Source: Iphione sp. A-MEVVRFRX5
Taxonomy: Eukaryota
Length of the DNA stretch: 64,000 nt
Assembly: GCA_976226885.1 (NCBI GenBank)
Contig: OZ320313.1
Coordinates: forward strand, 79,546,001 to 79,610,000
Direction: 5' to 3'
Shown in pieces: positions 1-64,000 of the stretch; position 1 is the stretch's first letter; the number at the start of each line of letters is the position of its first letter. The position numbers and the translations under genes are program-made. The notes under the pieces were generated by a model. It ran no database searches, was not told the origin of the DNA, and saw nothing but the letters and a program-made list of their open reading frames with translations.

Positions 1-3
1 AAG

Positions 4-107
4 GTGGATGTATGCACATGGCTTGTCCTCGCTGTGGGTTCGAGTGGTGCTGGCAGTGTAGCACCGAATGGAACAGAGACTGTCAAAGCGACCACTGGTT
101 TGGGTGA
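4..107 (+). CDS. PRKN: Parkin RBR E3 ubiquitin ligase, last coding exon (RING2/Rcat C-terminus); rest of gene lies left of the window
   Basis: Translates (G)[33 protein letters not shown], matching the parkin C-terminus (human [35 protein letters not shown]). AG at 2-3 gives a phase-1 acceptor; TGA at 105-107. Too short for the ORF track. Confidence 0.93.
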
Positions 108-2642
108 CTGGTAATTTCTAGGTATATATTGAAGTAGTGGCAAATACGTCACGTGATCAAATGCTACATACAGTTAATTAAAGTGTAATCCTTAATTTAT
201 TATGCACCCGATATTTTTCTGCTTATTCATCTGCTGTGATTTGATATAAAATTGTCCTTTACCAACTGCAGCGTGATTAATATATTCCACTATTTTGCTA
301 ATAATAGATTACCAAAACGCTTTTAGTTATTGGTGGCTACGTATGCATGTACGGCTGATCCTCTGTACATGATGCCACCGCCACAGGTGCTGTGGAAGAA
401 TTCCATGTTGCCAGAGTTACAAAACCTTAGTTCAGTTGTTGTACACTAGGTGGATACCTGAGATGTTATGCTTTCAAGTAGGTTATAGCTTCTTTTCTCC
501 TCGTTTTTATAATATTTCTCCGGAAGAAGTAAGCCTACGCTATGAAATGTTGGACAAAAAACTGCCATTAAATGTCTACTTTATCAAACTCACTCTCCTG
601 TAGTTTTGATGTTCATCCTCTGAATTATTCTTTATGATATATATTTACCGTGGCCTGTGTCATAGAAACCAACCAGTAGGTACAAATCATTTGCCAATGT
701 TTCTTTCAAGTCTGAAATAATAGAGCTGGCTGGAGTTTCAACAGCTTGCAAGTCCTTCTAGCCTCGGACTTCCAATATTGGAAGCAGTGTTTTCTCTTTC
801 ATTCTACTATCTTGTTCTCCGGAAAAATTGCATTTGTCATCCAAAGTTCATTCAGCGACCGCGCTGTTGAGTTCTGGGTTGTAGTTTCCTTCCAATAATA
901 TTAAGCTGTGTATGTGGGGCACATGTTGAGTTTGTGTGAGGCAGGTGTTGGTGGTTTACAGAAAGCTATGACGCTGTCATCCCTGTAGTTATCAGTTGAC
1001 AACGGTCGAGTAGCAAGTGTGTGTTACCCAGCCAGCCAGCAAGGGGGAGTGAATGTGCATGTCTTTGCTGCTCTGTCTCCGGTACTGTATGTCTGTCTGT
1101 CACACTCCCACACTATGACATGCATGTTATGTGCATGCGCGCGCACGCACACACACATACATATGCGTGCATGGACTATGCATCTTGATCGAGTCCTTGT
1201 TCTATATCTTCCTTCCATGTCTCCCTCCTACCCCCATCGCTGCTTGACGTATTTAGCTTGCCCTCACTCATCACCTCCCCTACACCATCCCTACCTTACC
1301 CTCGACTCCATTCTTTCCCATTTATCTCACTCTTCCCATCTTTATTCTATTAAATGACACTATCTCATCCCCTCTCCCAACCATTCCTTCATTCATGATG
1401 TCCCAATCTATCCCACACTTCCCTTACGCCCGACTTCTCATTCACTCTGCCCAGTTCTTAGTAGGTTGTGGTGGTGGAGGTCGTGGTAAGTTATGCATGT
1501 GCACGTAGGTATTTAAAGTTGAATCCCGGATCTCTAGGCAATGTAGACATCACGGATTCTGGAAAATTCCATACAAAATAGACTTTTTCTTCTATTAACT
1601 GTTTCAGGGACTGGCTATTTCAAATTCAAATATTCTGCACATTCACCCATGGACAGCACAATTCAAGACCCAAAGGAGAAATCCCGGGTAGCATTGCACT
1701 TTTGCTTTGAAATCTCAGCTGTCTGAGTGGGATTGTAGGCGTGGTAGCAGTTTGGGTAGCAGTAGCACAAATGGGCAACAAAGGAGACAACTCACGAAAA
1801 AAATACACAACATTACTCATGAAAAACTGCACAACACATCAAGTAACGTTAAAACTGCACTACACCAATTACTCATGCAAAAGTGTACAACATAGAGATT
1901 ATACAAATATAACAGATATACAGCAAAATCTAACGATATTGGCTGATCTGAACATCTTCCTATCTGGACAGATTCTGCTCAGATCCTTACTAATCCGGAT
2001 TGGTGATCCACTGTACATGTGTTTTGATAATGGTGCCGGCAGTCATTGATGTGTGTGCACATGTCTGTGAGAGAGGGAGAAAACCTAAAGCAGTCTGGTA
2101 CTGAATGTAAATGAGTCCCAAAAGGGTGAAGAAGTGAAGAATTTTGTGTGCGTCAGACTAATCTAGGCTATGCTGTGAGCTGCAATGTGGAGATCAGGAT
2201 CACTCAGTAGTACATCCTAACATTCACTTTCTTACCTGTCTATCCGCCTGCCCATGTGACAGCCTCACCAGCGATTATCATGCCGTGTCTGATCAAGGCA
2301 CCTACCACACTGACCAGTACCTAATGCAATTTCTGCGCATGCGCGGGATATTGGTGGTCACCTGAGCGCACGTCTCCTGTAAATATATCTGACTAAAGAA
2401 GTATTAAGGAAGACAGGAAGCAGTGCGACTATATCACAGGGTTTGTGAATATATATGGACTTCACACGAATATATTCTTGACGAATCCTGAGGTAGACTA
2501 CAGTACAAGGACTGTTTTTAAGCTGAGTATGATTACTGACGTGATTTCAAAGTGAGACGTTACATCTTACGTCATAGTGCCTCGCTCTGGCTCCAACTGT
2601 GATTATTTGAATTTCCTACGAAAGGATATTTTTTTGAACATC

Positions 2643-3512
2643 ATGTCATTCAAAAAGTTCAATCAAAAGAAGAAAGGTGATCAAGCAAACCAGACTGAAC
2701 CGACTGATCCTGAACAACCATCAACTAGCAGTGATTTCAAAGGTTTTACACCAGAAGAAGTCAAGAAGGCAGAGGCGACTTCAAAGCAAGTTGATGAACA
2801 GGCACAGACAAGAGTCAAGGAACTTGCCTCTGAAGAAGTTCCAAGTAGTAGCAGTGTTTCTCTCTACAATAGTACAAGTGAAGTACGTACAGTAAATGTG
2901 GCCACTCCGAAGACACAGTCGTCAACAACCACAACCGTACTTAGGGTATGAAGAAAGCACTGAAGGAAGTTATTACGAGCGAAGCTACGACTTCAGCGAT
3001 CAACTCGGCTGTACGAGATGCGGTTTCCGAGGCCTTTGAAGAAGTCATGGGAAACATCTCTAGTCTCTGATGAGCAGAAGAAGACACAAATCCAAGCCCA
3101 AGAGAATACCAATAGGATTCTACAGGTCGAGCAGCAACTAAAGAACAAGGGTTTTCATATATATGGATTGCGTGACAACGACTCAGATGAGAGGGATGTT
3201 TTACAGCTGTTCAAAGATATGGATGTCTGGCCTGAGATTTTACCAAGGGACATTGATATATTATATCGAGTCGGAAGGGCAGCAGGGAGTACAACAGATC
3301 ATCCTAGACCACTTTTTATCAGCTTTGTCCGTGAGTTCAGCATCTTCATAAATGAGGATTTATCATTAGATAACAGAAACAGATATTTTTTGGCTAGGAC
3401 GAGGGTCAAAGAGGGAGTCATCTTTTCTACATGGACCCAGAATGGAGTGGTTTATGTGAAAAAGACAGCAACAGGTCTTGGTGAAGTCTTTGACCCCACA
3501 GTACATCACTAA
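2643..3512 (+). pseudogene. LINE ORF1p remnant (coiled coil plus RRM-like/L1-transposase-like C-terminal domain)
   Basis: Motifs FHIYGL, DIDILYRVG, RPLFISF, IFINEDLS, WTQNGVVYVK are typical of CR1/L2-group ORF1p. At least two frameshifts (about 2945 and 3065) and an apparent in-frame deletion between ISFVR and IFINEDL. Confidence 0.78.
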
Positions 3513-3769
3513 AGTACCTACCAGTTGACTGAACTGGTTAACGTTCGAACAGTTAATCGGGACTGTAAAAGTACCTGAATTAATCGACAATGTAATTTAA
3601 CAAAGAATTGACAATATGATGACAATGTTATTACTTGACAAAAGTACACAGTATGTACCATGAATAAACTTGACAAGTAAAATTTTCATAATAACGTTGA
3701 TATATTTCAACAACAACGTAACGTAGTAACGTAGAATGACATCATTGGGTGATGTAACAGTGATGAAGC

Positions 3770-3883
3770 GGTTAAGTTCATTTTGTGGATTTTGTCTCAA
3801 GGTTTAAGCCCAAAGTCGAGGGCTGATAGGCCCGAGGCTGAGGGCTTAAACCTTGAGACAAAATCCACAAAATGAACTTAACC
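3770..3883. repeat. Perfect 42-bp inverted repeat with 30-bp spacer (foldback/MITE-like core)
   Basis: 3770-3811 ggttaagttcattttgtggattttgtctcaaggtttaagccc is the exact reverse complement of 3842-3883. Confidence 0.92.
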
Positions 3884-4627
3884 ACTGTTCTAACAACAAG
3901 GAGGATAATTTGTATTTATTTTAGTGTTTTAAATGTAAGAAATCAGAATTGTAATAAATACAAAACTACCACTATGGTTTGTCAACAACAGAAAACACAC
4001 TAAAATAACATTTTAACTTAAACAAATGATAATTACATTTCAGTTTAGTATCTAATAAATCTCAAATGTGAATCTTTACAAATAATGAAACCATTTTTAC
4101 AATTCTGATATGTTGGAACATTTTTGGGTCCCGAGACCCATGCCCCGCTTGTGTCCACTGCGCTCTATGGAGAATGTCACGGCCCGAGTGTTAGAACGTA
4201 AGACAATTGTATAACGATAGGTGGTGCCAATGGTTAAAGTAGAAGTGCTGAACGATACTTGATGTATTGATGTGATGTTTAGGTTCCTGCCTGATTAACT
4301 ATTTACAATGTCAGGTATGACACTGCAACTAGTATTTCTAATTACATTCATCAATATTTTCATGTACTATGCGCAACAATTGCATTACATTTTGTAATTT
4401 GCTTGAATAACAGGAGATCCAAACTCATGGCTCAGACCTCCGTGGTGCACTCAAAAATGAGTGCAGGTTGCATTAGTAACAACTCCTATGTTATATGCAG
4501 AGTTTACTTGCTTACCTGTATCTTAGTATAGTAGGTAATATGCAGAGATTACTTGTTTATCTGTACTTAAATATAGTATGTCTTACGTACAATTGCAATG
4601 ATACAATCCATTAGTGACATCAACCAT

Positions 4628-7449
4628 AGAGGAATCAACATTGTATATACTAATATTAGAAGTATCAGAAATAAGATTACAAATCTCCAATTGGAATTTG
4701 CTAGCAACAATAAAGATATTATACGTTTTACAAAATTCAGATATCCAAGACAATGAAATCAAAATTCCAAATTACCTATACCACGCATAGACATGACCGA
4801 AATGTTAATGGAAAGAAAGGAGGAGGAATTATAGTATATACGAAGAAAGCGACTAGAGCAAAAGTAAATGTAATTATAGAGGGTACTTATACTACTGAAA
4901 ATATAGAAATACTGTCGTTATCACTGAAATACCCCAAGAAAATAGTGATCTGCTGTATTTATAGGCCGCCTGCAGCCAGTATACCTGAATTTTTTGATTC
5001 ACTGCAGAATACCATTGACCATATTTGTACAGGAAAAGAACTTATTATAGTTGGTGACCTGAACATTAACAATCTCAACAAGAGTGCTGGTGAATTAAAG
5101 TATCTTAGAAATCCTGAAAGAACGAATGGTATAACTAACTTATTAACAGGTCCAACTAGAGTGACTATGAAAACAAAAACAAAAATAGATTATATAATGA
5201 CCAATGCCCCTCACTTATATCAAACGAAAGGTATATTGAACAACGACTTGTCTGATCATGAATGGCTTTATGTAAAGAGGAGGAGAAACAATATCAAACC
5301 GGTGTATCTTGAACGTGAATGTAGAGATTTCAACAACTACAATCCGAATCAACTAAGCAACGAAATATTGAATGCTGTAGATAATGCAACATTAAACAAC
5401 AATGATGTGAACGCTTTTAGTAGTCAACTCGAACATATCATAAGCAGTAAAATTGATGAATGTATACCTATTACCAGAAAAAGAATCCCTGTCAATATGC
5501 CAAGGTGGATAACAAACGATATTATTAAATTAGTTAAAAAAATCAAAGAAAACAAAGGCAGGCAAGGAGATATCCAACAGAATTGAATATTATACAAGCA
5601 AGAACGGCCCGTAACGCTTATAACTCCAAACTGAGACAGGCCAAGGTATCTTATATCACGTTAAAATTGCAAGAGTATAAGAATGACTCAAGTTTATATT
5701 GGAAAGTTTTAAGAGATGTACTACCAAGCAAGAAGAAAGATGAAAACATTATTCAAAATATTACTGTTGACGGTCACATGATTACGGATGCATTGGACAT
5801 AGCAAATGAAATGAATGTTTTTTTCAGTAATATTGGAGTACAAACGCAAAAAGCTATACCAAAATGTAACGCTTCATTTCCTTTACAGGAACGTGGCACA
5901 AGGTTTGATGAATTAAGACAATGTACAGAGAAAGAAATAAGAGATATATTCGGTTCACTAAAAAATACCAAACCTACTGGTATGAATTTAGTACCCATGA
6001 GAGTTATTAAAGACTTAAAAGGTGTATTATCGAAAATATTGACTCCACTGTATAATAGAGTGATGCAAAGTGGAATAATTCCAGATTCCTGGAAAAATGC
6101 GGTAATAACACCATTGCATAAAAGTGGTAAAACTGATGTAATGAGCAACTATAGACTAATCTCAGTATTGAATTTTTATCATAAAATAATAGAGAAACTA
6201 CTGCATACCAGGACGATGGAATATATTCACAGAAATCATCCACTTGATCAATATCAAGGTGGATACAGATGCAATTGCTCTACAATGTATATGGCGCAAC
6301 ATATCGTAGACTCTCTATGTGAAGAAAAAGCAAAAAGGAAAACTACTATAGCAGTGTTCATTGACATAAGCAAGGCATTCGATTCAATTTCTCATAAGAA
6401 TATTATATCGAAATTACATGTAAACGGCTTTCGAGGTACTGTATTAGAGATTTTTTATGAACTATTTAACTAACAGAAAACAAAGAACTAAATTGAACAA
6501 TAGACTGTTGGATTCTGAATCTGTTAAAATAAGGGTACCTCAAGGGTCAGTCTTAGGTCCGCTACTGTTCATCATCTATATAAACGACCTAGCAAATATC
6601 CTACGACCTCTGACATACTCAATGTTTGCAGATGATACTGTGTTTCTAGTATCTGGCTACAATAAAAAACAACTTTGTAATGAGGCAACGTCAGCAGAGT
6701 ATACAACGAGTATACAAAGGGATGTGTGTAAATGAACTATCAATGAACACCAAGAAAACTGAATATATGGTAGTACCAGCAAGCTTGTCTATAGATATAT
6801 TTAAATATAATGTGCAAGTAAATGACAGAGTACTGAACAGAGTGTATGACTATAAATATCTAGGATTGATCATTGATGACCGTCTTATATTTCAAAAGCA
6901 TTGTATTTATGTGGGGAAAAAGCTAAAAACACAAACATATTCCTTATTACGAGCCGGTAAATATCTTCCCAAGTAAAATTCGTTTAATGCTTGTAAAAAT
7001 GTACATTCAACATGCTGATTATATTGATATTGTTTGGTCGCATGTTACAAAAAAGAATATAGATAGTCTACAAAGAATTATAACCAGAGCAATAAAAGAT
7101 GCACTATGTATTCCAAAATTAACACCCACAAATACTGTGTACTCTGAAGCAGAAATTATGACTATTACTGATAGCATTGTGCTCCATCAGTTAGTACAGG
7201 GTTATAAAGCTTCCATTGGAGTCTTACCTGAATTTTTACAGAAAAAAATACAAAAAACGAGATATAGAATATGGTCTGAGAGGTAAAATCTACGAATTAT
7301 TTGAATTTCCTAAAGAAGCTGCTGGATTTATTACGAAAACATCATATTACAAAATTATTACTCAATGGAACAGATGGAAGCTATATTCCCAAGACTTCAA
7401 TTCAATAATACAATTTAAGAGAGAATTGAAAAGAAACTGGTTAGAGTGA
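4628..7449 (+). pseudogene. LINE ORF2p remnant: APE endonuclease plus reverse transcriptase, multiply frameshifted
   Basis: EN motifs TNIRS, GGGIIVY, IYRPP, VGDLNIN, PTRVT..KIDYI, SDH; RT motifs YRLISVL, FIDISKAFDSISH, VPQGSVLGPLLFIIYINDL, FADDT, YKYLGLIID, split over six or more reading-frame pieces (ORF track 4753, 5583, 6457, 6680, 6987, 7216). Confidence 0.93.
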
Positions 7450-10400
7450 AAGCCTGCTAATCTTCAAGTGTATTAAAAGCCACTATCCCAGAAAATAAAT
7501 AACAAAGAAATGTTTCAATGCTAAATGTACATGATATATCATTGGAAATTGAATTTGTAATATCCTTGACAAAAGCATTGTTCTGGTACTATATACTATG
7601 CTACTGAAGGTGCATAACAATCGAAATAGTACAATTAATTATTGAACTTAAGTAACAATTGGATTTGTATTATTATCCTATATCCTGAATGTGCTTGACA
7701 ATATGTGCAACTTCCGCCGAATAATGTGGTGGTTGTAGAAATTTGAAATAAAAAAAAATGCCAGTTCTAGACATCACAGAGCCTCCACTGGTTTTAAAGG
7801 CTTTGTATAGTGGGGATCCGATGACCTACTCACTGGATACACTGATCCCCTCTGATCAGTTTTTACCCGTTTTGTACCGTCACAGACGAGGACAGAGTAG
7901 CCACGTCTCAACTCTCGAACAGTACGCAGTCTTATTTATGCAGTAAGTTATCCCATATACATTTGAATGCTGCATCCATACAGGCGAAGCAAGGGACACA
8001 ACATGCATAAAATTTAGTGCAAAACTCATTTCTGTAAGCCTAGAGTGGTAAATTTGGTTAAACAGTTTTTCCAGATGCCTATTGCTGCAGTATGATTTTA
8101 CGGAGGCTAGGATTAAAATAAAATCTCTTGCTGGGGGAATCCTTGGCAAAAAACAATCGCGAGTTCCCCCTCCCCGGGAAACACCGCTGGTCAGACTGCA
8201 CTGAGGAACTTACTGTTCTCCGAGCTCTGGGGGGCACCTTGGAATGCTGCTGTTTGTGGGTCACTTCACTGTCGAACAAAAATATGTATGATGATATCTG
8301 TATACTTATTAGACTACAGTTCTTGGTGTGGTGGCAGTAGGGTAAATTTTAGATGAGACAGTTTATAAAAAAAATCCAGTTTAATCCATGCAATGCCCTT
8401 TAATTGGCCCTGCACACATGCACTGTAATTTGTAAATGATCTGTTTGTGTTCTGATTGGGGGAAAGGCTGTCCGTACCTTATCCTTGATGGCAGTCGGCA
8501 TTAGACATTGAGCTGGAAATCATTGATAAGCATATACATTCAGATGAAATACAAACGGATTCAAAAGGGGAAAAACCCCCAATTCACTCCACTGTCGTCA
8601 CTTGGTTAGAGCTAAATAGTACAAGCTGCGTACGTGTGAATTATATGAACGTTGGTGAAACTTGTATGTTCTACGAGGGGTACTGATACTTGTATGTTCT
8701 ACGAGGGGTGCTGCAGCTGAACAGTTATGATGCACCAATGATGCACCAATGGTCAGGCTACGAGACCAGGACAGTGTCCGTTGGAGATGGAACATAGTTT
8801 TTAACCTGTATAGACGATTATTCTACCCAAAGTGCCCGTCCATACCCAGCCACACACGGCATAAATATCCATAGCCTTTGCGTCTTCCATGCAGCTAACC
8901 ATAAAAAAAACCCCTAAACCTTAACCGCATGTTGAGAAGGCAAGCATGGTACTTTTGATTCATTTGATCAATCACCAGTTACAACAAGTTAAAAATGTAC
9001 CTGTTGTATTGGAGGTTCTTGGGTTACTTAAATTCTTCAGCTACTGGCAACTTGAGCGCATTTACTTATAAGTTTTCAAAAGAAAGTTTTTCGTTTGAGC
9101 AGTCAAGGCAATATTCGTTCTCGGGATGTTTTTGTTCAACTCAAAAATTACCCGTAGAAGGTGCTGTTGAGCAATAAATTAACCTAATCTACAGAGAATT
9201 ATGCTTTGTATTTGATATGTAACCAGTTTATTTCCTAACAACAGGGATACATGTGTGCATGTATCTAATCCATTTCCTTAAGAAGCCATTTGGGTAGCTA
9301 ACAAGTGGTTTGAACACTTTCCAGTCTCAGCAATCTCGGGTGCCACATCTGTCTAACGTCTTCTGTCCACAGATGAGTTTAAACTACTAGTGGTCATTAG
9401 CATCAACTGTACATGAGCTTATACTAAACATATTTTAGGATGGGCCATGTCCACTCTAAATAAAAAAACATTTTTTGTCCAAGCAATTTTTAAAATAGAC
9501 GACGCCATACCCAATGATTATTCATAAAACGTTTATTGACTACGTGATCCTACAAATTTGGTTTCATCTTCGTCGACTCCCGCATCGTGACTCGTATATC
9601 AAATAGAACATAGCACCCTACTTGTTTTCCTAAGGACTTAGGATGCATAATACAGTACACATAGAAACTAAGGGAAACAATCTACGTCTGCCTGGTCCGT
9701 CTGACCTCATAACTAATCCAATACAATTTGTGTAAATATCGTATTTTTCTTTGAGTTGGTCAAATCCTCTGTGTCTGTGATGGATGAAAAGAATGGTAAA
9801 GTGTCTTTAAGGATTCATCACCACTCGCTCTACATACAGTGGACTAAAACTAAGGACACCCTGATAGGAGTCGCTAGGTTGAGGGTATGTAAAAATAAAA
9901 AAAAAAGCGTAGATGATGACTGGCATAAATGATCACTGATGTAACTAAATGGAGGGTATATGGAAAAATATAAACGACCTACGTTCTAACTTTGGTGATC
10001 TATCGATATACATAGCATCAACCAGTAGTTGGCTGTCGACTCATGACAATGGATGATGGATGAGGATTTTAAACACAGCATACCGGGGAGGGGAAACATG
10101 ACAAATAAACGGTTGAGTACAAGGGGAAACATACTGCGTAACAAACAACTAGGTGATCCCGCCCTACACAACTGAACTCAATGAAATAAAACTAGCAAGA
10201 TCAATACGAGTAAAGTTTTTTTTTGGTGGCCAGCATGCTTTCTTTGCATTGTACTGTAAGAGTACAGAAGTGACCGATTACCCCAGGGAGTTCCTCAGTG
10301 GGTTCAGAGAAGATCTGTTGAATGAAGATATTTGGCAAGGGTAATACTGTCTAAAAACCTACAAAATAATAAAAACAACGATGGTGCATGCTCTTTAACA

Positions 10401-10822
10401 TTCAAGTTGAAGAGGATCCCATAGTTTCCTTTCACTTTTTTTAACTTCAAGTTTATAGGAAGATAACCCACAAACACTATAAATTAGTTAACATAGCATT
10501 ATGCATTACATTTATGAAGAATAATTTTCTCCCATTTCAAAATGAGCTGAAATCTGTCCATGTCTTCCCATGTGGTAGATGGGGTAGTGATTAGCTCATG
10601 CTGCATATAAAATGATCCTCCCATATGAGACTGCTTTTCAGAATCAGAACTAAACCTTCAGTTGTCGACAACACTGCTGAAAGGTCTGTTACTCAACACA
10701 AACATTCTAAAGTAGCAAATAAAACTGTACTAACTCGAATAGGAAGCACAAAGCGGAAAGGAAAACATTTTGAAGTTTACAGACATTACTGTACTAAGCG
10801 GCGTCCCATATAAATTGCCTCA

Positions 10823-12227
10823 TCATTCTGTTTCAGTTTTCTTTTCGTCATCATCTTCATCCTGTTGACTGCTGGCGCCCTCGTCAACGGTATCGATAAC
10901 TAATGGCCCACTGTCTCTTGACCTCACCATTGAACTAGATGGGCTTGATGAATTGTCATCATCGTTGTGCTCTTCCTCATCCTCCTCGTCATCATCATCC
11001 AGATCGATGACATCCTCCTGGTTGAAGGCGGGGCGGTTGGTTGAGTCCGGCCGGCCAGTTTGTGTGGAGTCAGTGTTTGCAGTCCAAGACGTAGTAACAT
11101 GTCCATTGACTATGATTCCAGTGCTCTCAGAGAGGTTCATCAAGGGCTTCGCATCGGTGCTGCTGGCCTCTGGGCAGGAGCTGTTGGCCGCCTCCGGCGG
11201 GTCATCGTCATCCTGGGTCAGGTCCAGTGAGTCGGTTGGAAACAAGCTGCTCGACGGCTCAGTCAGATCTACGCTATTATAGCCACTGTTCGAGTTCTTG
11301 GTGTAGACGACACTGCCAGTGGTGGTGAGGTAGTTCATAGTCGTGGTTGGCGGAGTTCCTGGTGAGGTGAGGTCTGTCACAACAACTGCATCTGGGGAGT
11401 CGCGCTCTGCGGCCGTGGTTGTCGGGCCTCCCTCCTCCTCCTCATCATCATCGTCTTTCCCGTCATCCCCGATGATAATAGGCGTGGTGTCGACAGGGAA
11501 GGTCAACAAATGTTTCACCTTTATGTCAGGCTGGTCTTCAGGCACGACCTGCGTGGGCTGGATTGACTGGAACAACACTTGTGAGTTTCCTTGAGTTGGT
11601 AGGTCAGTTACTAAGGCCGCACTGTCAAGTGCCGAGCCCTGTATTGTCAGTGGAAGTTTGACAGGGGTAGGCGAAGTGTCACGGAGGTTCAGGGAATCCT
11701 GTGTTGATGATGCCTCACCTGTGCCATCCATGTCGCTGGTGCCCGCGTCACTGTTACTTCTGGCGTTAACGCTGATGAGTTCAATCACCAGGCTGTCCAC
11801 CTTCTCGGGGTTGACCAGCGGCACATCCGGTACCAGCGTACGCAGTAGAAGCTGCACGTTGCGGCGGAGCGCCTCCAACTTGGACTCGGACACCATGAGC
11901 TGTCGCTTGAGCTCCATCTCGGCGGCGGAGGGGGAGCTGCTCCTACCGTTGTGGTCAGCTCCGGGCGGTGGTTTGATGTCACCCTGCCCATTGATGATCG
12001 GCTTCACGTCCTCTGGCGACCGACCGTATCGCCCCACTGAACTGTCCTCGTCGTCGGAGTCCAGCACCAGAAGCAGGGACCCATCGTTATTGCGCGTCTC
12101 TGTGTACGTGGTGGACTTCCTGGTCTTTTTTGTGTGGCTCGTCTCGTCGTCTCCATCAGAGTCACTCGCACTACCTACGAACCGATTGAGGTCTTTCCGT
12201 TTGCGTCCTCCTCGCGGCGATTTTTGT
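10823..12227 (-). CDS. MORC3: MORC3/4-like, terminal coding exon (basic NLS-like patch, coiled coil, acidic SIM-rich tail)
   Basis: Acceptor TTTTTATAG|A, phase 2, stop at 10823-10825. LEALRRNVQLLLRTLVPDVPL..VDSLV resembles the MORC3 C-terminal coiled-coil end (RTNVGQLLAMIVPDLDL). The symbol means MORC3/4 co-orthologue. Confidence 0.88.
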
Positions 12228-12520
12228 CTATAAAAACGGCGAAAAAGAAAACAAAGTGCCGACGTTATGGTTAGTAACAAAACGTTCCCCCCCCCCCCTG
12301 TAATTTGCATGTTGAAGAGTTACTGGTACGGGACACTTTAGTTCCATTTATGAGCTGTTATCAAGATGGTAAGATTGCGTTAAATCTCACCATTTAACAA
12401 AATAAAGTGCCTAGTGATTTCCTTAACATGACTATCCTAAAACCGAGATATTTTCCTTGTAGATTTTACTTAAGTGAAGATGCACATGAAATATGATCCA
12501 TAATTAAAACCAGGACATAC

Positions 12521-12558
12521 CCGCCCTCTGTCTTGATTTTAATAGGAGGCCCGAATTC
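12521..12558 (-). CDS. MORC3: MORC3/4-like 38-bp exon (EFGPPIKIKTEG)
   Basis: Acceptor TTTCATGTTGCAG|, donor |GTATGT; phase 0 to 2 joins the neighbouring exons; contains SUMO consensus IKTE. Confidence 0.75.
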
Positions 12559-12951
12559 CTGCAACATGAAATAAAGGTGCGGTTATTATACATACAAATA
12601 TACATGTATATGTGATATATTAAGAATAAAATGCCACATTACGTCCGATCGACAAACAGGTCCGATCGATTTCCAGAATGTCACACAAAGGAGACTACAA
12701 CTCAAACGTCTTTCTGGTTGGGCAGATGTGAAGTAAAACAACTAGTGATGAAATACACGCATACACAACTCCTACTTCTGACACCTGTCACCATAGCACA
12801 CCTGATAAATGTAGCCGCTTGTATAAAGATAAATATATGTGTCTGAATATATGGTCAGTAAAACCGAATTGAACCAAATCCAGTGAAGAAGGTACATGTG
12901 AATGTTTTATGGCTTTTCACCATGAAAAGTCATAACTTCAAGTGTACTTAC

Positions 12952-13116
12952 ACTTTTCACCTGGAAGCGAATGTTTGGGCGAGAAGGTCCTGCCTGTGGC
13001 ATCCTCATACGGAACTGGCCCATCCCCGGACGCTGGCCACGTAGGGGCACGATAGATAATCCCCTCTGTCCCCTCCCTGAACCATACGGCCCAGCAAGGA
13101 CGACGGCTCCCCGTCC
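12952..13116 (-). CDS. MORC3: MORC3/4-like 165-bp exon (G/R/P-rich linker GRGAVVLAGPYGSGRG...RFQVKS)
   Basis: Acceptor CCTGCCTTTGTAG|, donor |GTAAGT; open in phase 0 to 0. Confidence 0.7.
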
Positions 13117-13333
13117 CTACAAAGGCAGGAGAATCATCAGTTATAACAACATCAAAAATGAAAACAATTCACCGCATTCCTTCTCGATAGGGCTTTTCTG
13201 GTAATCCTAGACTTTCACTTTTTATTGTCGAAAGGACCTACTACTAACTAATACGGGGATGTCAAATTGCCGTTAAATATTATTCCTCATGTTTGGGAGA
13301 AAAAGCAATAACGAGAATGTGTAGTTGACGTAC

Positions 13334-13364
13334 CGTACTGAGATTTGGATTAAAACTGTTCTGG
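13334..13364 (-). CDS. MORC3: MORC3/4-like putative 31-bp micro-exon (QNSFNPNLST)
   Basis: Strong acceptor TTTAATTTTTCCTTTTCAG|, donor |GTACGT; supplies the required phase 2 to 0 change. No homology support. Confidence 0.5.
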
Positions 13365-13659
13365 CTGAAAAGGAAAAATTAAACAATTGACTCTTCTCCA
13401 ATATTGCAGAAATTCACTGTGAACACAGAGAACAGAATAAACATTACTTCTGTTTCACCGATGGACGAGGGACATCATAAGCGAAATGATGATGTCTTCT
13501 CGTAAGTAATCAAGAATTAACAAGTTCGGCAGATTTGTCCATTCTTTTGCACGTAACTATAATATGTGAATGCTAACACTCCCCTAATGCAATAAAAACT
13601 GTTAAGTGAATTTTCGTTCCAACAGTCTGAAGCAATGATTATTTTGTCACGATACTTAC

Positions 13660-13767
13660 TGTACGGGTGGCAAGGGCACATTGTTTCCTTTTCCTCTGTT
13701 GCTCTTAGAAACGACCAGTCGGAAAACGTCGTCTTCATTTTCTGGCTCCTCATCGATGTCACAGCGG
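13660..13767 (-). CDS. MORC3: MORC3/4-like exon completing the CW finger (NRCDIDEEPENEDD...)
   Basis: Acceptor CTCATTGTAG|, donor |GTAAGT, 108 bp, phase 2 to 2; supplies the fourth CW cysteine. Confidence 0.85.
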
Positions 13768-13869
13768 CTACAATGAGGACCAAGCACACAAATGCTTTCA
13801 AATTCTCAGAGGAAAGACAGATACCTATAATTGGCCACCTAAAAAAATTGTTCAACTGCTTATAGTGTG

Positions 13870-13954
13870 CAGCGTAGGCGGCTATGTGGAGGTCATATCT
13901 ATGCTAATATACAGCGTAGGCGGCTATGTGGAGGTCATATCTATGCTAATATAC
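13870..13954. repeat. Exact tandem duplication, 2 x 42 bp
   Basis: cagcgtaggcggctatgtggaggtcatatctatgctaatata is repeated head-to-tail. Confidence 0.9.
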
Positions 13955-14866
13955 CGGGGGGGGGGTGACACAAATCTTCAAGCTAGTTTCCCTTACTTTC
14001 CCTCCTAGGGAGCAGGGGGCTAGTCATGCAGCGCTAGCAGTCTCCCCTCACAATGCCCCTCCCTCCTAGCCTCCCATCCTCCAGCAGGGAGCTATTCGCA
14101 CTACACCAGTGCTCCACTCATGATTTCCCTCCTGCCTAGCCCCTCACTGTCCAGTTCCAAGGTGAACGGGTACCCCCGGCACTCTCTGTAGCCCACTTCC
14201 CCTGGAACCCAGGCAGTTCTCAGCAAATGTTGAGTACAAGCTTCTGGTACTTGCTCACACTTCAAAGAAGTCTACCACACAAATTTGTGACCCTCCAAAT
14301 CCCTGGGAAAAGGGAAGTTAGATAATCTGCCATACAATATTTCATACTATATGCAGATTTCACCTCTACTGACAACATACAAGAATGTTAAAGTAACTGT
14401 TACATAGCAGTCTTGACACTGCGTGTACTAGATCTATTAGGAAGCTCTCAGGATGAAAAGAAAATAATTGCCTGGTCACCATCATGCGTTACCTAGATTT
14501 GTTTTTGTATCGCTTCTACAATGTTTCTACTGTAATGTGAATCTCCGAACTGACTTTATTCCTTACTTAAATCCTGTATGTAGGATCACAGCTATGATCA
14601 ATTCTGTGGTGTGAATACAACAAACTTGTAGAACACAGTGTACTAATCAGCAGTTAGATAACAAGATTCACCAATCAGGTTCACACAGACTGTTTAAAAA
14701 AATATGCAAATGGGACTCGTGTACAGACACAAGTCTCATGCTTCACAATTAATGAACCTCAATCATTGCATTGAGTGACCCTTTACAAAGAGTATTAGAT
14801 AACCCTAAGCCAACAGGAGGTAATTACCTACAATACGTTTACTGTTGGGTTATATAACATACTCAC

Positions 14867-14995
14867 TTGTGTGATCGGTCTGGGTTCATGAAACAGTACC
14901 ACTTCTCTGGGATGGTATTGTCTGATGCCGCATCTGGAAGGCGCCTCCATTTTAAGCACTGCTCGCATTGGACCCAAGTCCAGTCAGGTTTTTGC
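14867..14995 (-). CDS. MORC3: MORC3/4-like CW-type zinc finger exon
   Basis: [21 protein letters not shown]...[11 protein letters not shown] matches MORC3 (PDQTWVQCDACLKWRKLPD..PEKWYC..NPD). Acceptor CTTCTGTATCCAG|, donor |GTGAGT, 129 bp. Confidence 0.95.
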
Positions 14996-15224
14996 CTGGA
15001 TACAGAAGTTGTATAGTCTCCTAAGAATCTCATAACATGATACTTTATGCTAAGAAACCCTTCAGGAAGCTTCCCAGTACAAGCCTTATGAATCATGTTT
15101 AAAACAGCCTTGACACAGCGGACACTCATGGACAATGGACACCTGCCTTCGGACATTTGTTATTCAGTCCCTCTCTCTCATTTTGCAAGGTCTACAGTGG
15201 ACACCTGGCCTGCAGAAACTGCTC

Positions 15225-15430
15225 CAATCACTTCTTTGAAAGGTACCCTCGTCTTGACACCCTGGAGGCTTCATCCCTCACACTCCTTTGATGTGTACCC
15301 ACACCCGGGAGAAGTGCGACCTTGTCCCTTCACCGTGAAGATGTTCCTCACACTCCTTTGATAGGTACCCACACCCAGGAGAGATGTGAGCTTGTCCCAA
15401 CACCTTGGATAAGGCATCCCTCACACCTTT
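15225..15430. repeat. Degenerate minisatellite, about 70-bp period, 2 full plus partial copies
   Basis: cctcacactcctttgat..gtacccacaccc.ggag....g.g..cttgtccc recurs at about 15276 and 15346, with partial copies at about 15228 and 15418. Confidence 0.75.
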
Positions 15431-15811
15431 TGGGGCCCTGACGGATACCGATCTGAAATTAATGCTTATTGGAATGTGCAGAGCTCGGAAAGGGCAGACA
15501 CCCCTGACAACAGACGCTTTGGCTACAGTCCCAACGCGGTCTGTTCTAGAGGGGTTTTACTAATGTGTATATAATCAATTTAGTCCACTGTATCGCACTG
15601 TATTGCTTGTAGGTTGGAATTATTCCAGATGTGGATTATTCTGTTGTATGTGCTCTTCTTTACATGTATGCTAATTGAGTCTTGTGGTGTGCTCAAGGTG
15701 TGTTATAATTCATACAATACACTTTAAACTTTTCTTCTGATCCCAGATGCTATATGCAATATTTAAATGAGAATGTCTAATAAGTGACACGAACTATAAT
15801 ACAATACGTAC

Positions 15812-15895
15812 AAATATTCCGATGCACTTTCGGCGTTTCCTGTTACGGCATGCCAGTACTGATTTAGCTTAAGTCCCAGCGCAGAGATGCATGCA
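15812..15895 (-). CDS. MORC3: MORC3/4-like exon (ACISALGLKLNQYW...)
   Basis: Matches MORC3 ITALGEKLNDYW. Acceptor GTCATTTTGCAG|, donor |GTACGT, 84 bp, phase 2 to 2. Confidence 0.9.
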
Positions 15896-16221
15896 CTGCA
15901 AAATGACAAAAACGGTGACAATGACAATGGCAGAGACATCAGGGGCAATAGAAGAACACAATTAAGAGGCACCATATTAAGAACAATTTATTTGAAAGTT
16001 ACACTTCACAGATGCCAATTAACTCATACATCGTGTGTTTTAGGACACGTCATTCTGTGTACTGCAAATACAGTGATTGCTTTCCATTCTATGAGCACTG
16101 TACTGTGTGATGCACGGTATGCCCTCTTACATGCCTAGTCTGCATTCTAGGAATGTTACTATTCTGCTACATTGCTTGTCCTCTTGTACATGCATACAGA
16201 CATACTCTGTGTGTGGGTGCG

Positions 16222-16420
16222 NNNNNNNNNNNNNNNNNNNNNNNNNNNNNNNNNNNNNNNNNNNNNNNNNNNNNNNNNNNNNNNNNNNNNNNNNNNNNNN
16301 NNNNNNNNNNNNNNNNNNNNNNNNNNNNNNNNNNNNNNNNNNNNNNNNNNNNNNNNNNNNNNNNNNNNNNNNNNNNNNNNNNNNNNNNNNNNNNNNNNNN
16401 NNNNNNNNNNNNNNNNNNNN
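16222..16420. other. Assembly gap (199 N) next to a (GT)n tract, within a MORC intron
   Basis: Run of N. Confidence 1.
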
Positions 16421-18074
16421 GTTTATACACTGACTTACACCATGTCGGCCTGTGTAGACCCAGTGCACAAACAGGTAGCCGTTTTTGGTGTGAGAATGAC
16501 ATCACAGTGGCAGTCTACACTGGTATCCTGACCTATATACCTGGTGTGGAGTTGAAAGGAAGTGGGCTGTTCCTCTTTAAGCTATTAATCTTGGAGTCTA
16601 ATATCCGAGTTCTTATGGTGAATGGGGTATAAACAAAGGGTTTTCAAAGCTAATTTCATGTTTGTAGAAATTTATTTTGCACAGCTATTGTGGAGGGGGA
16701 GAATGGGTTATAATAGGGGATTTCATGTTCTTTTATAAGGAATTTCAAAGACCTCTTAGAAATAGTGTTAAGAATGCAAATTTTATGTAAAGGAGGTTTA
16801 TCTACTGGATGACACTATTCTACAAATATAATTATAAGAATGAATATTACAATGGCACAAAGGGGGAATGATCAATTTCTTTCACTTTCATATCAGGCAC
16901 CCTGTCTGTTATATAGGTCAGGGTACCAGTGCAAATTACCGCTCTGACACTAATCCCACTGCACGAATTATATTTCAGGCATTTGTAAAAATTATTACTA
17001 TGATTATACCGGCCTTCGAGTGTTCATAAGAAGAAAAACTTCTTCATTGTCCCTTATTCTTCACCTTTGCTGTATTTTTGCTTATTTACTAAGAGTTTGA
17101 GGTTATATGTTAATTTGATCATGGACGTAAACAATATAGGCATGAAATTATCACATTATATCCATCTGATACCATTATAATCCACATACATATTTTCATA
17201 CTTTACCAAGTGTCTAGATATCCTGTTCCAAAAAGATGGCAATTGTTGGCCTCTCTCAGCACACCGTCTTGTGCTTGTTTGCACGCATGCATGTGGGCAC
17301 ACACACGCGTGCATGCCCACACACACACGTGTGCACACGCACACACACATGCACACGCACACACTCACTCAGACAGACACAGGAAAATCCTGTCATATCA
17401 TCTGATACCACCGACAGCTTGATAGGAGGAACTGGAGTGTATGTCAGACTGCCAAGAGGCCCAATGAGCCTCATTTAATGGGCGCAAGGAGACCCACTTC
17501 ATCAAGACTACATGTACATATACATACCATTAATGCACTCTAAATCTATACAACGGAACATCAGAATCTTCAGTTTGCTTTAAGTGGTCGCCTAAAGGTG
17601 GCCTCTAAATTAGAACTATTCCTTGAACCATTTCCAATTACTGTTTGTGTATACATATGTATGAACTGCTACTATGAACCCCCTCCGAAATCTTTATGAC
17701 ATTTGCATTTTTGTGTAGTAATTAAAAATACATCAAGAAGTGACTGCACCATCTTTGGTGTAAGCAGATACATGTTTTAGTATCCGGTGTATACAAGAAA
17801 ACAATACCATCCATCAGACCAAGTATTACAAGGTTACCATCACATACAAAGTATACCCCTGTACCATGACAAGAACCATTCCAAAGTAAACATCATATAC
17901 TTAAACTGAGTGGCAAGCCTGATATCGTCTTATAGCTCCTACTGTGGTGCCCCATCATACAGTTGTATAAAGCGGGCAGTTGATAAATCATGCACTGACT
18001 GATTGAAACAATGACAAATCCACGGGCAGCACGAGTGACGACTACCCATAGAGTATGTATCAATATAGACATAC

Positions 18075-18172
18075 TTGTAACGATCGGTCTTTGAGAAGTC
18101 TTGCTTGTTGTGGATTGCCTCAAGAAAGTCGACTTCAACCACCCCTACCACACCAACACCCATCTCGTTGGC
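18075..18172 (-). CDS. MORC3: MORC3/4-like S5-fold exon ([26 protein letters not shown])
   Basis: Matches MORC3 [26 protein letters not shown]. Acceptor ATCTTTGCAG|, donor |GTATGT, 98 bp. Confidence 0.95.
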
Positions 18173-18479
18173 CTGCAAAGATTAGGTATGTTTAATGATG
18201 CTCGTATTTGTTCAACTAGGTAAATAAATACCTAAAAATTAGTACTTAATGGCTTGATATTTTGCATTTAAACCTTTATTATGAACTACAACGATGTCTG
18301 TAAAAAAACAAGCTGATTTTAATAATGAGTGGATTAACTACACTTACATTAATTAGCATTTGTGTTGGTATTGGCGGCAACTACAGTTAACAGTTACAAA
18401 CTCCCATTAAAAATGTTAGCAGTGCGTTTGAAAAGGCTTTAAAACAATGTTGTAGATAAAGATCATTTGCTTGACGTAC

Positions 18480-18608
18480 CTGCTTCTGGATGCCCACGTG
18501 CTCATAGGCCTTTATAAGTCGGTTCCGATGGTACATCATGATACCGTAATCGTGTTTTGAGGGACCAAAACCAAAGTAGATTTCGACACCCTTTTTACCG
18601 GATGACAT
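18480..18608 (-). CDS. MORC3: MORC3/4-like S5-fold exon (YFGF...[19 protein letters not shown])
   Basis: Near-identical to MORC3 [19 protein letters not shown]. Acceptor CATTTCTAG|, donor |GTACGT, 129 bp, phase 0. Confidence 0.96.
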
Positions 18609-18858
18609 CTAGAAATGATACACAAATATTTGGAACTTTAAACACTGAAAGAGACACAAGATGACTATAAACACATCTGTATATTTGGTGATGTAATTCA
18701 ACGGACTGTGATCCGTTTTTTTTTCACCGGGTTCCACTATCACTCACATGTCTATTTTTAAAATGGTGAACATGGTTGATCGCAGTTCAGTCACCATATA
18801 ACATCTTAGGCTTGATTATCAATTCCAATGATTTTTTTTTTTAAAAAAAAGGTCTCAC

Positions 18859-18987
18859 CATCCAGGATGGAGTATAGGTAGTCTTGCGGGTCTTTCTCAA
18901 ACTTTTCCGAATAAGCTGAGTCTTCACACGACGGCCCCGCAACGTGATTTTCATCTTTGGCTTGAGAAACAGCATGCTTAAGTACTC
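18859..18987 (-). CDS. MORC3: MORC3/4-like exon (EYLSMLFLKPKMKITLRGRRVKTQLIRKSL)
   Basis: Matches MORC3 [30 protein letters not shown]. Acceptor CACTTTTGTAG|, donor |GTGAGA, 129 bp. Confidence 0.94.
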
Positions 18988-19501
18988 CTACAAAAGTGAC
19001 GGTTCAACGGTTCAATTTAAATCGTGAAATCGGTCAGGCAATGAGAAAGGTACTTATGCTCTTTCACTTGATGTAAAAAGAGGGAAAAAATAAATACCAG
19101 GAGCGCAGACACCAGACGGTGTTCAACTCCTGTGACTATAGAGCACCGGGAGGAAGCAACGGGAAAAAAGGGTGTGAGGAAAGTGGATTTCCTGAGAAAT
19201 GTACACTTACTACTAACCAGCGTCGATCCCAACAACTAAGTCTGTGTATCTCTCCATTTCCACGACCCCCCCCCCCAAAAAAAAAAATAAATAAATAAAA
19301 AAAAAAAAAAAAAACCTTAAAACCGAACCGACAGGACAGCGCACCGGTCGGGAAATATATACTTTATAGGAGGAAGTAGTTTTCCATGTACAACAAATTA
19401 ACAATGTTTAGCGTCAGTGTGAAAGAAACCAGTATCAAGTAGAAGAGGTGCTACCAACGTATTCTAAGAGAGTCGGAGAATCCATGTAGTCTAGTGCTCA
19501 C

Positions 19502-19646
19502 CCTTAACGAGCGCCTGTACTCGGGCTGATGGTCCTTCATAGCACGTGACATGAGTCCACCCACGAAGTCCAGCTCGTGGTGCTCTGGGTTGACGATGTC
19601 CAGCTTGTCCGACTCGAAGTCCAGCTCCAGATGATTATCGCTGCCT
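19502..19646 (-). CDS. MORC3: MORC3/4-like exon (LELDFESDKLDI...PEYRRSLR)
   Basis: Matches MORC3 EFDFEKDKYDI...PESDYSLR. Acceptor TTTGTTTCAG|, donor |GTGAGC, 145 bp, phase 2 to 0. Confidence 0.92.
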
Positions 19647-22600
19647 CTGAAACAAATTAAAACACCGAAACATTTAGCACTGGATCAATCTCGGGCGAAA
19701 TGCAGAACATTACAAAGGTTCTACACACTACTGACTTTCTTCTCAATTTAAATGATCTTAAACAACTGTTTGCCTAGGTAAAACAGAGAAGGGGACTTAT
19801 GAGGTCTATTGTGATCTACCGGCCAATCAAGTGGAACTTACTATGTGTAGTTCCTCTTGGGTGAACAGACGGTGAAATAGCTTCATGTTTTGGAATCTAC
19901 CAACTAACTGACTCTGTGTCTGTCTGTGCATTCAACCACATATCGAAACACATTAATTTGATCTTTAAATCACTTGAAATTACATGTATACAAAAAAAAC
20001 AGAGGCAAGAGTCTGTATGGAGAAACACCAATACAAAAGGAGAAGGATACCTGTTTGTGTATCAGCAGAGCTGACTGGTACACTATGTAGTAAGAAAAAT
20101 ACATATTTCTGTACTCTAAGAACATGGTTGGTGAACTGTTTGAAGATGTGTCCTAAAACTAAAACGATTTATATAAGATGTAACCAAGTAGATATTTTTG
20201 CTGGAGACTGCTAAAAAAAATCCACCTTCATGAAGAATATAACTGCATAAACATAAAGAATTATTATCCACAACAGTTGAGAAATTATGTAAACGGCAGG
20301 GATGGGTGCAAAGCGGGACAAGGAGAGGTTGAGAAAAAAAGAAAACTGACTGAGAGGCAAAAAGAGTAGGACGTGCCTGAATCAGGGACAACATTGTCAA
20401 TGATTTTTTTTTCACGGTTGCATCACAGTAGTAGGACGTTAGCCACGTATACAGAACATTGTCAATGATATACATGTACATTGTCCTCTCGCTAAGACGA
20501 CCACCATCAGTTCTGACTTCAAATGTTCTCAACAGAGAGTGGCCTTACTAGAGAGGGATGAACATGTAATTCTGTTCCTTAGAAATGGTTTTATTGAGGG
20601 GCTGGTGTGGTTAGTGAGGTGCTCGCAGTCCGAGGGGACACTGAACAAGTAAAGGGGAATTACAGTACGTTTGTGTGCTACATATCGTCCATGCATATGA
20701 AAAAACCTAGCGCTGTTAAGCTCAGTGGTAATTTCATGTATGGTTACACTTCAGCTTTCTTTGGGACTAACCACTGCAAGACGATGGGTCCCCAGCCGCT
20801 GGGATGTCAGTACGCGTGTTGTCAGTTCTGGCAGCTGTCTGTCTCTCCACCTCCCCCCCTCCCCACCTCCCCACCCTTCTGGATCGAGATGATATCCAGG
20901 GTATGGATGTAAGAGGCAGTCCACATGCCTGCTCCGTGCCAACTCTGTTGTTTGAGGATGCGGCTCACTGCCTGCTATCGGGGCTGTGTTCGGCCGGCCC
21001 GGCCGGCGGCTGGCGTCATGTTCACAGACCAATTTTCTTAGCGTTGAAGCGCTAGCATCTCTAGAGACACTCACCCACACAGGCGTCCGCTATCTGCGCG
21101 ACGCCTGCCTGCCCACGGCAGAGCGGTGACGTGAGGTGTTTAACGTCTTGGACCTTTCAGGTTCACAGTTTTGGCAAATGTGAGGAGGTACACAACGCAA
21201 AAGGCGGTCATTATTACCTCATTCCATACGTCGCATTGGGTTACTCATCATCCCATGGGTCCGAGCAAAATGTCCTACTGCCCTAATTTATAAGGCAGAT
21301 CATTTACTTAGACCCTTATTCCATACATCCGTTGACAGTATGCAGATTGATTATATTAGTCAGGACCCTTGGGTGTGATGTCTTAAAATACCAATGTTCA
21401 TAAATTTTCCCCTGTACATGGGCTGACACACCAGTAGCATATGAAACGTGGATCAATTTACACAATCAGGAGCAGGTACGAAATTTCAAGGACACGCAGA
21501 CACACATAGAGACACATATTATCATCCTCGGAAAAGGCCCGTCCATGAGTGTCGAAGAAAATCTGCGATGTCAAAAATGACTCATGCATGGACCGCGAAG
21601 ACAGGCACCAAAATAACGAAACACCAGCGGTAATTTGCCGATACAAATCTCGTTTCAACTTCATAGTAAAGCAGTATGCTGTCGATGTGCCTTCCACGAA
21701 TGCTTTCTTCCACACGTGGGAACGTCTCGAAATACAGGCTTTGTAAGTTTGTTTTACAATCACACACAGTCACGCACTTAACGTCTCATGATATGGCTGA
21801 ACTAAGACGTTTTTCCATTATCACTCCATAAAGTTTGACCAGTTACAAAAATCTTGGCAACATATTTGTAGAGCAAAGATTATTAATATAACAGCCCCCT
21901 CCAAAAAAAGGAAAACACTGGAAGAGAAAATGTGCGTTTTATGGTAATGTGGTGCGTGACACAGCAGAGTGGACTTGGTGATTCAGTATTGAACCCTAGA
22001 TTATACCGGTATCAGAGTAGCCCCGAGGGGCGGCGCACAAGCCTTGCTGCCCTTGGCAAGACGCCTAATCTTACTGCTTCTGACATAACATCATCAACAA
22101 CAACAAGGGAAACCCCTCCTCTAGCCCTTCGGGAACGTACTGCCGTGTGCGTAAAACAAATCATTGTCTACTTCCATTTGCAGAAGAACGTAATATGTCA
22201 AGATAAGTTTACTCGTTCTATTGAATATGATTGTTCTGTGGGTTCTCCTTTTGTGGACGATTCCATATTTTAGCGTTGCTTGCGGAAACACTCGCGTGCT
22301 TCATGCTGAAACACAACCGCGGAAAGTTTCGATTCGCCTTAGATCGATGAGCCGAGCACTGCGTCGAATATGCCGCTCAGCTGGTGAGACACCCAGGTCA
22401 TACTAGGTGGTTTTACGGTAAAATCTCGAAGGCTACCTACAGATGCAAATCAAACGCGATAACTGAATGTTACGCTGATCTGACCCGGAAAGGCTTTCGA
22501 CTTGATGGAGCAACTGGGGCTACTCATAACTGCAGCTAGGAAGCAGCGCCGCGCATGAACATCTGTAGTTCAGCACTGCTTGCTGATATATTTTCTGTAC

Positions 22601-25600
22601 GATCAGTGTCATGTTCGCACAAATTCAGTGTTGAATATTGGAGAATATCATCTATAAAAGAACAGCCAGGAACCGCATTTGTCCCTTAAAACCAAGCAGC
22701 ACCACAGTGAACAATGTCCAACTAAAGAGATGCAATAAAGATCCAAACACGAATGGAAATTACGAATGAAAAAGCATGCCTGCACTTTTTCCTTCATTTT
22801 TTTTTTATTATTAACAGATCCTGCTGTCATACATTTCATAAGCCGTAATACCAAGGGGGGAACGCAATTACTAGACGACTTTCAAACCAAAAAATAAAGA
22901 GAGAAAAAGTGCAGTTATCTGGTATTTCTGCTATAACATTACTTATTTATTCCGCTTTCCCATACGTCAATATGAGCAGGCACAGCCCCGTCATAACCGG
23001 GAGATTTGATAACACGCAAATACGGTGCCGTTAGTTTCTTTGGCATGACCCCTATCACGAGCAGCTACTTTCCATATACATACTCATTTACACATCGCCT
23101 GTAACCATCACCCTTTGCATAAAACACATAAATATCCGTATCGTGTGATAAGCCGCTTCAATTGAATGCTAATACAGCATCCTTCAGGCAAGGCTCTTTT
23201 TGTTCCATGAACTGCAGATTTAATGGGACACAAGGCCTAACGATTAATAGTGAGCTGGCAATGGAATTGCTTCATAAAGCTTGTGCTGTTTTTCCTCGTA
23301 ATCCGCATTATTGCCGCACTAAATCTACCCTCCATCTTACTGACTCGAGGGCGCCGACTGTAAATAACACCTACTGCACATAGTCAAGCCCAACACCTGC
23401 TACCAGAGGGTGGAATCTTCGAGGGCAGATGTCTTCACTAACGGTCGCCCTCTATGACAATCCCTACTAGTGCCACGCACAGTTGTACTAGGTTTCCGCG
23501 CGTATAGGCATCAGTCTTTGTCTAAACTCGGAAGTGAATCCCACTGCTTGTCGGACGGGATGCTATACGAGACGTAAAGACAGTCCCAGAGAGCGTGCTC
23601 CACTCCAGACATGACGGCCCGAGTCGAGTTACCGCCGAAGGCACTGCGAAGGGAGAGAGACTCAAAAACAAAGAGGGGAGAGGCGGTGGGGGGGGGGGTC
23701 TGGTCACTGGTGGAAGTCCTCCACAGTCGGCCTGGCCTCAGCTAATGTTCCACTGCCGTCTACACATTGAAGCTGCCGGTCGCTGCAGACATCGACAGGG
23801 ACGCAGCAAATGAGAAGCGTTATTATGCCCCGCAGGTGGTGGCGGCGGCCGCGGCTCCCACTCGGCTCTAATGTCTCCCGGCATGCAAACGCCTCCACTT
23901 CAGCTCGCAATTTGACGGGGCAGGTCGCCGGAGAGCCACGTGATACTTTAAGACCAATTTAGTTTCAGGGAGTACAACATTCCGGGGGCAAACTAAGAGA
24001 AACGGGAGCAGTCACCAGGGCAGCGGACAGCGACGACTTTGATTATTTCCCTTTCCCCCTACACCTTGCACGCCAATACTGTGCGGGCAGCCGTCCATGC
24101 TTTTCCTACAGGAAAGCACAGCTCCGATCTATCATATAACCCTTGAGCAGCATGACTCATTATCCTGCTCGGAAGTGCGACCGCTGCACTACTATTCTGC
24201 ATCACTCTGACGTGCACAATCCCTGCAGCTTTTTTTTTTTTAGCCTCCTGAGCGAGCGCCAGGCATGGCGCCCTGCGCGGTGTTAATGGTTACCAAAAAT
24301 CGGCAACGGCCGCCGGAAGCACTGAGAAAGATCACACGACGGTAAAACAGTGGTTCGTTTCTCAGGCCTGCATAGTGCAAAGGTGACTCTTCTTCACGGA
24401 CCCGACCATTTTCTTTGTAGACTATGAATAGATGTCGACGAGGCTGAAACCGCTTTGTAAATCTAATAATTCAGTCACTTCACAAACAACTCAAATATTC
24501 ATGGCGCAGAACACAGGAGAGTCAAACAACGGCCCTACACACCAGAAGCAATCAAAGAATGCCCTGCACAAACAATCCCCTGACCTGGTATCTCCTGGAG
24601 GTTTTCATTTTGCTAATTATACCAGACAATTATACCGGTGGTTATATATCGGCCGGACCCACACAACCGGCCATTTGCCAGATGAGAGGAATTGATTGTC
24701 GAACCCCTTGACCTGCTCAAGAATGAAGCAGGCTAGAGGGCCGGCTTGTACCGACTGACGCGAGCAGCTTACTGAGTTGATGAGGCAGACGACGACCCAC
24801 CTATATTGCCCTCGAACATGGCGGCACCCCAGTGAGCAGTTTGAGAGCAGGACGTGAGCAGGTCCGGCCTCGTCACAAGCAATCCGGGTCTGCTGCCAAG
24901 CTACACAGGCGAAAAATCAATCTCGGCTATCAACGTTCGTAATTACTGCAATTTTAATTCCACTAATGGGAAAAAGGGAGAAAACGTGATTAGAATAAAC
25001 AACGTGCTTTTTCATGTAAAGTTTCGCGTACTTAATGGTAATGTTCAAATGGGGCGAATTATGGATAATCGGGAAAAGAATAACTCTTACAGAGCATGAA
25101 TGGTCTCGCGTATGAAGGGTTAACGTGCGCGCATCTGCCTTCGCGAGCAAGGCATGCATGCTGCCAAGGGCTGCTTAACCCTTGAATACCATTAATATTT
25201 CACGGCAGTGGCGACAATCGTGCTTATTTTCCGTTATCAAGATTTTAGAGACGATAATTAAACACCCCGATAGTAGAAAGTATACGCGCTTCGTATTTCT
25301 TTCAGAGCATTCGCCATCCTCAAAGAATGCATTGGGGCATTCTAGTGGTAAAATTATGAATGAAGGAGGTAATCCGGCCAGCATGTACATGTACAATGTT
25401 TGCTGTGTGGGCTGGGTGCGCAGGAGCGAAGTTGCTGCGCAGATACGAGTAGTACATGGAAATGCATCCCTGTAGCGGGCGCTATTCGCCGTAAATTCTC
25501 AGAGCATCAACACTAATGACAGTACGCGTCGCAAATCTGTCCGTGGAATTTGCATTTCCTCTGCAAGCGCGCCCGCTATGCACCGAAAGTGCCGTTAACA

Positions 25601-28398
25601 GTTATGACGATGCCCGCGCTCGTTTTAACTGCAGGCTTTTAATTGAAACACTGTTTAATTTATTATCAGAAGTAACTGATAGAATGGTTTCGCTAATTGG
25701 CTACGCTTCGTTGCATTTAATGTTTCCTCTTGAACGGGTCGACATAAAAGCTCCCTTTCCTCTCTTTTAAACACCAAGCCACATCTCTTTATTACCTTAA
25801 CATCCACGTAGTGTACATTGCATTATACAAAGGGTCCTTCCGTGGAGTTCCTGGAACGGAAAGGAATACATCTGACGTGCTAGTTATGCCGCTAAGTGTC
25901 ATGCCACGACTGGGCCCAGCATCTGGCCAGGTCATGCAGAGGAGGCGGTCGTTGGTGGGCTATAAGGCTGGCAGCCATACATACTAAGGAACACCCAGAC
26001 AGTCGCTGCGGGCCACAGTGTCTACAGACCGTCAGTTCAAGCAACAACCGCCGATGACGGTAGTTTTACCCGATCAATAGCATCATCGAAGAAAAGCTTA
26101 GACTGGAGAGGGGAGGGGATGTTCTCAGTCCTGGCAAATACGTTCTCTTTAGACGTCTTGTAGACCAGATCGATTATATTCCGAACCGTGGGAATCTTTG
26201 TATTAAACATTCACGTACACCACTTAACAGCATGCGCCCTTTTTGAATCCACATGGGAACGTACTTCAGGAAATATTTCATTCAATACTGTGCGGCTTTT
26301 TGGGGTCCTTTTCTTAAATCTGCGCGCTGATTTCGAAGTGCCACCTGATGTGACAGTGTGAGTTATACTGAACCAAAGCACAATTTACCATAATGTTCCA
26401 GGCAATGCCATCTTTCCTTCTTTCCATTTCACGTGAATGACCATAAAACCGATACTACATTGTCTATTCGGTTCATATATCTGGATATACATGACAACAG
26501 GGTGTGAGACGACCTTTGTATAGAGAGTGAGGAACACGCCTGTTTACCACGAAATAATAATCATTTCTCATAACTTCGTGGTCAGCATGTACGACACTGA
26601 TTTCTACATAACAGTTGTATGGAGACACACAGGCCATTCACTGTCCATGAAATCATGTCTATGTACCGACCGAGAAAACAACCACCTTGGAAGAGGTGTC
26701 CGTGCAGCTCTACTGAAAGTATTCCTCTGGTACTTTCTTTCAGATGTTGTCGAGCGCCTGTGGCTCTACTCTGCGGCTGCACTAAAAGGGGAATCCTTCA
26801 GCGGCCCTTTTAGAGTGTTTCACATGTCAGCAGATACACATCACCACTGAGGGCGGCAGTTGATTGGGCTGCGGCGGCTATCTAATGGAGAGCCTGGCGG
26901 TCTCTTGCCCTGCCGTCAGCGCTGTTACCTCCCGCCACGAGCATCTAATAGGCCACTGGAGACGTTTTACGATTGGAGATATTCTCCTTGATGTACGTCT
27001 CTCAGAACAGACGTAATGAGAATCTTGGAAAGCAAGTCTGTGGATAGTTTGTAAGTGAAACTCTTTCTCTCTCTGTCTGTCGATCACTAGTCAAGTTGAC
27101 AAACCTAACTGCAACATGTCATAAAAATTGGAACAGGATTTCTAACGACAACTGTTGATGGGCGCGTCCAAATAAAACCCTGCAAACTCTCAGGCATCAA
27201 TGTAAATTGCTTTCACGATCACGGCTAAGTTGACTACGGATTTATTAGGCGTCTCCCTAAAACCTCTCAGTTTCAATTATGTCAATATATATATGTCCCA
27301 GGAAATTGTAGTCGGCCAGACTGCCGAGTACTACCAACAAAGACCAGGTGAGGCCTCACCACGAATTAAGGTCAATGTATTCCAACGCCTATCTGTAATG
27401 GTTGTGTGCGTAGGCGCACGAGTGGAGATCAGTCGGGCATCCAGGGACAAGGCAGTCAACCGATGCAGGTCGGGAAAGCGATTTATCTGCTCGTGAGCAG
27501 GTCGGCCAGGGCAACAGCTCGCCCGCCGAGAGGCTGGAAGAAATGACCTCTACTACTTCTTGTTCGGGCGTCGGACGAGGTGACCGGCCAAATCGGTATC
27601 AATTCTCATTTCCGTCTCGTTGGTCGGCGTCGATAGCGGCCGGCGGCGTGCTCGCTCTGATTGGGTTTTGGAGTGACTCGGCTGTCCACTGTTTGAGCAC
27701 TGGCGCCAAGCACGACCCTTGGTACAGGAGCTGCTTCCTCCCTGTGCTTACCGCTAGACAGATGAGTGAGGGGAACGGGATAGAGTCTGGGAGAGTTATG
27801 AGGACTGACGCGTTATTACGGACGTTTCTCTATAAGGTCGATGCCATCTTATTATAAGGACCTTGAAGGTCTATTTTCCCCCCACCTCCGGTTTAGGCAA
27901 GTGAAAATGATAGTGTTTAGGTGACCATTGCCTAGCTCTGCATTCCCTCTTATACGCATGAACTTTTTCCTTTCTGCTGATTCAAAAACGTTTCAAATTA
28001 CACTGCTTCCTATATTAATGTACTATTATTTTTTTTAAAAAGTCAGCTCATTAAACAATACTTTTACAGTTAGAAGATCCACAAGATATGACAGAAGGTC
28101 ACAAAGTCGGAGGTCCCTCACTAGGAGGTGAGGTGCATACAGAAAGAGCCTTTTGAAATACATATTAAGTGAAGCAATTATTGAATAAACTCTTTACATG
28201 TATGTAGGAGTTTATTATATAAATCGATATCAATCCTGAGTTACTCTTCGACAGTCCGACGCCATGATATACATGTATCTCTGTTTGTGAAGCAGATGTA
28301 TTACTTTGGTACCACTTCGTTGTGAGCAGTTTGTAAAGAGAGGTGGACCATTTCAGGAGGCTTTTTCAATGCTTGTGGCGTGATATTTATTAGGGGGG

Positions 28399-28400
<2 letters not shown>

Positions 28401-28480
<80 letters not shown>
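28401..28480. repeat. (GA)n microsatellite, 40 units
   Basis: Direct reading. Confidence 0.97.
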
Positions 28481-28482
<2 letters not shown>

Positions 28483-29998
28483 TACACGGTATAGCAATGG
28501 CATCTGTGGGTATCTCGCGTGTTGAGAGGCATGTAACCAGCCTACTGACATCCCAACAGATCCGGCGGCGGAAAGCATAAATCAATGCAGCTCAGTGGAC
28601 TATTCATCAAGCTGCCTTCATCACTCCTTTCTTTACATCAAAAAGACACACGTGCCAATAAGGAAGAGTCAAAGCTGGGTTACGGCCGGCTGGCAGAAAC
28701 GGTTCATTCACGGCTAAAGGTAGAGAGAGAAGAAGCGTCATGGCAACAACGTTAGCATCTGGCATCACTTCAGATTTTCATTTATGTATGTAAAAGTAGC
28801 ATATTATACACATTTGCTTACGTAGCTAGCTAGGAGATGTTCCTTGTCAAAAAAGGTCCATAAGGAGACTAGGAAGGGGACCTACTGTCCCTCGCTAACC
28901 ATTCAATCAAGTTGAACTAATTACATGTAGTTATACTTGGGTGGACAGACTAATTCAGTTTCGTGGCTTCAAATCAACAAACAAACTATATGCATGTCAG
29001 TATGTGTGTGCAACAACACATTACATGCCTTATGCATGTAAGAGTGCCACAGAATGCACATGTTGCTTACGTAGACAGCTGGGAAATGTTCATTCCTTCT
29101 CGGTCTCTTCTGAGCTTGTTCCGAGGTTTGATTCGGGCCCTATCATGTGTGTGAGTGATAAATGCCCCTATCTGGGAATAGGGTTGGATTTGGTGGTGAT
29201 AAGCATTGTTTCGTTTACCAGAGGTCCCAAGGCCTATTTTGAAGCCAACAATACAAAGTTCCAGGACAGCATAATCAAATGTGGCAGTTTTCTACTCATC
29301 TGGCTCGATCAAGCAGCCACGTTTCTGATTAAAATTTTATTTCAGGCGCTCGTTACCGCCGAAATTCGCCCAGCACGTACGGATATTTCCAACTACCTAG
29401 AAGCAAGCAGATAAAACAATCCCGGTCAAGGAGGAAGCCGCTCACATGTTGACAAGAAAGAAACCGCTGTTGGAGGAGATAGTGGATGAGAATAACAAGC
29501 AATTTAACGATAAGAGACTGAATCAATACTAACATTTTCTGTCCGACAGCGATCGAAGTGGCCGCCAATGATAATCCACTGAGAGGGAAGCGTGCGCCTC
29601 AACGGCAGCACCCAGTCTCCGGGTTTGTTCAGATCGGTAGGCATTTTTCCTGATCTAATCAGCGGTGCGGGGAAAACCCCGTGGACGGGAGTACGATTCA
29701 CATTGCGGCCGTGAGGGAAAAAAAACATCCTCCATGAAGGAGGGTGATAGCCTTCCATTAAATCGTCAAACACTTCCTTGATCTAATGAGGTGCGTTTTT
29801 AAAAAAAGATAAACACACAGAGGTGGTGTATGAGCGGGAACAATCTATACCGAAGAATTACTAGCAAACCAAACGGAGAGCTGCATTAGCATTAAAACAT
29901 AATGGGGTCCATAGCCTATGGTTCAAACATCAGATGCAACCAAGACAAGGATCCCGAGTTAAGTCGGCCGCCGACTGACTGGGCCGCCGACACACTCG

Positions 29999-30179
29999 NN
30001 NNNNNNNNNNNNNNNNNNNNNNNNNNNNNNNNNNNNNNNNNNNNNNNNNNNNNNNNNNNNNNNNNNNNNNNNNNNNNNNNNNNNNNNNNNNNNNNNNNNN
30101 NNNNNNNNNNNNNNNNNNNNNNNNNNNNNNNNNNNNNNNNNNNNNNNNNNNNNNNNNNNNNNNNNNNNNNNNNNNNNNN
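29999..30179. other. Assembly gap (181 N) within the giant MORC intron
   Basis: Run of N, preceded by two copies of ggccgccgac, suggesting a collapsed tandem repeat. Confidence 1.
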
Positions 30180-30849
30180 AAAACTGTGTGTTTTTTTTGT
30201 TATATCTGATGTCTATTATTAGCAATGTGCTGCGGGCGAAAATCAATGATACTGGGAAATGTCTCAGCTAGGAATTAAATGAATTTCGGTACGGTGTTCT
30301 TCCTACAAAGAAAACACTGATTGCTAGTGCAATGTACGACAATGCTGTGTATTTTGTCTCGTACCCAACCAGTCTAAAATGTTGAAGATTGCATTATTTT
30401 TTTACTGGAACCCTTGGGACTTCTTTGTAAGGGTTTGCACAAGACTGATACACTACATTAAACCTACGAGAAACCTAAGTGCATTCGAAGGCAAGTTTCA
30501 TCACCTGCTTTCATCCTGATCAAAGTACTCACTCCGTAACAATGGCCATTACCATCAAAGGAAAAGCTGAGGTGGCTTCTCCGAGACTCTGACCCCCTTC
30601 CAAAACAACGAATACGCTAACCTGGTTCCGGAGTACATACAAGTGCAAAATTCTCAAGACGAAACATCACATGGAAACAATACCAATGCAACGATTTTTG
30701 CGTGTGTCAGGACGCCACAGTATAAACATCTAAAGGGCAAGGAACGCTGGATGATTTATGGTCGGTGGACAGAGGGAAATGGAGTGTTGGCTGCATGTTT
30801 CCTTCCTCTTCCGTAATCTTTATCGAAAGTGGTCTCGTCCATCTCTTAT

Positions 30850-31300
30850 TCTATACGGCGGGGCTGACATCGGTGGTTCTCCGGCCGCTGTATTCCATAC
30901 GAATGGGTCTGCGCTTGGAGCGATGTGGGCTGACGGGGGTTGTCAATTGGCTGATTGGTATTGATGAGCTTTGATGGCCACTACCCACGCCGGGGAGGCG
31001 GGGAGGGGGGAGGGGGGTTCGTCCCAGCGCGGCCACCGCGCACGCGCCTGACGGGCGGCTCGGCAATCAGTCATGCCACCCTGCCGCCACACCTCGCACA
31101 ATGCCCCATTCGTTATGGCCTGTTCTTGGCCGCCAAGTCTCCAATGACTGACCACCTGCCCCGCACTGCACGCAGCGCGCCGCTGGCTGCAGCGGCATGC
31201 AGCCACAAGCCTGCAACCAAACTTCCCACTAGTTCTCGGCTAAAACACACGGGGACCAGGGGAGCCTGCTATGGCATTTCCACAAGGCGCGCATCAGCCT
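30850..31300. promoter_or_regulatory. GC-rich promoter-like island within the giant intron
   Basis: Tandem ATTGG (inverted CCAAT) at 30946 and 30954, G-rich GC boxes at about 30990-31020, high CpG; no credible ORF. Confidence 0.35.
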
Positions 31301-31820
31301 AGACTTAGTCCTCTCAAACAGTGACACATTGAAACTCTCCCTGAATTATTACGGAATGCTGCTGAGCACCCATCTATGCATGAAGAAAGAGGTGGGGTGG
31401 GAAAGATATGAACACACAAAAAAGACATAACTACACGTTAACCTCAATGTGAGCGAAAGGTATCCCCGCAAGTGGAGCAAATGTCAAGTGGGTTGGTCTG
31501 AGTTTCCTTTATCTATGGAAACCACCCGTGAAGGAGAGGGCTTGAGTTGATTACAACCGATATTTGACACACAGCCCACACACCTTTCTCGACAAATCTT
31601 TCCTATGTACGAGAAGGGCCACTCGGTACCCACCTCTGCAGCCGGAGCAGCTATTTTGTCCGCTACCTGCGCGACAACAAGTAGCACTCAACGAGCTTAA
31701 AATGGAGATATGGTTTGTTTCTACTATAGGGCCGTCTACTATAGGTCTAATATAGTGCATGAGACGATGTGGCTTATTCACTGTTAAAATGAAGCTTATT
31801 CGCCAATGACAACCCTTCAT

Positions 31821-31823
<3 letters not shown>

Positions 31824-31908
<85 letters not shown>
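31824..31908. repeat. (AG)n microsatellite, about 42 units
   Basis: Direct reading. Confidence 0.97.
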
Positions 31909-31911
<3 letters not shown>

Positions 31912-34900
31912 TAAAGAAAAAGAGTTTCCTCCGCCCGGTCTCTCCATCAAGCACCTTAGGCGTCACAGTTTTGGAAAAGGATACAAAAAAGAATATTCCA
32001 CTCGAAACTCGTTTTTTCGCGAAATTTCTAAAACCTCATCTAGAAATTCGTCGATAAAATGTCAAGCTCCCGGGCATATGCGAGAAAATGCGACAGCCCC
32101 CTCGTCAAAAGCGAGACAAACTTTCTTGCTGACTGGAAGCACATTTTTTCCACGTCTGCATGAGAATGCTGCCTTCCTTTGGTTCAATTCAATACCTTCC
32201 TTTTCTTCGAGATCACAGGAATATCGATCACGAAATCTGGTTCGTGGCCCTTCTTTCTTTCTACATCATCTCATGAGTCCCCGAGGCGCCCAAAATATTC
32301 ACTCAGTATCCTTATATTACTTGGTTCACAAGCAGCGTGTTTTTTTCCCTATGGATCCTCTCAAAAAACTGCCCCTTTGTATGAGCGAGAGACGCACAAT
32401 CCATCGTGAACTCTGACTCCTTGATCCCTCCCTACGGGCCATCATATTCCAATGGCTTCCTACTGCTTGCCTGTGCCCATAGATAACGCGGGGATGGCCG
32501 CCAATGGTGTCTAGGTGGACAATACTCTCCTCTCTGCAAATAACTGCTTTTCGTTGAAGGAGAGTGATCTGAATCTGTGGGACAGATACATAGCCCGACC
32601 ACTATGACAGATGATAGTAATAACGGCGGTGGTTATGACACTGTAAACGGACGACGTAATTCTGTGGCGATGAGGCACCCGCAGAAGATGTTAAAGCGCC
32701 ATCAATCCAGGGCATCTATTACACCTGGGTCGTATTTCAGCCCCCCCCCCCCCGAAGAAGCACGATGGTGCACCTTTAAAGATGTGGTCTCGACGAAAAA
32801 AGGAAAACTATGTTTTTTTTCCGGACAGTATTTTCTTAATGTGGTCCATTACCGCTAGGAATTCAGGCACCAATAAGCAGCAGCACCCGTACAATTAACG
32901 AGAAAAACATTTGCGAGGTTGTTCGCCGAAAACCTGATTTATAATATGAACACAATGCATTGAGGCTGTGGACGTGTAAAACGGGGTCGCCAAGATTGAT
33001 GACGTGAAGTTTGATATCTAAACACAGGCATGTCTACATTAAGATGACAGATCGTTCGAACAGACTCCATTGTATTTCCATACGCTAATCTGAATGGATC
33101 GGCTGTGGTCGTCTTGCACTGTGGAACAGGGAGCGATTATACACGTTATAACAGATCATATAAGAATCATGCACACAGATACATTACAGTTTCATACAAA
33201 TGAACCTACACAATGATATACACGCCTATGTATATGTGACATTGTGAACAGTGATTGGTGGGCCTACTGAAATACAATGCCATACCTCAGTGCCTCCCAC
33301 ATCGTTTGGGGTATGAATATTACTTGGATCGATTTATATGAGTCACTTTACTGAATTTTCTCATAAAAATGTCATTCAAGCAGCGGTCCTTCTTTAGTAT
33401 AATTATCATGTTTCCAAAAAGTCAATCATAATATAATACAGGGGTCTTCGTGCATGCCTTCTCTGAATTATAACTAATTTAAGGAAAACATACCTTCAGC
33501 ACTACTTTTTCAGTTACGTGCAGGAATATACACTCACTGAGAGAGAAAGCGAACTACACGGGACAGCAATGGCATAGTCTGGCAGGGCGGAGGTCTGTAT
33601 TAGTATTAATTTCAGCAGTTTAATCTTTTGGCTTGTAGGACCGGCGATACATCAAGCTAACGGATGGATTCCTACGGGAATATATTATTTATATGAAGGG
33701 GGAATAAGATGATTTTGTAGATGTCTAATTTTCTGCCTCGGCCGAATGTTTTTGTTGTTTTGCAATGGTAGGTAATGATTGGTTCTATTCGGGTGAGCCT
33801 TTACATACTCCACAAAGAAACTTGGTCTCCGACGGCTATTGCACTAGTGCATGTTTGCTGTGACCTTATCTGGTTTATTCAAAAAGGAAGAATCTTAGAA
33901 AGGATTGACCAATGAATAAGTTTCTGAACTTGTGACCGCATAGTTTTTCTACTTTCTGTTAACTAGAAGTGCGGTACATTTTCAACCCTATGAACTGTAA
34001 CATGTGTACTCTTCAGCTGTGAGATATTGTACATTTACGTAATACATAGTTTGATTTTGTTCTCAGATTTGAGAGATTATTACCTTCTGGCAGAGTACTC
34101 TTCACAAGCTGCTTTTATCACGAGATACAATGTTTAAGGTATATGCTTCTATGCGTTATAGGTCTGAGGTACTACAACACTAATATGCTGCAGTACCTTC
34201 TAGCATGTCGAAAGTAAAAATACATTTACTAACAATGACCGAGAAACATTCAACAGACCCTTTGTATGTTGTTTACCTACAGTGATCTCTGATGATGTCA
34301 TGGTTGACTTTATGGGCTTCTTTCCCAGTGTAGGCAAATACACTGAAAAACAAACGCGTCATTACTAGCGTATTTGGAGTCTACAACATCTAAACGTATT
34401 ATCAATTCAAAAACTGCCCAGACCATGAGTAAAAACGGAAGAATATGAGATGTTGTGCCAGCACCTTTCCGTGTAGCTGGACGTCAAGGCATAATAATAA
34501 AACAGCCGTAGTGGCATAAGATAGTACATTTATTATGCAGATGAATGTTGGTAGTTTTTCTCTGCCCATACGTTCACTTTGGTAGTTCTGTTGACCAAAC
34601 ATACCTAATGGAACGCAAAGGAAAAGAATGTTTGGACGACTGGGTGTGTAAATGCGTGCGTGTGTCGGTGAGTAAGGGCCAGTTTCCATAGTTGCATTTG
34701 AGCAGTATGTATGCATTTGCATTTCGTGAAGGTCAGTCCTGGTGTAAGCGAATTTGGCGCGTCAGAGGCTGTGGCAGGTTGCTGAAGGTATATGTGCGAT
34801 ACTAATAGGTGTATGTAGGCATGGGAAGCACATTTCCACACATTTCCTCCATCCTGCTTAAGATAACTTCCATTCAGGAAAATATGAGGAATGTTACTGG

Positions 34901-34914
34901 AGGTTACACTAAAG

Positions 34915-35070
34915 ATGAGTGAGTGAAAGAATGAGTGAGTGGTTGGATGAGTGAGTAAAATTGAATGAGTGGATGAGTGAGCAAGTGGATGAGGAAGCGA
35001 GTTGATGAGTGAGCCAGTGGATGAGCAGTTGAATGAATAAGTAATTCGATGAGTGAGCGAAGGGTTGGGT
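34915..35070. repeat. Degenerate (GAGT/GATGAGT)n simple repeat
   Basis: Recurrent gatgagtgag units. Confidence 0.8.
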
Positions 35071-35494
35071 GCGTGAATGATTAAAGGAAGGAAGGAGTCC
35101 ATCTCTCTCCTTGTATCCCCCACCTCCTCCAACATACAACATGTAACTCGAGACAGTCTTCTATATGGTCATCGATTGCAACCGACAGAGACAAACACAA
35201 TGGAAACGGCGCCTGCCATACTAGTGGACACTGTAAGCCAGGAAGGGCCGGGTGTAGTGCGGCCGTGGAGAAAGCCTGACACAGTGAGGCTGACCTGGAG
35301 TGGACTGGTCTTTTTGTTCATGTCTCTTTACTGTACAGTTATGCTCTTCATGCTCGACAGCACCATTGCTCTGCCTGGAATCTGGCATGGCACTAATAGT
35401 GACAGTCTCTGTCGGTCTGTCTCTTTGTCTCTGTCTCTCAAACACAACAAACACACAACATGCGTGTTCCAGGAAATGAGACAAAGGAAATGCC

Positions 35495-35526
<32 letters not shown>

Positions 35527-35728
35527 CCGAAATATGCGAGGGCAAGAAAAAGGTGCACAGTACTAATGCACTAAAACATACGCGACACAGAATGTATGTG
35601 GTGTCGTTTGCGGTATCGCCCAGTCCGTGGCGCTGTGTGGATAAAATGAAATGTCCCGTTCAACCAGGAGTAATGTGCCCGTGGCCGCCAGAGGTTGGAG
35701 GCTTCCCGATAAGGCCCGAAAGAAGTAC

Positions 35729-35821
35729 AATGGGTCCACGTGACGTTTGGTCACGGGGCGTCATTACCCAGAGCGTGCAGTGACCTCAGTTCGCGTCCAA
35801 CCGTCGAACTGAGCGGATTGC
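35729..35821 (+). repeat. Split direct repeat A1 (93 bp), identical to A2 at 40320-40412
   Basis: Base-by-base comparison shows no difference. Confidence 0.95.
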
Positions 35822-35841
35822 ACGGATTAACCCAAATAGCG

Positions 35842-37182
35842 ATGTCCGACAGCGAAGCCCCAGCACTGGACCCCGCGCCGGACACCCCGCCGCCGGCCCA
35901 GCCAAAGCCGGGGGGCTCCGGGGACAACCCCAACGAGCCCCAACCGACGGGGACAACTAGGAATCCACTGGAAGAGAGGATCGCCAGACTGGAGACGGGC
36001 ATCGAGATATTGCTGGCCCTACACCAAAAACGTGACAGGAAAAAGAGCAAGAGCAAGAACGACGCCAACCCTGTACCGGACGCTAACCCGACTCCCGCTC
36101 CACAGCCCGCGGCTCCTAACGTTCCGAGCACTTCCGCAGGTAACCAGCAGGGCCAGACCACTCCCGCACAGACGCACAAGAATACAGATGGCCCCAGCAC
36201 TCCGAGAAGCGCACAAGGACACAAATCGCCCGACAAGACTGGCCGCTCAATACCGCCTGTCCCGCCCAAAAAGCGCGGGAAACACCACAAGGTAATCGTC
36301 AAGAAAGGTAGCCCCACCTATCACTCATCGAGGAAAGGCAAGCGCACACACAGGCGACGCGTCCCTTCCCCTGTTTTCTCCGACTCGGAGGACGACGAGG
36401 ACGATGACGACGACGAGCCTGAATCCTCGGGCTGGACTTCCTCGTCAGGGGACGAGAACACTATCAGGAAGCGCCGCAGAATACCACGTGAGACCATGGC
36501 ATACGTGGATCGCTCCCTGCAGTCCGAGGCAACCACTACCTTTAAAAAGACCAAAGGTAAGAAGGTTTATGATCCAGTTCGCGAGAAGATGGTGCAGTTC
36601 TGGCGCCCGTACATGAGCCTGTACGAGCTGGCCGAGGACATTAAGGATAGGGCCTCCCCTGACGACTTATCCCCCGCGGAGCACGCCCTTGGCTTTCTCG
36701 CTATGATCAGGAAGACGATTCTCCCCCGGTCGACGCTCTGGTACCAGATCGTCCACGTAGAGTACATCCTGCATGACTCCCTGTTCCATAAATGGCATAA
36801 CGTTCGTCGGTGGTCCCTGTCTGTTGTGCACCAGATAAACCAAGGGATCCTTCGATGGAAGGATGAGGCTATTATTAAGGAGATGCGGACCTCCATCGCT
36901 CTCTGCCGAGGACAGAAGGAGGATACCCTACCAGACGCCCCTTGCATGTCATATAACATGGCCACCTGCTCTAGGCCGCACAAGCATAGGGAAGCTGGCA
37001 CGGCCCAACATCATCGATGCGCTGTGTGCTGGCTGGGAGTCGCCAACAAAGACTGCCAGCACACCGCCATGGAATGTGTCAGAAAGGCGAAAATGGCCCC
37101 CGCAGCGAAGACCGAAGGTACCGACAAAACCAAGAGGAAGGACATGAGGCCCGACTCAAAAAACGGGTCATCGAGGGATTAG
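35842..37182 (+). CDS. Ngaro ORF1, gag-like protein (446 aa from ATG 35842)
   Basis: P/S-rich, basic and acidic disordered N-half; C-terminal Cys/His knuckle-like region CMSYNMATC..H..HHRCAVC..CQHTAMEC. Confidence 0.85.
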   Translation: MSDSEAPALDPAPDTPPPAQPKPGGSGDNPNEPQPTGTTRNPLEERIARLETGIEILLALHQKRDRKKSKSKNDANPVPDANPTPAPQPAAPNVPSTSAGNQQGQTTPAQTHKNTDGPSTPRSAQGHKSPDKTGRSIPPVPPKKRGKHHKVIVKKGSPTYHSSRKGKRTHRRRVPSPVFSDSEDDEDDDDDEPESSGWTSSSGDENTIRKRRRIPRETMAYVDRSLQSEATTTFKKTKGKKVYDPVREKMVQFWRPYMSLYELAEDIKDRASPDDLSPAEHALGFLAMIRKTILPRSTLWYQIVHVEYILHDSLFHKWHNVRRWSLSVVHQINQGILRWKDEAIIKEMRTSIALCRGQKEDTLPDAPCMSYNMATCSRPHKHREAGTAQHHRCAVCWLGVANKDCQHTAMECVRKAKMAPAAKTEGTDKTKRKDMRPDSKNGSSRD

Positions 37183-39176
37183 TAGCCGGCACCTCCCCCG
37201 AGCACCCGCCTGACACCGGCCACAGCCGCTCTACCGATGAACGACCCCCTTGCATTGCCCCCGGACTAATCCCCGTGGCCCCCTCGACGGGCGACCACGA
37301 CGTCCACGATGACAATGACCCAATTGTCACAAGCATCAACAGCAGCTTCGACAACGACCTAGCTCCACTGCCGCAGCTCCCGTCGTCGCCAGACCCGCGG
37401 GACGTTGCGACGACTGCCCACCGCCCTAATCCCCGACTGTCAACAGTCAACCGCCCGTGGTTCACAGCCAGCCTGGCCCAGCATCGGGCCCGGACGTGGC
37501 CGAGGATTGCGACTGCCTGTGGTACCTCGGCAGCCGACACGTACCGCAGAGTCGCTAGACTTGGACACCCTAACACCCTCGGGGCTAGGATTACACTCCA
37601 ATCTGCGCTAATCCCTGCCCATTGGGATAGAGCGGCGTGCGGGCACAGCGAGGACACCCTAGTCCTTGACGGTATCCGCTATGGCTTTCCGCTCCACTAT
37701 GCGGGACCGCCTATTGACCGCAGGCAAGTCACCAACCACCCCTCCGCCCGCGCATTTCCCGACGCACTAAGGAAATACTTCGACGAGGAGGTTCGCCTGG
37801 GCGCCCTCATGGGACCCTTCCCCCACCCACCCTTCGATGAGTGGTGCGCCGTGGCCCCCCTAATGACCCGCCCCAAGTCGGATGGTACCCGCCGAGTCAT
37901 CGTGGACCTGTCCTACCCCCCCGACCACGCTGTCAACACATATGTCCAGAAAGGGTATATGTATGGCGTGGATAGGTCTCACACCCTCCCCACTGTCAGC
38001 GACCTCGTCGACCTAGTCAAGCACGCTCCGTCACCTGCATTCCTCGCTGTTGTCGACCTGAAGCGGGCATACCGGCATTTCCCGGTATGCCCCGCTGACT
38101 GGCCCCTCCTGTGCCTGACCTTCGAGGGAGCCTACTATGTCGATACTGCCTTGCCCTTCGGGGCAAGACTCAGCGCTATGGCCATGCAAAAGGTCGCGGA
38201 CTTCATCACCAGGCACCTGCAGTCTATTGGAGTATCCTGTCTGATGTACCTCGACGACTTGGTGATATACGCCCCCGACCACCGCAATGCTGCCGCACAC
38301 ATGACACGAGCGATCAAGTTCCTCGAATCCCTAGGCCTGACTGTGGCAAAGAACAAACTCCAGGGCCCTGACACCCAGGTAGTCTGGCTCGGGATTACTA
38401 TTGACACAGCACGGGCCACCCTCACCATTCCCCGCGCCAAGCTCCTTGAGTACCGTGACTACTTCCACCAAGTCATGTACCAACCCGCCCTGAGTACTAG
38501 CCAGGTACAGTCCGTGGTTGGCAGAGTCAACCACATGGCCAAAGCCATACCAGCGGCTAGGCTTTTCATGGCCAGGATCCTCGCGAAGCTGAGGCAGGGA
38601 GGTCAAGTTCACAGGGTCGACGACGACTTCCGCGCGGACCTCCGGTGGCTCCGGGATTTCTCGGAGGCACACAATGGGGTCGCCTTCTTCCCGCCGGACC
38701 ACCACCACAAGACCATCGAAGCAGACGCGTCACTGACGGGGGGCGGCGGCCACGACGGCACCTACTGCTACTCACTGGAATGGCCACCCAGCATCGCCTC
38801 GTCACACCATATCTCACAGCTCGAGGCGATGAACTGCCTGGCGGCCATCCGTGTCCTGGTTTCTGAGCAAGACAAAGGAAAACGGATCCAGCTGGTCTGC
38901 GACAATGCGCCCACCATCGACATACTGAGGTCCGGCCGCGCCCGCGATCCGGTTCTCGCCGCCTGTGCCAGATCCATCTGGTTCCACCTCGAGGCGGTAG
39001 GAGCGTTCCTGACACCAGAGCATCGACCGGGGTCAGAGATGACTCTCCCTGACGCACTTAGCAGGGAGTCCCTCTCAGACACCCACAGCCAGCTCGCACA
39101 ACACATCATCACCCAACACTCTATCACACGTATCACTGCACCAGCCTGGGTATTCGACTACTCATATCATCTCTAA
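37017..39176 (+). CDS. Ngaro ORF2, reverse transcriptase plus RNase H (true start uncertain; probably reached by -1 frameshift at 37158-37164)
   Basis: RT motifs YGFPL, RVIVDLSYP, DLKRAYRHFPV, ALPFG, YLDD, WLGITID; RNase H motifs ADASLTGGG, ISQLEA, CDN, PDALSR. Uninterrupted 719 codons. Confidence 0.95.
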   Translation: MRCVLAGSRQQRLPAHRHGMCQKGENGPRSEDRRYRQNQEEGHEARLKKRVIEGLVAGTSPEHPPDTGHSRSTDERPPCIAPGLIPVAPSTGDHDVHDDNDPIVTSINSSFDNDLAPLPQLPSSPDPRDVATTAHRPNPRLSTVNRPWFTASLAQHRARTWPRIATACGTSAADTYRRVARLGHPNTLGARITLQSALIPAHWDRAACGHSEDTLVLDGIRYGFPLHYAGPPIDRRQVTNHPSARAFPDALRKYFDEEVRLGALMGPFPHPPFDEWCAVAPLMTRPKSDGTRRVIVDLSYPPDHAVNTYVQKGYMYGVDRSHTLPTVSDLVDLVKHAPSPAFLAVVDLKRAYRHFPVCPADWPLLCLTFEGAYYVDTALPFGARLSAMAMQKVADFITRHLQSIGVSCLMYLDDLVIYAPDHRNAAAHMTRAIKFLESLGLTVAKNKLQGPDTQVVWLGITIDTARATLTIPRAKLLEYRDYFHQVMYQPALSTSQVQSVVGRVNHMAKAIPAARLFMARILAKLRQGGQVHRVDDDFRADLRWLRDFSEAHNGVAFFPPDHHHKTIEADASLTGGGGHDGTYCYSLEWPPSIASSHHISQLEAMNCLAAIRVLVSEQDKGKRIQLVCDNAPTIDILRSGRARDPVLAACARSIWFHLEAVGAFLTPEHRPGSEMTLPDALSRESLSDTHSQLAQHIITQHSITRITAPAWVFDYSYHL

Positions 39177-40093
39177 TTACAGATTACCACTACAACCAGC
39201 TCCTCATAGCCGCAGAAGCTAGGCAGCAGCAAGCGCGACGCCCGGGCACCATCAAGAACCGCCTATCGGCGCTGAGAGCTTATATTAAGTTCTCAGCGAG
39301 CTTCGGAGTCGCGTTCCGCCGGCCATCGCCTGCCCATATCTGTGCCTTCATCGAGACCCGTGCAGCGGTCTCCACGGCAGCCAGCGTTGCGAACACCATC
39401 AGCGCGCTGACAGCCCACTTCGAGGCTAAAGGGCGTGACACTACCCCGTGGCGCTCCCCGCTCGTGAAGAACGCGCTGGCGGCACTGCGCCTAGTCCCTC
39501 GGCCTCCGCCGTCAGCACGCCTACCTGTCGGCATCGAGAAGTTACGTCAGATCATAGCTCATCTTCAGGATGACCCCCAGCGACGCCCCCTGATTGCTGC
39601 GACACTGGTCCTCTTCTGGTCCCTGCTGCGCCAATCGAACTTGCTGCCGCAGAACATCAGGTCATTCGACCCCGATAGGCAAGTGCTCCGTCGTCACGTC
39701 GTCGAGTCCGCGGGCGGCCTCGACATCACCGTCGTATGGTCGAAGACACGGCAACACTTCCGCACCACACGCCACATCACCATCTTGGCGCGCGGAGACG
39801 ACCTCTGCCCGCTAGCAGCGCACCAACGCATGCTGGAGGGCAACCCGACACGGCGCAACTCCCAGGCGTACATCTGCTCGGAAGGGGGGGCGACCCCCCT
39901 CCCCCTCTCCTACGTGCGTCCGGCCTGGAAACGGGCCGTGGCCGCAGCTGGACTGGACCCGAGGGTCCATACGCTCCATGGACTAAGGCATGGCGGGACC
40001 CGACATGCCGCACATGCTGGGGTTCCCCTTAAGTCCATCCTCGCCCGCGGGGACTGGCGGTCTGCCGCAGCTCGTCGCTACCTACCACAATGA
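39062..40093 (+). CDS. Ngaro ORF3, tyrosine recombinase (stop-to-stop frame 39062-40093; no ATG before the catalytic core)
   Basis: Manual translation extends the tracked ORF upstream (GTIKNRLSALRAYIKF, SVANTISAL). Catalytic set R (LLRQSN), K (WSKT), HxxR (HGLR), W (GDWRS), Y (RRYL) is all present. Confidence 0.92.
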   Translation, partial: QGVPLRHPQPARTTHHHPTLYHTYHCTSLGIRLLISSLITDYHYNQLLIAAEARQQQARRPGTIKNRLSALRAYIKFSASFGVAFRRPSPAHICAFIETRAAVSTAASVANTISALTAHFEAKGRDTTPWRSPLVKNALAALRLVPRPPPSARLPVGIEKLRQIIAHLQDDPQRRPLIAATLVLFWSLLRQSNLLPQNIRSFDPDRQVLRRHVVESAGGLDITVVWSKTRQHFRTTRHITILARGDDLCPLAAHQRMLEGNPTRRNSQAYICSEGGATPLPLSYVRPAWKRAVAAAGLDPRVHTLHGLRHGGTRHAAHAGVPLKSILARGDWRSAAARRYLPQ

Positions 40094-40097
40094 CTTT

Positions 40098-40323
40098 GGC
40101 GCACATGCCATACACACACACACACACACACATACCGACGACACGCTCGCTCACACCTTGCTCACACCCGCCACACTGAGCATACACACACCTTGACATC
40201 ACAGACGTCGCTCAATTAGCGCTGATTATTGATTGTTACTACTACCTTGCCTGATGTTCACCTGTTCCTTACTTGTCTTAAGAAATAAATGTTCTCCACT
40301 GCACGTCTCGACTTGTTGTAATG
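40098..40323 (+). repeat. Split direct repeat B1 (226 bp), matching B2 at 40462-40685 (224 bp)
   Basis: Identical except for one CA unit in an internal (CA)n; each copy has AATAAA (40284, 40646). Confidence 0.95.
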
Positions 40324-43300
40324 GGTCCACGTGACGTTTGGTCACGGGGCGTCATTACCCAGAGCGTGCAGTGACCTCAGTTCGCGTCCAACCGTCGAAC
40401 TGAGCGGATTGCCACCCACCCGCCCTACAATTTTACCTGCTGGTCTACTGACCTGCAATAGGGCGCACATGCCATACACACACACACACACACATACCGA
40501 CGACACGCTCGCTCACACCTTGCTCACACCCGCCACACTGAGCATACACACACCTTGACATCACAGACGTCGCTCAATTAGCGCTGATTATTGATTGTTA
40601 CTACTACCTTGCCTGATGTTCACCTGTTCCTTACTTGTCTTAAGAAATAAATGTTCTCCACTGCACGTCTCGACTTGTTGTAATGTAGATCATAACCAAA
40701 CTAGCAACAGCCAGCCTCATACAACAGAGAGCACCAATCGAATTTACCTCCGCTGCCATAAGCGTGCATCGACTTGTCTGGACAGACCTACTGATATTTG
40801 GCAGCTCTCGAGGAGGTTCCTAGCCAAACACACCGTTATTCTCTCTAAAACGAACCAGACTAAATCAATTACGTCACATCTGTAGGATATGCAAGGGTGA
40901 TGATTCTCTCTATGAAGCGCAGAGGAGCTTTGGGTCGGCCTCTGGACATATTCATATCCTCCGAAGTCGAGATATAGAATACCATAATGCCGAAACGAGT
41001 CAACTTTACATATTTCGGGCCACTTTTCAGGACATCGTGTGTAGGCAATTCCTCTCTTTAAGTTTCGTTGAATTTACACATGCTTAATATGTTGATTATA
41101 ACATAGATGGTTTGATAAGGTAGGTTTAATATGTATCCACTGTCCACGCTAAGAGACCCACTGATGTGATTTTGTAACAACCCATAACTAAGGATAAAAC
41201 GAAGCTAATCACATGCCTCTGTAAGTTATGCTAACGGATCCGTTAGCATTTCTTGAATGTGTCCAGAATGAGTATTTATGCAAATGGATGCATTTCTCCA
41301 TAGGAAAACACTACAGGAGGACATCTGGTAAATATGTGGTTGTCATTATCCACGCCAAAATCATCTGTGAATAATGTTAATGGACCCATTTGCGTAATTT
41401 TCAGATACATGTGAAACCCGCCTAACGATGCTTTTACGTCAAGTGTAAAGTGTTTTTAGAGGTAGAAAATTCAATAAGTCGACAACAGCCTTTCTATGTT
41501 GACTGGTTTCATGCTGCGAGTACATGGACTTATACCAGGACATCAGACGTCATTTCGGTTGGCTGCAGTGTCCTACCGGACTTGCTGTCGCTATTTTACA
41601 AGCGTTACTTCCACTGGAACGACAGTGACTGGTCCGTAATGCTATAAACAGGTGCAATACCATACAGAAGACCAGGTAACCCCACTACACCTCGCACTGA
41701 TTCAACTGTCAATATATATTAAGCCTCCGGCATGCTTTCGTGTTCGAATCTGAACTGACAGGCTGACAGGGGAAATCCTCCGTGACGCACACAAATCTGA
41801 CAGAGACTTGCTCGTTTCCCAATGATTGGATCCATTGTGAGATTGCCACGATGAAATATGCCACATTTGCGCGGATTTCTATGTCCACATCTGTGGAAAT
41901 TCTAGAATGATGCCCAGCATCAAATGTATCTATTCGAACGGCTAGGTTTACGGAGTGAATGACACAACACCGCGAAAAGTGAGGGATAAACATTAATTCC
42001 GCTACGATATATACGTAACAATGCATGCCTTGTTAAGAGACTATTAAAAAAATGCTGCTTCTCACGCGAATTCATTCCTTCTCGGAAGTCATCAAACCTG
42101 CTCTTCCCTAAAAAAAAACAAAACACGGCGATGTTAATAGCCTGCAGCTTGTCCGAGCCTTTCCAATGTAGAGTGGATTATCAATCCGATGAAGTGTTCG
42201 GCACACGACAGACAGCCATCCTGGCACAACGATTAGTGGCAAGACGAAGTCATGCTCATGTGCCTCTTCATCAAATGGCGAGGCTCCATTGTGTTCTCGG
42301 ATGACGTGCATGACTAGGCGCCATCCCACACAGCTCGCCCAACACGCCCAGACGACATGCGGACCGCATCTTCTATCAAATGCAGGACTGACTACGGTGC
42401 TTTTATAATGCATTTATATATACATGTACATATACTTATGCAGGCGTGCGTATGTACACGTAAATATATATGTACATGTTACAAAAACGGACCCTAGAGT
42501 GTAGCAGACTATTGTTTGTACACAATCAGGAGTACGCCTTTTGTTGTTGCTGTTGTTGTTGTTGCACACTTTGTTCATGCTGAATAAACGTAGAAACAAA
42601 TCTCTTGTTGACCTCATTTCTTCGTAAATATGCCCTGCCGGAGTACATGTAACATTTTTTCGATAAATGTGTATGGCGAAAGATTGTGCGCGTTTGTCTC
42701 TTTACACTTTACAGGGATTTTTTCATGACCTGAACGAAAGACGTACTGTACCCATCATTCAGTAACTTAACATAGCGATCTGAAGAAGGCTAAGTCATTA
42801 TGATACTCTCCACAACGGATCTGACTTTTAACATTTTGTATTGATAATGAAATACTTGTCCCATCTCCCTGTATTTAGAGCAGTACTGTGCTGTAGTGTA
42901 CACACATGCACGGATAGGTATTCATATAAGAGCGTTCCTTGTTAACTGCGCAGAACCAACTATTGGCTCCAAACATGGGTACCTTCGCTACTCTTGCTGA
43001 CCGGACCGTTGCGATATGGACCCGTACCACGCCAGGGGTGTCTTGGGGAGGCTATACTTCGACCGGGAGACCTCGTACTTGGCAGAGCAGGGACAAAGCC
43101 CGCCCTTACAATCGAGCAGCTCAGTGGGTAAATCAGTAACGCTCGGCGGCCACTGTCACCATCAATCGCCTCACAGAAAGCGGGCGGGCGGCTGGACCGG
43201 GGGCCAATTGATGGCAGCCGGCTCTCAGGCTTCCAAAGCCACCCCTACCTCCCGACTATCAGGTATGTAGCTGCACACTGTCACCTTTGCAGACACGTGG

Positions 43301-46300
43301 CTGATTGGTGGGGCTGTATATCATCTATGTATGCGGTGGCTTCCAAAAAAAAACTCTAATAAATACAGCACAATCTACGTGAATACAAAAAAGGTGGATC
43401 GGTGGAACGTGGCTCTTCAGTAAACGTTTGGAAATGATGGAGAACGTAGACCGTATGGGATACAAGTAATATACAGGATGAACGCACGTATGACACTTAA
43501 GTAATCAGCATACTTACAGAGCGGATCATACAGAGGTACGGCTGAGGAAGTATATGAATTAACGACCCATAGCCCAACACTATCATATGTATATATATGG
43601 CAGTGTGATGAGAAAATAATTTCGCACCCACGAAACACAACTGAAGGTGTTTCAGAATAACACCTTTCGATAGACACGCCCTTCCGTTTAAATAAATCGA
43701 ATAACACCTTTCTAATAACACGCCTTTCCATTTCAATGAAGCGAAATATCTATAATCATACTTTAATGAACTTAAGTATCGGTCCTTCAAAACAACCCAT
43801 TGCAGGTAGCAATGAAATGGACGGTCCTGGAATGACGTCAACTGCTTTTCATCCAAATTTAACAGCAATATTCCCGATCTCCGCCTGAATATAAATCTGA
43901 ACTTCCGTTGACAATATGAAACTGTGAAAGAGTATGGGCCTATGATACTTTGGCCCGGAAGATTGGCTTTGTTCGCTGAGGAGCTTCAGTCCGGACTTTC
44001 TATCTGTCGGTGCTTTCTACCGCTAGGCAGCGCCACCGTCGCCCCACCGGTACAGACCGGAACTCATGAAACTGGCCGAAGTCGCCCACAGAGGCTACGA
44101 CCTTAGAGAGCAAACCGGGAGAGACGAACTGAGGAAAATTGATCGGTCGTGGGTGTTTTCCCTATTTATTCCAACCCGCTCGAGTAAAACACGAATTCTT
44201 TCGGAGAGCAAGAAACCTGACCAAGGTTAGTGCCCCTGTATGTATCATGTGACACTAGAAAATTCCAAAAACCAATTTCGCGATAAAAATTTTAGATCAA
44301 AGAAATACGAAACTATATGGGATAAAACACAAGGCTGCTCATATTTGTCCTCTTGCATCATGTCAAGAATGAATTTAAAACAAGCTATTAAAAATCGAGT
44401 TGCACGAAAAAGTAAAGCGTAAATATAAACATGTGACGAGCGGACTGCAGTATGGAGGTAGCAGGAATACTTAAACAATGCTGCAAATATCTAACATAAC
44501 TTTTAATGGGCCCTTTGCAACGACATGGTAAATCATACATGTATTTCTAATTTCCCGCTGGACCACTATTAGCATTTCATTACATATGGTCAACGTTTTA
44601 ATTTAGAGTAAGATTAATTTCTGCTGCAATGGAAACTTGAGTTTACAGAATGGTTAGTTGGTAACACAGTCATCTTCACGGGCACCATGTATGTGTTTGT
44701 GCTTTGCTTCCTCACAATCTCTTATTCTTACTGTTGACTATAGGGTAGGGACGGCAAAACTAATCATCAACCTTCAAATCATGACTGTGATGTGAGTCTG
44801 TGATGATTACACCAAATTGAAAATACATGTATATTTATATATATATATACTACAAATAGCCACTATATAAAAACCTGACTATCATCTGTAATTCAAGCTA
44901 CTTTGTTTTCAATCCATGACATCTCTGTTAAACGACAGGTCCTTTACAGGCGAACATTGTGCAAATAGCCTTACTGATCTCAATACGAAAAGTAAAGACT
45001 TTTGGGCAGGACAGCCTTTAGACAGATCCAAAGACTGGCATCCCTTAGGCTGAGCTGCTCTTTGTATGGGACTCATTACCTGCTGATTAGTTCCGGACAG
45101 CTGCCAGGTGTAAGTGAGCTACAAGTCATGGCCGACAATGGGTACCAAGTGCTTGCCAAACCAGCAATCCACTCAGACTACTGGCGCCGGCCCGGGGCCT
45201 AGACTCGAGACTGGGACTCGTGGGAGGGCCTGATCATTTCCTGCCTGGAGTCAAGCCATCCCTGGGTTCCTGGCTCTTAGTTCTCTCATGCCAGCAAAGG
45301 ACGGAACCTGCAGGTGACTGTGCAGAGGAGCTACTCACAGCTACCGGATGGCACTGGCGTGCAGCAGCCAGGGCGACGTGCCTCTGATGTAGGTAGCTCG
45401 TTAAGGAAGTGATCGGTAATCACATAGGCCAGCGTTTCTACACGTACCACGGCCGTCATCTGAGGTGAATTAATGTTTAATTGGCCGCAGCCGAATGATG
45501 AGATTCCATACATTTTCATTCTGCCGACTTGTCGTGTGTCGTATCAGGAAGTGACCCCACACTGGAAGCATGGCCCACTGACATGGGCAGTAGTAGAACA
45601 TGACAGAGCGGCTAATGCTAAATATGTGTGATCCCTCCATAAAACTGCCTCCCTCAGGAATGGCTAGCGTGTTCCACATTTGTATTGGTCCTATCTCTTC
45701 TTTCTACATTTCACTATTGTTCTTATATCCAAGGTTATATAAAACCGGTAGGAGCGCTATAAAGGTTGATTCATACTTGTACCTCAGCCATAACCTCAAC
45801 AAATAAATGCTATAATAGATTAAACCTGATTGTGGAACTCGCCCCAGCTGTTATAGACCTCAAGAAAGAGACCAAATGACTGGAGTACATACAATATAAA
45901 TGTAAATGACTAGGCTGGCGACAGCTTGCTGAGCCCACTAATTTGCAGGCCTCATTCAGGTCAATGATCAATACCTCGGCGATCAATGTCAAGTCGCTCC
46001 GCCAAACCTCTTACTAAGTGTGCTTTTTCAAATAGTGCTGCCAGATAATAAGACGTTTTCCTACATTTGCTAAGTGTCAGCTTTAGAGATAAAATGACAT
46101 CATTGTGTCGATAATGGGTGTCTTATGTAGGCTTTGTGCTCACTTCAAAATGCCCCAGCGGAAATAAATAAAGCTATTTTGTCCCGGGAGATTAAAGCGG
46201 CAGCCCCATACACCAGCCTGCCCGCTGTCACCTGCTTTGATTAGCCTTTCGGGAAGCAGCCTAAATCACGTTCCTTTCTGTTCAAGGGTGTCTGCGACAG

Positions 46301-48269
46301 TATCGCTGCATCCGCAGGCTAGGGGTCACCCTTATCGGGCGTCACACCCGCCGGCAAAAAGCGCCATCCCAAGTAATTACATGTAGTTCTGTTAATCGGT
46401 GTCATCAACGCCGCTACAAATGCTACTAAGTGGTCATGGCATTTCGCCATACTTCCGTGGCTCTTTTAGCTCACATTTTATCGTTAAACTGGAATCCACA
46501 CGCCCTACACATCATTCGATACTTCTTCGGACCAATCTTTTTCCTTACTACCCATGAGAGGTACTACTGTCAGCAAAACAAAGTTATATAAAGGTACCGT
46601 TTCACAGGTACGGATGAATACAACTGAATCAGTTTAAATGTGTTTCGCCCGCTAAAATATCTATTATCCTTGAAATGACAGCAGTGGGCAGATGTCTACA
46701 AAAAAAATATAGCATACATACAGAGACTTGCTTAGGACCTGCACGGCAATGTGGTCCCACCTTCGGATCATGAGGTACAGTCAACAGCCTCTAGGTCCAA
46801 TTTCAATGTCCCACTGTGCCGTGTCCGACCACGCGTACAGTCACTGCTCATTAATTTCATGCACACGGATCCCAACGGACAGTAGTATACAAAAGAAGAC
46901 TTTGGAGAAGGCTATGTTCTACACATATTTTAACACATTTCCTCAATGTTGTGTACACATCTGTGCACATATCTGCACAAATTGCTGTTTTTAGCATTTT
47001 TTCCCATCAAATTCACCGTTTTGAGAACTTTTCCCTGGCGAAAATGCCATTTTTAGTGCCTCTTCCCATCGAATTTGCCATGTTTCGTGCCTATTCCTGC
47101 CAAATTCACAATTTTTAGTGCCTTTTCCCCATTATTCAATTCAGGCTCATAACACACCCCTTTGCTTTGGTATTCACGAGGCTGCGTGACAAAAAACACG
47201 CACAGTGATGCACGCGGATGCCTGACGCAGCCCCACGGACACCAATGCAGGTAAGGAAACTGGGCGTAACTGGTAGGAGTATTAAGGGTAGGCGTGGGAA
47301 CAGAAGGCGGACTATAAGTAAACAGATGTAGGAAGAAGGAGAAAGGGGTCGGAGTGGAAGCAAGAACAGGAGTAAGGTCGAGCATAAGCGAAAGTGTAGG
47401 ACGAGCAAGGAGTTACAAATAGGAGTAGGAATGGGAGACAGGAGACACTTAAGATATTCAGTCGACACCCATCAGTCTCTGCAGGATGGGATATGTCCTC
47501 GTCAGCAACTGAACAGCAAGTGAAGCAGTCGCCCTAACCCTATCAACGCTTGACGAACCAGCCCCATCCCATTCTTAAAAGTGGAATATCTAGATCCTTC
47601 AGGTAATTTAGGTATAAACAAAAGGTGTTTCAAGGCTGCGTTTATGCAAGTATGACCTGTAACAACTGAAGTGGCCATGATAATTTGAACATCTATAATG
47701 AGAATATATGAGAGTAAATCAATCAGTAAACTTAAAGCCTCTTCTAAAGTTTTAAAATGAACAACAATATTGTTCAGATGAAGAAAGGGTAAGACATGTA
47801 CATGTAATATGTAAGTACATGTACATAAATCTCATGCATTTTAAAGGCCTGATATAAACACAGTAGCAAGAAGCGGTGAATACTGCACAGATGAGTACAT
47901 TTTGACTGAATGAAGTGCCTATCGTACAGATTTCAAACATTTCATTTTCTTACCACTCTGTGTTAAGTTCTACCTGATGTCGCCGTCATTCATAGGGGAA
48001 ACTGAGCGACGAAGAAAGGTTAAGATATATCTGTTAGTTTAACTTGAATTTCATTGAGCAACAATATCATCACATTCTTTTTCAATAGAAGTTCTTCGGC
48101 ACTATTCAGTTCGACAGAACTTATTGGAAGCTTTATAGAAGGAAAGTAATTAACGTTCTTTTTTTCACTGAAAGACTGTAAATAAATTCTATGAATGCAG
48201 TTTGGAAGTGCGCGTGCAGTAATATACATGTGTTTTGTCTGTCTAAAATGTCTGCTTAGCATGGAACAC

Positions 48270-48470
48270 TGCAATTTAAGTCATAACTGTGTAAATTGTG
48301 GTTATTTGCCTAAATTTCTTGAAACTGAGCGATAAATGTGTACAATTTGCATTTTTAGGGCCTGTCTTGAAATAAGTTAGTACTACGTAAAATGTGCAGT
48401 TTTCTTTGTAAATTTCTCAAAATTAAGTCATAATTGTGTAAATAATGCAGTTTTTATGCAAAAATTATAC
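48270..48470. repeat. Degenerate AT-rich tandem array related to 63475-63560 (dispersed repeat family)
   Basis: Both loci share aaatttcttgaaa, cttgaaactgagc and aattgtgtaaat words. Confidence 0.5.
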
Positions 48471-48979
48471 CAATTATGCTGCTATAATAAATCTCTTAGC
48501 CAAAGCCTGACCCTAAGCGTGATTTTTCTATGTACTAGTGCATTTCAAGCAGCTATATACTGCGCAGTGCATGAAATTTACAGCTATCCCCCCTTTTGGA
48601 CATGACCAAGGCATACACCAAAAATATGCATGCATGCACCGGACCCATGGAAGACAGCAGTCTTTTCATATATGATGGTTATTTCCAACATGCACACTGC
48701 CCGCAAGCATGCACGAACCAGGCATTTGGGGAAAAAGAACCAAAATTGGTGCGATGTGAGGCAACGTGATGTTTTTTGTAAGGCATGTATACTAGGATCA
48801 GTGAAGAAGCATTCTGACATTATGTCCCCTCGCCTCACCTTAAAGTTAGGTGAAAGAAAGTAGTAGACCATCAACCAGTATTTTCTTCACCAGGTGAAAA
48901 GCAAACAGTGCAGCTATTGCTGACTGCCAGCTGAACAAATGCAACCTACAATTACCCATCAGATAAGCAATGAGCTGAT

Positions 48980-49111
48980 CGCTGAACGCTGAAGTAGCGG
49001 GTAGCGCGGACGTAATTTTTGCGAATTATTAATCAAATTGCTGAAATTTGCAACGATGTCGCAATTTCGTAAGAATTACATCCGAACTACCCGTTACTTC
49101 AACGCTCAGCG
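48980..49111. repeat. Imperfect inverted repeat (about 38-46-bp arms), decayed foldback/MITE-like
   Basis: cgctgaacgctgaagtagcgggtagcgcggacgtaatt versus aattacatccgaactacccgttacttcaacgctcagcg: 32/38 complementary. Confidence 0.8.
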
Positions 49112-52100
49112 AACCGTCAATTAGACTCGCATGTCTCATGAACTTAGGTTATTGATTTATTATTGAATGACTGTAGGTATTTTTGAAATGCGTATTGTTT
49201 CCTTTCTCCCAAGTACAACTCCCTTGTCATCTCAAGAACTTCTATTTACATTGTAAAATTCTGTGATTATGTACTTGTAAAGCATATTACTCTTCTCTCT
49301 TATATACATTCGTTTATACATATATATATAAACTTGATCCTCTCTATTGAATTTCACCTCTTTCTGTTCACTTGAAAATCTCTCCGTACCTTACAAGGAG
49401 AAGTGAATAGAAATTTCTCACATCTTCTATCTCAATTATTCTAAATAAACCAATGTATAAAGCGAAGATCGGGAATCTCGCGGGCAAAAAAAATCATTCA
49501 ATTAAACCATCAAGATATAAAAAAAAAACCAAGCATTTCCATTTGAGAAAAAAATACATTAAAAATGGGCGAGTTATGCCCTGCAGATACGATAGACACT
49601 GAAGAACTGTCGGTCTGAAGACTGTAAATTGTCCGTCCTAAGCGGACAGTGCCTCATCGAATATGGGACCGTGGGAGGCTGCGAATCAAGGCGGTCTGTG
49701 GGAAGTCACAATTATCAGAGTAGCAGTTCCCGACTCCTAGGAGCAACGCAATTACCGGGCGGGATCTTCGGGGAAATAGACCGAGTGCTACGTGTTAAAG
49801 AGACACGCTTCATGTGTGAAGAAGACATTTGGATGCAATCGACAGGGGTGTTCTGATACTGGATAAGGCATATTGGCAAAGGAAATATATCTTTTCAAGG
49901 TCAAAGTAAAGGCTGTAATTTCGGAATAGTTTCATTGTTGTAAATTATGTTCCCCGCCTCTAAACGATGATAGACACGGGGTCCTTAGATTTTTTTAACA
50001 CAAAATTGTGAAGTTCTTGACGGTACGTAGGATGAGAAGTGGGACGCATTAAGACTCGGCAAAGAGGTAATCCGTATCAATTATACATTCATCTCAACCA
50101 CGACGGTCACGTTGATGCGTTGTTATACTAAACCTGTTAAAAATAAGGCGCAGGATTACGGCCTTAGAGCTCAGCGGTGAAAAGATTCCCCGCAATTGTT
50201 TTATTGACGATTGCTGTAGTCCACGTCCTACGCAAACAGAAGAAAAACAAATAGAGAAATCTATCGGGGAAACCTGTTCACCCGAGGTACGCGTCGCTGC
50301 AAATACGAGCAAACCCACCGCTGAGCATGAATGTCTTAGTGCGGACGCGTCAGAGAAACTCCTATCCCTGCAGTGATATTGAGAAGACACATACATACAT
50401 CTCCTAGATCATACAGTAAGTCTCTACGAGAACGCACGAGGGGATTTGAAAATGGAATTGAAGCAGTGGCGTTTCCAATCAAGTGAAACAATTTAGGAAG
50501 TCTTTCACAGCGCGTTGGTGCTGTAGCTGGAATGGTACTGCTCAAATGAAACAAACGGGAGTTGAAGCTGTCTCCATGCACAGTGGTTTGAAGAGCGTCA
50601 GAATCTTTGGAGTTCAGACGAATGAAAGACATCACACGCACTAGGACAGTCCGTAATCTGCGGGTTCCCATTTGGCAGCAAATGTACTCGTGAAGGCGCG
50701 GCAGGAGAGGGGAATGGCATCTTTAGTTTGAATAGTACACGTGCTTCTGATCCGCGATGATGAGTGTCTCTTCATTCACACAGTTTACCCCTTTTTCGCT
50801 GGAAGCAAAGGGATTTCTCCCTCGCCGATATGGTAAACTCAAACCAGTAAAGAAAGTCCACATGAAACATCACACATGTGCATGTATTTACAAAAGAGAA
50901 GGAAAAATCGATTGCGATGATCACGGAAGCATATGATTCCCCTAAGCAAACAAAAGAGGCAGACCTGTGATAAGGCTTGGCGAGTAGCTCACTACCATAA
51001 AGAGCTGCGGCCTCCTTCTATAGCATAGACATTACATCCTACCTTTTAACACAATGCACCTATATCGTTTCTTTACTTTCCTTACCCATTTTTAACCATT
51101 ATTTGTTACCTAATCTGCCTTTCACTTCAGCACCCTCCATTTTATTTAATTAACCCATGATTAGATACCTTATCTGAACTCTTCAGCTTTTAGGATTATT
51201 ATCCATGTACCTATGCGTTCGTATTGTCTGCCAATCAGGGCATAGAAGTACATGTAGGAGGACTACAGATGGCAGTGGAATGCACAGGAAAGTTGTACTT
51301 CTACGCTAAACAAGGATTCATATACCTTGGAAAATCTGACGTGAAAAATGGATCTGTGTTTTGTAAAGATGTAGATCTACATGGAAATGATTAACTTGAT
51401 AACAATAGTTGCTTAAAAAAACCCACGGAAACACGGGCATAAAAGATGAATTAGAAACAGGAGTACGTGGAAATTCAGCCTAAATCTTCCTCTGCTCCTT
51501 TTTTATGTTCAGTTCTCCGTCTTTTAAGCCCTCCATCACTTCTTAAAAAGCTTTCTCGCGTTTTGTCACGATTCCTCCTAATCCTAACTCTGATTAAAAC
51601 TTCTCGTGTTCAGTTTAAAAACCAGTATGAACCTCTAAATACATCGTGTGCTTCTGCACTCAATACACCTCTTTGTTTCCAGTGTAAATCCCTCGATATC
51701 TGAAATCCTTATGATGAGACCGACTCGTCCGTATAGGCCGCTTTCACTAACTGTTGCAATTTGTTCCTTTTTTTAGGTTTCATCAATTCTGGTCGGCTCT
51801 GCTCGGCAGGGTCTCTGTTCTGACGGTACATGATGTCCCATTGTTTAGCAGCAAATACAGTTAGCACGAGGATTATAAAAACACGTCGGATAGTCCTACA
51901 GAATGATCCCGTATGAAATGATATGTTAATCTGTCACAAAATGAAAAGGATACTCTCATAAACGTGGATGCTTGTCATGTAAAGTTTAGAATGGATTATG
52001 TTATATAGCATGTGCACACCGTGCACCTAGGCCTACATATAAATGGATTCATAAATGTACATATACCCTTTCGACATGTATACTTTCTGAGAGTTCATTC

Positions 52101-52199
52101 GATGGGAGTATAGAGAAAGGGGGAAAATCGATGAATCTTCTAGGTACACAATACATGTAATTTAATAATTCAGAATCTATAGATACATAAGAGGCAAGC

Positions 52200-52701
52200 A
52201 CAACACGTGGAGGAGGGCGGATGGCTTGGGGGGGGGGGAGACCCCTGCGCCGGGCAGCAGCTGATGCTGCGAATCATGTCGCTTCGTGTGACTGGCTGCG
52301 GAGAGTCACGTGGTACTAAGGCTCGCCCAGTGCCGTGTGCTGCGTGTGTCGTGGCCGCTGGCGCTCGCCAAGTTGTGGTGGCGGCGGCGGCGGCACCGCA
52401 TTACGGAGCACGTCGGATTCGGCGCCGGACGGACAGGCGTGCCATGCGAGTATACCGAGTCCGGCGTGCAGCCTTGCCGCCGCTGTAGGGGCAGCCACGC
52501 CCCTGGTCTCGACGGATGCAGAAGGCTTTATATGCAGCGGTGGTGACGAAGTAGCGCCCGAATAGAGCACCACGTGGAGACTGAGGCAGAGGCGAGTAGC
52601 GCAGGCACGCAAACAAGACAGGGTCGCCGTGACAGTGTCAGACCGCCAGTCTCTTGGAAACGCGACTTGGCCGATGGATCGACATCAGCATCGCCATCGA
52701 G

Positions 52702-52733
<32 letters not shown>

Positions 52734-52800
52734 TAACAGAAGAGGTGGGTGTCGGCTCAGAATACGGCGGGGGTGGGAGGGCGCTTCGGACAAGCATCTG
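52200..52800. promoter_or_regulatory. CpG/GC-rich island, candidate promoter or first non-coding exon of the GPCR
   Basis: Sharp rise in GC/CpG, two CACGTG E-boxes (about 52306 and 52570), TGACG half-CRE (about 52545), donor-like GAG|GTGGGT at 52744/52745; matching acceptor TCCTCCTGTATCCCAG| at 58192 just upstream of the GPCR ATG. Confidence 0.45.
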
Positions 52801-53674
52801 AGGCTACAGATAGTAAAAGCTTCAATACTTGAAGGTAAGGGTCAACAGACGGGAAGGGCTAGCTACAGTGTGCATCGAGTATTTGACCTCAGCAGAGACA
52901 ACTCAATCAAATATAACAGCCGAACTTAATATTTCTGAGACGAAAGACTTAAAGACCGGCAATTTTCACTGCTTCCCATGGCAGCGGCAGCTGGTGTCAG
53001 AAACGTGGGTCCAGTTTTTGAGCATAACCAGTTCAATGAAAGCCTCTATTGACACGCCGATGAACACAAAATGCCCTCGGCAACCAAGCACAATACATCA
53101 CCTTCTCCAATATTACTTGGTCCTAATAGATTAGCTAGCGGGTGGCATACAAATGCAAAATAGTGCAGTGTAAGATTAGTTTCATTCCACGTCAGCGTCC
53201 TGGTATTGACCCGCCCCCCATCTCGCAGTGTGTGCTGCGCGCTGTATGTGCCTGGGTAGGTATTGTACTTTCAATTTGCACCTGTCGAAGAAGCTATTGT
53301 ACGTTCCTGCTAGGTTAAGCGGTTACTGTACCTTTTGTGACAACGGTAGTGGAGTCTTTTAATGAGAATAAAGGTCATGCAAACGCCCTGGTGGGAACAA
53401 CGAGAGTGCTGACCAAAGTAATGATTTCGATGAAAATAAACGTAGATAAGTCAGAGAAACAGATTCACCAAAACATGTACAATGGACGCAGTTGGGCAGG
53501 GCAGGCGGACGAACTGGAAGCGGCTTTTTTTTTTTTTTTTCGCGAAAAAGCACGGAGCAGAAGAAAAGGCCGAGAAGACGATGATTCTGGTTGACAGCTT
53601 GGAAAGTATCCATGCCAAAATTCTTACCAGACCATGGACTACGAAACTGCTGCTCTGCGTTCTACAGCGCCTTT

Positions 53675-53681
53675 GTATGTA

Positions 53682-53743
<62 letters not shown>

Positions 53744-53749
53744 TGTGCG
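53675..53749. repeat. Compound microsatellite (GTAT)n(GT)n(GCGT)n
   Basis: Direct reading. Confidence 0.95.
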
Positions 53750-56700
53750 CCTGCGCGCGTCTTGAACGTACGTGAATGTCCGTGGAATCGCCGTTAGCAG
53801 ATTTATGCGAGTACGTGTGCAATGGAACCTTCAAGGGCGATGCAAAATTTCGCACGATCGAAAAAAAAAACTATCCGAGAGGCCTCTCGTGGTCTGATAA
53901 AACATTTCTTGTAGAAGAGGTGAGCTCCCTAGTCTAATTAACGTCTCTCTCATCAACGTCATTTTCATTGACGATAGCATAGTAAGAGGCCTACTGGGAT
54001 GTGGTGAGTCATACATTTCCTGGCCTTCTCACCTGTTCTATTCGAGAGTTGCAGTGTTCCCCGAGTGGATGGAATTCTATGAGGTACCTGTGTGCCTCTA
54101 TGTGGCACTTCGTGTGTATGGTAGGCAACTGCTGGTCGAGTTTTCACTGTGCGGGGCAGCTTGTGCGGTGAGAAATGTTGCCGTGATGAGGAAATGTTCC
54201 GCTTCTTGTAGAATGGTTGGCTGTACAACATCTGGCAATATTTCTGCTAGTGCGTAGACATCTGTTATACAACTTTTCCACTGCTTACATGAATAGTTAC
54301 ATGTTCCTTTCCTGACAGGATCTGCTTTCTAAATTTTTCAATATTTTCGTCTCTAGACTGATGTACTTATATACCATATATATTCGTACATATATGCAGA
54401 AAAAGGTTTTGCGCTTAAAAAAAATCATGAACAAAAATATTTAAGATAAAACACAAGAAAATACGATGAGTTAACCGTAGTGGTCAAAGTTCACGTTGTT
54501 GTGTTTCTCTTCTATGGCAGGAAGAGAGTCTATCTTGATTAGTTTCCAATCCATATATCCAGTAACTGCTACGCTCACCTGACTGGCATCGGAGCACAGT
54601 TCCCATTAACAGACGTTATTGCTTTTGCGAAAAAGGTTGAGAGAAAGACTACAAGGAGCACCGTGAGAAGGTCACTAGGTGGGGGTCACGGCATTCACAT
54701 CACCAGACAAAAGCTTGTTTTCTGCATAAAGCTTTGTCTACACAAAAAGCCTCTACTAACGTTAGGTCCTTAGTACATGCGTTGCCTTTTTATGCACTCG
54801 GACCACACCGAACAACGTATACAGAAGAAAGGTCGCTGTAGAGGCTGGGTTTTCACACGTGAAAGCATTTTGATCATCAAAGTCGCCTAAGTGCCGATCA
54901 CTGTTCAGAAATGTCTTTGAAACCTTGAGAAAAAGCACCCAGACATTTAATACGGCCGACGCAGAAGCGCAGAAGCGGGACACATTTGTCAACAGGTTTG
55001 AACAGTTAGCGTGAATTATGCTCATCTTCACAGACCTACACCAGTGGCCGGCGTCAGACTCTATAGCTTCCCTCAGCCTCCTGTCCTTGTTATTGTGTGC
55101 AGCTGTTTTGGATGAGACCACCTGGGCTCTACGGACCACCTGGTCAAAACAATACTGTCCCCTGCATCCTCTGGAGGAGTGCAGACGACGCTGACATGCA
55201 CAACACCGACGTTACAATGCACACGACATGTACACATAAATCTAATCAAGATGATGGGTGTATGGAGTGTATATATATATCTCTGTGGCAGTGTGCCAAT
55301 AACTGCAAATAATCCTACATGAAAGGAGGAGGAGAATCTAAATACACAAGTCATTCTCTTTCAATATTTTCACGACGGTGAATGACCACGCAGACAAAAT
55401 GCCATGATAAAGTTGCTGATGTAACCGGTGGTGTCACAGTCATGAACATCTGAATACATATATCTGCATGGAGAGGTAGGCACTCGGACTAACGACTCAT
55501 TGTGTTCTGACCTGAGACACATCCTCTCGCCCTTGCATCTTGGACCTGTGACAATATCACACAAGTCGGGCGCTGAAACAGTAGAGGGGAGGGCGTTTAC
55601 AGTGACTCATATATATAAGTGCGTCTGGGGTCAAGAATCTAATATACAACCCACATTTTCAGTAGTATTGTTTTCCAACTAATTTCTTTGTCCACAAGAA
55701 TATGAGGTAAGGCAATGAGTATTTATACTGGGAAACACTGATCAGTGTAGACGCCACTGGCATGGTGTTCTGGAAGTAACATAAATAGTTCGTGGGATAC
55801 TCAACACTCACAGCTGTACTTAACTCAGGCAAACTGGAAATGACGTCAAGTAGATCAAAAGAACTATTTATTTATTGTGATCGTCTATAGAAACGTCAAA
55901 GTCATCTTATCCAACCGATCACATACATAAACATTCTCATCCAGGTTTACGCTCAGTCAGCCAGGTTGCCTCGGAGCATACTAACCTGCTTGCCTGCTGG
56001 ATCAATTAAATATATATGAGATAGTGAAATGCATAAATTCAATGTGCAGCTCTGACGAATGTGCTTGATGCTACACAATGCATCTCCATGAGATCAGCAA
56101 CATAGTCACCATGGAGTGGCGGTTGTAATGTGTGGTTTGACTGTTTTATGGAGTAACAAGAATCTTGCTGCCCAATGAGAGAGTGAGGGGGTGCACGATT
56201 AAAGGTATGTGTGAGGAGCGGACAAAGATGCTAAGGAATAGACCGAAAGGCTCAGAGAATGAAGCCTAAACAATTACAACGGGTCTAGCAGTTCCTGATG
56301 ACACATAACAATGCACCCCGGTGCCATATTGTTTAAAAGGGGAGGGTAACCTGCGGCCTCATGTTTGAGAGTTCCTTCTATAAATAGACTAATCGTCTGC
56401 GTGTAGGGACGGGTAGTATTAAACTACCCCTGCCACCACTCTGTCTCTGTCTCTGTCTGTATCTGTATGTCTGTCTCTCTGTCTCTCTCTGTTTTCCTAC
56501 CATCCCCCCCAGGTCCATAATATCAGTAATCGTCCTGTTGCTTCAGGACAGGTAAAATTCACGTGGCAACTCAGAAGCCAACATGTACACTCTACTGCCA
56601 TACATGTCACACGTGCATAAACAGGTTGACTGGTACAGTAAAGATTCCCTTACTACCAGCAGTCTCAGAAGGCTATCACAACTCAGTAATCCAAATGCCA

Positions 56701-58243
56701 CAAGATAAATTACCAGATAGATCCATATGTGTAAATATCTCCTTTCTCTGTTTACTTGGTACATGTACTTGCAAAAGAATCTACGAAAGGGAACATATTA
56801 TAGAGAGAATAAGTTTGCAAGGGCAATAAGGGTCAGACAGCAGTAATCCTAAGTTTCTCTACCTAAAGTATGAGACAATAAAAGGAAACATGTATGCTTG
56901 CACACTCGCAAAAATACATACGTACGCACGCACGTACGTACACGTGTATGATAGAGTATCAGTTTTGTTTTGGATGCTGGAGTGCGACTCACCAACAGTA
57001 CGTTATGTTAGCGACCCTTTTTATGGCTGGCCGGGAAGTATCCTCTTGGTAAACTTTGGTGCTTTAACCGACATTATAAAAGAGTCGTATTTATCGGCGG
57101 AGAAGCTTCGCCTGTCTTCAATATAGAGGGGTAATCTAGGGCAGCCACACTTCGTGTAGCCTGCGCTAAACTACTAGGTGGGGTAGGTGCGAGTGCGGAA
57201 GGTTAACTATAAACAGTCGCACACGGGCGCCATTGCTGTTAGCCTTAAAGGGCAGAGGTGTGTTCTGGTGACAGCCGACATTGACCATGTCCTACTCGAC
57301 ACCACAGGCAGAGCGCTGGAGCTTGTCATTAACTGGGGGCCATTCCTGATACAGAAGACCCGCGTTCCGTGGCGCGAGACAGAGCATGCGATCTGTTCAT
57401 TTGTTCCTGGGTATAAAACGTGAGAGCCAGACAGCTGATCATCAGATAGATGGCATAAGAAAAGTATCTCTTCAGAAGGGCAGCTAATGAAAATCGTAAT
57501 CTTCACTGTAAAAAGAACGATACCTTCTAAAAGGCGGGGCTTACGGCGGCGAACTCATAGCACCATGGAGATATTATGCGAAAAAAAGTACTTCATACAA
57601 AATAATCAATATGGTATTCATCTTCCACCTAGACGCACCCTCTGTGCTTCCTCCTGGCAGCACCATATGTTATTTTCAGTAATTATTCTGATGTCGATGT
57701 GACGTGTTCAGGGGGGTCTTTACCACACTGAACGTTAACATTTACTGGAAGCGCATTGCCTACTTTTGATGTGTATTTGTGTTTTGTGTTTTGTTTTTTT
57801 AATTCTAGGAGTTCCTGCGCTCCTCACCACGTCAGACGTTCCCTGAACACGAGTCCTGTCGGTGCGAGGCTGCAGCAAGCACATTAACTCACCAACTCGA
57901 ACCGACGCCAGCATTTGCCGGAGCTGCATTCCCCAAGACCCTACACGAACAACGCTACAAGGGATTATTTTTCCACCCGGGTGATATGTATCCTTAGGTT
58001 AAGAAGTTAGATACAGTTCTATGCCTTTGCTTCCACAACTTCCTCGAATCCATTTTACTGGATGCCTGCTGCATCGATAATATACGTTTGACTCCAGCCT
58101 CTCTTACCTGTCAGGATTATGCATGACATACTCTGTGTTAACCTTTCCCGCTGGCATTGTCTAGAAGGGACTAAAATCCTCCTGTATCCCAGTCTGCGAC
58201 TGGTCTATTGAGGACGTGTTGTTTGGTAAAGTATAGTAGCATC

Positions 58244-59548
58244 ATGGCGGGTCTGAGTGCAACTACTGCCCTCAACCTGTCGGCCACCACCTTACTAGCT
58301 CTGGGTCAGACCGACCCGCAAGTGACGGCCGCCACGCTGGCCGGCCTCTTCAATCTGACTCTAGAGCCGACGATGACACATGTCGACGATGACCTGACCT
58401 CCACCTGGTCGACGTTATCGGCGCCGCCCCCGTCAACCATGGCGTCATCAACGGTGCGGCCGACCAAGGGAAGAGGAGGGGGTCACCCTATGGTGCGCAC
58501 ACAACAGGTGCAGTCCCGCTCGCGCTCGCCGCCCTCGTCGGCGTCGTCGATGCGCGCCTCGGTGGACGCGTGGTCGGTGCCGCCGCAGGACATGATCCCC
58601 GACCAGGCGTGGCTGGCTTTCCAGGTGGTGCACACAATGCTCACCATCATGGCACTGGCTGTGAACTGCACATCGCTAGGTGTCATCTATGGCGTGGTGG
58701 TGCGCCTGACGCCGCCCCTACAACTTCTCACCAGCCTGGCCTTTGCCGACATGCTGGCACCCTGGGCCATCATGACAATGTACTTTCCCAGCAGCGCCTG
58801 CCAGGACGAGATCCACACGGCGCTGCTGATCACCAGCCATAACGCAGCTGCACTCACCCTGCTGGCCCTCGCCTTTGTGCACAACATCGCCACCTTCCGG
58901 CCACTCAACTACGACCGCATCGTTACGCAGCGCCGCCTCTGGATCACCATCAACGTCATCTGGATCTGCGCCATCGTCGCCGCCCACGTGCACTTCCTCG
59001 CCGTGCTCACGCAGCATGACCCGCGCCTGCCCTTCTGTATTCAGGTGCTGCACAACACCAAGCTGGCGCTGACGCTCTCCGCCTCGCTGCTCGCCGCCAC
59101 CGTCGTCGTCTCCGCCCTCCTCTACGCGCGTATCTTGCTCCACCTGCGGCCGGTTGGCATCTTTGCCGCCGCTTCGGCCGGAGCCGACGAGCGGGTGGCC
59201 CCGCGCAAGTCGACGCGTGGCGTGGTGACGGGCGTCATCCTGGCCACCGTCTTCACGCTCACCTGGCTGCCCTACCTGGTGCTCAAGTTCGTCAACGTGC
59301 GCGACGGCTACATCCGCCACCCGGGCGTGCTGGTCGGCCTCAACGTGTGCCAGGTGCTCGTCCTGCTCGCCAACGTGGCCGACCCACTCGTCTACGGTCT
59401 GCGCATGAGTGCCATGCAGAGTGGCTACCTGACGCTCTACCACAAGGTGCGCGGAGGCTGCATCCTCACCTGGCGCCGATGTACGAGCCGCGCCCGCAGC
59501 GACGAGATGCCCTCGACCCCTCTCAACCCCATCGAGTCTATTTGTTAA
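58244..59548 (+). CDS. Class A (rhodopsin-like) GPCR, intronless CDS, 434 aa; melanocortin/ACTH-receptor-like invertebrate orphan type (tentative)
   Basis: Seven hydrophobic segments; N1.50 (AVNC), LAFAD (D2.50), IATFRPLNY after TM3, W4.50, TWLPY (TM6), NVADPLVY (DPxxY). S/T-rich N-terminus with N-glycosylation sequons NLS and NLT; good Kozak context atcATGG. Subfamily assignment is from memory of motif style only. Confidence 0.92.
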   Translation: MAGLSATTALNLSATTLLALGQTDPQVTAATLAGLFNLTLEPTMTHVDDDLTSTWSTLSAPPPSTMASSTVRPTKGRGGGHPMVRTQQVQSRSRSPPSSASSMRASVDAWSVPPQDMIPDQAWLAFQVVHTMLTIMALAVNCTSLGVIYGVVVRLTPPLQLLTSLAFADMLAPWAIMTMYFPSSACQDEIHTALLITSHNAAALTLLALAFVHNIATFRPLNYDRIVTQRRLWITINVIWICAIVAAHVHFLAVLTQHDPRLPFCIQVLHNTKLALTLSASLLAATVVVSALLYARILLHLRPVGIFAAASAGADERVAPRKSTRGVVTGVILATVFTLTWLPYLVLKFVNVRDGYIRHPGVLVGLNVCQVLVLLANVADPLVYGLRMSAMQSGYLTLYHKVRGGCILTWRRCTSRARSDEMPSTPLNPIESIC

Positions 59549-61264
59549 ACTCTGCAATGGTCGATATTATGTTTGGCACAACGCCGTGGCCGTAGAACAG
59601 TTTGTGTATTACGTCTCTACAAGTTGAACTCGCAAGATGGGTATCATCTCTGGGGAGTGATTTCTCTTGAGATGGGCTGGGCACAGAACAACGGATTAAA
59701 GGACCTCAAAGCCGGTGGCAAGGCAAGCCTTGTGATCGTAACGTGTTGTAGCAGAAGGAATACGGACGAATTTCAGTCATAAGCTTGCATACTGCATGTA
59801 ACATGCTTCAGCCGAACTTTTTCTGACTGGGATACCTTTTATACAATTGATTTCTTCGTGTAGATGACAAACTTTATATCCTTCTGCTTTATGTTGCTGT
59901 ATAATGCACTAATGCGGGATTCTATCATGCACGGTAATTTATGTTCACTAAATGTAACGGGATTGTGTGTGCAAATTTGACTTGGTGCGTAATGTACACA
60001 CAGAAACGTAAAATTCTAACTCTCTCATTCTTCTCCTGTCATGTATACTTACGATTCTGAGTGACCTTTCATCGATGAAAATACCGAAACCCAAGATTTC
60101 AAATCAAGCAAAATAAAACAACTGCGAATACTATGAATGATTCCTTGCAGTCATGACATTTACAAAGCAGTGTACCTCCCCAAGACAGAAACAAGGAGAT
60201 CGAGACGAAAGACGTGACAAATTTGAAGTCTGGATCATTACCGCTAACTGTGTCGTAGCCAAAATAAATCTGCGGGAACAGGGGTGTATAGGCGACTGGG
60301 GCAAGCATTAACCGGTAAGGGATCATGTAAAGGTTAACTATAAGCACCACGTGTTTCTAAACTTCTGCCGTATGTTTCAAGCAGGGTTATCATTAGTGAA
60401 TGTTTCTTCACAAAGTTATTCACGCATGCAAGACAGGTCTCGTGTTACGTGGCGATATGTTTTGGCCAACACAAGTGATGTTTTAAATGCTCAACAAGTT
60501 ATCTTTTTTCTCTGTTACTGATTCGGCGTTTTTCTTCTGTCAATGCGCTTGTAAGAATCTATTTAAGACTGTATTTACATTTTCAACGGGCAGACATGCA
60601 ATATACTTTCATGTGATACAAATGTAAAGGACCACCTTGTTCAATGCGTTAAATAAAAATGGCTGCTATGAAGTAAAATAGAACTACACGAGTATTGGCT
60701 CCTGCAATGTTTGAGTGAAGTTAAACGTACGAGTCCTGATTTTTTTTCCGCTTTCGTCTGGCAACTCTATAATAACTGATATTTTAGAATCAATGAAAGA
60801 CTGGAAAGGACGGGGCAACAGTTCGAGGAGAGGCCTGCTTGGCAGTAAGGGATGCTGGACACAATGTACCAGTAACTACCAGTAGTTTGTCCTAATATCA
60901 AATGACGTGCCAAGATACTATTCTCAAATAGCACTGTGCACCATTCCCTGCACCAGACTGTATATGAGAGAGGATAGATGTGAGATAGTACCAATGGCCA
61001 TCGTATTTGACATCAATATTTAGTTAATTCTGAACTTAGACTGATCGCACCGATCCCAAGGTAGAGTCCAAAATATCAATAAAAATATTTATATGGGGGC
61101 AAAGACTGATAGATAGAGTGGGACGTGCCAATCTCTAAACGGGTGCAGTATCACCTGCCTTTACAGGTGTATACCAGCTACATCTTAAATGGTGCGGGAA
61201 AAGACAGCAGACTTATGTCTGGCTAAGTGACAACCTGAGGGCGGAGAAATGATTAGTGCCTCAC

Positions 61265-61412
61265 CTTTTGAGATTGTAGATGATGATTCTTGTCCCCGTT
61301 CCTGATTGGATGGCATTGAACTCTTTGGTAAGGTCATCCTCAGTATGGAAGAGTGAGTATTTCAGGATGGCTTCTAGACTCCCTTTCGTGTCAGGGGCTT
61401 CCACGAGCTCCA
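61265..61412 (-). CDS. MORC3: MORC3/4-like GHKL ATPase exon (SLEAILKYSLF...GTGTRIIIYNLK)
   Basis: Matches MORC3 SLAAILEHSLF...GTRIIIWNLR. 148 bp, phase 1 to 2, donor AAG|GTGAGG; AG+A gives Arg across the 41.6-kb intron to 19646. Confidence 0.93.
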
Positions 61413-62561
61413 CTGGTTTCGGTTAAGGACTGTTTCACAACCAACACACTTCAGAATATATACAGGGAGTCCATCCTCTTTACAAATTAGCATACTATAA
61501 GGCTGCGTTTCCATGCACATGCATAGGCATGGAGCATGTGGCTGTGTTTCTGATGTAAAAAATGGGCAGATAGAGTAGCAGAAGGACTCTTTTCATACAT
61601 GTGTGTGCCAAGTAACACATAATGTGTCCGCATGTACCGTGTTTAAAAAATGGAACATCACATTCTGCCATGAAGGTGAGGCATGTTTGGCATATGTTTT
61701 TGGGAAAAAAATCGTTGTTAACAGATGTGTAAAATGAAAAACATGGTAAATACATGTGTCATGGCATGTATACAGCAGTTATCAGATTAACATAGGATTA
61801 AGGGAAACACACAAACCAACACATCTACAAGGGGGTATGCGCACATGGACACCCAGCCTTAAGATGCAAATGCTGTATAAGTGCTGAGTATGAGAAACTT
61901 TCATAAGCAGATCCAATGTTTGAGTGATATTAGGAACACGAGGGAGAATGAACCTTTTCATGATCTATCGTCTCTATCATGTGAAGCGTTGACTGTACTG
62001 TCGAAAACATCTACAGTATTTCGTTGTCCTGGTATATTAAACGGCATATTCTCCTAACGCAGTACATTATAAGTATTGCACAAACACAATGTCACTTTGA
62101 TATTACAAACATTGTTGCCAGGGATACACTTGTATATACTTGTACCTATAGATTAGGTTTAATTATGGAGTGTACATAAGTATGGAGGTGTTGGGGCCTT
62201 ATTAGTCAAGTAAAGCTTTGTGTCCATGCTCATATTTTCCTGCCCCTCTCAATAAGGTTACTGTGCTACCACTGCAAGCAATGACGACCTTATTAAAGGA
62301 TGTGCAATTGCAATTACATGTACCACCACAATTATATGAGGTATTCATACATTTCATCTTACAGAATCAAGGAACTGCTAAAGCGTTGAACTAACACTGA
62401 TACACATATAAGTGATGTCGGAGCAAGAGGAGTGGGAAAGTCAAGTTCATTAGAGAGAAGCTTTTTCTCAGATGTTTCAGTAAGAGTTAAACACCTGTAT
62501 ATGCGCCATAGGTCATTGCTACATCAATGATAGGACCAATGCGGAATAATGCCAAGGATAC
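61413..62561 (-). other. U12-type (minor spliceosome) GT-AG intron of the MORC gene
   Basis: 5' splice site GTATCCTT (62561-62554), branch point TCCTTAAC (61429-61422) about 9 nt from the terminal AG, no polypyrimidine tract. Confidence 0.92.
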
Positions 62562-62779
62562 ATGATCGTCGTTCCCAGGTGACGATCGGTACAAGCACAG
62601 TGTCGGAGTTGATGGACTCCAGGAAGGTTTGTGACAAGAAGCCCAGACTGAGCGAGCGGCCGTGCTTTGTGAACACCATGGCGTCTCGCCCGAGCCTCAT
62701 CGTACCTGACTTGAAGCCGTTGCCGTAGTGACCTATGGGTTTGTGGCCTTTGATGTCGAACTTGCCACAGTATCCAAAA
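62562..62779 (-). CDS. MORC3: MORC3/4-like GHKL ATPase exon (FGY...IGHYGNGFKSGTMRLGRDAMVFTK...FLSQTFL...VLVPIVTW)
   Basis: Contains the GHKL motif YGNGFKSG(S/T)MRLG. Acceptor CCCCCCTTCAG|, 218 bp, phase 2 to 1. Upstream exons (N-terminal about 80 aa) were not found and are presumed beyond the window. Confidence 0.96.
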
Positions 62780-64000
62780 CTGAAGGGGGGGAAAACAACA
62801 AAGTGTCAATAGTTGCCATCTTAACTTTTGGAGAGGCAAAACATAAACGGGCGAGTAGAGTTGTGGGTGTGAAAGTGTCATGTACACTGCATAGGAAAGG
62901 GACAAAGGAGGTATAAGCAATCAGATTTGAAAGTCTAATTTGTCCCGACAAAAGTTACCAGAATTTGCCCTAATTCGAAGGAGTTCACCACCCCAATAAA
63001 AAACGACCCCCCCCCCACCTCTTCTTAATAACTGTATTCACAACTTTCACATGTATACCGCATAAACACACGTTTGTATATAGAAACGATATACACATAG
63101 ACCGCTATTTACATATCCGCCATCAGGAGACCCTCAACAGATATGAATATAAGCACACACGTAGCAACTAAGGTGATTTATAGGGATAATTCACAGACCA
63201 ATTCTTTGTAGGTTTTATCATAAAAGGACTGCGTCATCTCTTGACAACATATACTGATCCAAGGATCAAGTCGGGAGGTTATAAAAGAGTCAATACCTGA
63301 AATGGACTTACTTTAATGAATAATAACATTTCACAAGACTAGACTACGATAAATAGAGTTCCATTTTTCTGGGATATGCTAAGTTGTGCCAGCCCACCAC
63401 TGAGACTGATTATAATCTGACAAGTCCCAAGAGGAGGAATGCGTCATAGATGCAGGGACTAAGTATGGCAGTAGGATTTTTGTGCAAATTTCTTGAAAAA
63501 GAGCTGTAATTGTGTAAATTGCATGTTTTTTTTGTGCAAATGTCTTGAAACTGAGCCATATCTCTATGGGGTGTCATGGCGGGGGGGGGGGGGGGCGTCA
63601 TACTCACAATATATCCCAAACAAAGTGAATAGGACATCAAGGCTACAAGATCATTGACTTTTGAGTAACCGATATATGGGCGGTATGAGAATGAAAATAA
63701 ACATTGACCGGGATACTTCACACCTCTTACCACACACAAAAAACGTGTTGTAAGATTGAAATATTTCTATTAAAGATGAGATGTAGGATCAAATATACAT
63801 AATGTAAAGAACTGATGCTGATACAAGCAGCACATCCTCCACATCCAGCTGTAAATTGTGCAGCCTGTTTTAAATGTGTATCCTGTTTTGAACATGTAAC
63901 ACTAATGACATTTGGTCGTTCGGAGAAAAATGTCATCGATACAGGCTCATTCACTGATGAAGCAACAGTTTCTAGCATGTCTCCGAACACTTATTAATAT

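Follow-up and report, generated by a model that had tools for sequence, protein, structure and literature searches.

A conserved slippery heptamer at the end of gag suggests -1 ribosomal frameshifting in Ngaro retrotransposons of Iphione sp.

Results

The window analysed here, a 64,000-nt stretch of contig OZ320313.1 (positions 79,546,001 to 79,610,000, forward strand) from the Iphione sp. A-MEVVRFRX5 assembly GCA_976226885.1, contains a young, intact Ngaro retrotransposon with the following parts, in window coordinates.

35729..35821, + strand: split direct repeat A1 (93 nt), starting with the AATG junction motif, 100% identical to A2
35842..37182, + strand: gag ORF, 446 aa, first AUG at 35842, stop TAG at 37180-37182
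36943..37029, + strand: Cys/His zinc-knuckle-like motif of Gag, seen in the translation, anchor for aligning relatives
37164..39176, + strand: RT/RNase H, 670 aa in the -1 frame counted from the shift site, open frame starting at 36990, Pfam RVT_1 E 3.4e-16
39183..40093, + strand: coding part of the tyrosine recombinase (YR), frame open from 39062, first AUG at 39830
40098..40323, + strand: repeat B1, 210 nt identical to B2, full lengths differing by one AC unit
40320..40412, + strand: repeat A2, AATG common to A2 and the end of B1
40462..40685, + strand: repeat B2, right border at the terminal AATG

The split direct repeats are arranged as A1-[ORFs]-B1-A2-B2, and gag, RT/RNase H and the tyrosine recombinase follow in this order on one strand. 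This repeat layout defines Ngaro (PMC8547959) and the absence of a methyltransferase separates Ngaro from DIRS and PAT (PMC4157794). No methyltransferase domain follows the RNase H and Pfam matched no such family; since just 36 residues lie beyond the last RNase H motif (D.LSR), in the window copy as in 56 of 65 full-length relatives, there is no room for one. Repeats, gene order and the lack of a methyltransferase are the same in DrNgaro1, Xenopus DIRS-53_XT and Cafeteria Ngaro 1-4, of the order DIRS (PMC8547959, PMC4157794). The RNase H was assigned by motifs, with no profile match and no match among solved structures, and the recombinase matched Phage_integrase (E 1.4e-5) and Phage_int_SAM_1 (E 2.3e-4), both under the curated cut-offs. 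The Pfam search matched no family to the gag ORF, and no Gag homologues were found among proteins of 245-781 aa.

The end of gag, where RT overlaps it, carries the elements of a candidate -1 frameshift signal.

37158..37164, + strand: slippery heptamer A_AAA_AAC in the gag phase X_XXY_YYZ
37165..37170, + strand: spacer GGGTCA, 6 nt, ungapped in 33 aligned sequences
37171..37178, + strand: stem 1, 5' strand, 7/8 pairs with 37194..37201
37182..37189, + strand: stem 2, 5' strand, within the loop of stem 1, 7/8 pairs with 37216..37223
37194..37201, + strand: stem 1, 3' strand
37216..37223, + strand: stem 2, 3' strand

The gag frame ends TCA AAA AAC GGG TCA TCG AGG GAT TAG, and the heptamer is the sole in-phase slippery heptamer across all three ORFs of the element. 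The initial annotation had proposed a frameshift signal here, and on recheck its coordinates were all correct: the position and phasing of the heptamer, its distance of 15 nt to the gag stop, the -1 offset of the RT ORF, the GGGTCA spacer and both stems, each with one A.C mismatch. On mammalian ribosomes few heptamers shift as readily as A_AAA_AAC, with spacers of 5-9 nt (PMC5009743).

Conservation of the in-frame heptamer in related families, a check named beforehand, was found in both clades that were compared. Among 117 relatives from the same genome, selected by RT and with a recognisable gag, 108 have A_AAA_AAY in phase within the last ten codons of gag, compared with about 9 expected from codon usage, at a median RT identity of 52%. 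The set excludes 2 of 132 matches (one split locus) and 13 of 130 loci with an unrecognisable zinc knuckle. Clustering by RT identity sorts the 108 loci into 101 groups at 90% and 52 at 70%. Every heptamer-bearing locus comes from a single genome; since paralogues share ancestry, the counts are not independent events. Slippery heptamers of any kind occur in the other two phases in 3/117 and 8/117 relatives. A second, more distant clade carries the heptamer in phase in 22 of 30 loci, a count covering 30 of its 131 matches. The terminal x-Lys-Asn motifs read NNA AAA in 108/109 cases, where synonymous usage predicts 9.0, and internal Lys-Asn pairs do so in only 4/43, which indicates that selection acts on the nucleotides. 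Where RT overlaps the end of gag it lies in the -1 frame (91/93), and this frame runs uninterrupted from the heptamer to the RT core in 88 of the 108 loci, 27 of which have a -1-frame stop at most five codons upstream of the heptamer. We read the 20 of 108 loci with a broken frame and the 9 of 117 without a counted heptamer as decayed copies, although this is not proved.

Outside this genome, 120 foreign RT homologues were found at 35-47% identity, and none in the first metagenome scan or the viral scan. In the tree, the foreign RT proteins fall between the two heptamer-bearing clades, so that their elements too are predicted to carry A_AAA_AAC. The -1-frame trace Lys-Lys-Leu/Arg at their N-termini gave 3 matches against 16 in the control, a comparison that carries no information because gene callers start downstream.

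The H-type pseudoknot proposed in the initial annotation gained support from co-variation in the element's own subclade, but for the window copy alone it stays within chance. The structure tests covered 33 subclade sequences (two near-duplicates of 35 were left out). Stem 2 formed from each member's own loop and own downstream strand scores -12.0 kcal/mol, compared with -9.4 for swapped partners (0/20000 permutations), and its G-C, A-U and C-G pairs interchange across the subclade. The loop paired as well as with its true partner in 168 of 660 control windows, and stem 1 slid by -1 reaches an equal co-variation score (0.213 vs 0.180). Compensatory stem changes, likewise expected in related families, are seen in the own subclade, but other subclades have hairpins or an adjacent stop instead. 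Folding signal is present in 26/50 of the -7 class and in 4/18 of the -10 subclade, where folding is not in excess; the hairpins of the second clade have a mean z of -2.17, with 16/22 below -1.5 against 1, 3 and 1 of 22 in the flanks. These comparisons suggest that the stimulator in the subclade of the window element is likely a two-stem pseudoknot, and that in other subclades a hairpin or a stop codon directly after the heptamer likely takes its place.

The recombinase is likely made via a conserved gag-to-YR splice, for which the sites can be predicted as follows.

36554..36562, + strand: predicted splice donor AAG/GTAAGA, exon end 36556, phase 1
39173..39182, + strand: predicted phase-1 acceptor CAG with branch point CTAAT, in which TAA is the RT stop

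The donor is conserved as GGT followed by AAG or AGG in 102/105 gag ORFs. The splice would remove a 2626-nt intron and fuse the YR exon to the first 238 residues of Gag, giving a product of 541 aa. A frameshift at the RT/YR overlap was considered and rejected: of 84 loci, 62 have YR offset by -1, 15 have it in frame and 7 have it offset by +1, and just one of the 84 has a slippery heptamer (17 of 101 loci, with an RT frame broken before its true end, were omitted). The C-terminal extensions of some foreign RTs show no similarity to YR.

In twelve distant Ngaro-like elements a single UGA separates gag from an in-frame RT, with CUA next in 9/12, which points to a second route to a Gag-RT fusion. 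This examination covered 16 of 28 metagenome loci, those with sequence for the upstream ORF. The UGA CUA context has been shown to be leaky (PMC4132726).

Discussion

The end of gag in this Ngaro family holds a conserved slippery site, and we consider it highly probable that ribosomes slip there by -1 to make a Gag-RT/RNase H fusion. The length of about 1110 aa given in the initial annotation agrees with a predicted 441 + 670 = 1111 aa, and conservation in the relatives backs this reading. Most ribosomes would terminate at the gag TAG and release the 446-aa Gag. A minority would be halted by the structure 6 nt downstream while Lys-tRNA occupies the AAA codon and Asn-tRNA the AAC codon; these tRNAs would then re-pair on AAA AAA, and translation would enter RT as ...DSK(N/K)-RVIEGLVAG.

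Several alternatives to this course of events were weighed. The one with most in its favour, though we regard it as rather unlikely, accepts frameshifting but takes the stimulator of the window copy to be stem 1 alone or another fold. Nested folding of 37170-37226 yields stem 1 only (z = +0.70) and does not single out the heptamer region of this copy, stem 2 reaches z = -1.1 against shuffled downstream sequence, and the junction loop measures 4 nt; stem 2 also scores low in 8/33 subclade members, and other subclades use hairpins. Against it stands the co-variation of loop and downstream strand, together with a stem 2 better than 95% of shuffles in 12/33 members where about 2 are expected. A rough sum of helix energies, which is a crude model of pseudoknot scoring, prefers the knot in 24/33, the window copy included (-18.7 vs -14.7 kcal/mol). 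That the heptamer itself arose by chance in a GC-rich, lysine-rich gag tail is a negligible possibility: the window copy's stems alone would allow it, yet the counts in the two clades already refute it, and the same seven letters elsewhere in gag and RT stand in the slippery phase just 7 of 47 times.

RT could also be made separately, either by initiation at an internal AUG or from an RNA that is spliced or shorter, with the heptamer merely encoding a conserved Lys-Asn. In the window copy, AUGs at 37017 and 37074 precede the heptamer in the RT frame, and a loose acceptor-like match into the RT frame occurs in 23 of the 88 intact loci, but the match is missing in 65 and an upstream RT-frame AUG in 71. 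The position of the first RT-frame AUG varies over 327 codons, and in 24/88 there is none before the RT core, so the relatives have no conserved RT start codon. Initiation at the ATG at 37017, which the initial annotation had raised against its own proposal, is thus not a family trait (upstream AUG in only 17/88), and with synonymous codons excluded at the site (108/109) we hold separate synthesis to be very unlikely. Even less probable is slippage of RNA polymerase on the six-A run, which would add a base and bring gag and RT into frame in some transcripts. The heptamer includes A6, and other elements use such slippage on A runs (PMC5009743). However, polymerase slippage requires no codon phase, yet the phase of the heptamer is invariant; the run length of six is kept in 104/108, the structures are located at ribosome spacing, and an extra base in edited genomic RNA would be inherited by the progeny.

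The slippery heptamer of MMTV gag-pro is A_AAA_AAC. The initial annotation had called the window signal MMTV-type, which holds for heptamer and spacer but not for the details of the knot, with its 4-nt junction loop CACC and 14-nt last loop. The compact MMTV-type knot has a wedged unpaired A at the helix junction and short loops (PMC5009743), whereas the loops of the window knot are longer and its junction lacks such a single A. The X_XXY_YYZ phasing, the 5-9-nt spacer and a downstream structure are common to the -1 sites of retroviral gag-pro and LTR-retrotransposon gag-pol, and these sites keep the structural protein in excess over the enzymes, as we propose for Ngaro (PMC5009743). Unlike the retroviral systems, the window element has no protease or integrase, its fusion would end in RNase H, and Ngaro stimulators vary by subclade behind an invariant heptamer. 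The UGA-CUA(G) readthrough context of alphaviruses and of OPRL1, AQP4, MAPK10 and OPRK1 (PMC4132726) recurs as UGA CUA at the gag/RT border of the distant elements L150-L173 and does not apply to the window element.

That no frameshift signal had been described for Ngaro or DIRS agrees with the literature searched, which did not reach the founding papers, but frameshifting as such is already in print: a probable frameshift was suggested for the RT/YR overlap by Poulter and Butler 2015, as quoted in PMC13003380. The window signal lies instead at gag/RT, and the RT/YR overlap has neither a slippery site nor a fixed frame.

Retroviral env is expressed by splicing, while the unspliced RNA serves as genome and gag-pol message. 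The third Ngaro product is likewise predicted to come from a spliced RNA; unlike env, it would be the integration enzyme, fused to the first half of Gag, with the RT stop as branch point. We favour, as a probable overall scheme drawn from sequence comparison, a retrovirus-like programme in which one RNA gives three products: Gag by default, a recoded Gag-RT/RNase H made by -1 frameshift or UGA-CUA readthrough, interchangeable by lineage, and a spliced Gag-recombinase. Pseudoknot, hairpin and adjacent stop would be swapped behind the same heptamer in more than 100 cassettes of one genome.

The expression of overlapping, start-less ORFs in tyrosine-recombinase retrotransposons has so far been left to suggestion, and exact, testable sites can now be given for all three Ngaro products. 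The proposed Ngaro frameshift is relocated from RT/YR to gag/RT, which may guide the annotation of Ngaro elements and the building of working retrotransposition reporters. The cassettes offer a large natural series of stimulators behind one slippery sequence. If the reading is correct, -1 frameshifting would extend to an order of retroelements that has neither protease nor integrase, and the split between frameshift and readthrough in Ngaro would parallel that in retroviruses.

Results

The element at 35729-40685 lies in a eukaryotic host genome of 1.18 Gb and has the order A1, gag, RT/RNase H, tyrosine recombinase (YR), B1, A2, B2, an architecture that fits the Ngaro definition in the available passages of PMC8547959 and PMC4157794. 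RT/RNase H ends just 36 residues after its last RNase H motif, which leaves no space for a methyltransferase. The insertion is young, since A2 repeats A1 without a change and the sole difference between B1 and B2 is one AC unit. AATG stands at both element ends (35729-35732 and 40682-40685) and at the B1/A2 joint (40320-40323), and there is no target duplication, the pattern that a circle integrated by a recombinase should leave. Two repeats were observed outside the element: a tandem duplication of 44 nt at 43655-43742, its units 80% alike, and a pair of 32-nt repeats at 28814-29094, 84% alike.

Features of the element, forward strand
gag: 446 aa
RT/RNase H: match to Pfam RVT_1
tyrosine recombinase: weak Pfam matches
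37158-37164: A_AAA_AAC heptamer, in slippery phase
37171-78 with 37194-201: possible stem 1, 7/8 pairs
37182-89 with 37216-23: possible stem 2, 7/8 pairs

The gag frame ends TCA AAA AAC GGG TCA TCG AGG GAT TAG, the RT frame is -1 relative to it, and a 6-nt spacer separates the heptamer from stem 1; on re-reading of the sequence, all coordinates in the initial annotation for heptamer, spacer and stems hold. A -1 shift would yield a product of 441 + 670 = 1111 aa. The three ORFs of the element contain no further in-phase slippery heptamer.

Relatives were picked by RT protein and not by the junction (130 of 132 RT matches in the same genome), and a gag with a zinc knuckle was recognised in 117 of them. 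In 108 of the 117, A_AAA_AAC (103) or A_AAA_AAU (5) lies in the gag phase within 10 codons of the stop, starting 22 nt (35 loci), 13 nt (1), 10 nt (20) or 7 nt (52) upstream of it, compared with 3/117 and 8/117 slippery heptamers in the two other phases. Terminal x-Lys-Asn motifs are written NNA AAA in 108/109 cases, where synonymous usage predicts 9.0, and internal Lys-Asn pairs in 4/43; judged by codon choice, the constraint at the heptamer acts on nucleotides. At other places in gag and RT, these seven letters are in slippery phase in 7/47 occurrences, and 17 of the 22 uncounted loci still have them upstream of RT. With 101 clusters at 90% RT identity, 52 at 70% and a median of 52%, the 108 loci are not copies of a single family, though they share common ancestry.

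A second set was taken from the 131 matches to a distant RT, of which the first 30 were used; it forms a separate clade (39-46% identity), in which 22/30 loci carry the heptamer (16/17 where the knuckle was recognised). The in-phase conservation in related elements that had been proposed as a check is therefore seen in both sets. Foreign RT proteins branch between the two heptamer-bearing clades, a placement that predicts the signal in other hosts. In four second-clade loci (L188, L194, L198, L203) the heptamer lies 43-46 nt upstream of the gag stop and a long hairpin encloses the stop codon. RT loci of this kind number at least about 250 in the genome and are largely distinct; most keep long open frames and near-identical copies are few, which suggests many families, each at very low copy number.

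In 91 of the 93 loci where RT overlaps the gag end, its frame is -1. Between the heptamer and the RT core lies a linker of 61-170 codons with little conservation, through which this frame stays open in 88/108 loci and is broken in 20; upstream of the heptamer it is not kept (stop within 5 codons in 27/88).

Downstream structure was analysed in 33 sequences of the subclade of the window element, with the heptamer at -22, after removal of 2 near-duplicates; their alignment is ungapped from heptamer to stem 1. When stem 1 is stretched to ten pairs, 72.1% of the positions pair and 15 cells show changes on both sides (0/500 shuffles), but a stem slid by -1 along the C run scores equally for co-variation, which by itself therefore does not settle the register. 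Its A.C mismatch (alignment column 17/41, window 37174/37198), kept in 21/33 sequences, might act as a pair that senses pH or tunes the stem, or be forced by an Arg codon of the gag frame. In stem 2, loops paired with the downstream strand of the same sequence reach -12.0 kcal/mol, versus -9.4 with those of others (0/20000 permutations), and 12/33 exceed 95% of shuffles. With a fixed loop register, 25/33 form a good helix, in which three positions switch among G-C, A-U and C-G; as the register was fitted, the same fitting was applied throughout, giving 14.8 for true partners versus 11.6 for swapped and 10.9 for shuffled ones. Speaking against stem 2, control windows pair as well as the true partner in 168/660 cases. 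By a crude sum of energies the knot comes out ahead in 24/33. A pseudoknot in the -22 subclade is probable. The proposed stems and compensatory changes have support at subclade level, in the two-sided changes of stem 1 and the interchanging pairs of stem 2, but the register of stem 1 is ambiguous and the window copy alone is unremarkable (stem 2 z -1.1, nested folding z +0.70). Excess folding was found in 26/50 of the -7 class, whose gag stop directly follows the heptamer, and not in the -10 class (4/18); in the second clade, 16/22 loci show long hairpins.

Discussion

The sites, phases, frames and their conservation are established; the slippery site is real, strongly conserved and most likely functional, and a ribosomal -1 frameshift at the heptamer is very probable. 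Gag would be the default translation product, and on a paused ribosome the Lys- and Asn-tRNAs would slip in tandem to give Gag-RT/RNase H. Polymerase slippage, internal initiation and a chance match are argued against. Initiation at ATG 37017, which the initial annotation had listed as an outcome that would refute the frameshift, loses ground: an RT-frame AUG occurs upstream of the heptamer in only 17/88 loci, none precedes the RT core in 24/88, and the position of the first one relative to the start of the core varies between -205 and +122 codons. ATG 37017 is accordingly incidental, RT-frame AUGs being scattered and mostly absent upstream of the heptamer.

For the recombinase, a review quoted in an available part of PMC13003380 proposed frameshifting at the RT/YR overlap; unlike this, our data point to splicing. 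A true RT end is present in 84 of the 101 loci; in these, YR is -1 in 62, in frame in 15 and +1 in 7, and one slippery heptamer was found. The RT stop, TAA in 54, TGA in 30 and TAG in none, looks like a branch point; at 4-29 nt downstream of it comes a YAG, and the phase-1 frame past this YAG is the longest open frame in 79/84. At a fixed Gly position in gag, 102/105 use GGT with AAG or AGG next to it, GGT making up 22% of Gly codons. This conserved site is a predicted phase-1 splice donor; a phase-1 donor is present also in 11/12 of the readthrough-type elements described below.

Predicted splice in the window, forward strand
36556/36557: donor, phase 1
39173-39182: acceptor, just past the RT stop doubling as branch point

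The predicted intron of 2626 nt (36557-39182) would give a spliced RNA for a Gag-YR protein of 541 aa.

A metagenome scan gave 28 more distant loci (25-41% identity), 16 of them examined with upstream sequence. In 12/16, gag and RT lie in the same frame with just one stop between them; this stop is UGA in every case, and the bases next to it are CUA in 9/12 (CUAG in 6).

Loci with in-frame gag-UGA-RT, at the gag stops
L150, L151, L154, L156, L157, L160, L161, L162, L164, L168, L169, L173

UGA-CUAG is a tested readthrough context according to the accessible text of PMC4132726; therefore this distant Ngaro-like lineage likely makes the same Gag-RT fusion by another route, stop-codon readthrough. 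Among 120 foreign RT proteins, one (P0102) has zinc knuckle and RT in one ORF; 22 (e.g., P0063, P0069, P0074, P0087) extend 60-322 residues beyond the usual C-terminus, with no Pfam domains in the tails tested.

In its accessible sections, PMC5009743 describes -1 frameshifting as widespread among retroviruses and the LTR retrotransposons of animals, with A_AAA_AAC as a strong site; DIRS and Ngaro are not mentioned there. Overlaps or broken frames, and no signal, are mentioned in the available parts of PMC3783388, PMC6681497, PMC3266345, PMC9210276, PMC7192593, PMC3212892, PMC8969392 and bioRxiv 2022.06.16.496473. We found no described Ngaro/DIRS frameshift signal in the main texts searched; the founding Ngaro paper and a 2015 review may contain slippery sites. 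For a retroelement group without a signal in the literature searched, our findings would mean the use of a known recoding mechanism.
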